Shown here piece by piece: positions 1 to 64,000 of a stretch of 64,000 nt of DNA. The translations under genes were made by a program, and so were the position numbers. The DNA comes from Myxococcota bacterium. Its GTDB lineage: Bacteria; Myxococcota_A; UBA796; CAJQPC01. Position 1 is the stretch's first letter. Every line of letters begins with the position of its first letter. Location: positions 1-64,000 of the forward strand of contig JAZAMN010000054.1 of NCBI GenBank assembly GCA_036229005.1. Direction: 5' to 3'. The notes under the pieces are model-generated. The model searched no databases. It saw only the letters and a program-made list of their open reading frames with translations, and was not told where the DNA came from.

Positions 1-444
1 GCCCCCGAGCCCCCTGAGCTGGAGGAGATGCTGGCGCTGGAGCAGGCCGAGTTCGAGGCCCTGCTGGAGGCCCGCGCGGCCCGCTCTCAACAGACCAGCA
101 CCCTGGCCGACCGCTTCCTGGAGCGCTGGGCGGACTCCCCCATGCGCCCGGAGGTCGAGGCCATCGCCCTCTCCGCCGCCATGTCCGACCCCACGCTGGA
201 CCCCGTCGCGCTGCTGGCGCGGGTGGATCGCTGGCTGAGCGCAAACCCCAAGCACCCCCGCTTTGTGGAGATGCACTACCTGCGGGCCACGCTGCTGCGC
301 GATCAGCTCCACGACTGCCAAGCCGCCAGCGTGAGCTACCGCGTGGTCATCGCCATGGGGAGCGGGGCCCTGCAGGAGCAGTCCCAGCGCTACCTGGAGG
401 CCTGTCAGCAGAGCCGGGGTGGAGGCGAGCGCGCTGCGCCCTGA
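1..444 (+). CDS. Partial (5' truncated) helical/TPR-like hypothetical protein
   Basis: Frame open from base 1. Helical TPR-like pattern (EMHYLRATLLRDQLHDCQAASVSY). Stop TGA at 442-444. Confidence 0.55.
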   Translation, partial: APEPPELEEMLALEQAEFEALLEARAARSQQTSTLADRFLERWADSPMRPEVEAIALSAAMSDPTLDPVALLARVDRWLSANPKHPRFVEMHYLRATLLRDQLHDCQAASVSYRVVIAMGSGALQEQSQRYLEACQQSRGGGERAAP

Positions 445-458
445 TTAGGGAGCGGCGC

Positions 459-935
459 ATGTCTTCCCTGCTTCAGATCCTCGCTGAGTTCCTCGAGTCC
501 ATCAACTGGCGCTGGGAGCTCGTGGACGACAACGGAAACGTGCTGGGCACCACCGTCGAGGGGGAGAACGGCCGCTTCACCTGCTACGGCCACGCCCACG
601 ACGGCCGGCAGCAGCTCGTGTTCTACAGCCTCTGCCCCGTGCAGTGTCCGCCCGAGCGCCGCCAGGCCATGGCCGAGCTGCTCGCCCGCATCAACTTCGG
701 GATGATCCTGGGCAACTTCGAGCTGGACTTCGGCGACGGCGAGATCCGCTACAAGACCGCCCTGGACACCGAGCACCTGGAGTTCTCGGCCGAGGGCTGC
801 CGCCAGCTCGTGTTCCCCAACTGCATGATGATGGACCGCTACCTGCCCGCGATCCGCCACGTGGCCGACGACCAGGCCTCCCCCGAGGGCGCGATCGCCG
901 CGCTGTCCATGGACGACGACGAGCTGCTGAATTGA
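459..935 (+). CDS. YbjN-family (T3SS chaperone-like) protein
   Basis: Motif LLARINFGMILGNFELDFGDGEIRYK. RBS gggag upstream. Confidence 0.8.
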   Translation: MSSLLQILAEFLESINWRWELVDDNGNVLGTTVEGENGRFTCYGHAHDGRQQLVFYSLCPVQCPPERRQAMAELLARINFGMILGNFELDFGDGEIRYKTALDTEHLEFSAEGCRQLVFPNCMMMDRYLPAIRHVADDQASPEGAIAALSMDDDELLN

Positions 936-3181
936 GCAGCGCCCTTGAGCAGGAGGTCGAGCGCCTCACCTCTGGCCTGCGCGTCTCCACCGATCCCCAG
1001 GTCGCCGAGCGCCTGGAGGCCCTGACGCCCCTGCTGCTGCAGGCCGATGAGCCTCTGCTGGCGGCCCGGGTGTTCCTGGCCCGCGCGATGATCGCCTTCG
1101 CCCACCGGCGGGATCTCGCCGACGCCCAGCGCCTGGTCGAGCACGGTCTGGCCCGCGTCTCCCCGGACGACGACACCCTGCTGTGGGCCAGGCTGCTCAA
1201 CACCAAGGCCCTGCTGCTGATGATGCGCGGGGACCTCTTCGCCGCCATCGAGCCCCTGCTCCAGGCCGAGCTGCGCAGCCGCTCTCTGGGCCACAGCGGC
1301 CTGCTGATGCGCGCGCTGGCCCTGGGCAACCTGGGCTCCTGCCTGCTCACCGTGGGCGACCGACTGGGCGGGATCAAGGTGCTGGAGGAGGCCCTGGCGC
1401 TCCCGCTGGACGTCGCCGCGACCTTCACCCACATCCAGTGCATGGCCCCCCTGGCCAACGCCTACGCCCTGGAGGGAGAGCAGGCCAAGGTCCGGGAGGT
1501 GACGGTCAGGATGCGGTCCCTCATGCAGGACCCCACCGATCTGGCCGCCGTGGAGCGCGTACGCGCGGAAGGACTCATGGCCACCTGCGAGGCCCGGCTG
1601 GCGCTGTTCGACGGGCGCCTGTCCGAGGCCGCCGCCCAGGCCGATCGCTCCGCCGAGCTGCTGGGCCCCTTCTCCGACCGCCAGGAGCTGGCGCGCGCCC
1701 ACCTCATCGGCGCCCAGGCCACCCTCCAGCTCGGAGACCTGGAGCGCGCGGACCTCCTGGCCCACAAGGCCGAGCAGGCCGCCGGCGGCCACCCCAGCCC
1801 CCAGGCCTGGTCCGAGGCCCTGGAGCTGCGGGCCGAGATCGCGGAGCGCCAGGGGCAACTGCAGCGCGCCATCGACCTGCTGCGCTCCGCCCAGCGCGGA
1901 GACTCCGCCCACATCCGCCGGGGCCTGGGCGCGGCCGTCCGCGCCCTGGTCAACCACAACAACGCCGAGATCAACCACCTGCGGCACAACGAGCTGCGCT
2001 CGGCCAACGACTCGCTGCGGGCCGCGCTGACGGACCTGCGCATCGCCAAGGACGCCGCAGAGCAGGCCGTGCGCGCCCGCCACGACTTCCTCTCCCAGAT
2101 GTCCCACGAGATCCGGACCCCGCTGCACGGCGTGCTCGGGAGCACCCACCTGCTCTCGAACACCCCCCTGGCCCCCGACCAGCGCGAGACCCTGGAAGTG
2201 GCCCGCCGCAGCGCCGAGCTCACCCTGGCCATCGTCGATGACATCCTGGACTTCCGCACCCTGGAGGAGGGTCGCCTGGAGCTGGACCCCGTCCCCTTCC
2301 CGCTGCGGCGGCCGGCGCGGGACGCCGTGAGGATGGTGCTCCCCCGCGCCGCCGACAAGGGGCTCACACTGGAGCTCCACATCGAGCAGGGCCTGCCGGA
2401 GCGCGTGATCGGAGACGACCGCAGGCTGCAGCAGGTGCTGGTCAACCTGCTGGCCAACGCCGTCAAGTTCACCAGCCAGGGCCACGTCACCCTGGAGCTG
2501 AGCGCCCACCCCCAGGGCATCCAGTTCTCCGTCACCGACACCGGGATCGGCATCGCCCCCGAGGCCCTCGGGCGCATCTTCCAGCCCTACACCCAGTCCG
2601 ACGCCAGCACCCGCCGGCGGGTCGGTGGGACCGGCTTGGGCCTGACCATCTCCCGCTCCCTGGTGGCCCTGGCCGGCGGCGCGCTCCAGGTGGAGAGCAC
2701 CCTGGGGGTGGGCAGCCGCTTCCACTTTGCGGTCCCCCTGCCCGCGCACTCCAGCCAGGAGGCCGGCCCCGAAGCCCTCGAAGACATCCGCGGCATGCGC
2801 GTGCTGGTCGCCGAAGACAACCCGGTCAACCGCCTGCTCATCGAGCGCATGCTGCAGGATCTGGGCGTCACGGTCCACTGCGCCGAGGGGGGCAGCGACG
2901 CGGTCCACAGCGCCCTCCGGCAGCGACCCCACGTGGTCCTCATGGATCTGCACATGCCCGACATGGACGGCGACGAGGCCACCCGCCGCCTGCGCGAGGC
3001 TGGCTACCCTGGCCCCATCCTGGCCCTCACCGCCTCCGTGCTGGCGGAAGACCGCGAGGTCTGCCTCAGCGCCGGGATGGACGGCTTCCTGACCAAGCCG
3101 CTCACCCCCTCCGCCCTCTGCAAGGCCCTGGCGCCCCACCGCCCGGCTCAGAGCCTAGCGCCCCAGAGTCAGAGCGAGTAG
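932..3181 (+). CDS. Hybrid sensor histidine kinase with N-terminal TPR-like region and C-terminal receiver domain
   Basis: H-box FLSQMSHEIRTPLHG, N-box NLLANAVKFT, G1 DTGIGI, G2 GGTGLGL, receiver VAEDN...MDLHMP...KP. Likely TTG start overlapping the upstream stop (TTGA). Confidence 0.9.
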   Translation: MSSALEQEVERLTSGLRVSTDPQVAERLEALTPLLLQADEPLLAARVFLARAMIAFAHRRDLADAQRLVEHGLARVSPDDDTLLWARLLNTKALLLMMRGDLFAAIEPLLQAELRSRSLGHSGLLMRALALGNLGSCLLTVGDRLGGIKVLEEALALPLDVAATFTHIQCMAPLANAYALEGEQAKVREVTVRMRSLMQDPTDLAAVERVRAEGLMATCEARLALFDGRLSEAAAQADRSAELLGPFSDRQELARAHLIGAQATLQLGDLERADLLAHKAEQAAGGHPSPQAWSEALELRAEIAERQGQLQRAIDLLRSAQRGDSAHIRRGLGAAVRALVNHNNAEINHLRHNELRSANDSLRAALTDLRIAKDAAEQAVRARHDFLSQMSHEIRTPLHGVLGSTHLLSNTPLAPDQRETLEVARRSAELTLAIVDDILDFRTLEEGRLELDPVPFPLRRPARDAVRMVLPRAADKGLTLELHIEQGLPERVIGDDRRLQQVLVNLLANAVKFTSQGHVTLELSAHPQGIQFSVTDTGIGIAPEALGRIFQPYTQSDASTRRRVGGTGLGLTISRSLVALAGGALQVESTLGVGSRFHFAVPLPAHSSQEAGPEALEDIRGMRVLVAEDNPVNRLLIERMLQDLGVTVHCAEGGSDAVHSALRQRPHVVLMDLHMPDMDGDEATRRLREAGYPGPILALTASVLAEDREVCLSAGMDGFLTKPLTPSALCKALAPHRPAQSLAPQSQSE

Positions 3182-4779
3182 AGCGCCAGCCCGCCCTCGC
3201 TCCCGACGGCCAGCAGCGACCCCAGCACGGACACCTGATGCACCCGGGGATCCGGGGTCCACAGCCCGCGCACCGACCCGCTGTCCTCGACCCAGAACAG
3301 GCCGCCCAGGGTGCCGTACCAGACTCCGCCTTCGCCCCGCGCCAGGGCCAGCGACCAGCCGTCGGGCACCTGGATCTCGCTCCACTGGGCGCCGTCGTAG
3401 TGCCACAGGCCCTCGTCATAGGTGCCCGCCCAGGCCTCCCTCCCCTCGCAGGCCACCGCCATCACCCAGTCGTCGGGCAGACCGCCCCGCCCGTCATGGT
3501 GCTGCCAGCTCCGCCCGGTCCACTGGCTCACCCCGGCGTCCTCGCTGGCCACCCAGGCGCGCTTCCCGCAGGCCGTCACGTCCTGGTAGCTGGTCCCGTA
3601 GACGCTCAGCCGGTGCCGCCGCCAGTAGCCGTCCTCCACCGAGTCCGGGCCCACCACATCGGCGATCCAGAGCCGCTCGCTGCCCACGGCCAGCGCCGTG
3701 ATGGCCTCGTTCGAGGTCCCGGGCGCCCCGCGGGGGATGCCCCAGGGCTCCCCAGGAAAGGTGGTGACATTCTGGCCATCCCAGGCCGCCAGCCCACCGC
3801 TCGTCGCGAACCAGGCCTGGCCCTCGTAGACCACCACGTCGTTGACCAGCGTGCTTGGCAGCCCCTCGATGTCATGCCAGCGCTGCCCGTCAAAGCGGCA
3901 GGCCCCGCGCTGGAAGGTGGTCACCACCAGCTCCCCCTGGAACTCGGCGGCCCCGGTCACGAAGTTCCCGCAGATCTGCCCCTCCGGCGTCAGGCGCTCC
4001 AGGTCCTGCTCCAGGCGGTAGAGCCCGTCCTGGGTGCCCACGAACCAGGCCTCCCCCACCCGCTCGATGGCCGAGATGCGCCCCGGCACGCGCCCGATCA
4101 CGCCATCCGGCCCCACCAGCGCCCCATCGGCGGTCCCAAAGACCCCGGGACCTGCGGCCGTCGCCTTCACGCGCTGCCCCTCCAGAGATCCGTCGGGGTG
4201 GAGGAGGAAGGACTGGGTGATGCACGCGATGCGCACGACCTCACCTTCGGGCCCCTCGTCCGCATACAAATCCACGACAGGACAGGGCATCAGCGAAGTG
4301 CGGCTGACCCCGTCCACCACGTGGTGCAGGTAGCCCTCCTGCGTGCCCACCAGCACCCCACCCTGCCAGTCCACCGCGTCCGTGGCCAGGCCCTCCAGCT
4401 CCGGGGCGCCCGAGAGCGAGCCGCCGCGGGTCACCCAGTGCTCCTGGGTGAAGGCCACGATGCTGCTGGTGGCGTGCTCGCCGGCAGGGACCAGGGTGTC
4501 GAAGCTGTGGCCGGTCCACTGGGCGGCGCCCTGGCGCTCGCTGCCGACCGCCAGGGCCCCCTGGTGCTCCCCGACTGCGACCAGATCGCTGCCGGGGAGC
4601 TCGCGGACCACGTGGGCCAGGCGGGTGCCGTCGGCGCCGTAGAACTCCAGGCCGCCTGCGGTAGCCGCCAGAATGACTTCGCCGGTGACATGCAGTGCGC
4701 GGATGTCGGCGGTGCGCGTATGCACCGCCTGGAGCTCCTGGGCCTGAGCGGTGTGGAGCAGAGTGAGCAGGGGGATCAC
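3169..4779 (-). CDS. Secreted beta-propeller protein (two-component regulator propeller-like repeats)
   Basis: Repeated blades (WFATSGGL, WVASEDAGV, WAGTYDEGL, GLPDDWV). Short signal peptide. GTGA overlap with the upstream gene. Confidence 0.7.
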   Translation of the reverse strand: MIPLLTLLHTAQAQELQAVHTRTADIRALHVTGEVILAATAGGLEFYGADGTRLAHVVRELPGSDLVAVGEHQGALAVGSERQGAAQWTGHSFDTLVPAGEHATSSIVAFTQEHWVTRGGSLSGAPELEGLATDAVDWQGGVLVGTQEGYLHHVVDGVSRTSLMPCPVVDLYADEGPEGEVVRIACITQSFLLHPDGSLEGQRVKATAAGPGVFGTADGALVGPDGVIGRVPGRISAIERVGEAWFVGTQDGLYRLEQDLERLTPEGQICGNFVTGAAEFQGELVVTTFQRGACRFDGQRWHDIEGLPSTLVNDVVVYEGQAWFATSGGLAAWDGQNVTTFPGEPWGIPRGAPGTSNEAITALAVGSERLWIADVVGPDSVEDGYWRRHRLSVYGTSYQDVTACGKRAWVASEDAGVSQWTGRSWQHHDGRGGLPDDWVMAVACEGREAWAGTYDEGLWHYDGAQWSEIQVPDGWSLALARGEGGVWYGTLGGLFWVEDSGSVRGLWTPDPRVHQVSVLGSLLAVGSEGGLALYSL

Positions 4780-7055
4780 AGCTCCACCTCCACGCTCTGC
4801 TCGACCCGGTTCATGGCGCGGTCCTTGGCGACCACGCGGAGCTCGGTGTAGACGCCGGGCAGGACCACGCGCACCTCGCCGCCGGGGTGCTGGCGGAGAT
4901 CGACGCGGTGGGCGGCGCCGGGCTGACCGACGGGCTCGACCAGGATGGAGCGCAGGGGCTCCTCGGGCACGAAGCTGAGGATGGTGACCTGCCCCTCCAC
5001 GTGGGCCTGCAGGTCCAGCTCGGGCACCGACGAGTCGATGACCAGGGTCTCGCCGCGGATCTCCGTGCGCCCGTCGGGGAGCATGATGAAGATGCGGATC
5101 TCGTACTCGCCGTCCTCGACGTCGCGGGGGACCAGGAAGCGTACGTACCAGCGCTCGCGCTGCTCGTCCCAGGCCAGGGACTCGACGCCGCCCCAGGGGA
5201 AGACGACCACGACCTCGTCGGCGTCGTGGGGGGCCTGGACGGTCAACAGGGGGTCGCCGGGGGGCATGTACTGGCGGGAGAGATCCATGGCCATGTCCAG
5301 GTCGACGCCGTCGGGGGCCTCGCTGGGCTGTTGCACCAAAGCCTGCTTTCCACCTTCATTCCGGACGCGGTACTCCACGGCCACGAAGCTGGTGTACTGG
5401 GTGAGCAGGCGGTACTCGAGCGCGGTCTGGAGGATCTCGGCCTCGACCTCGGGGATGGGGCCGTGGAGCTGCTCGCGCTCCAGGGCCTTCACGCGCTGGC
5501 GGGCCCAGGCGCTGGCGATGGCGGAGCCGTCATCGACGGGCACCACGTCCAGGACCTCCACGTACTCCTTGTCGCCCATGCGGCCGCGGAGGGTGATGGG
5601 GCCGAGCTCCTGGCCCTCCTCGTAGCGGCCGACCAGCTGCAGGGTGTGGCCCACATAGAGGTCCTTGAGGCCCTTGGGGTAGACGCCCTCGACCTCCACG
5701 CCGCCAAAGTCCACCTGAACCTCGGTGAGCACCGGGCGGGCGATGGTGGAGTAGAAGGCGTTGACGGTGTCCGCGGGCTCCTGGGTGGGCAGCACGTAGG
5801 AGACGGTGCCGCCGCCGACGTCGGCCATGGAGTCCAGCAGGTAGCGGTTGACGCTGGAGCCGATGCCCATGGCGAACAGGCGCGTGGGACCGAGCTTGTC
5901 TTCGATGGTGGCCAGGATCTGCTGCTCGTTGCCGATGTAGCCGTCGGTCATGAAGCAGACGATGCGCTGGCGCTCGGGGTCCTGGGGGTAGTCCAGGCTG
6001 GCCTCGATGCCGGCCAGCATGTGGGTGCCGCCCATGCCATGCATGCCGTCGACGTAGGCCAGGCCCCGCTCGATGTTCTCGGGGGTCGCGGGGAGCGGCC
6101 GGTCGGAGAGCGCGGAGGCCGACTCGGAGAAGCGGATGACCTGGAAGGAGTCGCCGGGGAGCATTCCCTGCAGGGCGGTGCGCATGGCGTCCTTGGCCAT
6201 GTCCATCGGCAGGCCGGACATCGAGCCGGAGTTGTCGACCACGAAGATGAGCTCGCGGGGCACGATCTGCTCGTCCTGGGGGGCCACCTGGGGGACCACC
6301 GTCAGGGCGAAGTGGCCGTCCTGGGTGAGCAGGCTCGCGACGGGCTCGTCGCCCTGGGGCTCGATGGCCAGCACCAGATCCCGGCTGGGGCGCAGCTTGT
6401 CCAGGGAGAACTGAGCGCCGGAGCTGGTGTAGGGGACCGACAGCTCGGGGTGCGAGAGCAGCTCGACCTCGCCCAGAGGGCTGCCCATCTCGATGGTGAA
6501 GTCCACGTCCACGGTGACGCCGGTGGGCTGCGCGGCGATGGGCGGGGAGATGGCCTCGACCTCAGCCGCCGGGATGCTGCCGGCCGGGGTGAAGCGCGGT
6601 CCGACGGTCATGGGCTGCTCGAAGACCCAGCGCCCGTCCACGTAGGAGAGCGGCTGGACCATGTGCAGCGTGACCACGACCTCCTCGCCGGGCTGCAGGT
6701 TGGCGATGGACTGGGTGAAGATGTTGGGCCGCTCCTGCTCGGTCAGGGCGGCGGACTGGCCCTTGGCCTTGGCCTCCTCGTAGACCTGGCGGGCCTCGGA
6801 CTTCTCCAGGATCTCGCCCTGGATCACGCGGTCGCCGATGGTGAAGCTCATCTCGTCGACGGCGGCCTCCTCGTGCAGCGGGAAGGTGTAGACGGCCTCG
6901 ATGAACTCCTCGTTGGGGTTCTCGAAGACCTGCTGGACCGTGACCTCCGCGTAGGGTCCGGTGATCAGCACGTCGACCTGCTGCGCCTTGAGGGGCAGGC
7001 CCTGGGGAGCGGCGACCGCGAGCTGGGTGAGGGAGAAGAGTCCGAGGAGGGTCAT
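4776..7055 (-). CDS. Secreted VIT + vWA domain protein
   Basis: VIT segment (QVFENPN...EAVYTFPL...EQERPNIF), MIDAS DNSGSM, GGT and TDG motifs, LLTQYTSFVAV. Confidence 0.9.
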   Translation of the reverse strand: MTLLGLFSLTQLAVAAPQGLPLKAQQVDVLITGPYAEVTVQQVFENPNEEFIEAVYTFPLHEEAAVDEMSFTIGDRVIQGEILEKSEARQVYEEAKAKGQSAALTEQERPNIFTQSIANLQPGEEVVVTLHMVQPLSYVDGRWVFEQPMTVGPRFTPAGSIPAAEVEAISPPIAAQPTGVTVDVDFTIEMGSPLGEVELLSHPELSVPYTSSGAQFSLDKLRPSRDLVLAIEPQGDEPVASLLTQDGHFALTVVPQVAPQDEQIVPRELIFVVDNSGSMSGLPMDMAKDAMRTALQGMLPGDSFQVIRFSESASALSDRPLPATPENIERGLAYVDGMHGMGGTHMLAGIEASLDYPQDPERQRIVCFMTDGYIGNEQQILATIEDKLGPTRLFAMGIGSSVNRYLLDSMADVGGGTVSYVLPTQEPADTVNAFYSTIARPVLTEVQVDFGGVEVEGVYPKGLKDLYVGHTLQLVGRYEEGQELGPITLRGRMGDKEYVEVLDVVPVDDGSAIASAWARQRVKALEREQLHGPIPEVEAEILQTALEYRLLTQYTSFVAVEYRVRNEGGKQALVQQPSEAPDGVDLDMAMDLSRQYMPPGDPLLTVQAPHDADEVVVVFPWGGVESLAWDEQRERWYVRFLVPRDVEDGEYEIRIFIMLPDGRTEIRGETLVIDSSVPELDLQAHVEGQVTILSFVPEEPLRSILVEPVGQPGAAHRVDLRQHPGGEVRVVLPGVYTELRVVAKDRAMNRVEQSVEVEL

Positions 7056-7086
7056 GGTGTGCTCCGGTGTGTGGGCTCACCATCTG

Positions 7087-7102
7087 TTCAAGCTCGGTGC
7101 CA
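7087..7102 (-). promoter_or_regulatory. Sigma-54-like promoter of the VIT/vWA operon
   Basis: Minus strand TGGCAC-CGAGC-TTGAA, about 32 bp upstream of the ATG. The -12 element deviates from TTGC. Confidence 0.45.
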
Positions 7103-7403
7103 AGCCCCTGGATCCCGCGATCTCCCCCACAACGAGGTCATTGTTGGCCCAACCAGCCCCCTGATCGCGACCCCTCCTGTTTGCAACTTATCCAAGATTT
7201 CAGCAATCCATACAGTGGCCACAGCGGACTCCAGGCCACCTCTGCCCGCAAGAGGCCGCCAATCCAGCCCCGCACGCACTGACAGCCTGTCCGGCGCCCG
7301 AGAGCCCCGCGGACCGTCCCAGACAGCCTGTCCTCGCTGGCGCCCCAGAGCGCTGCTGAGCGCTGGCATGGACCTTGAAACCGCGGTTGGCTAGGAGACC
7401 TGC

Positions 7404-8477
7404 ATGCTGCCGCTGATCCTCTTCCTCGCCTGCCCCAAGCCCGTCGCCGAGACCGGCCCCCCCACGCCGGGCCCCTCCCCCATCCTGCCCGCGCCCTACG
7501 CGCCCGTCTACACGGCGGCGCCGGGCGTCGCGGCCGACCCTCTGGTCAACTGGGTGGCCCAGTCCCACCGCTACGACGAGACCCTCTCGGGCGCGGCAGG
7601 TGCGCTCGCGCTGATGGTCCCCAGCACCGGCGAGCTGGACGGCGCGGCGGTCCACTGGGCCCTGATCCAGTCCGGCTGGCCCTACGGCACGGCCAAGGCC
7701 CAGGTCTTCCCGGCCAAGCGCGACCAGATCCCCGCCGAGGTCAGCGCGGCCATCCAGAAGGTCCCCAAGTCCACCCCCATCGGGCTCGCGCGCGCGCGGC
7801 AGGGCGACCAGGAGACCTGGGTGCTCCTGGAGGCCAGCGTGACCGCCGAGGTCCGTCCCTTCCTGCGGGAGGTGGGGCTTGGGGACTCCCTCACGCTGCG
7901 GCCCACCGCTTCGGGTTGGTCGGCCCTGGAGCAGAGGGCGCTGCCTCCCCAGGGCCCAGCGAGGACAGGCTCGGTGCAATACGACGCGCCCGGCGAGTGG
8001 CTGGTCGAGCTCTGGGGCACCAAGGACGGCGCCCGCCAGCGCCTGGTCCAGGTCCCGGTCTACGTCGGCGAGGTCACCCCCGAAGACGGCCCCTTCCTGA
8101 ACGTGGACGCGAGCAAGCCCGAGGGGGATCTGGCCATCCGCGCCGCCGAGCGGGGCATCGCGGAGCTGCGGGGCGTGCTGGACGCGCCCCCCCTGGAGAT
8201 GGACCCGGTGCTGCTCTCCCTGGCCGGTCGCCACAGCAAGCAGCTCGCCATGGGAGAGGCCGACGCCCAGGCCATCCTCCAGACCACCAGCGAGGCCGGC
8301 CTGACCGACGCCGCGCTGATGGTCTGCACCGGCGAGACCGTGCAGGGTTGCCTGGACCACCTCTTCTGGTCGGTCAGCGACCGCGAGGTCCTGCGCAACC
8401 CCAGCCAGACCCTGCTGGGCGTGGGCGCCGACTGGACGGCCGGCGGCCTGCAGATCGTGGTGCTGGTGGCCCGATGA
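7404..8477 (+). CDS. Lipoprotein with degenerate CAP/SCP-like C-terminal domain
   Basis: MLPLILFLAC lipobox. C-terminus LAGRHSKQLA...FWSVSDREVLRNPSQTLLGVG resembles CAP. Confidence 0.55.
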   Translation: MLPLILFLACPKPVAETGPPTPGPSPILPAPYAPVYTAAPGVAADPLVNWVAQSHRYDETLSGAAGALALMVPSTGELDGAAVHWALIQSGWPYGTAKAQVFPAKRDQIPAEVSAAIQKVPKSTPIGLARARQGDQETWVLLEASVTAEVRPFLREVGLGDSLTLRPTASGWSALEQRALPPQGPARTGSVQYDAPGEWLVELWGTKDGARQRLVQVPVYVGEVTPEDGPFLNVDASKPEGDLAIRAAERGIAELRGVLDAPPLEMDPVLLSLAGRHSKQLAMGEADAQAILQTTSEAGLTDAALMVCTGETVQGCLDHLFWSVSDREVLRNPSQTLLGVGADWTAGGLQIVVLVAR

Positions 8478-9646
8478 GCCTGCTGCTGCTGCTCGCCTGC
8501 GCGGGCAAGGCCCCGGCCGAGGCCCCCGCCGCCACCCCCAGCGCCCAGGTCCGCGCGCGCCCCCAGCCCGACGCCGACAGCCCCACCCTGCAGCGCGTCC
8601 CCGGGGCCCAGCAGGACGGCGGAATGGACCGCAGCGTCATGGCGCTCGTGGGCGCAGCGCGGGACCCCGGCGTCCGGCTGCCCACCGCCCAGACCCTCCA
8701 GGCCCGGGCCCAGGCCGGCTACCCCTGCCCCGCCACCTACCTGCGGGAGCTGACCGGAGACGGCGCCCAGCCCGAGCGCCTGTTGGCCGAGCTGGAGAAG
8801 GCCGCCCTGAGCGAGTCCGCCCCCGTCGACCTGGCCCTGGCCAGCCGGGACTTCTCGGACTCCGGCACCCTGTGGATCGCCGGCATCTGCCCCGTCCTGG
8901 CCTTGTTGGACCCCATCCCCCGGGACATCGGCGTGGGCGACCCGGTGCCCGTCAGCGTCGAGCTCGCCGCCGGGCAGGACTGGGAGCTGCAGCTCTTCGT
9001 GGACCCGCCCGTCGGGCCCGTCACCCAGCAGCCGCTGAGCGAGAACGTGGCGAGCTGGTACACCCGCACCGAGCACCCCGGCGAGTACCGCTTCGAGGTC
9101 GTCGGCAGCCGCCCCCGCGAGAGCCGCGTGCTGCTGCTCTGGTCCGTGTTCGTGGACCAGGAGCCCGCCGCCCTGGACTCCCTGCCGCGCGCCCAGGCCC
9201 AGGCCCCCGACCCCATGGCGGCCACCGAGGCTCTGTACCGGGAGCTCAACCGCATCCGGCAGGAGGCCGGCCTGGCCCCGGTCACGCCCTTTCCCGCCTT
9301 CGAGCCCCTGGCCCGCGAGCAGGCCGCCACCCTGGCCTACCGGGGCGTCGTGGCCCACAGCCTCAGCGGCCTGCCCACTCTGGCCGAGCGCGCCGAGGCC
9401 GGCTTCCACCCCCGCGCCCTCCACTACGAGAACGTGGCCGCCGCCCCCACCTGGCAGGAGGCCAGCGACCTGGTCGCCCTCTCCCCGGGGCACGCCATGA
9501 ACCTGCTCTGCGAGCGCTGCACCCACGCCAGCATCGGCGTCGCCCTGGAGCCGGTCACCGACCGCGTGCCCCGGCTCTTTGTGGTGTGGGAGCTGCTGGA
9601 GTTCCCGGACGGGGAGCCGGTGGAGATCCGGCGCTTCGCGGAGTGA
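8474..9646 (+). CDS. CAP/SCP-domain lipoprotein
   Basis: ATGA overlap, MSLLLLLAC. LNRIRQEAGL...ENVA...SPGHAMNLL...HASIGVA is a CAP signature. Confidence 0.75.
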   Translation: MSLLLLLACAGKAPAEAPAATPSAQVRARPQPDADSPTLQRVPGAQQDGGMDRSVMALVGAARDPGVRLPTAQTLQARAQAGYPCPATYLRELTGDGAQPERLLAELEKAALSESAPVDLALASRDFSDSGTLWIAGICPVLALLDPIPRDIGVGDPVPVSVELAAGQDWELQLFVDPPVGPVTQQPLSENVASWYTRTEHPGEYRFEVVGSRPRESRVLLLWSVFVDQEPAALDSLPRAQAQAPDPMAATEALYRELNRIRQEAGLAPVTPFPAFEPLAREQAATLAYRGVVAHSLSGLPTLAERAEAGFHPRALHYENVAAAPTWQEASDLVALSPGHAMNLLCERCTHASIGVALEPVTDRVPRLFVVWELLEFPDGEPVEIRRFAE

Positions 9647-11257
9647 TCAGAAGATGCGCTCGGGGCCGGTGTAGGGCAGGTCGAACCCCGCCTTGAACTT
9701 GGTCCCCACCGAGAGCTCCACACCCCGCTTCTCTTCCTCCACGCCCAGCATCGCCTCCGCATCCAGGGCCACGCGAGGCGCCTGGATCGAGAGCAGCCCC
9801 AGCGCAGCGCCTTGTGAGAGCCGGGCCCCCAGCGTGGTCCCCCCCTCCCCCCGCGCGATGGAGGCGACCTCGCGCAGCAGGAGCATGTCCGAGCCGCCGA
9901 AGCTCACCGCGTCCATGTACTCGGGCATGGGCACCGGGGAGGGCTGCACCGCCTGACTCAGCACCGCCGACTGCTCGAGCTTGAGCTGCGAGCCGCTCGG
10001 CGCTTTGAGGTTCTCCATGAGCGCGACCGTCGCGTCCTGAGGGAGCTCCTCCTTGAAGGTCACCTCCAGGCTGCCGTCCTTGGGGAGCTCCGCCCACCGC
10101 TGCGTCACCGTCTTGAAGCGGTCGTCCCTGAACATGGCCCCCAGGAACTCGCCGACGCTGTCGAAGCGACGCACCCCCTCGTGGCCTGCCATGTCCTCGG
10201 TGTACTCGATGCTCACCCCGCCTCCCCCCTCGGAGAGCTTGGGGTCCACGGTGATCTCCAGCTCGACCCCCTCCGTCTTCGCGACCTGGGCGATCCCGGC
10301 GACCTCCGGCACGAACCCGGCGAGCGTCTTGCCGAACTTCCCGTCCGCACCGATGGTGAAGTGCAGCAGGCTCCCCGACTCCTGGTCCCAGGACCACGCC
10401 GCGCCCACATCCAGCCCGACGTCGAAGTCAGCGCCGACCTCCAGCACCTTGACGCCCATCGCTGGACTCATCTGGGCGACAACCTCCGCCGAGAACCCGG
10501 TGTCGATCCCGGCCTTGAGGGTGCGCTCCACCTTGAACTCCTTGAGCCCCGTGCCCTCCAGGGTCTCCTTGGCGACCTTGCCCAGCGCATGCCCCGGCGA
10601 GCCGGCCTCCACCAACCGGGTCACCACCTCGACGATGGACATCGACTGGGAGAACAGCGCCGAGATCCGCTGCCCCTTGGCGACCTCCGCCTTGGCCTCC
10701 GCCTTCACGCCGCCGCCCTTCTCGTCGACGCCCTGCGAGAGCCCGACCTGGGTGTCCAGCTCGACCTCGAGCTCCCACTCCTGCTCCGAGACCCGGGTCA
10801 GCCGGAAGCCGTTGGTCTGCTCCAGCGTGCCCTTGAGCTCGGCCTCCACCACAGCATCGACGCCAAAGTAGTGCCCGATGGGCAGCGTGAAGTCGGCAAG
10901 CGCCTGAGCGGCGCCCGGGATCCGGAGGATCAGGTCCGCCGACTGGTCGAGCAGCCAGGCCCGGACCGCCGGCACCGCGAGCAGGTCGGGCAGGACAAAG
11001 ACCAGGATCGGGACGGGGATGCCATCCAGCACAATCGGGACCAGGCTGGGGTCCATCGCGGCGATCTCACCGGCCAGACCAGCCGCGGGGGGCGCTGCTC
11101 CTTCCTCCAACGAGGGGACGGCCCCGAGCCCCAGTGCCCCCAGCGCCTCCGAGTTGGACTCCGGCGCCAGCCCGCTCTGAGGACCGGTCGCCCCACCGGT
11201 GGGTGCCTTGCTCGGGGCCTCGGGGGACCGGGTCTTGCTGTGGCTGAGTGCGGCCAT
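9647..11257 (-). CDS. Hypothetical protein with low-complexity N-terminal leader
   Basis: RBS aggagg upstream of ATG 11257. Long ORF with coding-like composition. No family recognised. Confidence 0.65.
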   Translation of the reverse strand: MAALSHSKTRSPEAPSKAPTGGATGPQSGLAPESNSEALGALGLGAVPSLEEGAAPPAAGLAGEIAAMDPSLVPIVLDGIPVPILVFVLPDLLAVPAVRAWLLDQSADLILRIPGAAQALADFTLPIGHYFGVDAVVEAELKGTLEQTNGFRLTRVSEQEWELEVELDTQVGLSQGVDEKGGGVKAEAKAEVAKGQRISALFSQSMSIVEVVTRLVEAGSPGHALGKVAKETLEGTGLKEFKVERTLKAGIDTGFSAEVVAQMSPAMGVKVLEVGADFDVGLDVGAAWSWDQESGSLLHFTIGADGKFGKTLAGFVPEVAGIAQVAKTEGVELEITVDPKLSEGGGGVSIEYTEDMAGHEGVRRFDSVGEFLGAMFRDDRFKTVTQRWAELPKDGSLEVTFKEELPQDATVALMENLKAPSGSQLKLEQSAVLSQAVQPSPVPMPEYMDAVSFGGSDMLLLREVASIARGEGGTTLGARLSQGAALGLLSIQAPRVALDAEAMLGVEEEKRGVELSVGTKFKAGFDLPYTGPERIF

Positions 11258-11281
11258 GGAAACACCTCCTGCCCCCCCTGT

Positions 11282-11297
11282 TCCAAGACCCGTGCCA
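11282..11297 (-). promoter_or_regulatory. Sigma-54-like promoter
   Basis: Minus strand TGGCAC-GGGTC-TTGGA, 25 bp upstream of ATG 11257. The -12 element deviates from TTGC. Confidence 0.4.
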
Positions 11298-11477
11298 GGC
11301 CCACGATCCCCACGGCATCGACATCGCCCCTCTGGGGGTGTCAACTGGCCGACAGGCGACTGTCGGATCTTCGACACCCCCCGTCAGCCTGCCGGTGTCC
11401 TCGCCGATGCCGCGAAAGTCCCCCTGGCGTCCCCGCACCCCAGGCCCTAAAGTGGTGGACCCACAAGCAGAGTGCAC

Positions 11478-12833
11478 ATGCGCATCCTCCTCGTCCAGGC
11501 CTTCACCGCCCTCGATCTGGAGCTGGTCTACCCCATCGGCCTCTCGTACCTGGCGGCCCACACCCCCGATGAGCACCACGTCGAGATCTTCGACGTGAAC
11601 CTCTACCGGGACCGGGACGACCCCTACCAGGTGCTCGCGAACAAGGTGCGGGAGTTCAAGCCCGACCTGGTCGGCATCTCCCTGCGCAACATCAAGGTCG
11701 CCACCCCCGGCCTGCACACCGACGACTTCGAGCCCCAACAGCGCACCGTCCGCATCCTGAGGCAGGAGGCGCCGAACGCCAAGCTCATCGCCGGCGGGAC
11801 CGCCTTCTCACTCTACGCCGAGCTCTTCATGCAGAAGCTCCCCGAGCTCGACTTCGGCATGTGGGGCGAGGGCGAGGTCCGCTTCCCCCAGCTCCTCGAG
11901 AACCTCGACACCCCCGAGAAGGTCCCCGGCCTGTGGCTGCGCAAGGACGGCGAGCTGGTCTACACCGGCACCCCGCCCAAGGTGAACTTCAAGGCGCTCA
12001 AGCCCTACCGAAAGGACCTGCTGGACTTCAAGCCCTACACCGACTCCAGCTTCGTGTCGGTGGGCCTCCAGTCCAAGCGCGGCTGCGCCCTCCACTGCAT
12101 CCACTGCAGCGACACCTACCTGCTCGGCAACGCCGTCCGCCGGCGCACCCCCCAGCAGGTGGTCGACGAGATGCAGGAGCTCAAGGAAGTGCACGGCGTC
12201 GACCAGATGTTCTTCTGCGACCAGATCTTCAACATCCCCGTCAGCCACGCCATCGCCATCTGCCAGGAGATCCTGGACCGAGGCTTGGAGGTCCGCTGGT
12301 CCGCCTGGTTCAACGAGCGCGCCAACACCTTGCCCGACGAGCTGCTGATCATCCTCAAGAAGGCCGGCTGCGGGCTGCTGAGCTTCTCGCCCGACCATGT
12401 GGACGACCGCATGCTCAAGAACCTGGACAAGAACTTCCGGCGGCGGGATCTGGTCTACACCTACCAGGCCGCCAAGAAGCACGGTCTCGACGTAGAATAC
12501 AGCTTCTTCCTGAACTCTCCGGGAGAGGACTGGCGCTCACTGGCCAGCATCCTCAAGTTCGTGGCCGAGGCCAAGCTGCACTGCGGGCCCAACTTCCGCA
12601 TGTTCACCCTGCTGATGATGCAGCCCATCCGCATCTACCCCCACAGCCGCCTGCACCGTCTGGCCATCGAGACCGGACTGGTCGACAAGGACGCCGACCT
12701 CATCGAGGGGCAGTTCTGGAACCCCGGCGGCCTCTCCTACGCCGTCGCGGGCATCCAGGCGGGGGCCCAGGCCGCGTGGAGGGTGCGCAAGCAGCTCAAG
12801 CAGCTCCAGGGCAACCCCACCGCGACCGTCTGA
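11478..12833 (+). CDS. Cobalamin-binding radical SAM protein
   Basis: YPIGLSYLAA, PDLVGIS, WGEGE (B12 domain). SKRGCALHCIHC is the CxxxCxxC motif. Confidence 0.92.
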   Translation: MRILLVQAFTALDLELVYPIGLSYLAAHTPDEHHVEIFDVNLYRDRDDPYQVLANKVREFKPDLVGISLRNIKVATPGLHTDDFEPQQRTVRILRQEAPNAKLIAGGTAFSLYAELFMQKLPELDFGMWGEGEVRFPQLLENLDTPEKVPGLWLRKDGELVYTGTPPKVNFKALKPYRKDLLDFKPYTDSSFVSVGLQSKRGCALHCIHCSDTYLLGNAVRRRTPQQVVDEMQELKEVHGVDQMFFCDQIFNIPVSHAIAICQEILDRGLEVRWSAWFNERANTLPDELLIILKKAGCGLLSFSPDHVDDRMLKNLDKNFRRRDLVYTYQAAKKHGLDVEYSFFLNSPGEDWRSLASILKFVAEAKLHCGPNFRMFTLLMMQPIRIYPHSRLHRLAIETGLVDKDADLIEGQFWNPGGLSYAVAGIQAGAQAAWRVRKQLKQLQGNPTATV

Positions 12834-12928
12834 TGCGTCTGACAGGCGTCTGATCGCCGCCCCGAAAGCTCCCCCGGAGGGCGGGTTTTCGCGCTATATT
12901 CGAGCCCCCTTTCCTTGTTGGAGGCGCG

Positions 12929-15900
12929 ATGCGCGGCGGCCAGGTCCAGACCCAGACCCAGGCAAAGACCCAGCCAGCGGCAAAGACCGCGCCGGCGCCC
13001 ACCCAGCGGGAGGCTGCGCAGAAGCAGGACCACCTCGTCTCGGAGGCCCCCGCACGCCAACTTCAGGAGAGCTCTGTCCTGGAGGAGGAGGGGGATCGGA
13101 GCGCTCTGGCCCCCTTGGCCCAACTCTCCGAGCTGGAGGATGCCCAGGCTGCCCAGGACCACCAGGCGCTGGCGAGGTCAACACGGGACCTGCTGGACGC
13201 GCCGGCGCCCCAGACCGCCGGGCTCTCCCAGGAGCTCCTGGTGCAGCTCACGCAGGCGCTGGGGCTGGGTGCGATCCCCTTGATCCACGGACCAGAGGCC
13301 GCCTCCACGCTGAGCGGGAGCAAGGGCCGCATGCTGGACGGCAAGGTCTACCTGCACCAGGACTTCGACCCGTCCAGCCCTCAGGGCCGGGAGCTGCTCG
13401 CCCACGAGGTCGTCCACGTCGCCCAGGACAAGCTGCGGGCCCAGGACCGACCGGACGCCGGCCTCAAGGCTGAGCGGGAGGCCCAGGAGCTGGCCCAGGA
13501 GTTCGCGGCGACCGGCAGGATGCGGCGGCCCAAGTACGGGCTCCCTGCGGGGCACCTGGCGGCGGATGATGGCGCAGCCAAGCTCATGGCGACGCTGGAG
13601 AGCTACCACTCCGGCGTGGAGAGCCAGGGGCAGTCCATGGGCCCAGCACCTGGAATGGGGGCCAAGAAGCCCAAGGAAGGGGGCAAGGAGAACCGCGCAT
13701 CCAAGGTCAAGCGCTACAAGGACGGCGTCGACGGAATCGCCGATGAGATCGGCGATCTCGCCGCCTTCTCCGACCTCTGCGACACCATCGATGACGGGCC
13801 CAAGGAGTACGCCCAGCACCTACGGAAGATCGAGACCGACCCCAACTTTGGTCGCCTCTCCGAGATGTGGCAGGGCGCAAAGGATGGCGGCCCGGACTCC
13901 GGCGTCATGAAGCGCGCCTTCAACAAGGAGTTCGACGGCCGGGGGTTCTGGGGCAGCACGGAGCGGGCCTTCGACCTCGTGGCCGCGCGGGCCAAGGCGC
14001 TGGCCAAGCCCAGGCCCGAGGCCAAGGACGCCGAGAAGACCAAGCAGGCAGCCAAGGATGCCGTGACCGGTGGAGCCAAGGAAGCTACAGCGAAGAGCAA
14101 CAAGCGCCCAGGTCAAGGCAGCGCGAAGGCCATGGTCAAGGGCGAGAAGCCCAACGCCCAACTCCAGGCCGCCATGGCGGAGCCGGTCGACAAGGAGCTC
14201 GGCCAGCTGGCCAAGCTCAAGGACTTCGAGGCCTTCAACGACAGCCGCATGTCGGACATGATCTGGGAGGTCACCCACCAGCAGGGTCTGTCGATCGGCG
14301 CGGAAGACCAGATCCCCGCGGAGACCAGCCGCGGCAAGATGATCTTCGACCAGCTCGGGGCCAGCTTTGTCGGGAGCTTCACGGGGGCGGCGACCGACCA
14401 GTTCCTGGACACGGCCGTCTACGACAACCTGGGCAAGCTCGGCGACAAGGGCCTGCAGCTGGCCACCAAGGGCAAGTTCAACGTCCCGTTGATCGGCCCC
14501 GCCATCAACATGTACAAGGCGCCGCCTTGGAAGGCCGAGAGCTGGGGATCCCAGAGCCTGGGCAAGGCGGGCGATGAGTTCTCCAAGATCGCCAAGCGCT
14601 GGGAGGCCTGGGAGGGGTCGACCGGCACCGAGCGCTTCGGCCTGGTGCTGGCAGGCTTCGCGGACCTCTTCGGCGGCATCGCACACATCATCGATGTCGC
14701 GCAGGCGATCGTCGGGCAGCTCTCCACGATCTGCTACATCGCCAGCGGCATCCTCATCGCCATCGGTCTCGCGCTGATCTGGCTGGGCTTCGGCGCTGGC
14801 CTGATCTCAGCCGGCGCGTGGCTGTATCGAGCGGGCGGCATCCTGGGCCGCATCAACACGATGCTGGGTCCGGTGGGCATTGCCTTCTCCACCCTGGCGA
14901 TGATCTTCCGAACGGCGGCGGCATTCTTTGTCCCAGCGGACCAGTTCGCCATGGAGCTGCAGGGCGTCGGCGATGCCACGTCCATGTTCGCGGACAAGAC
15001 CGGCAAGAAGCTGGGCGACAAGATGGGCAGCAAGGCGACCGCGAAGACCCAGGAGTACGGCGGGAAGGCCAAGCAGAACATCCAGAAGATGTGGTCATCG
15101 AAGACCACCAAGGACGGCGGAGGCCAGCCCGCAGGACAGGCCACCGCCAACAACGCCGTCGGTAAGCTCAACAGCTCCAACAACAACCTCCAGGCCCAGG
15201 GCAACGGGACCCTCCAGAAGGCCCAGCAGGCACAACAGGCCCAGAACCAGCAGCAAGGCCAGGGCAAGGGCCAAGGCCAGGGCAAGGGCCAAGGCCAAAA
15301 GACCGCGCAGAAGCCACAGGGTGACGCCGACGGGGCCTCGGCGCCCAAGAAGAGCGTCGGGCGCAAGGTCTTCGACACCGTGCTCGGGGACGGTCTCAAG
15401 ACCACCGGCAAGGGCTTCAAGGCCACCGGGAAGGGCATCGCCAGCCTCTTCAACGGAAAGGCCAAGTCCGCCAAGCTGACCTGGAAGAAGTTCAAGGAGG
15501 TCAACCGCCGCATGTCGGCCAAGGGCCTCGACGAGCTCGGGCTGGCCCGGAACAAGGAGCAACGCGACGAAGCCAAGGCGCAACTCAAGGAGCTCGACAG
15601 CCAGGTCAAGGCCATGGACAAGGCGCTGCGCCAGGGCGGTGACAAGACCCTGCAGGCGCGCTGGAATCTCCTCAAGGCCCGGTATCAGCGCGCAAAGGCC
15701 AAGTACGAGAAGAACCTCGGCAAGATCTCGGCCAAGAACTACAAGAAGAAGGACTTCAAGGCCCCCACCAAGAAGGAGCGCCAAAAGGACAAGCTCGAGC
15801 AGGAGATCGAACAGGCCAAGACCGCAAAGGCAAAGGCGGAGGCCGACAAGCAGGTCGAGCTCGACAAGCAGAAGAAGGCGCAGACCCCTGACGGTGAGGC

Positions 15901-17731
15901 CCAGCACAACAAGAAGCAGTCCACCCTGGAGCAGCACGGCGAGAAACTCGCGGACGATCGCCTGGGCCTACAGAAGAAGATCGATCGCCTCGAGCAGAGC
16001 CGTCGACAGGCGGAGAAGAAGCGGACCAACCCCGAAGACCAGAAGAAGGCCAAAGCGGAGATCGAGTCGTCCGAGCTGCTGCTCAAGACCAGCAAGCAGG
16101 GCGTCGAGTCCCTCAAGGGCACTCGGGTCAACACCAAGACCGGCGTCCGCGGCGAGCTGCTCGAGGTCAGCCCCGATGGCAAGACCGCCCAGATCCGGAC
16201 CACGGACGGCAACGTCGTCACGGTCAAGAGCAGCCAGCTGAGCAAGCCAGGACAGCTCGTCCAACACTACAGCGACTGGACCCGCGCCAAGCGGGTCAAG
16301 CAGGCCAAGACCAAGGAGCTCAAGGAGCTCAAGAAGGTCGCCAAGAACAAGGACATCCTGGACGAGAAGCGGATCAACCAGGAGCTCGCCGAGGCGAAGG
16401 CCAAGCTGGAGAACGTCCAGGGGCTGGAGAGCACCAACAGCAGCAAGCTCTCCCAGCTCAACAAGAGCCGCGCCCAGTTGGTCGGTGGCCATGGAGTCAC
16501 GGCGGCCGATAAGAAGGTCACCCAAGCCCAACAGAAGCTGGACCAGCTCGAGCAGCAGCACAGCAAGGTGATGGCCCAGTTCAAGCCGGAGGACTTCAAG
16601 CGCATCGAGGCCCGCAAGGAGCGCGACGAGGAGATCTACGATCACACGCAGGGTGGCTCCTCCGGCAACGCCACCGGTGGCATGGGCTCCTCCTACGCGA
16701 CGCTCGAGACCCTCACCAACGCGGTCAATGAGCTCTTCTCCTTCATGCCGGACAACAGCAACTTCGGCGAGCTGGACCAGAAGGACAAGGCGATGGTGCA
16801 GCGCCAGGGCCTGACGCCGGAGAAGCTCGACTCGGATCCCAAGCCCGTCGAGAAGACTGAGGACCAGAAGAAGGAAGACAAGGCACAGAAGAACGTGGGC
16901 GCGGACCGGGTCAAGGCCTTCGCGGACTCGCTGTGGGACAAGAGCGAGATCGACCAGCAAGTCAACCTCATGCTGAACGTTCAGGCGGCGCTCGACCACA
17001 AGCTCGAGGTCGACGTCGACGCGCTCATGGCCACCCGGGAGCGCGCCATGAAGGCCATGGCGGTCTACAAGGCCTCGCACGAGTGGGCCTTCAAGGCCTA
17101 CGAAGCCGAGCTTGCCGTCCAGGCCACCGCCGACAACACGAAGGCCTTCGCGGACAACTCCGATGGCCTGATCAGCAAGTCCAGGAACCTCCGCGGCCCG
17201 ATCGAAGAGGGCAAGGTCAAGGAGCAGAAGCGCGCCCAGGTCCTGTCCGGCCTGAACACCGACAAGACCGGGAAGCCCGATGGCGAGATGAACGGCCTGG
17301 TCGCGAAGCTCATCACCAATCTCGCGAGCAACGCCAGCGAGTTCGACGGCGGTGCCCCCAAGGCCGACAAGAACACCGGCGAGCAGATCACCAAGGCCCA
17401 CCAGCAGGGTGGGGATCAGGCCGACCAGAGCGCCAGGGGCTCCAAGGACGCCTCCCAGCAGAAGCAGGACTTCATCGAGGACGCGCTCAGCGAGCAGGCC
17501 AAGCAACATGACAGCGCCCGCAAGAACAAGGACGAGCTGCTGGACAAGTACGCCGAGGAGACCGAGATGGTCACCCGCATCCAGGTGATGAAGGCCGAAG
17601 CAATCATCGAGCGGGACCGAGCCGAGGCCGAGTTCAACCGAGAGGCAGGCGAATTCGTCAATGGGGCCAGCCAGTTGGACAAGTGGTCCAAGGAATACGC
17701 AGAGCTCCGAGGCAAGGTTGATGGAAGCTGA
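12929..17731 (+). CDS. Large DUF4157 (eCIS core domain) protein, putative effector
   Basis: FDPSSPQGRELLAHEVVHVAQ...AEREAQ near the N-terminus. Central hydrophobic helices, a GQGKGQ linker and Lys-rich coiled coils follow. Confidence 0.8.
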   Translation: MRGGQVQTQTQAKTQPAAKTAPAPTQREAAQKQDHLVSEAPARQLQESSVLEEEGDRSALAPLAQLSELEDAQAAQDHQALARSTRDLLDAPAPQTAGLSQELLVQLTQALGLGAIPLIHGPEAASTLSGSKGRMLDGKVYLHQDFDPSSPQGRELLAHEVVHVAQDKLRAQDRPDAGLKAEREAQELAQEFAATGRMRRPKYGLPAGHLAADDGAAKLMATLESYHSGVESQGQSMGPAPGMGAKKPKEGGKENRASKVKRYKDGVDGIADEIGDLAAFSDLCDTIDDGPKEYAQHLRKIETDPNFGRLSEMWQGAKDGGPDSGVMKRAFNKEFDGRGFWGSTERAFDLVAARAKALAKPRPEAKDAEKTKQAAKDAVTGGAKEATAKSNKRPGQGSAKAMVKGEKPNAQLQAAMAEPVDKELGQLAKLKDFEAFNDSRMSDMIWEVTHQQGLSIGAEDQIPAETSRGKMIFDQLGASFVGSFTGAATDQFLDTAVYDNLGKLGDKGLQLATKGKFNVPLIGPAINMYKAPPWKAESWGSQSLGKAGDEFSKIAKRWEAWEGSTGTERFGLVLAGFADLFGGIAHIIDVAQAIVGQLSTICYIASGILIAIGLALIWLGFGAGLISAGAWLYRAGGILGRINTMLGPVGIAFSTLAMIFRTAAAFFVPADQFAMELQGVGDATSMFADKTGKKLGDKMGSKATAKTQEYGGKAKQNIQKMWSSKTTKDGGGQPAGQATANNAVGKLNSSNNNLQAQGNGTLQKAQQAQQAQNQQQGQGKGQGQGKGQGQKTAQKPQGDADGASAPKKSVGRKVFDTVLGDGLKTTGKGFKATGKGIASLFNGKAKSAKLTWKKFKEVNRRMSAKGLDELGLARNKEQRDEAKAQLKELDSQVKAMDKALRQGGDKTLQARWNLLKARYQRAKAKYEKNLGKISAKNYKKKDFKAPTKKERQKDKLEQEIEQAKTAKAKAEADKQVELDKQKKAQTPDGEAQHNKKQSTLEQHGEKLADDRLGLQKKIDRLEQSRRQAEKKRTNPEDQKKAKAEIESSELLLKTSKQGVESLKGTRVNTKTGVRGELLEVSPDGKTAQIRTTDGNVVTVKSSQLSKPGQLVQHYSDWTRAKRVKQAKTKELKELKKVAKNKDILDEKRINQELAEAKAKLENVQGLESTNSSKLSQLNKSRAQLVGGHGVTAADKKVTQAQQKLDQLEQQHSKVMAQFKPEDFKRIEARKERDEEIYDHTQGGSSGNATGGMGSSYATLETLTNAVNELFSFMPDNSNFGELDQKDKAMVQRQGLTPEKLDSDPKPVEKTEDQKKEDKAQKNVGADRVKAFADSLWDKSEIDQQVNLMLNVQAALDHKLEVDVDALMATRERAMKAMAVYKASHEWAFKAYEAELAVQATADNTKAFADNSDGLISKSRNLRGPIEEGKVKEQKRAQVLSGLNTDKTGKPDGEMNGLVAKLITNLASNASEFDGGAPKADKNTGEQITKAHQQGGDQADQSARGSKDASQQKQDFIEDALSEQAKQHDSARKNKDELLDKYAEETEMVTRIQVMKAEAIIERDRAEAEFNREAGEFVNGASQLDKWSKEYAELRGKVDGS
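15250..15297 (+). repeat. Intragenic tandem repeat encoding GQGKGQ
   Basis: caaggccagggcaagggc-caaggccagggcaagggc-caaggcc (18-bp unit). Confidence 0.8.
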
Positions 17732-19046
17732 TCCCCTGGACACGTTGGACGCCAACGCACTCCGTGAGATCGCCGCCCACGCCACCCCCGAACTGGCCCC
17801 CACGCTGGAGGCCATGGCGGAGGCTCTGGAGCGGGGCGAATCCCTGGAGCCCCAGACCCTTGGGGTAGAGCCCCAGGAGCTGCTCTCGCTGGTTCAGCGG
17901 ATGCTCCCGCGGCTGAGGCAGCAGCTCGGCCCCATTGAACGGCAGTTGAGCGTCCTGCAGGAGCAGGTCCGTGCCATCGCACCGCTCAGAGCAGAGAGCG
18001 AGGCCCGGCTCCAGGTCTTGATGCAACACATCGACAGCCGCAAGGCGCGAACCCACACCGCGCAGGCCCTGGCCCAGCTCCAGTCCACGGTGCGTCCTGA
18101 GCGGCTGACCGATTTGCTCAACGAGCTCCAGAACGTCACCAAGACCCTCCCTCAGCTCCTGGAGCAGGCCAGCTCCGCGTATGGAACTCCACCTGATCTC
18201 CAACTCACTCTCGTGCGCCTTGAGACCCTCCAGGAGCAGCTGACCCAGACCCAGACAGGCCTGCACGGGGCCTCCGCATCCCTGGGGTTCGCTGCCACCG
18301 CAGCCATGCAGGACCAGGATCCCACCACGCCGTTGCTTCTGGCTCTCCGCGCAGGGATCGTCCAAGCCTTGGACGGACAGGCCATCGATGCCTGGACCCA
18401 GGCCTTCGACGCCGCTACCCACTTCCGGAATCGCCCCGTCGCCCAGGGCGCCAGCGTGCCCTTGATGCAGCAAGCCCTGGAGTCTCAGGACTACCAGCGC
18501 GCAGCCCTCATCCAGCACCTCCTCGCCGAGCTCAGCCCCGAGAGCCAGCGCTTCGACCACCGACTCCAGGAGGCCCTGCTGCTCTCCAAGATCGGCGGCT
18601 TTCAGGACTCCATCCGCGCCCTGCTCTCCGAGTGCGCCAGCCTGGCCGACGGCATCCCCCAGCGAGCCCGCTTGCAGCTCACCCAGGGCGAGATCCTCGA
18701 GCGCCTGGGGGACTTGAAGGGAGCGCAGCGGTCCTGGACAAGGCTCATTGATCTGCCCAACGTCCAGAACGAGGCGCCCGCACTCCAGGCCAGAGGGCTC
18801 GCGTTCCTCGGCGAGGCACTGCTGAGCGAGTCCGACCCCAAGGCCTCCCCACTCTTGGAGGCCGCCATCGATCGCGGTGAGGCCGCCGGTGACTGGAGCG
18901 CGGTGGGGTACGCCGCCCAGGCGCTGCTCCCCCTCCTGCGGGAACAGGACCCCAACCGCGCCTCCGACCTGGCCGAACGCCTGCGCGACATCGCCGGCAG
19001 GCTGCAGCCCGAGGCGCTGCCCGCCCTGGATCAATGGCTGGGCTGA
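17721..19046 (+). CDS. Coiled-coil + TPR-like protein
   Basis: Overlaps the DUF4157 gene stop. RARLQLTQGEILERLGDLKGAQRSW is TPR-like. Confidence 0.65.
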   Translation: MEADPLDTLDANALREIAAHATPELAPTLEAMAEALERGESLEPQTLGVEPQELLSLVQRMLPRLRQQLGPIERQLSVLQEQVRAIAPLRAESEARLQVLMQHIDSRKARTHTAQALAQLQSTVRPERLTDLLNELQNVTKTLPQLLEQASSAYGTPPDLQLTLVRLETLQEQLTQTQTGLHGASASLGFAATAAMQDQDPTTPLLLALRAGIVQALDGQAIDAWTQAFDAATHFRNRPVAQGASVPLMQQALESQDYQRAALIQHLLAELSPESQRFDHRLQEALLLSKIGGFQDSIRALLSECASLADGIPQRARLQLTQGEILERLGDLKGAQRSWTRLIDLPNVQNEAPALQARGLAFLGEALLSESDPKASPLLEAAIDRGEAAGDWSAVGYAAQALLPLLREQDPNRASDLAERLRDIAGRLQPEALPALDQWLG

Positions 19047-19720
19047 GGCTCCCCGCGCTGACGCGCCTGCGCGCGCTCCTGTTGGATAGAGGCCTGGAGC
19101 TGGGCGAGCTGGACGCCGTGCCCGGGCCCCCACCCGACCCCCGCCCGCTCCTGCAGCCCCTGCTGGAAGAGCTGGAGTCGGCCCGCCACCAGGCCCAGAC
19201 GCAGTGGGGCACCCTGAGCTGGCAACAGCAGCTTCTGGAGGCCTCGCTGGACGCCGGAGTCCCCGGAGCGAGCCCCGCCGCGCTCTCGGAGCTGGAGCAG
19301 GCCCGGGCAGCCCTGGTCGAGCGGCTGCGGGCGCTCCACGCACAGACGGAGGCGGTCCGAGCTCGGCTGCACGCCGATCTGGCCCTGCGGGAGCAGGCGC
19401 TCTCCGGGATCCAGGACCCAGCCGCACCTCGCTTGGGCCTGCTGGGTGATGACGGGCCCTTGGGACAGTCCGTGTTCCAGGCGGTGCAGACGGCGATCCT
19501 CGAACAACACGATCGCCTCCTCATCCAGGAACAGAGCGCCCCCGAGCACCCCCCGGAGTTCTATTGGGCGCTCAAGGATCGGCTGGACCACGAATACGAA
19601 CGCGCGCCGGCGCTGCGGACCCTGGCGCTCTCGGAGGGCCTGCCCCAGCTCCGGGAGACCCTGGGCACCCTGGAGGACGTCGACCGGGCCCTCAGCTCCG
19701 GTCCCGCGCCCAGGTCGTGA
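19034..19720 (+). CDS. Hypothetical helical protein
   Basis: Overlaps the upstream stop. Leu/Glu/Gln-rich. Confidence 0.55.
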   Translation: MAGLRLPALTRLRALLLDRGLELGELDAVPGPPPDPRPLLQPLLEELESARHQAQTQWGTLSWQQQLLEASLDAGVPGASPAALSELEQARAALVERLRALHAQTEAVRARLHADLALREQALSGIQDPAAPRLGLLGDDGPLGQSVFQAVQTAILEQHDRLLIQEQSAPEHPPEFYWALKDRLDHEYERAPALRTLALSEGLPQLRETLGTLEDVDRALSSGPAPRS

Positions 19721-22208
19721 CCACCGTGATGGCCAAAAACACGGCGATGAAGCCGCCCAGCGCCATGCAGAGCTGGCCCACCTCCAGACCCATGTCGTCG
19801 ACGTTCGAGCCCTTTAGCCCCAGCTCGTAGAGGGGACCGCTCAGGGGCCTGCGGTCCCACTTGCCGGGGATGCGGCTGGTCTCCTCCAGGTGGGAGCCCA
19901 TCTTGAGGCTCAGGTCGAAGGCGTAGCGCTGCATGGTGACCCAGGTGAAGGCCTTGGGCAGGGGTCCCATGTCGCGCAGGCTGACCATGATGCTGGAGAA
20001 GCAGATGTTGGGGATGAGCAGCAGAGGCAGCGTACCGACGGCGGCTTCGCTGGAGGTGTAGAGCGCCGAGAGCATCAGCCCGAGCGCGAGGCCCGTGAGG
20101 CCCGTGAGCACCTGGGCAAGGCCGAGATCCGCCAGGCCGTAGCCGTAGTCCCCCAGCCCCATGGAGAGCCAGACGATGGCGGTGAACGCGAAGGTCTGGA
20201 GCGCGTTGAGGGCGGCCAGCACGGCCAGCTTGGAGCCCAGGTAGGGCAGCACGCGCACGCCGACCTTGCGCTCGCGACGCCAGATGGTGCGGTCGATGAT
20301 CAGCTCGCGCACCGACATGGACATGCCGAACCACAGGCAGCTCAGGGAGAGCATGAACACAAGGCGGGTGGTCGGGACCGGGAAGACGATCCAGATGAGC
20401 AGCGCCAGGATGGGGGGCTGCACGGCAAGCACGGCCAGACCGGAGCGATCGCGGAGCTTGGTCTTGGCGTAGCGGGTGGTGAGCGTGAGCCACTGGGAGA
20501 GCGGCCCGGCCCGGCGGGTGACCTGGGGAGAGGCCGGCTCGCTGACGACCTCCCGCCCGTCCAGCAGGTGGGCGCGGGTGGCCACATAGCTGCGGTAGTC
20601 GGGGCTCTCGCGGAAGGCCTGGGCCCACTCGCGGGGGCTGGACTCCTCCAGGCGATCGAAGATGCGGTCCGGGCTATCCACGCCAAAGTGGGATGCGGCG
20701 CTGTCGGGCGGCCCGAAGTAGGCGACCCTACCGCCTGGGGCCATGACCAGCAGATGATCCACCAGCGCCATCACGGCCGGCGTGAGGTCATGCGTGACCA
20801 GGAACACGATGCGCCCGTCGTCCGCGAGCTGGCGGATCTGGCGCACGATGGACTGGGCGGAGCGCGGGTCCAGGCCGGAGGTGGGCTCGTCCAGGAAGAG
20901 CACTCGGGTGTTCCGGGTGAGCAGGTCCTGGCCCAGGTTGACGCGCTTGCGCTGCCCGCCGGAGATGCCGCGCTTGAGGGCGTCGCCGATGCGGCTGCCG
21001 CGGATGTGCTCGATGCCTAGCTCGTCCAGGACGCGGTCGACCTCGCCGTCGATCTCCTCGGAGGAGACGTCGGAGGCGTAGCGGAGGCGGCCGGAGAAGC
21101 GGAGGCTCTCCTGCACCGTGAGCTCGGGGTGGACCAGGTCATCCTGGGGGACCAACCCCACTGCGGAGGCGTCCTCCTTGAGGATGGCGTGGAAGTCCCG
21201 GCCGCCCAGCAGGACGTCTCCGGTGTCGGCGGGGGCGATGCCGGCGATGGCGTTGATCAGGGTGGTCTTGCCCGCGCCGGAGGGCCCCACCAGGGCGACA
21301 AGCTCTCCGGAGAAGACCGAGAACGAGACCCCCTCCAGCAGGGTGATGGGCTCGGGGCCGTCCTCGATGCTGCGGTTGAGCTCGCGGACCTGCAGCGCGG
21401 TGAAGGAGCGGTGCCCGAAGGCGTGGAGCTCCTCCTCCGTGAGGCGGATGGACCAGGGACCGACCTTGAACTGCTCGCCGGGCGCCATGGGCCGCGAGGA
21501 GATGGGCTGGCCTGCGACCAGGGTGGGTCGGCCCGAGCCGGCGTCGACCAGGCGCCAGCGCCCCTCGCCCCGCATCAGGGTGCAGTGGTGGCGAGCGACC
21601 TGCGGGTCCGGGAGCACGACGTCGTTTCCGGCGGCGCGGCCGATGGTCAGGCGTTCCCCGACCAGGGGCCAGGTGAGCTCTCCAGCGGCGTGGCGCGGGT
21701 CGTAGCGCTGGAAGAGGGCGGACACCAGCACGGGGTCCACCCCAAGCGCCACCGCGGCCTGCTCCAGCGAGCGGGCCTCCTCGGGGTCGAGCTCGCCGTT
21801 GGCGGCGGCCACCCGGAACATGGCGTCCAGGAGCAGCAGGGAGTCCGCGGCGCCGTAGTGGTCGGCGAACGCGGGGAGCGAGAGCTCGGCGGCCCGGGCC
21901 TCGGCCAGCAGGGTGGCCGCCTCCGCGCCGAAGCGGGAGCTGAACGCACGGACCTCGTCTGCGCCGATCTCGCTGCGATGTTGGGGTGAGAGCGCGAGGT
22001 TCAAGAGGAGGGCCCGGGCCGCTTGAGGCAGACCGGTCCTCGCCTCCAAAGCCTGATGGAGGACCTCTCGCTCGGCGCTCCCGAGATCACCACCACGCCC
22101 GCGGACGAGGAGCTGGGCCATGTCGGCGGCCAGCTCCACGGCCTCGGGGTCGAGCTCCTCCCCCCGGATCACCAGGGCGGAGGAGAACGCGTCGCTGAGG
22201 CGACTCAC
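19692..22208 (-). CDS. TerB-like + FHA + ABC ATPase + ABC-2 permease fusion
   Basis: TerB-like FRVAAANGELDPEE. FHA TIGRAAGNDVVL...VARHHC. Walker A GPSGAGKTT, ISGGQRKR, LDEPTSGLD. C-terminal TM helices. GTG start at 22208 inferred. Confidence 0.88.
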   Translation of the reverse strand: MSRLSDAFSSALVIRGEELDPEAVELAADMAQLLVRGRGGDLGSAEREVLHQALEARTGLPQAARALLLNLALSPQHRSEIGADEVRAFSSRFGAEAATLLAEARAAELSLPAFADHYGAADSLLLLDAMFRVAAANGELDPEEARSLEQAAVALGVDPVLVSALFQRYDPRHAAGELTWPLVGERLTIGRAAGNDVVLPDPQVARHHCTLMRGEGRWRLVDAGSGRPTLVAGQPISSRPMAPGEQFKVGPWSIRLTEEELHAFGHRSFTALQVRELNRSIEDGPEPITLLEGVSFSVFSGELVALVGPSGAGKTTLINAIAGIAPADTGDVLLGGRDFHAILKEDASAVGLVPQDDLVHPELTVQESLRFSGRLRYASDVSSEEIDGEVDRVLDELGIEHIRGSRIGDALKRGISGGQRKRVNLGQDLLTRNTRVLFLDEPTSGLDPRSAQSIVRQIRQLADDGRIVFLVTHDLTPAVMALVDHLLVMAPGGRVAYFGPPDSAASHFGVDSPDRIFDRLEESSPREWAQAFRESPDYRSYVATRAHLLDGREVVSEPASPQVTRRAGPLSQWLTLTTRYAKTKLRDRSGLAVLAVQPPILALLIWIVFPVPTTRLVFMLSLSCLWFGMSMSVRELIIDRTIWRRERKVGVRVLPYLGSKLAVLAALNALQTFAFTAIVWLSMGLGDYGYGLADLGLAQVLTGLTGLALGLMLSALYTSSEAAVGTLPLLLIPNICFSSIMVSLRDMGPLPKAFTWVTMQRYAFDLSLKMGSHLEETSRIPGKWDRRPLSGPLYELGLKGSNVDDMGLEVGQLCMALGGFIAVFLAITVVTTWARDRS

Positions 22209-22212
22209 GGCA

Positions 22213-22653
22213 TCAGCGGTAGGTGACCGCCATGCCCACGCCCGCAGCGGCGGTGGTGTCCGCCAGCTCCGTCGCGTGCACGGCCACGTAGTAGGTCGCG
22301 GTCGTGGTGGGCTTGTGGCTGACGCTGGGCTGGCGGTCCTGGCTGTCGTCCTGAGCCAGCACGTTGCCATCGGAGTCGTAGAGCAGCACGTCGACGTTCT
22401 TTGCGTGCGCGTCCGCGCAGGCCGAGATCTTGTACTCGTTGCCCTCGTACAGGGTCACCATGTAGATCCGGTGCTCGCCCTGCTTGAGGGAGGCAGAGGT
22501 GGCGGTCCGGACGGCCCATCCGTCGTTGTAGCCGTCCCAGATCTTGGTCCGAAGGCAGCTCTCCGCCTCGTCCTCGTCAGCGAAGGCCGCTGGTGTGGCG
22601 ACCAACGCGCCCGCAACGAGGGCGACGGCAAAGGGGGCCAGGAGCTTCTTCAT
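22213..22653 (-). CDS. Small secreted protein, PPC-like beta-sandwich
   Basis: Signal MKKLL...AFA. NVDVLLYDSDGNVLAQDD...TATYYVAV. Confidence 0.7.
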   Translation of the reverse strand: MKKLLAPFAVALVAGALVATPAAFADEDEAESCLRTKIWDGYNDGWAVRTATSASLKQGEHRIYMVTLYEGNEYKISACADAHAKNVDVLLYDSDGNVLAQDDSQDRQPSVSHKPTTTATYYVAVHATELADTTAAAGVGMAVTYR

Positions 22654-22662
22654 GTCAGCCTC

Positions 22663-23514
22663 TCAGAGCAGGTCGAGCACGGCGGTGGTGCTGGACTGGA
22701 TGTTCTTGACGTCCTCTTCCGAGAACTGCTCCTTCTTGCAGATCCCGTCCAGCGTCTCCAGGGTGGTCTTGAGCTGGGCGATGACCTCGGAGGGAGCCTT
22801 GTCCTGGCCTTCGGCCTCGACGTAGCCCTGGAAGTAGTCCACGACCGCAGGCTGGCGCAGCAACGCCGCCGACTTGTCGTAGTTGCCGGACTCCACGATG
22901 GCCGACGACACCAGGTTGGCGCCGCCCAGCCAGGAGCCGGCCTGGATCAGGGGCACCGAGCGGGAGCCGGCCTCGTACTCGATCTCGGGGATGACCGCGC
23001 CGGAGAGCTCGTCGAGCTCCTTGACCAGATCATCGCGGGAGACCGCGTCGTTCATGACCCGATCGTTGATGTCCTGGATGGTGGCGCCGATGTCGTCGCC
23101 AGCGCCGAGCTGCTCCATGCCGGTCTTGATGTCCATGAGCTGCGCGGACAGCTTGTCCTTGGGCGCGGTCTTCACGGTCAGCAGCAGGTCGGCGAGGATC
23201 ACGCCGGTGCGCACTGCCACGACGTCCTTGTTCGGGACGTCCATCTTGAGCTTGCGGTCGGGGACCTTCTCCCCGAGCTTGGCCTGGATGCCAGCGGCGT
23301 CGAGCGCCTTCTGCATCTCCGCGGGGCTGGGCACCAACGCGATGTTCTCGGCGTCCTTGCTGAGCTCCTCCACCGTCAGGGTCTCAGGCTGCGCCTTGGG
23401 CTCGACCTGGGCGGGCTCAGGGTTGGTCGTGGGCTCGGGGTCGCCGCCACTGCAAGCGGTCAGCGCACCGAGGGCCAGGAGCGCGGCGAGCGCGCGGGGC
23501 CGGGAAATCAGCAT
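22663..23514 (-). CDS. Helical lipoprotein, unknown function
   Basis: Lipobox LTAC. Motifs VPSPAEM, GVILADL, AGSWLGG. Confidence 0.75.
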   Translation of the reverse strand: MLISRPRALAALLALGALTACSGGDPEPTTNPEPAQVEPKAQPETLTVEELSKDAENIALVPSPAEMQKALDAAGIQAKLGEKVPDRKLKMDVPNKDVVAVRTGVILADLLLTVKTAPKDKLSAQLMDIKTGMEQLGAGDDIGATIQDINDRVMNDAVSRDDLVKELDELSGAVIPEIEYEAGSRSVPLIQAGSWLGGANLVSSAIVESGNYDKSAALLRQPAVVDYFQGYVEAEGQDKAPSEVIAQLKTTLETLDGICKKEQFSEEDVKNIQSSTTAVLDLL

Positions 23515-23655
23515 GGAGGGTCCTCCTTGGGGCCTTGGGATCCAAGCATCGGAACGAAAGGCTACGACCTGAACTTTCTCTTTGGCAAGCGGGCCCGGGG
23601 AGTTGACGCCGCCCGCACATCCTGTCGGACCGACGCCAGCTTCCGATGAGCCCCC

Positions 23656-23700
23656 CAAAAACGACGCGGCCCCGCGCCGGGGCGATCCGGGCGGGGCCGC
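23656..23700 (-). terminator. Putative intrinsic terminator
   Basis: Stem gcggccccgc/gcggggccgc followed on the minus strand by gtcgttttt, just after the stop at 23719. Confidence 0.5.
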
Positions 23701-23718
23701 AGGGGCGGGGCGAGGCGC

Positions 23719-24645
23719 CTACTCCTCGGGGTACTCGGCCTCAGCGAAGGCGCACGCGCCCTGCTCACCCTCAACCACGCCCTGCCAGGAGGTCTCCTTG
23801 TAGACCGACGAGAAGCTGGTGTCCCAGCACTCGCTGGAGAGCGCAACGTTGTCCCCGAGCTCACCACCCGTGACCAGCGCGTCCGAGCGGCCCTCCCCGA
23901 CCTCGGTCCACCGCGAGCGCACCACATACAGGAGCTCGGCCTCCTCATCGGCCCCGGCGGTGGTCCACCCCAGGTCCATGCTCCCCTCCCCCTCGTGCAC
24001 CTGATCGTAGCGGTAGAGGGCGTCCACGGGCTCGGCCCCGTCCTGGAAGTCGTTGAACGCGGCCTCGCCACGCACGCCCTCCTCGTCGACCTCGTAGTCC
24101 ACCGCGTACTCCCCGGTGGCGCTCTGGTTGGGATCCAGGGCGTTGATCATGTCGAAGTCGATGTAGAAGCGACCGCTGTGCACCTCTCGCGTGGAGCCCG
24201 CGTCCACCTCTCCCACAATGACCGCCACGTACTCGGAGTCGTCGGCGCCCTTGGGCTTCTGCTGGAACTGCCAGGAGGTGCTGCCGTCGTCCTGCAGTTG
24301 GACGCTGAGCAGGGTGTCCACAGGGTCCAGGGCGTCCGACCAGGGGCCCCAGACCGCGTGGTTCTGGTCCCCGTCCACGTAGCTGGCCGGGTAGTCGGTG
24401 ATGGTGTCCACCATGCCCAGCACGAAGCCCGTCAGCCCGTTGATCGAGCGGGTGGTCGAGGCGGTGAACAGGTAGGCCTGCGACCACTCCCCGGCGGCCT
24501 TCGCCGCGCCGTCCTGCACGGGCATGTTGATCAGCAGGCGCTCGTCGGGGAGGTTCTCGGTCAGCTCGGAGCCCGGGGCGCCCGGCAGGCAGCCGCTCAG
24601 GGCAGCGGTGGAGAGGACGGCGAGGGAGAGGGCGGCGCGCTTCAT
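23719..24645 (-). CDS. Acidic beta-rich lipoprotein, unknown function
   Basis: MKRAALSLAVLSTAALSGC lipobox. RBS aggag. Confidence 0.75.
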   Translation of the reverse strand: MKRAALSLAVLSTAALSGCLPGAPGSELTENLPDERLLINMPVQDGAAKAAGEWSQAYLFTASTTRSINGLTGFVLGMVDTITDYPASYVDGDQNHAVWGPWSDALDPVDTLLSVQLQDDGSTSWQFQQKPKGADDSEYVAVIVGEVDAGSTREVHSGRFYIDFDMINALDPNQSATGEYAVDYEVDEEGVRGEAAFNDFQDGAEPVDALYRYDQVHEGEGSMDLGWTTAGADEEAELLYVVRSRWTEVGEGRSDALVTGGELGDNVALSSECWDTSFSSVYKETSWQGVVEGEQGACAFAEAEYPEE

Positions 24646-24801
24646 GGGGGGCTCCTGTTGCGAATGTCTGCCCGCTTGCCGGGCTCGCAGGGATGGACCC
24701 TCGGGCCGGGCCCGATCGAAAAGGGGGCGCGCGCTTTTTGGGATCCCCCGCCCAAGCCACCCGGTTAGCCAAGGCCAGAACACTGGCCTGGAGATCCCCC
24801 C

Positions 24802-25290
24802 GTGGAGCACATCGACGCGCTGATCAAGGAACTCAAGGACGCCGACGACGAGCGGCAGGAGGCCATCAAGGCCGAGCTGATCGCGGCCTGCCAGGCGGAG
24901 GGTGGTCGCGCCGTCCGTGACCACATCGAGTCCTCCTCCCGCAGTCAGGTCCTGCTGGTCCAGTGGGAGCTGGATGAGGTGTTGGAGGCCACCGCGCCAG
25001 CTCCGGTCGCACCGCCTGAGCCCGAGCCCGAGCCCGCACCGGAAGAGCCCGAGCCCGCCAGCGAGGACACCGAGAAGCCGCTCACCGCCGCAGACCTGGA
25101 CATGGTGTACGACGACCCCCGCGGGCTGGTGCTGCACAGGACCAAGGACGGCAAGCGCTGGTTCGCCACCCAGGTCAACCCCCAGACCGGGCAGCCCCAG
25201 ACCTTTGAGCTGCACCCCCAGGAGATCGACCAGATCAAGGCGCAGCTCGCTGGCTCGCCCTATTGGTCGCTGGGCTCCGGTCTGGCCTGA
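24802..25290 (+). CDS. Hypothetical two-domain protein with Pro/Glu linker
   Basis: GTG start with ggag RBS. PEPEPEP linker. Confidence 0.65.
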   Translation: MEHIDALIKELKDADDERQEAIKAELIAACQAEGGRAVRDHIESSSRSQVLLVQWELDEVLEATAPAPVAPPEPEPEPAPEEPEPASEDTEKPLTAADLDMVYDDPRGLVLHRTKDGKRWFATQVNPQTGQPQTFELHPQEIDQIKAQLAGSPYWSLGSGLA

Positions 25291-25417
25291 GCGCCGGGCC
25301 GGGTCCCGCCGGGACAGAGAAATCCGCGCCGTTTTGACAACGGGTCCGCACGCCCGTACCAGAATGCGAGCCTGAAGAACCGGTAAGCCGATGAAAGGCT
25401 TACGCCAGGAGACCTGA

Positions 25418-28400
25418 ATGCTGAACCGGCCGCTGCTGTCCCGTGCCCTGCTCATCGCCCTCTTCTCCGCCCCGATGGTGGTGGCCGTCACCGACTCGGC
25501 CCCCGCGGCGGCCCAGGGTGCCTCGCTGTTCGCCAACAGCAGCGGGATGGTTCACCTGCTCTCCCCAAGCGCGGTTGTTGGGGACGGCAGCTCCACCGCC
25601 ACCCTCTTCCTCCTCGCCCTGAACCCGGATGGCAGCCCCATGACCGGCCTCAAGGGGCGGATCGGCGCGGACCAGGGCGGCACCTCCGATCTCAAGGATC
25701 AGGGCAACGGGCTGTACAGCTTCGACTACACGCCCCCGATGGTGAGCGCCGCGACCAAGGTCAGCTTCTCGCTCAAGGCCAAGACCGCTGCCAAGGTCAG
25801 CATGGACAAGGACTTCGCCCTCTGGGTGAACCCGCCCCTGCCCGCGCAGCTCACTGTCAGCTCCAGCCCCACCGAGCTGGTGCTGGGTCAGGACCAGGGC
25901 GCCGCTCTGAACATCCGCCTGACCGGCCCCAATGGCGAGACCGCGGCGGACGGCGGCCAGCTCCTGGTCAACACCGAGTACGGCAGCGTGGAGTCCCTGA
26001 CCTACCTGGGCGGCGGCGCCTGGACCGCCCGCTACGTGCCCAAGGCGGTCAACTACCCGCACCTGGACGTGGTGACCTTCGCCGACGCCCGCGACCCCTC
26101 CAAGGTGTACGGCACCCACGTGGTCTCGATGGTGGGCAAGACCAACTTCCCCATCTCTGATGCCACCCCCAACAGCACCGTGATGCTGCGCATCGGGGAG
26201 CGCGACTTTGGCCCCTACCAGGCCGACACCCAGGGCAAGGTCAGCATCCCCGTGACCGTGCCCCCGGGCATCCCCACGGCCACCCGCATCACCATAGTCA
26301 ATGGCGAGCAGCGGCAGGAGCCCTTTGACCTCCAGCTCCCCAAGACCCGCCGCCTGGCGCTCTTCCCCATGGCCACGGTCCCCGGCGATGGCGAGACCAG
26401 CGTCCCTGTGCGGATCGCGGTCCGCACCCCCGAGGGCAAGGCTGACGGCGGCGCAAAGGTCAGCCTCTCCTCCACCTCCGGCAAGGTCTCCCAGCCGGTG
26501 CACGAGGGGAACGGCATCTACCGCGCCGACTTCACCCCCTCCCGCAGCGCCGCGGGGGAGACGGTCACCCTGAGCGCATCGGTCGCCGGCGAGGCCAGCA
26601 AGTCCGACCTCCAGGTCCAGGTCGCGCCCGCGCTGCCCAACCAGCTCAAGCTCACCGCCGAGCCCACCCAGCTCAGCGCTGGCGCCACCGGCTTCAAGGT
26701 CTACGCCAAGCTCACCGACCCGGCGGGCATCGGCATCGAGGGCGCCGCTCCCGCGTTCGTGGTGGCCGGCGCCAAGGCCAGCGGGGCCCCCCGCGACCTC
26801 AAGTCGGGCGACTACCAGTCCAGCTTCAGCACCACGGGGGCCGACTCTGTGCTGGTGACTGCCCTGGCCCTCGGCGCGCCCTCGGGCAACCCCATGTCTC
26901 GCGTGGTGGTGCTGCCCTCCTCCGAGCGCGTCACCAACGATGGCCGCAGCACCGTGGTCGTCTCCGTGCTGAGCGTCGACCAGTTCGGCTACCCCGTTCC
27001 CGACCAGCCGGTCACCCTGCGGGTCAACGCCGGCGACGGCCGCCTCCCCTCCGAGGTGCGCACCGACGCCCGCGGCCTGGCCACCGTGACCTACGCCGCT
27101 GGCAGGACCGCCGGCCCCGTGGACATCGAGGCCAAGTCCGGCGGCCTCTACGGCTCCGCCACCCTGCTCCAGGTCCCCGCCAGCGTGGACATCGACCTGC
27201 CTGCCAGTGGCAGCGCCAGCGTCGTTTCCCAGGACGAGCGCCTGGCCCGCCTGGTCCAGACCGTGCTCATCCCGCGGGAGGGCGCCTCTGGCGTCGCCCT
27301 GGCGACCATGGATGACACCTCCGGCACCGTCGGCCCCGTCACCACCCTCGAGGTGGCCGCCAGCCCCGCCGAGGTCGCACCGGGCGGCAGCGTGACCATC
27401 AACATCACCGCCCGCGACCAGCAGGGCCGCGCGGTCGCCGACGAGGACCTCAAGGTGCTCGCTACCGGCGGCGTGATGTCCGCAGTCCAGAAGCGCGGCG
27501 GCGGCAGCTACAGCGCCACCCTGACGGTCAACGCGGACGCCAGCGGCGACGCGATGGTCGTGGTCACCAGCGCGAACGGCAAGGTCAGCCAGGCCCTGCC
27601 GGTCCCCATCGCCGCCAACCTCTGGGGCAGCGCCCCCGAGGCCGCCGTCGTGGAGAACACCACCCCTGAAGGCCCCGCTGGCGCGGCACCGGAGACCACC
27701 CCGGTCGCCCCCCTGCCCCCTCCCCCGGAGCCCCCCACCGCCCCCAAGGCCGAGGGTGAGTTCCCCAACGGGCGCGTGCGGGTAGCCGGCGTGTTCGGGT
27801 CCTACGACTACCGCCAGGCCCCCACCGAGAACCCCAGCGCGCTGTGGAACGACGCGGTCAACGTCGCCACCGGCATCGCGGGCTTCGAGGTCGACGGCTA
27901 CGGCTACCTGCCCAAGCTCCCCTACCTGGGCGCCGAGGCGCAGTTCCGCATGGGCCTCTACAGCCTGGTCTGGCCGGGCACGAGCGAGGAGCAGGCCATC
28001 GGTGACCAGGTCCCCCGCCTGAACGTCAGCGTCCTGGGCCGCCTCCCCTTCCAGGTGGGCGACAACCAGCTCCACGTGGGCGCGCGCGCCGGGTACCTCT
28101 ACGGTGACTTCATCACCTACCAGCAGGGAGCCACCGAGACCCAGCTCAACTACGACTCCGTGGGCCTGCCTGGCGGCTGGACCTTGGGCGGTGAGCTCGG
28201 CGCTCAGTTCAGCCAGCGCGCGCACATGCGGGCCGTCTACACAGCGGGCTTCAACCAGGTGAACCTCTACGACCACAGCGTCATGGTGGACCTGGGCGTG
28301 CGCCCCTCCCTGGACCTGCCTCTGTCCCTGGTCGGCAGCTTCCAGTACACCGCCCGCGACATCGAGGTCGTGACTGCCGGCGACGGCAGCAGCACCCTGG

Positions 28401-28459
28401 TCGGCACCCTCGAAGACACCCAGCTTCTGGGCACCGTGGGCGTCGCCTACGAGTTCTGA
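25418..28459 (+). CDS. Ig-like (Big_1/invasin-type) repeat surface protein with C-terminal beta-barrel
   Basis: Signal peptide. Repeated DG..T / GNG.Y.A.Y/F.P / D..G..V Ig motifs. Pro-rich linker, then amphipathic strands ending GVAYEF. Confidence 0.78.
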   Translation: MLNRPLLSRALLIALFSAPMVVAVTDSAPAAAQGASLFANSSGMVHLLSPSAVVGDGSSTATLFLLALNPDGSPMTGLKGRIGADQGGTSDLKDQGNGLYSFDYTPPMVSAATKVSFSLKAKTAAKVSMDKDFALWVNPPLPAQLTVSSSPTELVLGQDQGAALNIRLTGPNGETAADGGQLLVNTEYGSVESLTYLGGGAWTARYVPKAVNYPHLDVVTFADARDPSKVYGTHVVSMVGKTNFPISDATPNSTVMLRIGERDFGPYQADTQGKVSIPVTVPPGIPTATRITIVNGEQRQEPFDLQLPKTRRLALFPMATVPGDGETSVPVRIAVRTPEGKADGGAKVSLSSTSGKVSQPVHEGNGIYRADFTPSRSAAGETVTLSASVAGEASKSDLQVQVAPALPNQLKLTAEPTQLSAGATGFKVYAKLTDPAGIGIEGAAPAFVVAGAKASGAPRDLKSGDYQSSFSTTGADSVLVTALALGAPSGNPMSRVVVLPSSERVTNDGRSTVVVSVLSVDQFGYPVPDQPVTLRVNAGDGRLPSEVRTDARGLATVTYAAGRTAGPVDIEAKSGGLYGSATLLQVPASVDIDLPASGSASVVSQDERLARLVQTVLIPREGASGVALATMDDTSGTVGPVTTLEVAASPAEVAPGGSVTINITARDQQGRAVADEDLKVLATGGVMSAVQKRGGGSYSATLTVNADASGDAMVVVTSANGKVSQALPVPIAANLWGSAPEAAVVENTTPEGPAGAAPETTPVAPLPPPPEPPTAPKAEGEFPNGRVRVAGVFGSYDYRQAPTENPSALWNDAVNVATGIAGFEVDGYGYLPKLPYLGAEAQFRMGLYSLVWPGTSEEQAIGDQVPRLNVSVLGRLPFQVGDNQLHVGARAGYLYGDFITYQQGATETQLNYDSVGLPGGWTLGGELGAQFSQRAHMRAVYTAGFNQVNLYDHSVMVDLGVRPSLDLPLSLVGSFQYTARDIEVVTAGDGSSTLVGTLEDTQLLGTVGVAYEF

Positions 28460-29123
28460 GCCGGGGCTCAGGTGGGGCGCGAGCCCCACTCCCACCCTCA
28501 CCACCGCCGGGGTTTCGGCGCGCAGACCTGCGCCCGAAACCCGGGAGTTCGGGCGGCCGAGGCGGTCGGTTCAAGCCAAAGCAGCGGCGACGCCGCGCCG
28601 ACGCGAAGGCCCCTGCGCCTCGACCCCGTCCGACCGAACTCCCGGCTGGGGGTGGCCCCGGCTCCGCCGGGGCTCAGGGGGGTCGCGCACGCCCCCACCC
28701 CACTCCCCCCTCACCACCGCCGAGGTCTCGGTGCGCAAACCTGCGCCCGAGACCCGGGAGTTCGGGCGGCCGAGGCGGTCGGTTCAAGCCAAAGAAGCGG
28801 CAAAGCCGCGCCGACGCGCAGGACCGAACGCCTCGCACCCGTCCGACCGAACTCCCCCGCGGGGGGTGGCCCCCGCTCCGCCGGGGCTCAGGGGGGTCGC
28901 GAGACCCCCATAGAAAACCGGGGTTGCTGCGCGCAAACCTGCGCGCGCAGCCGGCTCGGAGGGGGGCCGGGAGCTTCCCGACAAAGCCAAAGCGGGAGTC
29001 GGCCCTGGCCGGCTCCCCGACGCGCCGAGGGAAGCTTCCGCTCATGTCCCCCCGGAGAGCCCGCGGGGGGTGGGCCCAGCTTGACTGGGCCTCAGGGGGG
29101 TCGCGAGACCCCCATACAAAAAA
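28460..29123 (+). repeat. Tandem array of three ~205-215 bp structured palindromic units (A, A, B)
   Basis: Marker gccggggctcagg at 28460, 28666 and 28880. Each unit holds gcgcaNacctgcgc, aagccaaag and ccgacgcg. Confidence 0.9.
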
Positions 29124-29852
29124 CTACAACCGCTCGATCACGACCTTCTTGAGCACCACATCCGTCACGGGCTTGTCCCCGGGGCCGCGGTCCACGTGGG
29201 TGATCTCCTTCACCTTGCCCACCTCTTCGCACTGGCCGAAGATGGTGTGCCGACCGGTCAGGTGCGGCGTGGGCGCCTCGGTGATGAAGAACTGCGAGCC
29301 GTTGGTGTTGGGCCCCGCGTTGGCCATCGCCAGCACGCCGGGCTTGTCGAAGGCGCGGTCGCTGTCCAGCTCGTCCTCGAACTTGTAGCCGGGACCGCCG
29401 GTGCCCGTGCCCAGGGGGTCGCCGCCCTGGATCATGAAGCCGGGGATGACCCGGTGGAAGGTGGTGCCGTCGTAGAGCGGCCCGTCCACCGTCTGGCCGG
29501 TGCGGGGGTGGGTCCAGGTCCGGGAGCCCTCGGCGAGCTGCACAAAGTTCAACACCGTCTTGGGCGCATCCTCCGGGAAGAGCTCGCAGTGGATGTCACC
29601 CAGGGAGGTCTTGAAGGTCGCTTTCAGCGGCTCACCGGGCTCCACACCGAGCTGGGACAGGGTGGCGGCCAGAGCCTGCGCTTCGACCTCCTCCGTCAGC
29701 GAGGCCACCCGGCTCTTGAGCGCCTCGTTCTCCCGCCGGGTGCGCTCGAGCTCCTCCTGGGTGGACTTGAGCTCGGACCGGGCGGAGTCGAGCTCCTCGA
29801 GCTGGGCGGCGCTGGGTCCGCAGGCGACAAGGGCCGCGAGCAGCATCAACAT
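29124..29852 (-). CDS. Cyclophilin-type PPIase lipoprotein with N-terminal coiled coil
   Basis: FHRVIPGFMIQGGDP, LAMANAGPNTNGSQFFIT, HTIFG. Lipobox LVAC. Confidence 0.95.
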   Translation of the reverse strand: MLMLLAALVACGPSAAQLEELDSARSELKSTQEELERTRRENEALKSRVASLTEEVEAQALAATLSQLGVEPGEPLKATFKTSLGDIHCELFPEDAPKTVLNFVQLAEGSRTWTHPRTGQTVDGPLYDGTTFHRVIPGFMIQGGDPLGTGTGGPGYKFEDELDSDRAFDKPGVLAMANAGPNTNGSQFFITEAPTPHLTGRHTIFGQCEEVGKVKEITHVDRGPGDKPVTDVVLKKVVIERL

Positions 29853-29960
29853 GGGACCTCCTGGGTTTCTGCTGCCGAACCTCACCCGATCCCCACCTCA
29901 GGTCAAGGGGACAGGGGTGCCCGGCCCGCTCCTTGTTAAGGATCTCCCTGGAGGTCCTTC

Positions 29961-30689
29961 ATGTTCCTGCTCCTGCTCGCATGCAGCGGCACCCGCTTCG
30001 AGGGGAGCGTCGTCGATGTCAACGGCGCGCCCGTGGCAGGAGCGATGGTCACCGTGGTCGGCCAGCCCTGCCAGACGGTCGTCCAGGAGGACGGGACCTT
30101 CTCCCTCCCCTGCGCCTCTGGGGTGCACGACCTGAGCGTCGGACGCTCCGGCTACCTCTCCCAGAGCTGGGAGCAGCTCGAGGCCACCGAGCGCAAGGCC
30201 TACGACCTGGGCCAGACCACCCTGGTCAAGGTCCCCGAGCAGGAGGGCCTGCTGGTGTTTCAGGCGGGCAGCTACCAGCCCATGGAGCGCGGCTTCCTGG
30301 TCAAGGACAGCGGCGGCCGCGGGGTCAAGCAGTTCCGTCACTACTGCCTGCCGGAGGGGGCCACCGAGCGCATGCCCGTCAACCGCTTCCCCGCCGGCGA
30401 GGTCGCCTTCTTCGACAACCACTCGGAGGGCTGGCGCCCCTGGAAGCTGGACCGGGAGGGCTGCGCCTACCGCATGTCGCCCACCAGCGAGACCCGCTGG
30501 GGCGTGGACTACTCCGAGAAGGCCGACTGGACCGAGACCCGCCTGGCCGAGGGGCAGAAGCTGGTCGTGATGACCCTGGAGCCCGGCGCATACTTCATCG
30601 CCGACTGGGGCAACGGCTTCTTCGTCAAGGGCGCCAGCGATGACCCCAAGATCCCCGGCTACAGCGGGGCTTTGGTGTTGGTGGAGTAG
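29961..30689 (+). CDS. Lipoprotein with carboxypeptidase-regulatory-like domain
   Basis: MFLLLLAC. GSVVDVNGAPVAGAMV...DGTFSL. Confidence 0.7.
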   Translation: MFLLLLACSGTRFEGSVVDVNGAPVAGAMVTVVGQPCQTVVQEDGTFSLPCASGVHDLSVGRSGYLSQSWEQLEATERKAYDLGQTTLVKVPEQEGLLVFQAGSYQPMERGFLVKDSGGRGVKQFRHYCLPEGATERMPVNRFPAGEVAFFDNHSEGWRPWKLDREGCAYRMSPTSETRWGVDYSEKADWTETRLAEGQKLVVMTLEPGAYFIADWGNGFFVKGASDDPKIPGYSGALVLVE

Positions 30690-30752
30690 CCCAAGGGGCG
30701 TGCAGATCCGGGCCAATGGGTTAGTCACCCAGCCCGTCTGCAAGGAGGCCCC

Positions 30753-31292
30753 GTGGAGTTCAAGGTTGGCGACAGAGCTGTCTACCCCGCACATGGTGTG
30801 GGAGTGATCACCTCCCTCCACGACGAGGACCTCGAGGGCGAGACCTACACCGTCTACACCTTCAAGGTGCTGGACAACGGCATGACCATCACCGTGCCCG
30901 TCCAGAACGCCGACGCCATCGGCATGCGGCACATCATCGACCCCAAGAGCATCGACAAGATCTACGACATCTTGCGGGACCGCGACACCCCCACGGACAA
31001 CCAGACCTGGAACCGTCGCTACCGCGAGTACATGACCAAGATCCGCACCGGTGACCCCCTCGAGGTCGCCAAGGTCCTCCGCGACCTGGCCCTGATGAAG
31101 ATGGAGAAGAGCCTCTCCTTCGGCGAGCGCAAGATGTTCGACCACGCGCGCAGCCTGCTGGTCCAGGAGATCGCCGTCTCCAAGGACAAGGAGGAGGACT
31201 CCATCCAGAAGGAGATCGAGGGCCTCTTCGTCGCCCAGCCCGAGGCTGCGGACAAGAAGAAGTCCAAGGGCCGCGCCAAGGCCAAGAAGTAG
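30753..31292 (+). CDS. carD: CarD/CdnL family RNA polymerase-binding factor
   Basis: FKVGDRAVYPAHGVG, QTWNRRYRE, LSFGERKM. Confidence 0.93.
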   Translation: MEFKVGDRAVYPAHGVGVITSLHDEDLEGETYTVYTFKVLDNGMTITVPVQNADAIGMRHIIDPKSIDKIYDILRDRDTPTDNQTWNRRYREYMTKIRTGDPLEVAKVLRDLALMKMEKSLSFGERKMFDHARSLLVQEIAVSKDKEEDSIQKEIEGLFVAQPEAADKKKSKGRAKAKK

Positions 31293-31340
31293 TCACACCG
31301 CGGCCCCCGCTGGGGCCGCCACATCTCGGGGAGAGCCACC

Positions 31341-32852
31341 GTGGCCCTGCAGCTCTACAACACCCTCTCCCGCAGCCTCGAGGACTTCCAGCCCATCGAG
31401 CCGGGCAAGGTCCGCATCTACGTCTGCGGGATGACCACCTACGACTACTGCCACATCGGCCACGCCCGGGCGATGATGTCCTTCGACGTGGTCGTGCGCT
31501 ACCTGCGCCACGCCGGCTACGAGGTCACCTACGTCCGCAACCACACCGACGTGGACGACAAGATCATCGCCCGCGCCGCCGAGCTCGGCGAGCCGCCCCT
31601 GGCCCTGTCCGCCCGCTTCATCGACGCGCTGGACCAGGACCTGGACGCCCTGGGCCTCATCCGCCCGGACATCGCCCCCAAGGTCAGCGAGCACATCGAC
31701 GGCATCGTCGCGATGACCGCCACCCTGGTCGACAAGGGCCACGCCTACCCCGCCGACAACGGCGACGTGTACTTCGCGGTCGAGTCCTTCGACCGCTACG
31801 GCAAGCTCTCCGGGCGCAAGCTGGACGAGCTGAGGGCTGGGGAGCGCGTCGCAGTGGACCCCAACAAGCGCAACCCCGGTGACTTCGCCCTGTGGAAGGG
31901 CGCGAAGGAAGGCGAGGTCGCTTGGGACAGCCCCTGGGGCCCCGGCCGCCCCGGCTGGCACATCGAGTGCTCCGTGATGAGCTCCGCCCACCTGGGCGAG
32001 CGCTTCGACATCCACGGCGGCGGCATCGACCTGATCTTCCCCCACCACGAGAACGAGATCGCCCAGTCCGAGTGCGCCCACGGGTCCCACCCCATGGCCA
32101 ACCACTGGATGCACAACGGGCACCTCTCCGTGGTCGAGCGGGACGAGGACGGTCAGTGGCAGCAGATCAAGATGTCCAAGTCCCTGGGCAACGTGATCCG
32201 CATCCGCGACGTGCTGGCCGAGATGCCCGCCGAGGCCCTGCGCTGGGTCTACGTGCAGAGCCACTACCGCAGCCCCCTGCCCTACTCGGCCGAGGCCCTG
32301 CAGGACGCAATGGCGACCATGTCCCGCGTCTACGAGGCCAAGGAGCGCGCGACCGAGATCGCCGCCAAGGAGCCCAAGGCCAGCGCCGAGCAGCTCGCCA
32401 AGGAGTCCGGCGCGGCCAAGGAGCTCTACGCTCTGGCCGCCGGCTTCCAGGACGCCTTCAACGAGGCCATGGACCAGGACTTCAACACGGCCAAGGCCAG
32501 CTCCCTGCTGCTGGAGCTGGTGCGCACCGTGAACCGCCTGTCCAACGACAAGTCCATGCGCAAGCGCGGCGCCGCCCTGATGGCCATGGTGCTGGGCGCC
32601 TTCGAGACCAGCGCCAAGGTGCTGGGCATCGGCGGCATGGACCCCGAGGCCTTCTTCGCCGAGCTGCGCGACAAGCAGGCCAAGGTGCGCGGACTGGACA
32701 CCGCCTGGGTCGAGGCCCAGCTCGTGGCCCGCACCCAGGCCCGCACGGACAAGGACTGGGCCGCCGCCGACCAGATCCGCGACGCGCTGCTCGACAAGGG
32801 CGTGCAGATCATGGACAACCCCAGCGGGGTGACCTGGCGCGTCCAGCTCTGA
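31341..32852 (+). CDS. cysS: Cysteine--tRNA ligase
   Basis: YVCG, HIGH, DFALWK, GRPGWHIECS, HHENEIAQS, KMSKS. Confidence 0.98.
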   Translation: MALQLYNTLSRSLEDFQPIEPGKVRIYVCGMTTYDYCHIGHARAMMSFDVVVRYLRHAGYEVTYVRNHTDVDDKIIARAAELGEPPLALSARFIDALDQDLDALGLIRPDIAPKVSEHIDGIVAMTATLVDKGHAYPADNGDVYFAVESFDRYGKLSGRKLDELRAGERVAVDPNKRNPGDFALWKGAKEGEVAWDSPWGPGRPGWHIECSVMSSAHLGERFDIHGGGIDLIFPHHENEIAQSECAHGSHPMANHWMHNGHLSVVERDEDGQWQQIKMSKSLGNVIRIRDVLAEMPAEALRWVYVQSHYRSPLPYSAEALQDAMATMSRVYEAKERATEIAAKEPKASAEQLAKESGAAKELYALAAGFQDAFNEAMDQDFNTAKASSLLLELVRTVNRLSNDKSMRKRGAALMAMVLGAFETSAKVLGIGGMDPEAFFAELRDKQAKVRGLDTAWVEAQLVARTQARTDKDWAAADQIRDALLDKGVQIMDNPSGVTWRVQL

Positions 32853-32861
32853 GGGCTGGCC

Positions 32862-33473
32862 GTGGCCTGGTACTCCTGGTTCTCCAGCTTCTATGACCAG
32901 GCCCTGGAGGGGCTCTACGCCCCCTTCCGGGAGCAGGCCTACGCCCAGATCCGTCCCGGCGCCCGGGACGCGCTCCTGCTCCCCTGCGGCACCGGCCAGG
33001 ATCTCCCTCCGCTGATCCCCCGACTCGCACCAGGCGCCCGTCTGACCTGTATGGACCTCGACGGCGGGATGATCGCCAAGGCCCGCGCGCGCGCCACGCA
33101 GTTCGAGCGGTGTGCCCTGGAGTTTGTGGAGGGAGAGGCTGCAAGCCTCGGCCAGCACTTCGACCAAAACTCCCTGGATCTGGTGGTGTTTCCCCTGGGG
33201 CTGAGCGTCATCCCCGAACCCGAGGACACCCTGGCGCTGGCCTGGTCCCGGCTCCGGCCCGGGGGGCAGTGCCTGATCTTCGACTGCTGGGCCCGCGAGC
33301 GCACCCTGGCGACCTGGTCGGTGGAGCTGGTGGCGCAGGCCGATGTTTCGCGCACGCCCTTCAAGAAGCTGGAGGCGCTGGCGCAGGACTACGAGTTCAC
33401 CCTGCTGCCGGAGGCCTCGCCGTGGACCTTCGGGGGGGAGCTCTACGTGGCGAACGCAGTGAAGGGCGAATGA
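32862..33473 (+). CDS. Class I SAM-dependent methyltransferase
   Basis: CGTG motif I, D.DGGM, LRPGGQCLIFD. Confidence 0.8.
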   Translation: MAWYSWFSSFYDQALEGLYAPFREQAYAQIRPGARDALLLPCGTGQDLPPLIPRLAPGARLTCMDLDGGMIAKARARATQFERCALEFVEGEAASLGQHFDQNSLDLVVFPLGLSVIPEPEDTLALAWSRLRPGGQCLIFDCWARERTLATWSVELVAQADVSRTPFKKLEALAQDYEFTLLPEASPWTFGGELYVANAVKGE

Positions 33474-33535
33474 TCAGCAAGCTGATTTCTGCTTGCTTAT
33501 TCAAGCGTGCTGACTAACATGAAGGTGTTCCAGTC
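33473..33535. promoter_or_regulatory. AT-richer palindromic region, candidate MarR operator/promoter
   Basis: atcagc-aa-gctgat and gcttg...caagc inverted repeats upstream of the GST-MarR operon. Confidence 0.4.
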
Positions 33536-33547
33536 AAGGAGACCCTC

Positions 33548-34159
33548 ATGCGCCTGCACTTCCATCCCCTGTCCGGCTGCTCTCGCCGTGTCCTCACCTT
33601 CCTGGCCGTCCACGACATCCCCTTCGAGCCCACCGTTGTGGCGCTGGAGCGTGGAGAGCACAAGCAGCCCGGCTACCTGGCGTTGAACCCAGCCGGGCGA
33701 GTCCCTGCGTGGGAGGACGAGACGGTAGGCGTGCTCACGGAGTCCCTCGCGATCCTGCGCTACTTGGCGGAGCGCCACGCTCCAGAAGCGCTGGGAGAGG
33801 GCCCGGCCGAGCGCGCCAGGGTCGACCAGTGGAGCGCGTGGGCGCTGGCTCACCCCAGCGCGCTCGCTGGGCGCCTGAACGCAGAGACGGGGCTCAAGCG
33901 GATGACCGGGCAGCCCGTGGATGCGGACGCAGCAGCGGCTGCAGCCAGCGCCCTGAACCAGGAGCTTGAGCGCGCGGCGGACGTCCTGAGCGCTCGCCCC
34001 TTCCTGGCTGCGGAGCGCCCGACGCTCGCGGACTACGTGCTGGGGCCCAACCTGGAGTCCACCATAGCGCTCGCTGGCTGGACACCGGAGCAGCCCGCGC
34101 TCCGAGCGTGGCTCGAGCGGCTGCAGGCGCAGCCGAACTGGCCTATCATCGAGAGATGA
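33548..34159 (+). CDS. Glutathione S-transferase family protein
   Basis: LNPAGRVP, ESLAILRYLAE, TLAD. Confidence 0.92.
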   Translation: MRLHFHPLSGCSRRVLTFLAVHDIPFEPTVVALERGEHKQPGYLALNPAGRVPAWEDETVGVLTESLAILRYLAERHAPEALGEGPAERARVDQWSAWALAHPSALAGRLNAETGLKRMTGQPVDADAAAAAASALNQELERAADVLSARPFLAAERPTLADYVLGPNLESTIALAGWTPEQPALRAWLERLQAQPNWPIIER

Positions 34160-34581
34160 CGCCACTGCCCGTCGGCTATCTGCTCAAGCGAACCCACCTG
34201 CTCTACCGGGGCCTGATGGATGGACGACTGGCCCCCTTGGAGTGCTCCGCCGCGATGTATGAGGTGCTGTTCCACCTGCACCACGGCGGCCCCCAGAGCG
34301 GCTCACAGGTCGCAGCCGCGGCGGGCGTGACCCCGCAGACCATGCACCGACAGACCAAGGGCATGCTGGAGGCCGGGCTGCTGGAGGCCCGCGCCGGCCG
34401 CGGCCGGGCCATCACCTTGGCCCTCACGCCGGCGGGAGAGACCCTGTTCGGGCGCGCCTGCGACGAGCTGGAGGCGCTGGAGGCCCAGCTCGCCCAGGGG
34501 CTGAGTGCGGACGAGCGGGCGGAGCTGGGGCGTCTGCTGCAGCGCGCAGAGCAGAACCTGCAGCCCCTCCCGAGCGACTGA
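34156..34581 (+). CDS. MarR family transcriptional regulator
   Basis: ATGA overlap. wHTH VAAAAGVTPQTM...LTPAG. Confidence 0.88.
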   Translation: MTPLPVGYLLKRTHLLYRGLMDGRLAPLECSAAMYEVLFHLHHGGPQSGSQVAAAAGVTPQTMHRQTKGMLEAGLLEARAGRGRAITLALTPAGETLFGRACDELEALEAQLAQGLSADERAELGRLLQRAEQNLQPLPSD

Positions 34582-34608
34582 GCCCACAGGGACGGGTCCC
34601 CAGAGCGA

Positions 34609-34642
34609 CTGAGCCTGTCCTCGTTGGCAAGGACAGGCTCAG
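34609..34642. terminator. Strong hairpin between convergent genes
   Basis: 13-bp stem ctgagcctgtcct/aggacaggctcag. No U-tract. Confidence 0.5.
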
Positions 34643-34673
34643 AGATGCGCGCGGGGTCAGAGCCCCAGGCGGT

Positions 34674-35732
34674 TCACTGCACGAGGACCATGTTGCAGGC
34701 GACCTCGACCTGCTCCTTCTTGCCCTCGCAGGTGGTGTAGCGCACGATCTCGGCGATGTGGGCGCCGGGCTCGCTGAACTTCTGGGAGAAGTGGTAGCGG
34801 GCCTCCTGCTTGCCGTTGAAGTCGACCATCTCGGCGGCGTTGTCCTTGGACACGGACTTGTAGTCCACCCAGACGTCGTAGGAGGCCGTGCAGCCCTCCT
34901 TGAGCTCGCGGCCGTCGGTCCCGATGTAGTGGTAGTGGACCTCCTCGTCCGCGCCGAAGCCGCACTGGTTGGGCAGGCAGGGCTTGACGTCCTCTTCGGT
35001 CGCGGGGAACTCGGCGGCCTTCATGGCGATCATGTCGGCGCTGTCGGTGCAGTGCTCGAACATGAACTCCTCGTCGCTCTTGACGAAGAAGTCGGTGCCG
35101 ACGGGGTTGGAGTCTTCCTTCATCTCCCCGTTGTAGATGGTCATGTAGTTGTCGGTGATCCGGAGCTGGCACTTCTTCTCGTGCACCTTGACGTACACGC
35201 GGCCCTGGAGCTTGTTGCCCAGGTTGTTGTTGTTCAGCACGAACTGGTCCCACTTGTCGCCGTCCTTGAACTTGGCGACGGTCTCGGCGGCCTCCTTGGA
35301 GCCCGCGTCGAAGGCGGCCTGGTCGACGCCGCGGTCGATCTTCTGGATGGCCTCCAGGGTGCACTCCTGGCCGACGACCATCAGGGCCTGGCACCAGTCC
35401 TTGACCTTGGGCTTCTCGAAGCACTCGAGCTCGTCGCCGTCCTTGTTCTTGCGGCACTCGAAGTCGTAGACGTCCGAGTAGGAGCCGACGGTGTACTTGG
35501 CGACCAGCTTGCCGTCCTGGGTGACGAACTTCATGCGGGTCTGCTCGTCGGGGGCGCGGGAGCCGTCGGACTCGAGCTTGTCGTACATCCAGGTGGTGCC
35601 GTCCAGGCCATCCAGGGTCAGACCACACTCGCCGGTGGCCTCTTCGCCCAGGTTCAGGCTGTTGCCCTTCTCCTCGCAGGCGACCAGGCCAAGGGTGAGG
35701 CCCACCAGGCCCAGCAGAGTCAGCTTCTTCAT
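34674..35732 (-). CDS. Cys-rich lipoprotein, unknown function
   Basis: MKKLTLLGLVGLTLGLVAC lipobox. Strongly biased codon usage. Confidence 0.75.
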   Translation of the reverse strand: MKKLTLLGLVGLTLGLVACEEKGNSLNLGEEATGECGLTLDGLDGTTWMYDKLESDGSRAPDEQTRMKFVTQDGKLVAKYTVGSYSDVYDFECRKNKDGDELECFEKPKVKDWCQALMVVGQECTLEAIQKIDRGVDQAAFDAGSKEAAETVAKFKDGDKWDQFVLNNNNLGNKLQGRVYVKVHEKKCQLRITDNYMTIYNGEMKEDSNPVGTDFFVKSDEEFMFEHCTDSADMIAMKAAEFPATEEDVKPCLPNQCGFGADEEVHYHYIGTDGRELKEGCTASYDVWVDYKSVSKDNAAEMVDFNGKQEARYHFSQKFSEPGAHIAEIVRYTTCEGKKEQVEVACNMVLVQ

Positions 35733-35898
35733 CGGAACCTCCAGAGGTGGCGGGGTCGTGGCTGCCGCCGCCAAAAAGTTGCCGAACCATACCAGAGGCG
35801 TCGATCCCACCGAGGCCTCCGCCGGGGTGCCGGGTCAGGATTTCGACAGCCTTTGACAGGGGGTTAGGGCCCCCGCACAACCGCCCCCAGGAGAGACC

Positions 35899-36624
35899 AT
35901 GCGCCCCGACGGCCGTACCCCCGAGCAGCTCCGCCCCGTGAGCTTCGAGCTGAACACCGCCCTCCACGCAGAAGGAAGCTGCATCGTCGCCTTTGGCGAC
36001 ACCCGGGTGTGGTGCACCGCGTCGGTGGACGAGCGCCTCCCCCGCTGGCGCAAGGACTCCGGGCTGGGCTGGGTCACCGCCGAGTACCGCATGCTGCCCC
36101 GCGCCACCGACACCCGCTCCCGCCGCGAGGGCGACCGCATCAAGGGCCGCACGGCCGAGATCCAGCGCCTGATCGGCCGCAGCCTGCGCGCCGCCGTGGA
36201 CTTCGAGAAGCTGGGTGAGCGCGTGATCACCATCGACTGTGACGTGCTCGCCGCAGACGGTGGCACCCGCACCGCCGCCATCACTGGAGGCTTCGTCGCG
36301 ATGGCCTTGGCCATCCGTGGGCTGATGGAGAAGGGCCTGATCGCCCAGAACCCCCTCACCCACACCGTCTCCGCCGTGTCCGTCGGCATCGTGGACGGCC
36401 GCCCCGTGTTGGACCTGCCCTACGTCGAGGACGTCGCCGCCGAGACCGACATGAACGTGGTGATGACCGACGCCGGCAGCTTCATCGAGGTGCAGGGCAC
36501 CGCCGAGGGCGCCCCCTACTCCCGCGCCGAGCTGAACGCGCTGCTGGACCTGGCCGAGCACGGCTGCAAGGGCCTGGTCGAGGCGCAGCACGCCGCTCTG
36601 GACTGGCCGGAGCTGAGCGCATGA
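35899..36624 (+). CDS. rph: Ribonuclease PH
   Basis: [49 protein letters not shown]. Confidence 0.97.
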
Positions 36625-37211
36625 GCCGCTGGATCCTGGCCTCCAACAACGCCCACAAGGTCGAGGAGATCGGGCGGGTGCTGGGCCCTCAGGGGATCCG
36701 ACTGCACCCCCTGAGCGACTTCCCCGAGATCCCAGAGCCGCCGGAGACGGGGGCCACCTTCGAGGACAACGCGCTGCAGAAGGCCCGCTTTGTGTTCGAG
36801 CGCACCGGGCTGCCCTGCATCGCCGACGACTCCGGGCTGGAGGTGGACGCGCTGGGTGGCGCTCCGGGCGTGCACTCCAAGCGCTTCACGCCGCAGGCCA
36901 CCGCGGAGGCCAACAACGCCCACCTGCTGGAGCGCCTGGAGGGCGTGAGCGCGCGCGGCGCCCGCTTTGTGTGCGCGCTGGCCGTGGTGTCCTCGACGGT
37001 GGAGGAGGTCTGGCGCGGGACCTGCGAGGGCTCGATCGGCCTGGAAGCTAGGGGCGGAAATGGCTTTGGCTACGATCCCCTCTTCCTCCCCGAGCAGGCC
37101 CCGGGCAAGACGATGGCGGAGCTGCCGCCGGCCGAGAAGGACCGCATCGGACACCGCGGCCGGGCCCTGGAGCGGCTGCCCGCGGTGCTGGAGAAGCTGC
37201 AGCAGGGGTGA
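36621..37211 (+). CDS. rdgB: Non-canonical purine NTP pyrophosphatase
   Basis: [21 protein letters not shown]. Classic rph-rdgB order. Confidence 0.95.
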
Positions 37212-37270
37212 AACCGACCGGCGAATGGGGCATCCTGCGGGCGGACCCTTCTGTCATGGAGACGACCAGA

Positions 37271-37762
37271 ATGAAGAAGTTCGCGATCGCAGGCCTGCTC
37301 CTGCCCCTGGTGGCGCTGAGCGCGTGCAGCAAGGATGAGCCCACGGACTCCGCCGGTGCCCTGAGCGAAGAGGAGCTCGCCACGATGCTGTGGGACGAGA
37401 TCCAGGGCTACGAGAGCTGGGACACCCCCGAGAGCTGGCCCGAGAACTCGGTGAGCGCAGACGGCACCCACGGCGCCTACGTGTCCATCTACATCAACGA
37501 CGTGGAGGCCGCGGGCGGCGGCGACGGCGCCATCATCGTGAAGAAGGGCTACGACTCGGCCGAGGGCGCGGACCCCAAGGACGGCGTGACCGTGATGTGG
37601 AAGACCGCCGACTTCGAGTCCGAGAGCGGCTGGTTCTGGGCCAAGTACGACGACGCGGGCGAGGCCTCCGTGACCGGCGAGGCCGGGGCCTGCACGGGCT
37701 GCCACAGCGCCAGCAGCGACTACCAGACCTACAAGAGCAACTCCCCGGGCACGGAGGAGTAG
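37271..37762 (+). CDS. Cytochrome P460-family lipoprotein
   Basis: Lipobox LSAC. DGAIIVKK, VMWK, GWFWAKY, C-terminal CTGCH. Confidence 0.75.
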   Translation: MKKFAIAGLLLPLVALSACSKDEPTDSAGALSEEELATMLWDEIQGYESWDTPESWPENSVSADGTHGAYVSIYINDVEAAGGGDGAIIVKKGYDSAEGADPKDGVTVMWKTADFESESGWFWAKYDDAGEASVTGEAGACTGCHSASSDYQTYKSNSPGTEE

Positions 37763-37787
37763 CGCTCAGCCGGCGGGCCTGTGGTGC

Positions 37788-38930
37788 TCAGCGCAGCCCA
37801 CAGACCCCGCCGGTCGAGGAGCCATCCCGGCTGCAAGGCAGGTCGTTCCAGCCGCCGCTGCCCAGGGGGTGGTTGATGTGGACGCAGTCCTCGCCGCCGG
37901 AGTTGTTGGGCTCGCCGGGGGAGAAGTCCCGGTAGCTGGAGTCGGAGCCGTCGGCCCAGACGAACTTGCCCTCTTTGCTGCGGTCGTTCAGGCCCAGCCA
38001 CGGGGACTGCGTGGCGGAGAAGCCCGCGTCGTCCAGGAGCTGCAACACCAGCTCGGCCTCGAGGGCGTCGCTGATGCTGGCCAGGTCGTCGTAGCCCGCG
38101 GCCTTGCAGGTGCTGCGCCAGGAGGACCAGTCGTCGTTCTGGGGGCAGACGGCGAAGTAGGCCACGCCCGACCAGTCGGCCTCGCAGTCCAGGGTGTCGC
38201 AGTCGCTGTCCACGCCGTCCCCGTAGACATCGCCGGCCTGCGGGTAGGTGCTGGGGTCGCTGTCGTCGCAGTCGCCGGAGAGGGTGGAGCGCCCCGGGCC
38301 CACCGCGCAGGCCAGGGTGGTCTGGGCCTCGTCGCCGAAGCCGTCGCCGTCGGCGTCCACAAAGAAGGACTGGCCCAGGCTGGGGTCCAGGCTGTCGTCG
38401 GCGTCATCGCTCAGGCCGTCGCAGTCGTCGTCCACGCCGTTGCAGACCTCGGCGGCGTCGGGGTGGATGTCCGCGCTGTGGTCATCGCAGTCCCCTCCCC
38501 GCTCCACGAACCCGGTGGGCTGCACGCAGGCGGAGAGGGCCTCGTCGTCGCGGCCGAAGCCGTCCCCGTCGTGGTCGGGGAAGAAGACGCTGGCGGTGCC
38601 CAGGTCCAGGCGGTTGTCGTCGTCGTCGGAGCGGCCATCGCAGTCGTCGTCCCGCCCGTTGCACACCTCCTGGGCATCGGGGTGCACCGTTGCATCGTCG
38701 TCATCGCAGTCCCGAGCGAGGTCAACGAAGCCGCTGGGGGCCTCGCAGGCCAGGGTGCTCTGGTCGGCGTCGCCGTAGCCGTCGCCGTCGGCGTCGGCGT
38801 AGAAGGTGCGCTCGACGCAGGCGGGGGCGGTGTCGGTCCCGGTGTCCTCGACTGGGACGGGATCCGGGCTGCAGGCGCTGAGGGCCACGGAGCTCAGGAG
38901 GGTGAGGACGAAGGGGGCGCGGCGGGACAT
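37788..38930 (-). CDS. Lipoprotein with MopE-related (putative metal-binding) repeats and C-type lectin domain
   Basis: Repeats DADGDG.G / DCDD...HP.A.EVCNG.DDDCDG. C-terminal WLGLND...GEPNN...EDC...WNDLPC. Confidence 0.88.
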   Translation of the reverse strand: MSRRAPFVLTLLSSVALSACSPDPVPVEDTGTDTAPACVERTFYADADGDGYGDADQSTLACEAPSGFVDLARDCDDDDATVHPDAQEVCNGRDDDCDGRSDDDDNRLDLGTASVFFPDHDGDGFGRDDEALSACVQPTGFVERGGDCDDHSADIHPDAAEVCNGVDDDCDGLSDDADDSLDPSLGQSFFVDADGDGFGDEAQTTLACAVGPGRSTLSGDCDDSDPSTYPQAGDVYGDGVDSDCDTLDCEADWSGVAYFAVCPQNDDWSSWRSTCKAAGYDDLASISDALEAELVLQLLDDAGFSATQSPWLGLNDRSKEGKFVWADGSDSSYRDFSPGEPNNSGGEDCVHINHPLGSGGWNDLPCSRDGSSTGGVCGLR

Positions 38931-39017
38931 TCTGGCTCCTCTCTGGGTGCCCTCAGCCTAGCCGCGCACGCCCCCTGGCTCCGCTTATTGGCCCTTAAAG
39001 CGGGCCCCCCATCGGGG

Positions 39018-39815
39018 TCAGCCGCCCAACACGTAGGCCACCCGCAGGCGGCCCGTGTAGATGTAGCCGGGAGCGGTGTAGAACTCGCCAGCCAGGTCCA
39101 GCTTGTCCATGACCCGGGCCTGGGCGCCCACCGAGGCGGTGAGGCCGAAGTAGGGCTGCTCGTTGACGGCCAGGTAGGCGTCGTCGCCGATGACGAAGAA
39201 GGTGCTGACGTCGGTGAAGCCCACGGCGGCGTAGGGGGTGACCTTGTCGGTGGCCAGCCCGTACATCGCGTCCACGCCGAAGGTGGAGCCCGAGTAGAAG
39301 TCGTCGTAGGCGGGGTCCCCGTCCACGAAGGGGGTGGCGATCTCGGCGACGGTCTTCATGAGGGTGGCGTGGCCGCGGAGGCCGACCTGGTGCTTGTCCG
39401 CGACGGTCATGCCCGCGCCGAGCTCGCCGGAGACGATGACGTTGCGGGTGCCGAAGAGGGTCACGGGCGGGACGTAGCCGGCGCCGCCGTAGAGGGTCAC
39501 CGGGCCCAGCTCCGGGAAGGAGAAGGTCATGCGCGGGCGGGGCGCGATGGGGGCCTTGTTGGTGTCCTCGGTCTTGGTGGAGTTGAGCACCAGGCGCTGC
39601 TCGCAGGACAGGGGCGGGATGCCCAGGATCTCCACTCCGATGCTGCCGGTGCCCGCCTCGCTGGGGATGGGCGCGTGCAGCGGGGACGCCGTGGTGGCCA
39701 GGGCGAAGTAGTTCATCAGGAAGTCCTGCTGACCCTGATCATCGAGCTTCTGGGTGACGCCCTCGCAGGCGGGGTCCACGGAGGCGAAGGCCGTGGTCAT
39801 CATCAAGAGCAGCAT
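39018..39815 (-). CDS. Exported protein, probable outer-membrane beta-barrel
   Basis: Short signal ending AFA. Alternating Gly/aromatic strands. TGATG coupling to the upstream gene. Confidence 0.55.
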   Translation of the reverse strand: MLLLMMTTAFASVDPACEGVTQKLDDQGQQDFLMNYFALATTASPLHAPIPSEAGTGSIGVEILGIPPLSCEQRLVLNSTKTEDTNKAPIAPRPRMTFSFPELGPVTLYGGAGYVPPVTLFGTRNVIVSGELGAGMTVADKHQVGLRGHATLMKTVAEIATPFVDGDPAYDDFYSGSTFGVDAMYGLATDKVTPYAAVGFTDVSTFFVIGDDAYLAVNEQPYFGLTASVGAQARVMDKLDLAGEFYTAPGYIYTGRLRVAYVLGG

Positions 39816-40222
39816 CAGCGCGCCTCACAGTCGGTGGTGGCACCGTCGTCGATCCATTGAGCGAGCACGTCCAGCTCGTCGGCGTCCAGGCCGTCGCTGC
39901 CCAGGGGCATCGCGGCGCCCGCGTCTCCCTGCTCCCCCGCGCACTTGGCGTAGAGGAAGCTGGCGTCCGCGTCCCCGGGGACCACGAAGGTCTCCTCCGG
40001 GTAGGAGTCGGAGGCCACATCCACGACATCGGCGATGTCGGTGAGCTCGGGGTAGCTGGCGTTGGCGCCGTGGCAGGTCAGGCACTTGGCGTCCATCAGC
40101 TCCTGCACGCCGCAGTAGTCGGGGGTCAGGCCGCTGGTCTCAGCGGGCTCGGGGAGGTTGATCTCGTCATCACAGGCGACCAGCATCAGCAGGGCGCCTG
40201 CGGCCATCAGGCCAGCTCGCAT
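39815..40222 (-). CDS. Monoheme c-type cytochrome lipoprotein
   Basis: LVAC lipobox, CLTCH, VVPGDADASFLY, MP, WIDDGA. Confidence 0.8.
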   Translation of the reverse strand: MRAGLMAAGALLMLVACDDEINLPEPAETSGLTPDYCGVQELMDAKCLTCHGANASYPELTDIADVVDVASDSYPEETFVVPGDADASFLYAKCAGEQGDAGAAMPLGSDGLDADELDVLAQWIDDGATTDCEAR

Positions 40223-40316
40223 GGGGCATCTCCAGTCTGCTTTGGAGACTACCGGATTCCACTGGAGGGCTCCGGTTACACGCGCTTAAAGCTGCGGATC
40301 AGCCCGCCGCGGGGCC

Positions 40317-41465
40317 TCACCAGCCCATGTGCAGCCACAGGCTCACGGGCACGTCCCAGCCGGCCTGCAGGCGCCAGTCCACGCCGGCCTGCGCGCCCAC
40401 GGAGAGCTGCTCGGAGAGGGCGTAGTCGGCCTGCACGCGCCCCCCCACCACCAGGTCCTGGTAGGAGATGCCGCGGGCGGCCTCCCAGCGCGTGCTGCCG
40501 GTGGTCTTGAGGTCCAGGCGGCGGCTCGGGGACACCGCGTAGGAGCCCGCGACCTTGTGGAAGGCCAGGTAGGGGGCGTACCAGCTATCCTCCAGGCCCT
40601 TGGTGTAGCCCAGCGAGAGGCGCTGGTGCCGGGTGGGGCTCCAGACGGCGGCCACGTTGCCGATGACGCCGTCGATGGGGGTGGTCGACACCACGCCGCC
40701 GTCCCGGAGCTGTGAGAAGCCGACCGCGGCGTTGATGACCAGCGGGTAGTCCACCCGGCCGAAGATGCCGAGCTGCGCGTTCCAGCCCCAGCCGGGGAGC
40801 TGGGTGCCGGCCCAGGCGTAGGCCTCGGCGCCGCCAGAGAGCACCAGATCGGTGCGGGGGAAGAAGGACCAGCGGATCTCCGCGTCCCCGCCCCCGGCCA
40901 CGCGGGTGTTCGTGCTGGTGGGCACCAGGTAGCTCAGAGTGCCGACGCTGACGTTGTAGTTGTCGACCTGCCCGCGGCCCAGGAGCTGGAGGCGCAGCGC
41001 GCCGCCGCCGGGGGTGTAGCGCACGCCCGCCTGGGTGATGGAGCGCTGGCGCACCGTGAGGCCCTTGCCGTCAGCCAGCGCCAGGGAGCTGGGGGCCAGG
41101 CTGTGCTTGCGCTGGGCCTGCTCCCGAACGACCACCTGCAGCGGACGCCGGGGCCGCAGCAGCAGGGTGGTGTCCAGGTCCAGGTCGGTGCGGGAGAGCT
41201 GCCAGGCGGCGACATCGTCCCCCAGCACCAGCAGCACCTGCCGCCGGGTGGCGACGCCCGTGAGCCCCAGCGTGAAGTCCGGGGTCTCCCAGCGCAGGTC
41301 CACGCCCGGCCGCAGGAGCAGGCCCGCGGCGGGCTTGGGGTTGCCCGGGGTCCGGTAGACGTTGGGGGTGAAGGTGGCCCCCAGGTCGACGTAGGGGGAG
41401 ACCGTCAGGCCTTTGGCCGAGATGCCCTCGCTGGCCTGGGCCAGCGCGCAAAGAATCAAGAACAT
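40317..41465 (-). CDS. Probable outer-membrane beta-barrel protein
   Basis: Short signal ending AQA. Amphipathic strands. C-terminal Trp. Confidence 0.6.
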   Translation of the reverse strand: MFLILCALAQASEGISAKGLTVSPYVDLGATFTPNVYRTPGNPKPAAGLLLRPGVDLRWETPDFTLGLTGVATRRQVLLVLGDDVAAWQLSRTDLDLDTTLLLRPRRPLQVVVREQAQRKHSLAPSSLALADGKGLTVRQRSITQAGVRYTPGGGALRLQLLGRGQVDNYNVSVGTLSYLVPTSTNTRVAGGGDAEIRWSFFPRTDLVLSGGAEAYAWAGTQLPGWGWNAQLGIFGRVDYPLVINAAVGFSQLRDGGVVSTTPIDGVIGNVAAVWSPTRHQRLSLGYTKGLEDSWYAPYLAFHKVAGSYAVSPSRRLDLKTTGSTRWEAARGISYQDLVVGGRVQADYALSEQLSVGAQAGVDWRLQAGWDVPVSLWLHMGW

Positions 41466-41520
41466 GGAGTGACCCTATGACCCTTGGACACCCCGGACCG
41501 CTCAGGGCGCTACCGGACGA

Positions 41521-41913
41521 TCACCCGCGGAGGGCGTCCGCTGCTGCGCTCAGGGCGGCGTGGGCCTTCTGGGCCACCGGATCCAGGCTGGGCAGGTCGG
41601 TCACATGGAACATCTCCTTGGGGGAGATGATGGCGACCTCGGTGCCCTGCTCCAGCTCCCGCAGGATGACGTTGCAGGGCAGCAGCAGGCCCACCAGCGG
41701 CTCGGTGTGGAGCGCCTCCCAGGCCAGGCCGGGGTTGCAGGCGCCCAGCAGCTTGTAGCCGCCCATCTCGCGGTCCAGCTTGGCCTTCATGGTGGCCTGG
41801 ATGTCGACCTCGGTGAGCACGCCGAAGCCCTGCTCCTTGAGGGCGGCGCGCACGCGCTGCTCGGCCGCATCCATGTCCATCTCCAGCATCACCTTGATCG
41901 CAAACTGTTCCAT
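41521..41913 (-). CDS. DUF302 protein
   Basis: LKEQGFGVLTEVD, LGACNP, GLLLPCN. Confidence 0.9.
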   Translation of the reverse strand: MEQFAIKVMLEMDMDAAEQRVRAALKEQGFGVLTEVDIQATMKAKLDREMGGYKLLGACNPGLAWEALHTEPLVGLLLPCNVILRELEQGTEVAIISPKEMFHVTDLPSLDPVAQKAHAALSAAADALRG

Positions 41914-41955
41914 TTCAAGCCTCCTGAGGGGGTCATGGTCAGCTATATCGGTGGC

Positions 41956-42978
41956 ATGTGGATGCTGCTTCTGGCCTTGGGCGACAGGTGTGATCTCGAT
42001 CCGGAAACGCTGGACTACAGCCAGCCTGAGCACTGGATCTGCCGACCTGGACAGGATGACCTCTGCTCGGCGCCGCCACCCGTTCTCCAGGTGGACCTGC
42101 AGGGCGATGTCCAGGAGGTGGAGGTCCCCGTCGCGGACACCGGGATCGACTGCTTCTTCGTCTACCCGACCATGGACATGCGCCTGGCGGTCGGGCTCCA
42201 CAAGGACGCCACCGACCTGGAGGACGAGCAGCGCATCACCCTGTGGCAGGCCGCCCACATGGGGCAGGTCTGCGAGGTCTGGGCGCCCGTCTACCGCCAG
42301 GTCACCATCGGCACCTACTTCCGCCGGGAGAAGCGCGCCGAGCCCTGCCTGGACTCCGCCTACGACGACGTGCTGGCCGCCTTCGAGGCCTACCTGGCCG
42401 CCTCGGACCGCCCCTTCATCCTGGCCGGCCACTCCCAGGGCGCCCACCACATCACCCGCCTGCTGGACGAGCGGATCGCCGACGACCCCGCCCTGCGCGA
42501 GCGCCTGGTGGTGGCCTGGCCCATCGGCAGCCCCCGCCCCGAGACCGAGCAGTTCCCGCTGTGCAGTGACAGCGCCGAGCCCGGCTGCGTGATGGCCTTC
42601 CGCAGCTACCTGGACGGCAACCCCCTCCCCGAGCTGGGCAGCCCCAGCCAGTGCGTGAACCCCGCCGCCCCCGGCAGCCTGGACTGGCAGCCCCTGCCCG
42701 ACGTCCTGCTCCCCACCGTCCCCGAGCGGCCCACCCCCGCCGAAGTTGAGCCCGCGCTCACCACCCTGCTGCGCTACCCCGAGGGCTTCTCCGCCCGCTG
42801 CCAGAGCGACGACGAGGGCCACGCCGGGCTCCAGGTGCGCTGGGATGGCCCCCCCGACCAGGACCCGCTGCGCGGCGTCGAGGGCCTGGACAGTGTGGTC
42901 GCCGGCGCCCACATCCTGGACTTCGCGTTCGGGCTCTACCCCCTGATGGACGACCTCAAGAGGCGGAGGCTCCCGTGA
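41956..42978 (+). CDS. DUF3089 alpha/beta hydrolase-like protein
   Basis: DCFFVYPT, APVYRQ, AYDDVLAAF, GHSQG, CVNP, H..D. Confidence 0.88.
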   Translation: MWMLLLALGDRCDLDPETLDYSQPEHWICRPGQDDLCSAPPPVLQVDLQGDVQEVEVPVADTGIDCFFVYPTMDMRLAVGLHKDATDLEDEQRITLWQAAHMGQVCEVWAPVYRQVTIGTYFRREKRAEPCLDSAYDDVLAAFEAYLAASDRPFILAGHSQGAHHITRLLDERIADDPALRERLVVAWPIGSPRPETEQFPLCSDSAEPGCVMAFRSYLDGNPLPELGSPSQCVNPAAPGSLDWQPLPDVLLPTVPERPTPAEVEPALTTLLRYPEGFSARCQSDDEGHAGLQVRWDGPPDQDPLRGVEGLDSVVAGAHILDFAFGLYPLMDDLKRRRLP

Positions 42979-43754
42979 TCCTGCTGCTGCTGGCCTGCAC
43001 CCCCACCGAGCTGAACCCCGGCACCGGCCCCTGCGTCTGGAACCAGGCCTACCAGGAGGACGAAGACGCGGCCCCCGACAGCCTCTCGGCGATGCTCGCA
43101 CAGGCCCAGGACTGCTACACGCTGGTCGACCCCTTTGACGAGGAGAGTGAGTCGGCGGTCGAAGCGGCCATCCCCACCCTCCAGGCCTCTGGGAACCAGG
43201 TCGGCTGCTATGTGTCGGTGGGCACCTGCGAGGACTGGCGCAGCGACTACGACGCGCTCTCCCCCTACTGCGTCGACCAGGCCTGGGACGCCTGGGAGGG
43301 TGAGTACTTTGTGTCCGACACCGTCGGCATCCTCCCGGGCATGAAGGCCCGCCTGGACGCCGCGGCCGAGCTGGGCTGCGACTGGGTGGAGCTGGACAAC
43401 ATGGACTGGGCCCAGGACGACGAGGTGTCCGAGTCCACCGGCGTCAGCGAGGACCAGTCCCGGGAGTACGCCGAGGCCATCTGCGCCCACGCCGACAGCC
43501 TGGGCATGCAGTGCATGGGCAAGTCCAGCACCCTGGGCCTGGAGCTGAGCGGCCTGACCGTCGAGAGCTACCCCCGCGAGCAGGACTGGTGGGAGCACAG
43601 CGAGCTGCAGGGCGTGCTGGACCGCGGCGGCCTGGGCATCGTGGTGCACTACCAGGAGGGCGACTGCGCGGCGGTCGCCAACGAGTACCGGGCCTCCTAC
43701 GGCTCGGACCTGTCCGTCATCTGTGAGGAGGACGGGGAGTACCTGCACCTGTGA
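42975..43754 (+). CDS. GH114-like (endo-alpha-1,4-polygalactosaminidase) lipoprotein
   Basis: CYVSVGTCEDWRSD, WEGEYF, GCDWVELDNMD. Confidence 0.8.
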   Translation: MILLLLACTPTELNPGTGPCVWNQAYQEDEDAAPDSLSAMLAQAQDCYTLVDPFDEESESAVEAAIPTLQASGNQVGCYVSVGTCEDWRSDYDALSPYCVDQAWDAWEGEYFVSDTVGILPGMKARLDAAAELGCDWVELDNMDWAQDDEVSESTGVSEDQSREYAEAICAHADSLGMQCMGKSSTLGLELSGLTVESYPREQDWWEHSELQGVLDRGGLGIVVHYQEGDCAAVANEYRASYGSDLSVICEEDGEYLHL

Positions 43755-43760
43755 GGCGGC

Positions 43761-44711
43761 TCAGCGCTTGAGCCCCCACCCCACGCTGCACTGCGTCCCC
43801 ACCCCCACCCGCTGTACGAGCTGCACACCCTCGGTGTCCTGGAGCACGGGGACCTGGGCACTCACAACGCAGGCGACCGCAGGGAGCACGCGCACGGCGG
43901 CCTGGCCCTGGATGCCCAGCTCGCGGCGCTGACCGACACGCAGGGTGGTTGGCAGACCGGTGTCCTCGTCGGTGGTCTCGATGCGGTCACGGGTGTGCAG
44001 GGAGCCGGATGCCAACAGGGTGAGCTGCCAGCGGTCCTTGCGCCCAAGACCCACTGCTGGCCCGGTCCTCAGGGAGAGGTCCCGCCCCCACCAGATCTCG
44101 TCGGGGGTGTAGCCGACGGGCTGCTGGAAGCTGGCGGCCGCCACCCAGGAAAGGCCCCCGAGCTTGACCCGGCCGCTGGCGGCTGCGGACAGGGCGAAGC
44201 TGCCAGAGCCCAAAGACGCGCGGGTGTCGTAGGTGGTCAGGTAGTAGGCGCCGTCCTGCTGCTCGATGTCGGTGACCGAGAAGCTGGCCTTCTGGTTGTA
44301 GTGGCCGGTGGGCACGCGCAGCGCGAGGGAGGCCTGGCCGGCGAACAGGGACTTGCGGCGGCCAAAGCCCTGAGAGGCGACGAGCTGCAGATCCCCCAGG
44401 CCCACGGAGCCCTGCTCGTCCTGGAGGACCTGGCCGGTGGGGAGCGAGAGCTGGAGCGCCGTGCGGGAGGGCAGGCGCACCCCCACAGTGGGCGTGAGGG
44501 TCTGGACCAGGACGCTGGCGGTCGCTGCGTCGCCCATGGACTGGCCGTCGCGCAGCACCCGGGAGAAGTCGGAGAAGCCGTAGCGCAGGGCGGCCTCGGC
44601 CCGGGGGAGCGGGAGGCTCAGGCCCACGGTGCTCGCGGTCTGCAGGGGGTCGTCGCCCACCCGACCGACGGCGACGTCGTGGTGGGCCAGCATCAGGGCC
44701 AGCGGCAGCAC
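43761..44711 (-). CDS. Outer-membrane transporter-like beta-barrel (MetA-pathway/phenol-degradation type)
   Basis: GLGD, RVPTG, LGSGS motifs. Last gene of the mbnPH operon. Confidence 0.65.
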   Translation of the reverse strand: MLPLALMLAHHDVAVGRVGDDPLQTASTVGLSLPLPRAEAALRYGFSDFSRVLRDGQSMGDAATASVLVQTLTPTVGVRLPSRTALQLSLPTGQVLQDEQGSVGLGDLQLVASQGFGRRKSLFAGQASLALRVPTGHYNQKASFSVTDIEQQDGAYYLTTYDTRASLGSGSFALSAAASGRVKLGGLSWVAAASFQQPVGYTPDEIWWGRDLSLRTGPAVGLGRKDRWQLTLLASGSLHTRDRIETTDEDTGLPTTLRVGQRRELGIQGQAAVRVLPAVACVVSAQVPVLQDTEGVQLVQRVGVGTQCSVGWGLKR

Positions 44712-44714
44712 GGC

Positions 44715-45830
44715 TCAGTCCTGGTAGGGGTCGGAGAAGGCCGGGTTGGTCAGGAACTCCGGGTCGGTGAGGGCGCCCAGAAACGCCACCAGGTCCTCGC
44801 GCTCCTGATCGGTCAGCGAGAAGCCCGCGACCAGACCGGACTTGAGGGGTGAGAGGGCCCCATCTCCGGCGTAGGGCCCCTCCTCGATCAGCCGGCCGCC
44901 GCGCTCGTAGATGGCGATGACCTCCTCGAGCGTCTCGACGCTGCCGTCGTGCATGTAGGGCGCGGTGACGGCCACGTTCCGCAGGCTGGGCGCCCGGAAG
45001 CGGCCCATGTCGGCGGGGTCGCGGGTGACCTCGTAGACGCCGGGGTTGTTGCCCGGGTAGCCGCCCTCGCCGTCGATGTTGTAGAGCCCGGTGTTCTGGA
45101 AGAGCGAGGCGTCGAAGGCGCTGCCCTCGTGCACGCTGGCCTCGGTGAAGTTGAAGCCGCCGTGGCAGTGGTGGCACTCCAGATCTTCGGAGAAGAACAG
45201 GGCCAGCCCGCGCAGCTCCGAGTCGCTCAGGGCGCTCGCGTCCCCCTGGTAGGTGAACTGGTCGAAGGGCGAGTTGCCCGAGATCAGCGCGCGGTTGAAG
45301 CTCGCCAGCCCCTGCAGGATGCGGTCCCAGGCGATGGGGTCGGCGTCGTCCGGGAAGGCGGCCTCGAAGCGCGCGACCATCTCGGGGTCGGCGGCCAGGC
45401 GCTCCAGGATCTCGTCCTGGTAGGGCCCCGCCCCCATCTCCACCGGCGCGTCCCCAAAGAGCGGGGTCAGGTGCTGGTCCTCCAGCTCGGTGAGGATGGG
45501 GTTGGCCCAGGTCAGGGTGGCGTTGTAGCCGACGTTGACCAGGCTGTTGGCGTTGCGGACGTGCTCTTCGCCCGTGGAGCCCAGCCCCACGGTGCGGCCG
45601 TCGGTGAACGCGAGCTCCTGCAGGTGACAGGACCCGCAGCTCTGGGTCTCGTTGCCCGAGAGGCGGGTGTCGTAGAAGAGGTAGCGCCCCAGCTCCACCT
45701 TCTCGGCGGTGAGGGGGTTGTCCTCGGGCACGCGCAGCTCGGGGAAGCCCTCGGGGATCACCACGGCCGGCGCCGCTCCGGTGTCCGTCTCGGCATCCTT
45801 GCAGGCCAGCGTGGCGAGGACGAGCAGCAT
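44715..45830 (-). CDS. mbnH: MbnH-family di-heme enzyme (bCcP/MauG superfamily)
   Basis: LGRYLFYD.RLS, CGSCH, CHHCH, FRAPSLRNVAVTAPYMHDGS, NPAFSDP. Directly downstream of the MbnP gene. Confidence 0.88.
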   Translation of the reverse strand: MLLVLATLACKDAETDTGAAPAVVIPEGFPELRVPEDNPLTAEKVELGRYLFYDTRLSGNETQSCGSCHLQELAFTDGRTVGLGSTGEEHVRNANSLVNVGYNATLTWANPILTELEDQHLTPLFGDAPVEMGAGPYQDEILERLAADPEMVARFEAAFPDDADPIAWDRILQGLASFNRALISGNSPFDQFTYQGDASALSDSELRGLALFFSEDLECHHCHGGFNFTEASVHEGSAFDASLFQNTGLYNIDGEGGYPGNNPGVYEVTRDPADMGRFRAPSLRNVAVTAPYMHDGSVETLEEVIAIYERGGRLIEEGPYAGDGALSPLKSGLVAGFSLTDQEREDLVAFLGALTDPEFLTNPAFSDPYQD

Positions 45831-46681
45831 CACTCCGCCCCGAACACGCTCTGGGCGCCGCAGTCCGACACGCAGAGGCCCGTGGAGAAGTCCATGCCCA
45901 GCGACTCCCAGATGGGGCCGCAGTCGTCCGGCTCCGACGGGGCGCTCATGCAGCCCGGGGGGGTGTCCGCGGTGTCGGCGCCCAGGTCCAGGTCCGCCAC
46001 CAGCTCGGCCAGGTCCACGGAGACCACCTGGGTCTCGGGGTCGAAGCCGGACAGCTCGACGGTGGCGCGGTTGGGGTTGCTGCACTCTTCCGTCGGGGGC
46101 GAAGTCGCAGCGTCGCTGGTGCAGCCGGTGGAGCCCACGTGCATGTTCGAGCGCAGCACGGTCTCACCCTGAACGCTCCAGTCCACCCGGACGAACTTGT
46201 AGCCGCCCTGCCAGGACCAGAACATGCCCGGCGAGTTCAGGGGGGCGTCCGCGGTCGCGTTGTCCAGGTGGTTGTGCTCAAAGGGCACGCCCACCACAAA
46301 GCGCAGGCCGCTGTAATCGCCCTCCGCGATGCTGCCGACGATCTGGCTGTTCAGGTCCGCGTTGCCGCTGTCCGCGCAAGCACCGCTACCGTCCTCGAAG
46401 TCCATCAGGGCGATGTCGTGGACCTGCCACTTGCCGTCCTGCTCCAGGTCCATCGCGACCCACTCACCGTCGGCGTTCTGCAGCTCGACGCCGGAGATGA
46501 AGAAGCGGGCGTCCGCGAGCTGGGCCGTCGCCTCCCCGCTGCCCACGCTGTAGGCGGTCGCGCAGGACACGGGCTCCCCGCCCACGGTGGCGGCGAACTC
46601 CAGGGTCAGGTCCTGGGTGGTGACGCCGCTGTCGACGGGATCCTTGTCGCAGGCGGTCAGGGTCAGGAAGAAGGCGAGCAT
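45830..46681 (-). CDS. mbnP: MbnP-family copper-binding protein (metallo-mystery pair, four-Cys type)
   Basis: DFEDGSGAC, GVPFEHNH, MFWSWQGGYKF (WxW), HVGSTGC, C.NPN, GCMS. Confidence 0.88.
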   Translation of the reverse strand: MLAFFLTLTACDKDPVDSGVTTQDLTLEFAATVGGEPVSCATAYSVGSGEATAQLADARFFISGVELQNADGEWVAMDLEQDGKWQVHDIALMDFEDGSGACADSGNADLNSQIVGSIAEGDYSGLRFVVGVPFEHNHLDNATADAPLNSPGMFWSWQGGYKFVRVDWSVQGETVLRSNMHVGSTGCTSDAATSPPTEECSNPNRATVELSGFDPETQVVSVDLAELVADLDLGADTADTPPGCMSAPSEPDDCGPIWESLGMDFSTGLCVSDCGAQSVFGAE

Positions 46682-46777
46682 AGGAACGACTCCGATTACC
46701 CGCCCTCTATACGGCAGCGCGACCGCTGGCTGTATGTGGCAAAGGGTCGCGCCCGGCGACGGGCTCCCAGTGTGCCT

Positions 46778-47563
46778 TCAGCCGCCGAACTCCGCTGCCA
46801 GGACCGGCTTGCCCAGGACCTGGCCCCGCATCGTGATGCGCACGGGGTCCTCTCCGGCCGCCCCAGCGATCACCATCAGGGGGAGGAGGTGCTCTTCCCG
46901 CGGGTGACTGGAGCGCCCACCGGGAGCATTGGCCCAGTTCTTCAAGCTCTGCCACCGCTCCATCGGCGAGGACAGGCTGTCCGCGAGCCACTGGTCGAAG
47001 GCCTGGGCCGCGGCCTGGCCCCCGGGGCTGAAGAAGCCGCCCATGTTGTGGTAGCTCATGCCGCTGCCCAGGATGAGCACGCCCTCCTCGCGCAGCGGGG
47101 CCAGAGCGCGGCCCAGCTCCAGGTGCGCGGCGGGGTCCAGGCCAAAGATCAGCGAGAGCTGCACGACGGGGATGTCCATCTTGGGCCAGGAGACGGCCAG
47201 CGGCACGAAGGCACCGTGGTCCAGGCCGCGCTCGGCCTCCTCGGCGGAGTCGATGCCGGCGGCGCCCAGCAGCTCCCGCACCCGCGCCGCGAGCGCGGGG
47301 CTGCCGGGGGCGCGCCAGCTCAGGTTGTAGGTGTCCGCCGGGAAGCCGCCGTAGTCGTAGAGCAGGCCGGGCTGGGCCGCCGTGGTGACCGTGGGCTTGC
47401 GCTCCTCCCAGTGGGCGCTGACCACCAGGATGGCCTTGGGGGCGGGCAGCGAAGCGGGCAGGGCCTCCAGGTAGCGCCGGAGCTGGGCGTGGGGCTCCTG
47501 CCAGGCGGGCACCCAAGGCCAGGGGCCGCCGCCGTGGGGGATGTACACGGTGGGAAAGGACAT
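46778..47563 (-). CDS. DODA/LigB-type extradiol ring-cleavage dioxygenase
   Basis: HGGGP, SAHWE, YDYGGFP, GLDHG, GSGMSYHN, HPREEHLLPL. Confidence 0.93.
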   Translation of the reverse strand: MSFPTVYIPHGGGPWPWVPAWQEPHAQLRRYLEALPASLPAPKAILVVSAHWEERKPTVTTAAQPGLLYDYGGFPADTYNLSWRAPGSPALAARVRELLGAAGIDSAEEAERGLDHGAFVPLAVSWPKMDIPVVQLSLIFGLDPAAHLELGRALAPLREEGVLILGSGMSYHNMGGFFSPGGQAAAQAFDQWLADSLSSPMERWQSLKNWANAPGGRSSHPREEHLLPLMVIAGAAGEDPVRITMRGQVLGKPVLAAEFGG

Positions 47564-47724
47564 TGTTGACCTCGTTTGCACCCAGTTTATGGTCCAGGCG
47601 CGTGGGAACAAGAGGCCGGAGTGGTGAAGATTGGACCGAAAACAGGACAGTCAGCCCCCTCGGCTCCCAGCATCTCTGGAGCCTCGTGCGCCCGCTGAGG
47701 GCCGCGCCGCCCTACAATCCGCCC

Positions 47725-48639
47725 ATGAACTTTCGGAACCCGGACTTCTCCCTTCGCCAGCTCCAGTACGCCCTGGCCATCGAGCAGGAGGGCAGCTTTG
47801 GCAAGGCGGCGCGGGCCTGTGGGGTGTCCCAGCCCTCGCTGAGCGCGCAGGTCGCCAAGCTGGAGGAGGCGCTGGGGGTGCAGCTCTTTGACCGCCAGCC
47901 CCGCAGCACCCTCCCCACGGCCGACGGCAAGCTGCTGCTGGACCGCATGCGCGGCCTGCTGGGGGATCTGAAGGCGCTGGAGCAGCACGCTCAGGAGCTG
48001 CGCAACCCCTGGGGGACCCCGCTGCGCGTGGGCGTGATCCCCACCATCGCCCCCTACCTGCTGCCCCGGGTCGTGCCCCGTCTGGCCAGCGGCCCACACC
48101 CTCTGCGCATCCACTGGGTGGAGCTGCAGACCGCCGCCTGCGAGCGCTCGCTGGCCGAACACGAGCTGGACGCCATCGTGATCGCCGACCCCAGCACCCG
48201 CGCGGGCACCGAGTCGCTGGAGCTGGGCTGGGAGGACTTCCACCTGCTGCTGCCCTTGGACCACCCCTTCCAGGGGCCCGCAACGAGCTGCGATCTGACC
48301 CGCTTTGAGCTGCTGCTGCTGGAGGAGGGCCACTGCCTGCGCGACCACACGCTGGAGGTCTGCACCCTGGACCGCGTGCGGGAGTCGCCGTTCCGCGCGA
48401 CCTCGCTGCCCACGCTCACGCAGATGGTGGCCCAGGGCTTGGGGTGCAGCGTGCTGCCGACCAGCGCGGTGAGGCTGGAGACGTCGCGGGCGCCGGTGCG
48501 CACCCTGCCGCTGCAGGACGGCAAGGCGGGGCGGATGCTCAGGCTGATCTGGCGCGCGCAGAGCCCCCGGCTGGAGCCGATCCTGGGCCTGGGCGAGCAC
48601 CTGCGCTCAGCACTGCAGGAGCTCACGGAGGAAGGCTGA
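47725..48639 (+). CDS. oxyR: OxyR-like LysR regulator
   Basis: LysR HTH, GVIPTIAPYLLP, LEEGHCLRDHTLEVC (both redox Cys), ATSL.TL.QMV. Confidence 0.8.
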   Translation: MNFRNPDFSLRQLQYALAIEQEGSFGKAARACGVSQPSLSAQVAKLEEALGVQLFDRQPRSTLPTADGKLLLDRMRGLLGDLKALEQHAQELRNPWGTPLRVGVIPTIAPYLLPRVVPRLASGPHPLRIHWVELQTAACERSLAEHELDAIVIADPSTRAGTESLELGWEDFHLLLPLDHPFQGPATSCDLTRFELLLLEEGHCLRDHTLEVCTLDRVRESPFRATSLPTLTQMVAQGLGCSVLPTSAVRLETSRAPVRTLPLQDGKAGRMLRLIWRAQSPRLEPILGLGEHLRSALQELTEEG

Positions 48640-49305
48640 GTCGGCGGCCTCACGGGCGCGGTGCAGGTCCCCCAGGCGGCGGGCCTGTCCCCCGTCCACC
48701 AGCACCAGCTCGGGCTCCCAGGCCAGCAGATCCCGCAGGTCGTGGGTGACCACCAGGCAGTCCCGACCGGCCATGGCCCCGGCCAGGTGACGGCGCATGG
48801 CGGCCTTGTTCTCGACGTCCAGCGACGCGGTGGGCTCGTCCAGGAGCAGGAGCCGGGGGTCGGTCGCCAGGGCGCGGGCCAGGGCCACGAGCTGGGCCTC
48901 TCCGCCGCTGAGTCCGCGGGTGGAGCGCTCGGCCAGGTGGTCCAGGGAGAGGGACTGGAGCTGGTCGCGGGCCCGGCTGCGACGCGCCGAGCGGCCCCCG
49001 GAGACCCCGAAGCCGACGTTGTCCAGCACGCTCAGGTGGGGGAAGAGTCGGGCGGCCTGGGGCAGGTAGCCGACCCGCCTGTCCTCGGGGGGGCAGTGGA
49101 TCCCAAGGGTGCTGTCGCAGAGCACGCGGTCCCGGTGGTGGGCCCTCCCGGCGAAGTCACCCGATCCCGCAAAGAGCCGAAGCAAGCTACTCTTTCCCGA
49201 CCCATTCGGACCGATGATCGCCACGACGCCCCCGGGCAGCTCCAGGTCCAGCTCCAGGCGGAACGCCCCCCGGCGGAGGGTCCCGCGAAGGCCCAGCTCA
49301 GCCAT
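48607..49305 (-). CDS. modC: Molybdate ABC transporter ATPase (short, no TOBE domain)
   Basis: [26 protein letters not shown]. Confidence 0.88.
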
Positions 49306-50071
49306 GCAGCAGCTCCCCGCGGTTCAGGCCGCGCAGCGCGAGCAGCAGCACCAAGGCCACCGCCAGCAGCAGCAGCGCCATGGCCTGGGCCTGCTCCAGA
49401 TCGCGCTCCAGGGCCTGGAAGATGGCCAGGGGCAGGGTCTGGGTGCGCCCCGGCAGGTTGCCCGCGAACATCAGCGTCGCGCCGAACTCCCCCAGCGAGC
49501 GCGCCCACGCCAACCCCGCCGCGCCGACCAGGCCGGGGAGCGCCGTGGGAAGGGCCACCCGGGTGAAGGCCTGCCAGCGGGACGCGCCAAGGGTGCGGGC
49601 GACCAGGAGCAGCTCGGGGTCGACCTCGCGGAGGGAGGAGGAGGCCGCGAGCACGTAGAGCGGGGCGCCCACAACGACCTGGGCCAGCACGACGGCCGCC
49701 ACCGTGAAGGGGATCTCGACCCCCAGCGAGGACAGGCTGGGCCCGAGCAGCCCCTGGCGCCCAAAGGTCTGGAGCAAGGCCACGCCCAGCACCGCCGGCG
49801 GCAGCACCAGCGGCAGCTCCAGCAGCAGGGACAGCGGCCGGGAGGAGCGGGCGTCGGGGCGGGACAGCCACCAGGCCAGGGGCGTGCCCACCAGCACCGA
49901 GATCGCCAGCGCCAGCGCGCTGGTCCACACCGAGAGGCCCAGCGCCTCCAGGGTCCCGGGGCGCTGCAGGGCCGCCCAGAGCGCCACCGGCGAGCTGCCC
50001 GTGAACAGCCCCAGCAGCGGCAGGAGCAGCAGCCCGGCCAACAGCCAGGTCGTGGCGGCGCGCAGCCTCAT
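49298..50071 (-). CDS. modB: Molybdate ABC transporter permease
   Basis: [35 protein letters not shown]. Confidence 0.93.
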
Positions 50072-50790
50072 GGGGTGGGGGTGAAGCCGTGGCGCTGGAG
50101 GGTCTGGGCCCCCTGGGGAGACGCGAGCAGCGCCAGGAAGGCCTGGGCCGACTGGCTGGGACCGGCGGGGTCCACGGGGGCGATGGCGTAGGTCGGCGCA
50201 GGCGCGAGCTGGGCGGGTACAGGGCTGGCCACGAGCTGCGGGGCCGCCTGCAGATCCGTCGCGTAGACCACGGCGGCGTCGGCCTCCCCCATGGCCACCT
50301 TGGCCAGCACCAGCCGCGTGTTGGACTCCCGCGAGCGCACGGCGGCGCCCATCTGGGCCGCCCACTGGGGCCCATAGGAGTCTCCGGCGGCCGACAGGAG
50401 CTGGTCCGTGTAGCCGCCGATCGGGGAGCTCGGGGTCCCCAGGACCACCCGCCCGGCCTCTGGGAGCGCGCGCAGGGTCAGCGGCCCCGGCCCAGCGAGG
50501 ACGAGCTGGTTCTGCGCGAAGCTGCGGGGGTCCACCGCCAGGCCCTCCTGCTCCAGCGCACCCAGCAGCGCGGTGTCGGCGCTGGCGAGGAGATCCGCCC
50601 GCAGCCCCATCCGGAGCTGGGCGGCGTGGGTCTGGCTGCCCGCGAACACCAGCTCCAGGGAGGTGTCCGGGTGCTGCGCCTGGTACTGGGCGCCCAGCTC
50701 GGTGAAGCCCTCCTGCAGGGAGCTCGCGGCCAGCACGCGCAGGGTGTGGTGGGGCTCGGGCGCGCAGCCCAGGCTCAGCAGCAGCAGCAT
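50068..50790 (-). CDS. modA: Molybdate-binding lipoprotein
   Basis: [25 protein letters not shown]. Confidence 0.92.
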
Positions 50791-51842
50791 CAGGCGGCCA
50801 CCGTGCGCATCGGCCCCAGGCCCTGGAGCTGGTAGGCGCCCATGGCCTGGACCTGGCGGCGGTAGGGCAGGCTCTGGAGGGTGTCGAGCAGGCGCTGGAC
50901 GCCGGGGTGCTGCAGGCCCTGGGCGCTGACCACCAGCTCGAAGCGCTCTTCGGCCAGGGGCACGAACTCCAGGCCCAGGGCGCGGGCCACGGGCTCCACG
51001 ACCACCGCGGCGTGGGCCAGCCCGTGGCGCACCGCGACCGTGGCGTCCATGTGGGTCGCGCAGGCCGGCCCCTGGAGCTGCATGGGGTCCATTCCCTGCG
51101 CCCGCAGCGCGCGCTCCAGCACCCGAGCGGCCCCCGAACCCGCCGGCCGGAGCGCCACCTGGATCCCTGGGTTCAGCAGGTCCTGCACGCCGCGGATCGG
51201 GCTGCCCGGGGGCAGGGCCAGGCCCTCGCGCCAGCCCACCAGCGGCAGGATGTGGGCGTGTCCCAGGCGCTCGCTGACCAGCGCGTCGTGGGTGCTGGGC
51301 GCGTCCAGATCCGCCAAGTGGAGGCCGGCCACGTGCACCCGCCCCTGGCGCAGCAGCTCCAGCGAGCGGCCCGAGGGGAGCTGCAGCCAGCGCGCGGGCT
51401 CCTGCCGGACGAGCAGGCCGACGCCGACCCCCAGGGTGGGCGCGCAGCCGGCGATCAAGGCGCTGGACTGGGCCTCGCTGGGGTCCACCGTCGGCTGGAC
51501 GCGGCCCTGGGCGTCCACCACCCCATCCGCGGGCTCGGTGCTGCCCGGCTCCAGGGCGTGGGCCACCCAGCGCCCGTCGATGTGCCCGAGCACCACGCGC
51601 CTTCCGGCCAGCTCGGGCAGGTGCAGGTCGGGGAGCGCGGGGCCCTCCACCGAGAACAGGGCCTCGACCGAGCAGCCCAGCGCGGCGGCCAGCCGCAGGG
51701 CCACCAGGGTGGAGGGCGTGGAGCGCCCGGACTCGATGGCGGAGAGCGCCTGCCGGCTGATGCCCACGCGCTCGGCCAGGGCGGTCTGGCTGAGGCCCGC
51801 TTGGGCGCGGCGGCGGGGCAGGTCGGTGTGCAGGGTGGCCAT
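50790..51842 (-). CDS. XRE-HTH + PBP substrate-binding-domain regulator of the mod operon
   Basis: [50 protein letters not shown]. Confidence 0.85.
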
Positions 51843-51861
51843 CGGCGCCGAATGGTAATGC

Positions 51862-51886
51862 TGACTTGTCAGGACGTAAAGTCAGA
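51862..51886. promoter_or_regulatory. Palindromic operator candidate
   Basis: ctgacttgtcag and ctgactt...aagtcag in the divergent promoter region. Confidence 0.45.
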
Positions 51887-51939
51887 CAACGGGTGACCTC
51901 GCTGGGATAGGGGGTGCAGAGATTGCTTTGGAGGTTGGG

Positions 51940-52461
51940 ATGTTGGTGGTTTGGTCAGTGTTTGCGTGCAGTGAGGTCCCCTCTCCTCCCCCGGAGCCCG
52001 CGGTTGAGGTCGAGGCCAAAGCGCACCCCCAGGACACCCTGGATGGGATGGACAGCCGCACCCCGCTGCCCATGCCGCCGATGATGGCGCTGCACCAGAA
52101 GGAGCAGATGCGCGGCCACCTGGAGGCCACCCAGGAGCTGAGCGCGGCGCTCGCGGAGAGTGACTGGGCGGCGATCGAGGCGGCGGCCTCCAAGCTGGGC
52201 AGTTCGCCGCAGATGGCCATGACCTGCGACCACATGGGCGCGGCGGCCGAGGGCTTCACCCCCCAGGCGCTGGACTTCCACGCGCGGGCCGACAAGATCG
52301 TGGAGGCCGCCCAGGCCCAGGACCAGCAGGCGGTGCTCGCGGCGACGGCAGACACCCTGGCGGCGTGCACGGCCTGCCACAACACCTGGCGGCAGCAGAT
52401 CGTGAGTCCGGAGGCCTATGCGGAGCTGACGGGGGGTGCGGGGCCGATGGGGCATCACTGA
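51940..52461 (+). CDS. Cytochrome c'-like (class II) lipoprotein
   Basis: Helical, C-terminal CTACH. VFAC lipobox. Confidence 0.75.
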   Translation: MLVVWSVFACSEVPSPPPEPAVEVEAKAHPQDTLDGMDSRTPLPMPPMMALHQKEQMRGHLEATQELSAALAESDWAAIEAAASKLGSSPQMAMTCDHMGAAAEGFTPQALDFHARADKIVEAAQAQDQQAVLAATADTLAACTACHNTWRQQIVSPEAYAELTGGAGPMGHH

Positions 52462-52493
52462 GGCTGTGGCAAGATGCCGGCAGGGAGGCGCAC

Positions 52494-53099
52494 ATGATCC
52501 TGCTGCTGGCGCTCCGCGGTGGGCTCCGAGCAGGTCGTGAACGTGACCGATGAATGGTGGCCGGTCTCCGCCAAGCTGGACGTCTCGGATCTGGCGTTCT
52601 CGGGCACCGGGGACTTCGAAGGAGTTGGGCTTACCGACGCCAGCCTGATCTGGTTCGAGGGCCGACAGGACGGCTGGCAGCTGGTGCTCCCTGGTGCAGA
52701 CATCGGGCCCCCCGGAGCAGAGCTCGGGAAGAGCAACACGGTGCTTCACTACGGCCAGGACACCGCCCCCCCTCCTCGCTGTTCGCCGGCTTCCTGGGAG
52801 ACCTGGACGCAGACGGCCGAGACGACCTGTGGATGGGCGCGAGGCCTCTCGTTGAGGGCGAGCTCCGCACCTTCCTGACCACCGAGCTGAGCCTGGGGCG
52901 GCCCTTGGCTTGGGACGACCACGAGACCGCGCTGACCTCGGAGGTGGCCGACGATCTGCTCGGAGACTGCATGGTCGACGTCGGGGACATGGACGCAGAC
53001 GGGAAGGACGATTTCCTGGCCTGCTCCCCGGGCTTCCCCCTGGGGCCGGTTCTATCCAGGCTGCGACTGCGCGAGCGTCCCCATGGCCTTGGCGACTGA
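52494..53099 (+). pseudogene. Frameshifted FG-GAP/integrin-like repeat gene remnant
   Basis: RBS and MILLLA start. Coding-like segments continue in two other frames, ending in GDLDADGRDDLWMGA and GDMDADGKDDFLACSPG. Confidence 0.6.
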
Positions 53100-53610
53100 C
53101 CAGGCGCTGACGATGTGAAGCCCACCACAAGCCGTACAGGGATCGTTGAAGTCGTAGATGTCCATTCCGACGTGTCCGCACTCGCAGACGCCGACCTGCT
53201 GCAGCGCTCCGTTCCCCGACGGGCACGGGATGTGAGTCCAGTTCCTCTTCCGGGGGCTGGGGTACTCCTCCGGCAGCGGCTGGATCCCGGGGCCCTGGAT
53301 GCCCATCTCGAGAAGGGCGGCGTCCGCATAGGCGCAGGCACTCTTCTCGTCAGGGAACCCCATCGACTCAACGGGGTGATTGGTGCCGTGGGGGAACACC
53401 ACCTTCCATCCCGCGGTCGGACCGGCAGGCACCACAAACACCATCGGGATGGTAGGGATGCTGGAGTTGACTCGGCAGAACGAGTTCGGAAGAGGGGTGG
53501 CCGAGGGACGCCACGGGGACAGGGATGCGGGGTTCATTGGAGTGCTCCTTCGCAAAGACACCTTAGTGACCCAGGCGACCAAAAACTGTCCGCCCGATCA
53601 CGCCGGGCCG

Positions 53611-53670
53611 ACGGGGGGTGATCCCGGCTCCGCCGGGGTTCAGGGGGGTCGCGAGACCCCCATAGAGAAA
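53611..53670 (+). repeat. Partial copy (3' hairpins) of the structured repeat
   Basis: ggggggtgatcccggctccgccggggttcaggggggtcgcgagacccccatagagaaa. Confidence 0.85.
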
Positions 53671-54527
53671 CCTCTCCAGCGCTCCGCCTGCTCCACCAGC
53701 CACTCCCGCACCGCCCGCACCCTGGGCACCTGGCGCAGGCTGCGGTGGTAGACCATCAGCAGGGCGTAGGTGGGCAGCTCCGGGGCCTTGAGGGGGACGC
53801 GCACCAGGCCCTGGGCGACGGCGGGGCTGATGATGCCGGCGGCGGTCCCGGAGTGGATGGCGGCGTGCAGCAGGCTCCAGCTCGACACGCGGGTCAGGTG
53901 GCGCGGGTGCGCGTGGGCCATCAGCCAGCGGGTCTCGTCATAGCGCAGCTCGGGGTCGTGCAGGGCCACCCAGGGCAGCTCATCGACGCGGGTGCGGGCC
54001 AGCAAGTCGGGGTGGACGTAGGCGGCCAGGGGGATGCGCAGCAGCTCGCGGACCACCAGGTCGGGGGCCGTGGGCGGGATGAAGCGCAGAGCCAGATCGG
54101 CCTCGCCGCGGACGAGATCCAGGACCTCGGTGCCGGCGAGCAGGTCCAGCTCCAGCTCGGGGTGGCGCGCGCGGAGCTCCGGGAGCCCCGGCAGAAGCAG
54201 GTGGGGCCCCAGTCCGTCCACCAGGGCCAGCCGCACCCGGCCACGGGGGGCGGACTCGTAGCCTGAGGCCACCCGCTGGATCTCCCGCATCTGCTCGCCG
54301 ATGGCGCGGGCGTGGGGGGCCAGCTCCAGGGCCAGGGCAGTGGGGGCGAGGCCCTCGGGTCGGCGGTCGAAGAGGATGCCCTGGACCACCTCTTCCAGCC
54401 TCTGCAGCCGACGGGAAGCGGTGGACTGACTGACCCCGAGCGAGGACGCAGCGCGCGAGAGCGAGCCGGTGTCCAGAGCGGCGAGCAGGAGGGCCAGGTC
54501 CTCCCAGGCGGCGTCGGTGAAGTGCAT
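53640..54527 (-). CDS. LysR family regulator
   Basis: WEDL...GSLSRAA...SQSTASRRL..LE, EADLALR. Confidence 0.92.
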   Translation of the reverse strand: MHFTDAAWEDLALLLAALDTGSLSRAASSLGVSQSTASRRLQRLEEVVQGILFDRRPEGLAPTALALELAPHARAIGEQMREIQRVASGYESAPRGRVRLALVDGLGPHLLLPGLPELRARHPELELDLLAGTEVLDLVRGEADLALRFIPPTAPDLVVRELLRIPLAAYVHPDLLARTRVDELPWVALHDPELRYDETRWLMAHAHPRHLTRVSSWSLLHAAIHSGTAAGIISPAVAQGLVRVPLKAPELPTYALLMVYHRSLRQVPRVRAVREWLVEQAERWRGFSMGVSRPP

Positions 54528-54537
54528 GGGCCACCCT

Positions 54538-54593
54538 ATCCGAAAGCGGATGGATAGGACCCGATATGGGGCCCTCCCCATCCGACCGTGGAT
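54538..54593. promoter_or_regulatory. Two ATCC-N6-GGAT palindromes, candidate LysR sites
   Basis: atccgaaagcggat (54538-54551) and atccgaccgtggat (54580-54593), 42 bp apart. Confidence 0.45.
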
Positions 54594-54620
54594 ACGCAAA
54601 ATTGGCGGCAGGAGGTCCCG

Positions 54621-55292
54621 ATGACCAAGCCCCGCCGCAGCTTTCCCCCCGCCCCCACCCAAGCCCGTGCGCTGCTGATCAGCGCCCACCCCTTCACCGA
54701 CAGCTTCTCTCACGCTCTGGGGCTGGCCTGGGCAGAGGGCGCCCGCAGTCAGGGCGTGGAGGTCCAGGTGCTCCGCCTGGCCGAGCTGGACTTCGACCCG
54801 GCGCTCCACACCGCCTACCGCGAGGATCAGCCTCTGGAGCCCGACCTGGTGCAGGCCCGCGACGCCATCGCCCAGGCCGCGCACTTGAGCATCGCCACGC
54901 CGCTGTGGTGGAGCAGCGTGCCCGCCCAGCTCAAGGGCTTCTTTGACCGGGTGCTGCTGCCGGGCTGGGCCTTCCGCTACGAGAACGACCGGCCCGTGGG
55001 CGGCCTGAGCGGGCGCAGCGGCCGACTGCTGATGACCATGGACGCGCCCACCTGGTACGACAGCGCGCTGAACTTTGGCGCGGGCCGCCGACAGGTGGCG
55101 CAGGGGGTGATGCGCTTCTGCGGCATCAAGCCGACGCGGGTGAGCGCCTTCGGCGACGTCCGCATGTCCTCGCCGGCGCAGAGGGTGCAGATGTTGGAGA
55201 AGGCCCAGAGGGCGGGGGTTGAGGACGGGGCCTCGGTGCGCCAGAGGCTCCCCTCCCCTGCCCTTGAATCCGCCGGACGAGCCGCGAGCTGA
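54621..55292 (+). CDS. NAD(P)H-dependent oxidoreductase (flavodoxin-2/MdaB-like)
   Basis: HP...SFS, PLWWSSVPAQLKGFFDRV..PGWAF. Confidence 0.92.
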   Translation: MTKPRRSFPPAPTQARALLISAHPFTDSFSHALGLAWAEGARSQGVEVQVLRLAELDFDPALHTAYREDQPLEPDLVQARDAIAQAAHLSIATPLWWSSVPAQLKGFFDRVLLPGWAFRYENDRPVGGLSGRSGRLLMTMDAPTWYDSALNFGAGRRQVAQGVMRFCGIKPTRVSAFGDVRMSSPAQRVQMLEKAQRAGVEDGASVRQRLPSPALESAGRAAS

Positions 55293-55300
55293 CGCGGCGC

Positions 55301-55567
55301 TCAGAGGAGGAAGGCCACCAGCGCGGGCAGGGTCAGGCCGGCCCAGATGCCCAGCGCGCGCTTGCCGGTGGCGACGTGCAGCAGCGCGAAGCCGACCAGG
55401 GGCCAGGCCAGGAAGAAGCCCAGGTAGGCGATCGCGAAGCTCCACTCCAGGCCGAAGGGGGCCCAGCGGCCCAGCGCGAGGCTCCAGAGCAGCACCATCA
55501 ACAGGGAGCCGACGGTGGCCACCAGGCTGCGCAGCTTGCTGTGTTCCTTGGACTTCCAGCGCAACAT
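55301..55567 (-). CDS. Small membrane protein of the PepSY operon
   Basis: TGATG coupling to the PepSY gene. Three hydrophobic helices. Confidence 0.6.
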   Translation of the reverse strand: MLRWKSKEHSKLRSLVATVGSLLMVLLWSLALGRWAPFGLEWSFAIAYLGFFLAWPLVGFALLHVATGKRALGIWAGLTLPALVAFLL

Positions 55568-57087
55568 CAGGCCACCTCCAGGCGGCGGTTGAGGGCCCAG
55601 GCCAGGGCGGCGCAGCAGACGGCCCCGAGCAGGAGGGAGAGGTCCACGGCGAGCAGCATGGGTCGGCCCACCGCCAGGGACCAGGAGGACTCGGGCACCG
55701 CGAAGGCGCTCAGCACGCCAGCGAGGACGAGGGCACCCGCCGACACCCCCAGCAGCCAGACCGCGCTGCGGCCCGCGCGCTTGACCACGATGAGGACACC
55801 GGAGGCCACCCACGCGCCGTAGAGGACCGCGCTGTCCAGCCAGGGGAGCTCGAGGCCCCCGAGTTCGCCGAGCTGTCGGCTGGCCAGGCCCAGCGACATG
55901 GCGGCGAAGAGCCCGGCCGTGGAGAAGACGGTGGTGCCGGTGACGCCTCGCCGCAGCCCGCTGGGCTTCTGGGTCTTGGCCCACAGGGAGACCCCGAAGG
56001 CCCCGAGCCCGACGCAGCCCAGCGCGACGAGCACGTAGGCCCACTGCACGATGGCCCCGCCCACCGCCCCCGGGCCCCAGTTGCCAAAGTGCGCGGCGAT
56101 GCCCCAGCGGTTCACCACCGTCGCGGGGAGGTCCAGGCTGCGCTCCGAGACGCGCAGGACCTGGCGGTCGGCGACGCTCAGGTCCACCTGGGCGCCCAGC
56201 TCCACCCAGCCGGGCTGGATGCCGTAGACCAGGGCGGCGGTGTCCTCGGCGCCGATGTGGCGGATGCCCATCCAGTGCAGGTCCAAGCCGGGGATCTCGG
56301 CCTGGGCGGCCTGGACCAGCGCCGGCACCTGGGGGTCGGCCCAGTCACTGCTCTGTTCGCCTACAGGGACGGGCCAGTCGTAGCCCATCTGCCGGAAGGC
56401 CTCGGTCTGGTCGCCGTCGAAGGTCTTGAGGAGGTGGGCGCCCGCCAGGGGGTTGGCCAGGCCCAGCAGGGCGCCGGTGATGGCCAGGATCGCCAGGGGG
56501 ACCGCCAGCAGGGTCCCCAGGAGGGTGTGCCAGTCGGCCCTGCGGGCGCGCTCAGGCTTGGTGCGTACGCGGCCGAATCGGCGGAAGAGGTCCCGCAGGT
56601 GGACCCCGATGCCGCTGAGCACGGCGCTGAAGATCAAGAGGCCCAGCACGCCGGCCACGTAGATCCCGCCGGGGAGCTGGTGGAAGAAGTGCAGGCCGTA
56701 GATCTGGCCGATGAGGTCGCTGCGGCGGGGGTGGGCCTGGCCGGTGCTGCCGTCGACCCAGAGCTCGGTGGGGTCCTCCTCGTGGTGGTGGAACTCGACG
56801 AGCGCCATGCCGGTGGGGCCCAGGGGTGCGTGCACCTCGACCCACTCGAAGGTGTCCCGGGGCACGGGATCCAGGACCCGGGCCAGCGAGGCGGACTCGG
56901 GGCCGCGGCGGGCGGGGCCTTCGCCCCAGGCTTCCAGGGTGTGGTGCCAGGGCAGCAGAATGCCCGTGGTGAACACCACCAACATCAGCGGGGCCAGGAG
57001 CAGGCCGACGGCGCTGTGGGCGTCCCAGAGCAGGCGCAGGCTGCGCTTGCCGAGGGGGTGCGGCCGGGTCGTGGGGGTCTTGTTCAT
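55567..57087 (-). CDS. PepSY-associated TM helix protein
   Basis: HSAVGL, LHF, WHTLLG, HFGNWG His-containing TM motifs. Confidence 0.88.
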   Translation of the reverse strand: MNKTPTTRPHPLGKRSLRLLWDAHSAVGLLLAPLMLVVFTTGILLPWHHTLEAWGEGPARRGPESASLARVLDPVPRDTFEWVEVHAPLGPTGMALVEFHHHEEDPTELWVDGSTGQAHPRRSDLIGQIYGLHFFHQLPGGIYVAGVLGLLIFSAVLSGIGVHLRDLFRRFGRVRTKPERARRADWHTLLGTLLAVPLAILAITGALLGLANPLAGAHLLKTFDGDQTEAFRQMGYDWPVPVGEQSSDWADPQVPALVQAAQAEIPGLDLHWMGIRHIGAEDTAALVYGIQPGWVELGAQVDLSVADRQVLRVSERSLDLPATVVNRWGIAAHFGNWGPGAVGGAIVQWAYVLVALGCVGLGAFGVSLWAKTQKPSGLRRGVTGTTVFSTAGLFAAMSLGLASRQLGELGGLELPWLDSAVLYGAWVASGVLIVVKRAGRSAVWLLGVSAGALVLAGVLSAFAVPESSWSLAVGRPMLLAVDLSLLLGAVCCAALAWALNRRLEVA

Positions 57088-57088
57088 C

Positions 57089-59218
57089 TCACCACCGAGT
57101 CGAGAGCTTCGCGTTGAAGGTGCGCCCGGGGCGCTGCACCCCGTAGAGGTCGAAGGTGGGCGCATCCAGGAGGTTCCAGACCTCCAGGGACAGGGTCACC
57201 CCGCGCTCGTGGGGCTGCAGCCGCACCCAGGTGCCGGCGTTCCAGACCTGCTGGCTGGGGATCACCTGCTTGGTCTCCGCGGCCCCCGCGCTCTCCCAGG
57301 AGCGCGTGAAGCTGTGGATGTAGCGGGTGCTCAGATCCGCCCCGAAGCCCAGCCCCGAGGGGCGCTCCGGGCTGGCCACCCAGGCCCGGGCGCTGGTGTC
57401 CAGGGTGGGCCGGTTGGGGATGAGGTCCCCCGCGTAGCGCGAGAAGCTGCCCGACTCGGAGGCGTTGCGCAGCGCCATCCAGCCACCCTGGGCGCTCAGG
57501 CCGACGCGCTCGCTGTAGCCCCAGGCCACGCTGCCCTGCAGGCCGCGCCCCCGCGCCTCGTAGACGTTCTGCCACTGCTGCGTGATGTTGTTGCTCATCA
57601 GCACGACGAGCTGGTCCGCGTTCCGGGTCACGCCCCGCACCGAGACGTCAACGCTGTGGCCGCCCCAGCCCAGCCCGGAGGCGCCCAGCTCCAGGTTGGT
57701 GTTCAGGCTGCGCTCGGGCTGCAGCGCGATGTTCGACTGGACCAGCACGCCGTCGCCGAACACCTCGTCCGGGGTGGGCAGGCGCAGCGCGTGCTCGACG
57801 GAGGCCTTGGCGTAGAGCGGCCCGCCGGCGGACCACAAGGCGCTCCCGCCTGCCCCCCAGCGGCGCAGGGACACGCTGCGCTCGTCGTAGAAGTAGTCCA
57901 CCACGCCGGCGAGCTCGGCCGCGTAGCCGTAGCCCTTGCCAAAGAACTCAAGCTGCAGGCGGTCCTGCAGGAAGAAGCCGCTCCAGGACAGGCCCACCAC
58001 GCTGCGCCGCTGAAGCTGCTCGGTCTCGAAGGGGTCCCGGGTGTCCGGGTCGTTGCCCAGGTAGAGGTCGTCGCCCAGGCGCCGGGTGAGCTGCAAGGTG
58101 GCCGAAGCCTCCAGGCTGGAGCGCGGGCCGAGCACGAGCCCCGCGTTCAGCCGCGCGTAGCCGGCGTGCTGCCAGGTGAAGCGCTCGGCGGCGTCCCCCA
58201 GCTCCCCGGGGCTGGGCCGGTCCCGAACGACCTCGCCGTACCAGTCGTAGACCACGTCGGACTGGTCGGAGAACCAGGTCTCCCGCCAGGACCACGCGGC
58301 CAGCGCGGACGCGGTGAAGGGGGCCCGGTTCAGGGTCCAGCGGGCCGTCGCCCCCCGCGCGCTGCGGGCGGTCTGGACCTCGCCGTAGGGGATGGTCATC
58401 ACCAGGTTGTGGGGCAGACCCTTCTCCAGCTCGGAGGCCAACACGCGCAGCTCCGCCCGGTCGGCCCAGGGGCGGTCCGCCACCCCGACCACCACCCGGC
58501 CCCCCACCCCCTGGTATTGGCCGTTGATGCGCGGGAGGCTCACGGGCACGGTCTGCCCGCTGAGGTCCGCGATCTCCACGTCCACCGGCCAGTCGTTGTC
58601 GGCCTGGTCGTAGAAGGCCGCGCCCTCCACGTACAGCCCGCTGGGCCCGTGCATCCAGGCCGCCCGCGCCGCCGCCCGCCGCGTCCCCCAGGAGCCGAGC
58701 TGGAGGCTCGCGCTGCCATGGAGGCCGGCCTCGGGCGCCTGGGTCTCCAGCGCGATGGCCCCGCCCAACGCGTCAGCCCCCAGGCGGATGGGGACGACGC
58801 CGTGATGCACCTCCATGGCCTGAACCAGGTCCATCGGGACATCCGCCAGGGTGGTCCCCAGGCCGGTGTACTCCAGGGGGACGCCGTCCAGGAGCACGCG
58901 GATCTGGTCCCCGGTGAAGCCGTCCAGGTTGATGCGCTGGCTGGCCCCCAGCCCCCCGCTGCGCTGGACGATGACGCCCTCCTGCTCGCCCAGGACCTGC
59001 CCCAGATCGGCGCTGCGGGCCTGGGCAGCCTCAAGCTCCACGCGCTCCACGGCCTCGGTGCTGAGGGTGGCGCTCTTTCGCTGGGCGGTGACGACGACCA
59101 CGTCTTCGTCGGCAGCGGGCGCGCTGTCCCGTGCGGGCTCCGTGTCGGACGACGGCTCGTCCTCCGCCCAAGCCGAGGCAGAGAGCGTCAACAGGATGGA
59201 CCAGCCGGACAGCAGCAC
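57089..59218 (-). CDS. TonB-dependent receptor
   Basis: VVVTAQ, RSGGLG, GADALGGAI, LQPERS, NLLD...QRPGR. C-terminal W. Confidence 0.93.
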   Translation of the reverse strand: MLLSGWSILLTLSASAWAEDEPSSDTEPARDSAPAADEDVVVVTAQRKSATLSTEAVERVELEAAQARSADLGQVLGEQEGVIVQRSGGLGASQRINLDGFTGDQIRVLLDGVPLEYTGLGTTLADVPMDLVQAMEVHHGVVPIRLGADALGGAIALETQAPEAGLHGSASLQLGSWGTRRAAARAAWMHGPSGLYVEGAAFYDQADNDWPVDVEIADLSGQTVPVSLPRINGQYQGVGGRVVVGVADRPWADRAELRVLASELEKGLPHNLVMTIPYGEVQTARSARGATARWTLNRAPFTASALAAWSWRETWFSDQSDVVYDWYGEVVRDRPSPGELGDAAERFTWQHAGYARLNAGLVLGPRSSLEASATLQLTRRLGDDLYLGNDPDTRDPFETEQLQRRSVVGLSWSGFFLQDRLQLEFFGKGYGYAAELAGVVDYFYDERSVSLRRWGAGGSALWSAGGPLYAKASVEHALRLPTPDEVFGDGVLVQSNIALQPERSLNTNLELGASGLGWGGHSVDVSVRGVTRNADQLVVLMSNNITQQWQNVYEARGRGLQGSVAWGYSERVGLSAQGGWMALRNASESGSFSRYAGDLIPNRPTLDTSARAWVASPERPSGLGFGADLSTRYIHSFTRSWESAGAAETKQVIPSQQVWNAGTWVRLQPHERGVTLSLEVWNLLDAPTFDLYGVQRPGRTFNAKLSTRW

Positions 59219-59238
59219 AATGACCTCGCTGGCGCCCC

Positions 59239-59279
59239 TTATTGAAATCTCTGTTGACTTGCAATTTCATTTCCAATAG
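59239..59279. promoter_or_regulatory. Fur-box-like AT-rich site in divergent promoter
   Basis: ttattgaaatctctgttgacttgcaatttcatttccaatag, with TTGCAA..CATTTCCAA dyad, between iron-uptake-type genes. Confidence 0.6.
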
Positions 59280-59307
59280 TTGGGCCGGCCAACCCCAGGA
59301 GCACCAG

Positions 59308-60522
59308 ATGCCTCTCCTCCTTCCCCTGCTCTTTGCCTGCACCGCCCCCAGCGACACCGCTGAGGACACCCAGACCACCGACGACACCGGCAGCCCCTCG
59401 GCCTACGACGGCTACGTGGTCGCTGACATCGTGATCACCGACAGCGGGCGCACGACCTACTTCCAGGCGGTGCCCGAGCTCAGCGGGGACATCGACAACA
59501 GCGCGGCCGTCGAGCTGGCCGGGAACGCCGAGGTCGCCGTGGTGGGCGGCTACGTGCTGGGCAGCGACACCGAGGCGCCGGTCTGGTACCGCTACACCGT
59601 CGACGCCGAGGGTCAGATCGAGGCCGCCGGCGAGATCAGCTTCGCCGCCTACGGCTGGGCGAACATCGACTACTACAACGTGTTCGTCAGCGAGGACCTG
59701 GCCCTGTCCCTGAACACCAGCCTGGCCGAGGGCATCTGGTGGAGCCCCAGCGACCTGAGCATCCTGGGCACCATCGACATGAGCCAGGTCTTGTCCGAGG
59801 GCTACTCCACCGAGCACTTTGCCCCCACCCTGGCCGACGGCCGCATCTACCTGCCCGTGCGGCACGCGGACTGGACCAACTACGTCATCAAGCACGAGAC
59901 CCGCGTGCTGGTGATCGACACCGAGAGCCAGTCCATCGTCGCGGACCTGGCGGACGACCGCTGCCCCAGCTCCGGCAGCATCATGCTCTCCCCGGACGGC
60001 ATGGCCTACACCATGAGCGACGGCCGCAACTACTCCGCGCAGATGATCGCGCGGGCCACGGGCGCCGACGAGATCCCGGTCAACTGCTTCCTGCGCTTTG
60101 ACCCCGCGGACCTGGAAGCCGGCTTCGACAGCGACTGGAGCGTCGACGTGCCCGAGCTGACGGGCGGCCGCGAGGTGGTGACCAACCTGGCCTCGGGCGA
60201 CCTGAGCTCCGGCGTGGGCTTCGCGCAGGTCATGTACGAGGAGGAGATCGACGGCGAGCCCGTGGACTTTGGCTTCTGGAGCCAGCCCTTCTCCAAGGTG
60301 TGGCGCTTCGACCTGAGCAGCGGCACCCCCAGCGCGGAGCTGGTGGAGGGCGCGCCCTTCACCGGCATCGGCTTCGGCGGCGTGGCCGTGGAGGGCGACC
60401 TGCTCATGGGCCAGTCCACCGACGGCGCCAGCTCGGACGTGCTGCGCTTTGACCCCGACACGAACACCGCCACCGAGATGTTCACCATCGAGGGCTACTT
60501 CTACCAGGCCTTCAAGCTCTGA
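59308..60522 (+). CDS. Beta-propeller lipoprotein, MxcI/DUF4374-like partner of the TonB receptor
   Basis: LFAC lipobox, ISFAAYG, DDRCP. Context with the TBDR and PepSY genes. Confidence 0.65.
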   Translation: MPLLLPLLFACTAPSDTAEDTQTTDDTGSPSAYDGYVVADIVITDSGRTTYFQAVPELSGDIDNSAAVELAGNAEVAVVGGYVLGSDTEAPVWYRYTVDAEGQIEAAGEISFAAYGWANIDYYNVFVSEDLALSLNTSLAEGIWWSPSDLSILGTIDMSQVLSEGYSTEHFAPTLADGRIYLPVRHADWTNYVIKHETRVLVIDTESQSIVADLADDRCPSSGSIMLSPDGMAYTMSDGRNYSAQMIARATGADEIPVNCFLRFDPADLEAGFDSDWSVDVPELTGGREVVTNLASGDLSSGVGFAQVMYEEEIDGEPVDFGFWSQPFSKVWRFDLSSGTPSAELVEGAPFTGIGFGGVAVEGDLLMGQSTDGASSDVLRFDPDTNTATEMFTIEGYFYQAFKL

Positions 60523-60749
60523 GGGTCGCCGGGGGGTCGCAAGACCCCCATACAAAAACCTGGGCTGCTGCGCGCACACCTGCGCGCGCGGCCGGCTCGG
60601 AGGGGGGCCGGGAGCTGCCCGACAAAGCCAAAGCGGGAGTCGGCCTTGGCCGGCTTCCCGACGCGCCGAGGGCTGCTTCCGCTCCTGTCCCCCCGGAGAG
60701 CCCGCGGAGGGTGACCCCGGCTCCGCCGGGGTTCAGGGGGGCGCGAGAC
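60523..60749 (+). repeat. Type-B copy of the structured repeat
   Basis: Closely similar to 28890-29110 (gctcggaggggggccgggagct...gacaaagccaaagcgggagtcggcc...). Confidence 0.9.
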
Positions 60750-60809
60750 AGGCCCAGCGGGCGGGAATTGAGGCCGGGGCCGCGGTGCGCCAGAGGCTCC
60801 CCTCAGCTG
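60750..60809 (+). repeat. Degenerate direct repeat of 55201-55260
   Basis: 53/60 identical by manual ungapped alignment to the 3' part of the oxidoreductase gene. Confidence 0.85.
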
Positions 60810-60817
60810 TTCCCGCT

Positions 60818-60987
60818 CTGGAGGGCCTGCCGGGGGTGGGGCCCAAGCGGCGCAAGGCGCTGCTCACGCATTTGGGAACCTCAAGCGGGTGAAGGCGGTC
60901 AGCGCGGAGGAGATCGCGGAGGTCCCGGGGATAGGGACGGGGTCGGCGCAGAAGATCTGGGCGGCGCTGCAGGAGCCAGAGGGGTAA
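60818..60987 (+). pseudogene. uvrC: Frameshifted remnant of the UvrC C-terminal (HhH)2 domain
   Basis: LEGLPGVGPKRRKALLTH, then a 1-nt shift near 60871, then GNLKRVKAVSAEEIAEVPGIGTGSAQKIWAAL...TAA. Confidence 0.75.
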
Positions 60988-61003
60988 GGGGCGGCGCCCC
61001 GGT

Positions 61004-61269
61004 GGCTACGGGGGTTCAATGAGCGCAGGGGGGCGGCTAGTGGCTTTCAATGAGCGCCTCGCTGAGGCTACGGGTGCTCGGTGAGCGCTTCTCCCTGAAT
61101 CTTGGGCCCCAGGAGCGGAATCTGGGCCGTTTTGAACCCCAATTGGGGCCGATCGGGGGCTCTGGGCGCCAGATCGGTGGGCGGATCGCACACCGGTGGG
61201 GCGTAGCCTCGAAGGACCGCTCATTCAGAGGACGTAGCCGCCGGGTTCGCTCATTCGGCCGGCGTAGCC
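61004..61269. repeat. Mirror-symmetric array of six 22-bp sites
   Basis: GGCTA-N11-TGAGCG at 61004, 61035 and 61066. Inverted copies at 61187, 61218 and 61248. Confidence 0.85.
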
Positions 61270-61307
61270 GCCAGTCCCAGGGCCTCTCCATCCTCCCGAG
61301 CCAGCCA

Positions 61308-61693
61308 GGCGCGCACACGTGCGCGCGCGGCCGGGAGTTCGGGCGGCCGAGGCGTTCGGCTCAAGCCAAAGAAGCGGCGAAGCCGCGCCGACGCGCAGGG
61401 CCGAATGCCTCGCACCCGTCCGACCGAACTCCCCGCGGGGGGTGATCCCGGTCTGCCGGGGTTCAGGGGCGCGAGCCCACATCCCCTCTCACCACAGGCG
61501 AGGCTTCGGTGCGCAAACCTGCGCCCGAAACCCGGGAGTTCGGGCGGCCGAGGCGTTCGGCTCAAGCCAAAGAAGCGGCGCAGCCGCGCCGACGCGCAGG
61601 GCCGAATGCCTCGCACCCGTCCGACCGAACTCCCCGCGGGGGGTGACCCCGGCCCCGCCGGGGTTCAGGGGGGTCGCGAGACCCCCATAAAAA
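61308..61693 (+). repeat. Two tandem type-A structured repeat units
   Basis: ccgggagttcgggcggccgaggcg...ccgaccgaactcccc at 61331 and 61532. Confidence 0.9.
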
Positions 61694-62623
61694 CTACTGC
61701 GCTTCCACCCACTCCTGCCAGGCGCGCTGCCGGGTGTCTTCGAGCGCGTGCTTGGCCAGGGTGCGGGCCACGGTCTGGGTGCCGGTGTGGGCGGTGTAGG
61801 CGGTGCTCGCGTCCAGGGCGGCGGCGATGTAGTCCCCGGCGCCGTCGGCCACGTTGACGATGCCCTTGACCTGCTGCAGCACGCCGGCCTGGGTGAGCTG
61901 CTTCTCTTCGACGAAGCGCCCCACCCACTCGCCGGTGGTGTCCAGGGTCTTGAGGATGAAGTCCTTCTTCTGCCCCACGTTGTCGCCGGGCAGGCGCTCG
62001 CCGAGCTTGGAGAACACGGGGTTGCTCAGCAGCTTGTCGCTGGCCAGGTCACTGACGTTGTTCAGGATGATGCGGATGAAGTCCGGCCCCAGGGGGAGCA
62101 GCCCGTCGAAGCTGACCCAGGCGGCCAGGCGCATGGTGTCGTGGGTGCCGTAGTCCTGGATGGCGCCGGCGAACTTGGCCAAACCCTCGGGACCGGCAGT
62201 GGGGCGCCCGTTGAGCAGGCCGAAGGCGACCAGCTCGGCGACCAGCTTGAGGGCGGCGTCGATGGACTGGGTGGTCGCGGGCTTGGGGGTCATCTGCTTG
62301 AGGAAGCCCCCGCCGAAGTTGCCCAGCAGATCCCCGACCTTGGAGGCGACGGCGGCCCCAGCGGCGACCTGATCGACGGTGTCCACCAGGGTGTAGACCT
62401 GCAGGGCCTGCCCGTAGCGCGGGTCCGCGAGCTGCATGGCCTGGGCGCGCTTGGCGATGGCCATCACCACCTTGGGCTTGTCCACCTGGGCCACGTCCAT
62501 GACCAACTTGGGGAAGTTGTTGTGGTTGTGCCACTCGCCCGGGACGACCTTGTCCAGGGTGCGCAAGGCGGTGACGGTGAGGCCGCTGTCGGGCAGCTTG
62601 TGCAGAGAAGTGATGACGTCCAT
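61694..62623 (-). CDS. Helical hypothetical protein
   Basis: Good codon bias. Motifs VVPGEW, TPKP...QSIDAALKLVAEL, DGLLPLGPDF, HTGTQTVAR. Confidence 0.75.
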   Translation of the reverse strand: MDVITSLHKLPDSGLTVTALRTLDKVVPGEWHNHNNFPKLVMDVAQVDKPKVVMAIAKRAQAMQLADPRYGQALQVYTLVDTVDQVAAGAAVASKVGDLLGNFGGGFLKQMTPKPATTQSIDAALKLVAELVAFGLLNGRPTAGPEGLAKFAGAIQDYGTHDTMRLAAWVSFDGLLPLGPDFIRIILNNVSDLASDKLLSNPVFSKLGERLPGDNVGQKKDFILKTLDTTGEWVGRFVEEKQLTQAGVLQQVKGIVNVADGAGDYIAAALDASTAYTAHTGTQTVARTLAKHALEDTRQRAWQEWVEAQ

Positions 62624-62680
62624 CTCCCTGACCTACCACGGCGCGCTGTGTCACCGCTGTGACCTTGGACGCGCCCCCGC

Positions 62681-63166
62681 TCAGAACAAGCTGAGCCGCC
62701 CCTCCCGCGCCAGCAGCCGCCGCTTGCGGGCGATCCCCCAGCGGAATCCCCCCAGGCCGCCGTCGCGCCGCAGCACCCGGTGGCAGGGCACCAGCACCGC
62801 GATGGGGTTCGCCGCCACCGCCCCCGCCACCGCTCGGACCGCGCTCTCCGGCCGCCCAAGGGAGCGCGTCAGCTCGGAGTAGCTCAGGGTCTGGCCCCAG
62901 CGGGTTTGGGTCAGGCCCAGCCAGACCTCGACTTGGAAGGGGGTCCCTTGGAGATCCAGGGGCACCGCGGGGGTCTGATCGGTGTGGAGGGAGTGAAGGA
63001 GGCCCTCCAGCCCCTCGTCCCCCACCTCCTGCAGATCCGCGTTGGGCAGCGCCTCTCGCAGGCACGCCTTGGCCAAGGCGAGGTCATCCGCGAGCTGAAG
63101 GCACACCACCCCGCGCGCACTGACAGCCACCCCCGCGAAGCCCAGCTCCGTGGGGGCGAACGACAC
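62681..63166 (-). CDS. ogt: Methylated-DNA--protein-cysteine methyltransferase
   Basis: GTPFQ..VW, RAVA.A...NP, active site PCHRV. Confidence 0.92.
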   Translation of the reverse strand: MSFAPTELGFAGVAVSARGVVCLQLADDLALAKACLREALPNADLQEVGDEGLEGLLHSLHTDQTPAVPLDLQGTPFQVEVWLGLTQTRWGQTLSYSELTRSLGRPESAVRAVAGAVAANPIAVLVPCHRVLRRDGGLGGFRWGIARKRRLLAREGRLSLF

Positions 63167-63180
63167 CCGCAGGGGCGCGC

Positions 63181-64000
63181 TCAGCAGCAGGCCTGGGGGC
63201 TGCCCTCGTCAAAGGGGACGCCGCTGCCGCAGTCGGTGAAGATGCCCAGGTGCGTGGAGAAGTCGCCGCGCAGCTCGAAGAAGGGGGCAAAGCGCGTGTC
63301 GGCCAGCATCTTGTCGGTGTTGCCGCAGACGGGCTTCCACTGGTCCTTCTGGAAGACGTGGTGGTCGTCCAGGGTGAACGCGGCGTCCTGCTGCTCGATG
63401 CCGCCCAGGTAGCGGGCCTCGTGGCCGTAGTCTTCGCAGGCGGGCTCCAGGCCAGGCAGCTTGAAGAGGCGGTAGGTCACCGAGTAGAAGCGGTAGCCCT
63501 TGACCTTGGCCTCCACGCCCGGGTTGTCTACCGTCAGGCGGCGGGACTCGACCACGCGGGGATCGCCGAAGCCGGCCGCCTTCGCCAGGTTCTGGAAGTC
63601 GTTCCAGTAGAGCGCGCCGCCCAGGCACTCGCCATAGAGCTCGCGGTCGTTCTGGAGGTCCTCGGGCAGGCGGCGGTCGCAGTACACGTCCGAGAAGTAG
63701 AACTCCCCGCCCTCGCGCAGCACCCGGTGGGCCTCGGAGAGGACGGCGGCCTTGTCGGTCGCCAGGTTGACCACACAGTTGGACACGATGAGGTCGACGC
63801 TCTCATCGGCGATCCCGGCGCCGGCGAGGTCCATGATGTTGCCCTTGACGAACGCCACGTTGGACTGCGCGTAGCCAAAGCGCTCGCGGTGCCAGTCCAG
63901 GTGGGCGCGGGCCACGTCGAGTTGCTCGTCCGTCATGTCCAGGCCCAGCACCGAGCCCTGCTCGCCCACAAGCTGCGAGAGCAGGTAGCAGTCGCGCCCG
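63181..64000 (-). CDS. arsM: Arsenite methyltransferase (ArsM/AS3MT-like), 5' truncated
   Basis: GRDCY, GLDMT, SNCVVNL, GECLGGALYW, VCGNT, C-terminal CC. Confidence 0.85.
   Translation of the reverse strand, partial: GRDCYLLSQLVGEQGSVLGLDMTDEQLDVARAHLDWHRERFGYAQSNVAFVKGNIMDLAGAGIADESVDLIVSNCVVNLATDKAAVLSEAHRVLREGGEFYFSDVYCDRRLPEDLQNDRELYGECLGGALYWNDFQNLAKAAGFGDPRVVESRRLTVDNPGVEAKVKGYRFYSVTYRLFKLPGLEPACEDYGHEARYLGGIEQQDAAFTLDDHHVFQKDQWKPVCGNTDKMLADTRFAPFFELRGDFSTHLGIFTDCGSGVPFDEGSPQACC

Follow-up and report, generated by a model that had tools for sequence, protein, structure and literature searches.

A structured, REP/BIME-like candidate single-stranded DNA element in one genus of Myxococcota

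Introduction

Four genomes of one genus of Myxococcota carry a family of structured repeats whose stems covary around an internal loop (CAAAG opposite CGAC) that is nearly invariant. Judged by the orthologous sites in relatives, the element is mobile, and one of its strands probably acts as single-stranded DNA (ssDNA). The fuller reading, which we regard as about evenly balanced between right and wrong, is that of a non-coding, non-autonomous, REP/BIME-like ssDNA element moved in trans by a candidate HUH (tyrosine) nuclease. The family is apparently undescribed: full-text literature searches (supplements and most subscription papers lay outside their scope) returned no description of it.

The window, by which we mean the whole stretch of 64,000 nucleotides analysed here, is G000:C54:1-64000, where G000 denotes the window's genome (GCA_036229005.1; 6.4 Mb, 70% GC, 94% complete) and G001, G002 and G003 denote three genomes of the same genus. 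The sequencing runs containing this stretch are seawater or marine metagenomes, with no RNA run among them, and two of these runs have contigs ~99% identical to the window. An earlier note on the same DNA had reported a family of same-strand structured repeats and had offered two readings, a structured noncoding RNA or ribozyme and a REPIN/BIME-like substrate of an HUH enzyme, of which the former proves to be the weaker.

Repeat units in the window

The features of the window are as follows.

25418..28459, + strand: left neighbour, a bacterial Ig-like domain protein
28460..28489, + strand: leading partial terminal module, beginning immediately 3′ of the upstream gene's stop codon
28485..28697, + strand: unit A1, with a bulged first hairpin (28510-28542), a long stem with the core loop, a bulged-T hairpin and a degenerate last hairpin
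28573..28605, + strand: core of A1, CAAAG opposite CGAC, with an inner hairpin
28698..28912, + strand: unit A2, complete, with a GCGA loop in its final G-tract hairpin
28786..28818, + strand: core of A2
28913..29123, + strand: unit B1, whose outer stem has a GGA/GGA internal loop and whose A-rich tail abuts the convergent gene's stop codon (29124-29126)
28984..29024, + strand: core of B1, with a long inner hairpin
29124..29885, − strand: right neighbour, a cyclophilin-type PPIase
53612..53669, + strand: solo terminal module of two hairpins and no core, which provides the last codons and TGA stop of a − strand gene (LysR-like by sequence inspection)
60523..60749, + strand: unit B2, beginning immediately 3′ of a stop codon, with a leading terminal hairpin and a truncated last hairpin (core 60625-60665)
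60750..61332, + strand: patchwork assembled from copied host DNA, with an element cluster on either side
61308..61475, + strand: unit A3, with a B-type first hairpin (degenerate, starting at 61308), an A-type stem and a truncated last hairpin (core 61363-61395)
61476..61693, + strand: unit A4, complete (core 61564-61596), its tail abutting the convergent gene's stop codon

The repeat family is real. Six cores of the form AAGCCAAAG-N-CCGACGCG lie at 28573, 28786, 28984, 60625, 61363 and 61564, all on the + strand, and the core pattern occurs in 0 of 100 dinucleotide shuffles of the window. The helix order claimed in the earlier note and the four compensatory changes that it listed are present in the sequence. 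Its count of six full units and one partial unit holds for the cores and for the solo module at 53612, but a partial terminal module also opens both the array at 28460 and the unit at 60523, so that n units carry n + 1 terminal modules, and two of the units called full have a truncated last hairpin (60523) or a degenerate first hairpin (61308). The junction words described as invariant are so inside the window; genome-wide, however, AAGCCCAAG is found twice and CCGATGTG once, and the longer words represent one of several junction types. The all-plus orientation holds in the window but is local, as the terminal-module pattern has six forward and six reverse matches in G000; one inverted pair lies on contig C57.

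Within the patchwork, 60750-60809 matches 55201-55260 at 88%, 60818-60984, which is frameshifted, matches the 3′ end of a gene on C16 (uvrC-like by sequence inspection) at 90%, and 61001-61332 matches a 31-bp array and its flank on C16 at 83%. G000:C4:162956-163702 is built likewise, with 82–90% copies of gene 3′ ends and 31-bp arrays stitched between element copies.

Architecture of the family

A G000 unit runs from a one-base-bulged first hairpin through a long core-enclosing stem, a bulged-T hairpin between two G-tracts and a GCGA-loop hairpin to an A-rich tail. Such units form head-to-tail arrays that open and close with a terminal module. BLAST and motif scans, carrying out the genome-wide search that had been proposed, found further copies on other contigs of G000: element copies lie on six contigs (C2, C4, C54, C57, C62 and C74), and three contigs (C52, C54 and C57) bear solo terminal modules. 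A third subtype, with another junction and the same terminal grammar, was found on C12 and C49 by a stem-aware scan. The G000 total is 17 cores in 14 clusters, the label by which element loci are given here, solo modules included. Modules are shuffled between subtypes: A-type stems can carry B-type first hairpins, and B-type stems can carry either inner hairpin and either third hairpin.

In G001–G003 the unit is ~115–120 nt long and comprises an outer stem, a GNA/GNA internal loop, an inner stem, the core, one terminal hairpin and an A-rich spacer. Covariance model R2 has 14 matches in G001, 16 in G002 and 6 in G003, partial copies counted, and the same junction is combined with new stems in G001 and G003. 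Across the genus, CAAAG persists in 32 of 40 units and the facing GAC in 39 of 40; their ends pair and an internal loop remains.

Several variants were observed. On G002:C1 (L186:1030-1705) a run of several GNA-loop structured repeats closes with a four-copy tandem array of element 45-mers that lack the core, so that the core is dispensable for local amplification. At L193:250-480 (G001:C18) and L150, a nested, branched form of the element in G001 stands against a type I core in a metagenome contig that shares its left flank, so that variants replace each other at one site.

G000 also contains at least two further families of 150–250 nt long-stem tandem repeats, with a similar succession of hairpin, G-tract, hairpin and A-rich tail and with other junctions. 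Their contigs, in which many of them lie at the ends, are as follows.

C16, C17, C26, C35, C41, C43, C44, C46, C47, C61, C65, C68, C70, C71, C73: further long-stem families

Another tandem structured repeat, of ~175 nt, lies at the ends of C12, C23 and C62 and breaks the assembly. A long hairpin element of ~70 nt is found at the start of C51, at the end of C21 and at C52:149790, and at two of these sites precedes genes that are four-helix-bundle-like by inspection. A CAAAG–CGAC look-alike before four-helix-bundle genes was rejected, its motif sitting in a terminal loop.

Covariation and the nature of the folded strand

Covariation in the stems, as read from the alignments, is strong, though short of a formal test. 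In an alignment of 17 of 23 cores, the six A-type cores being omitted for their different register, both partners vary at 12 of 18 pairs, and pairing is kept in 89% of cells, a share that drops to 37–50% once the partners are slid. The helix adjoining the core has such two-sided changes at 10 of its 11 pairs. The corresponding figures are 18 of 29 pairs in 12 full units of G001–G003 and 21 of 29 in 23 model-fitted units, the last leaning towards the model; the structures were set by hand from the same sequences, and as the copies are kin these pair counts, like the loop counts below, are not independent events. The proposal in the earlier note of selection on a one-strand fold is supported by the strong covariation and by the folding of the named strand, which is better than that of its complement in 39 of 40 units under RNA parameters and in 33 of the 40 under DNA parameters. 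Against shuffles, units of the window give z values of −4.4 and −3.2 on the + strand and −1.6 on the − strand.

The loops carry information on the nature of the folded molecule. Among 40 inner loops, 16 have the form c(GNA)g and 14 the form c(GNNA)g, together 30, against background rates of 2–3% (23 of 1044 hairpins with triloops and 26 of 999 with tetraloops), and GGA or GAA closes 18 of 25 terminal hairpins in G001–G003; the first and third G000 hairpins are without GNA loops on the folded strand. Only three of the 14 tetraloops are GNRA, 11 have a pyrimidine at position 3 and none is UUCG. The GCGA and GCAA loops that had been singled out are GNRA as described, but they fit c(GNNA)g, a DNA motif, as well, and among the other loops GNRA is in the minority. 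In the accessible text of PMC13037366, GCGNAGC and GCGNNAGC mini-hairpins are described as extraordinarily stable as DNA and much less so as RNA, and such mini-hairpins are placed at ssDNA priming sites. By heuristic gene calls at 25 loci, the folded strand is antisense to the downstream neighbour at 13 and sense at 12, and antisense to both neighbours at 7. On the grounds of these DNA-stable loop types and the roughly equal orientations, we consider that the folded strand probably acts as ssDNA rather than RNA, while the G–T pairs that are frequent in the element stems keep RNA open.

A structured RNA family with its own internal transcription signals that is copied through RNA, possibly a ribozyme or a retro-mobilised mini-element, is in our judgement unlikely. 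Such a family would be expected to fold better as RNA, as the element does (mean z −3.7 with RNA parameters and −2.5 with DNA parameters), its many G–U pairs would be in place, and head-to-tail arrays with n + 1 ends would suit a circular RNA intermediate. Tandem G–A pairs and GNA/GNA internal loops are also known as RNA motifs. The dominance of triloops and the 11 of 14 tetraloops with a pyrimidine at position 3 argue the other way, as do the lack of a fixed relation of the folded strand to host transcription and the absence of both a sigma-70 promoter and a + strand terminator at 28350-29250. An Rfam match, which would have removed the novelty, was found at gathering score neither in the window nor at 8 further loci (best E 0.049, at 28460-29123); a short-motif search found hammerhead, twister and HDV cores in 0 of 46 sequences, and no RVT_1 domain scores above cut-off in G000–G003. 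The available text of PMC5737381 holds that ssDNA and RNA motifs are hard to separate computationally from sequence, a further point on the side of RNA.

Mobility and insertion sites

That the element is mobile is read from sites which relatives hold empty. In all three other genomes of the genus the 28460-29123 site has both genes and, instead of the element, a short bidirectional terminator. Four other copies, in G001 and G002, have six orthologous sites in close relatives, all of them empty; two further look-ups gave no orthologue. Only 1 of 26 loci in G001–G003 has a flank that adjoins a G000 copy. Array content varies between strains, since a contig of run X2 (~99% identical) follows the left gene to 28487 and then joins a B-type head; run X3 retains the A1 head. 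Some copies are old, as two sites are common to different species. Neither a target duplication nor a common target word is visible at the six empty sites, in species ~80–89% identical with diverged spacers. Codon skew in G000 is too noisy for the replichore assignment.

Element ends lie close to gene ends. Where the downstream gene is convergent (13 loci), its stop codon falls −10 to +6 nt from the element 3′ end in 11 cases, and six G000 sites likewise have a stop codon abutting the element end. Ends that abut stop codons, and an array that takes a terminator's place, are what a 3′-UTR regulator, terminator or mRNA stabiliser of the neighbours would produce; we nevertheless hold such a role to be very improbable, given that 7 of 25 loci place the folded strand antisense to the genes on either side and other copies lie in divergent spacers, that the folded strand has an A-rich tail, with the T-run of the other strand preceding the hairpin, and that the neighbour genes are functionally unrelated.

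The same sites bear on a domesticated host DNA signal, that is, a binding or loading site on ssDNA or a cruciform which is maintained by host selection and spreads slowly by recombination or gene conversion. Positions are mostly unconserved between species, the element has displaced a conserved terminator and other genera are without a credible copy, all of which make this reading quite improbable, even though the core loop is kept in four species while the stems are rewritten, copy numbers are low and similar (6–17) and modules are shuffled between subtypes, as such a signal would allow.

Distribution

In the scans made, the family is confined to one genus, with no credible copy elsewhere as far as sequence models and patterns can tell. 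Model R2 has no match in 18 other genomes of the taxonomic family. Outside the genus, covariance model R1 gave six weak matches in 57 genomes and R2 two in 124, and on inspection the architecture was absent from all of these. At the phylum level model R3 gave 0 of 151 under strict filters and with no positive control, and this null therefore shows little. A pattern scan of genome contigs gave 41 matches, of which four are true copies, identical to G001/G003 copies, and the remaining 37 are without the fold. The corresponding scan of metagenome contigs gave ten matches, nine of them true and all of the same-genus type. Viral contigs contained no copy in five scans, the 14 matches of one such scan being without the fold, and BLAST against plasmids gave short chance matches only.

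The lack of matches in viral contigs and plasmids, together with the lack of a Rep or Mob gene beside copies, makes it rather unlikely that the element is a relic single-strand origin or priming signal of a rolling-circle plasmid or phage, spread by Rep, relaxase or host repair and not by RAYT. A relic of this kind would agree with the marking of phage and plasmid priming sites by GNA mini-hairpins (in the accessible text of PMC13037366), with the statement in the available text of PMC5737381 that ssDNA may be the active form of long structured motifs in plasmids and with the 3′ grammar shared by the other long-stem and G-tract families of G000.

Search for an enzyme and the 31-bp repeat

Pfam Y1_Tnp and RVT_1 have no match above cut-off in G000–G003, one sub-threshold RVT_1 fragment lying at a G003 contig end, and PF01797 (IS200/IS605 TnpA) was not found in any of the four genomes, which are 75–95% complete. 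No nuclease, transposase, relaxase, Rep, Mob or recombinase gene recurs beside any copy, and the genes adjoining copies are functionally unrelated. The Y1/RAYT transposase or reverse transcriptase flanked by the unit, for which a search had been recommended, was found beside no copy. HUH enzymes missed by Pfam do appear to exist in G000, since a search with NF047646 found five RAYT-like genes (C27:37212-38135, C21:19783-20646, C32:32305-33330, C24:38092-39177 and C52:40971-41768) that score below cut-off and whose NHVH/NHIH and Y-x-x-x-NP motifs resemble those of subclass 2.1 in the text of PMC6006769. Four of them adjoin 31-bp arrays and the fifth adjoins a one-unit remnant; no element lies within ~1.5 kb of the RAYT-like genes (five in G000, six in G001/G002). 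Seven copies lie at contig ends, and a cognate gene may for this reason be unassembled; arrays reach the end of C54, the start of C62 and the end of C74.

The 31-bp arrays occur at 61001-61270 of the window and in 112 TRF clusters in G000; they are inverted and of several sequence subtypes, four or five of which adjoin their own RAYT-like gene. Of the 14 G000 element clusters, five abut or include a 31-bp array, as do 35 of 2000 random windows; the excess is overstated, since most of the random windows fall in coding DNA. On C57 an A-type stem is split by one such array. The cluster overlap, the split stem and the patchworks between elements indicate that both repeat systems meet at the same places; a shared ssDNA processing of element and 31-bp repeat fits this picture, though it is not shown. 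Fragments of multi-copy elements, IS110-like to judge by a C-terminal motif, lie at the G000 contig ends of C15, C19, C21, C27, C29 and C64, and on C27 one of them interrupts a 31-bp array adjoining a RAYT-like gene.

Three candidate sources of the enzyme were rejected. In G002 and G003, IS91-like fragments occur with no element at their flanks. The accessory gene G000:C2:83083-83979, PD-(D/E)XK-like from a motif seen by eye and located beside the four-unit C2 array, is absent from G001–G003; it has no Pfam or NCBIfam match and one relative in 21 genomes of the taxonomic family (G015), which is without the element. The RAYT-like gene G000:C57:36573-37361 (L241:3574-4362) has no HUH/tyrosine motif and does not track the element, being present in 17 of the 21 family genomes. 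It is single-copy, encodes a C-terminal HTH, matches RAYT-like proteins weakly in BLASTP (E 0.034) and is possibly a domesticated inactive RAYT relative.

Comparison with known systems

Compared by the text of PMC3733652 and PMC6006769, outside which lie the consensus sequences given only in figures, the element and the REP/BIME/REPIN repeats are alike in being non-coding, intergenic, lineage-specific and often <20 bp from gene 3′ ends, in their imperfect bulged hairpins and mosaic clusters and in the presence of RAYT-like genes in the genome; stop codons near REP 3′ ends are also described (PMC3733652). They differ in size, the element having 115–215 nt and three to four helical modules and a REP being a hairpin of 20–65 nt, and in form, the element having a conserved internal loop and head-to-tail arrays whereas REPINs are inverted dimers. 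The element is without a conserved GTAG/GTGG foot (by inspection of alignments A2, A4 and A5) and without a flanked RAYT gene, and it has only 6–17 copies per genome. For CGTC-tagged REPs, as described in the text of PMC3733652, a dedicated transposase likewise was not found, and the terminal hairpin of G001–G003 begins with CGTC. The tag of those REPs is, however, unpaired and is followed by an 8–9 bp stem and a CCA tail, whereas in the element GTC pairs with GAC in 21–23 of 23 cases, the G000 terminal module has no tag and a long core-loop stem is attached. The REPIN/BIME-like reading therefore stands for the behaviour of the element (dispersed, lineage-specific, abutting stop codons) but not for the defining REP features or an adjacent HUH gene.

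With MITEs and IS200/IS605-derived miniature elements the element shares size, lack of coding capacity, presence or absence among relatives and a strong fold. Examples of such miniature elements are RUP, ERIC, Correia, bcr1 and PATEs. Unlike a MITE, the element has no terminal inverted repeats and no target duplication that could be seen, its ends being direct repeats of one module, and no IS200/IS605 TnpA was found for it in the four genomes. A known REP or MITE, which the earlier note had named as a possible end to its novelty, is accordingly not what the element is by its features.

The DUF1874, GEBRO, ARRPOF, PAGEV and attC motifs share with the element a fold of several covarying helices for which an ssDNA role is possible, and ssDNA folds beyond a simple hairpin are called rare in the available text of PMC5737381. 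Relative to the motifs described there, the element has no Rfam match and is chromosomal, dispersed, off plasmids and outside cassette spacers. An integron attC follows each cassette ORF of an array that comes with an integrase, whereas the element is dispersed among unrelated genes. Retron- or retrozyme-like elements need a reverse transcriptase, and none scores above cut-off in G000–G003. As for an IS110 bridge RNA, whose two loop strands would match the donor or target site, the loop strands gave scattered matches away from the element ends, and there is no recombinase neighbour.

Proposed mechanism and significance

In the reading that we prefer, of a REP/BIME-like ssDNA element moved in trans, one strand would fold when it is exposed in replication or repair. 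A protein would read the core loop and the terminal hairpin and nick near the terminal hairpin or the A-rich tail. A copy would then be joined into other spacers or beside an existing copy, the likely intermediate being circular or one-ended. We slightly favour an HUH-type enzyme acting in trans for the recognition, nicking and pasting. Neighbouring spacer DNA may then be lost until a stop codon halts the loss; erosion of this kind would explain both the abutting ends and the missing terminator.

A more radical reading is that the element is the equivalent, in natural ssDNA, of structured noncoding RNAs, with several helices and a conserved tertiary core, in which the CAAAG/CGAC loop is itself functional (in self-nicking, self-priming or ligand binding), and that it is one of a set of such folds sharing a terminal G-tract module in G000. 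A self-acting loop would explain spread with no cognate enzyme in sight, and we consider it improbable.

Should the element be only an orphan REP-like family, its significance would be modest and limited to one uncultured genus. To our knowledge, known ssDNA mobile repeats are simple hairpins; this family retains several helices and one loop over four species as its stems change, which suggests a recognition motif more complex than that of a REP. The units are short, synthesisable substrates for studying the protein that reads them, the use of non-cognate repeats by RAYTs and self-acting DNA folds. For the genomes that carry it, the element shows a route by which spacers and terminators at gene ends may be replaced.
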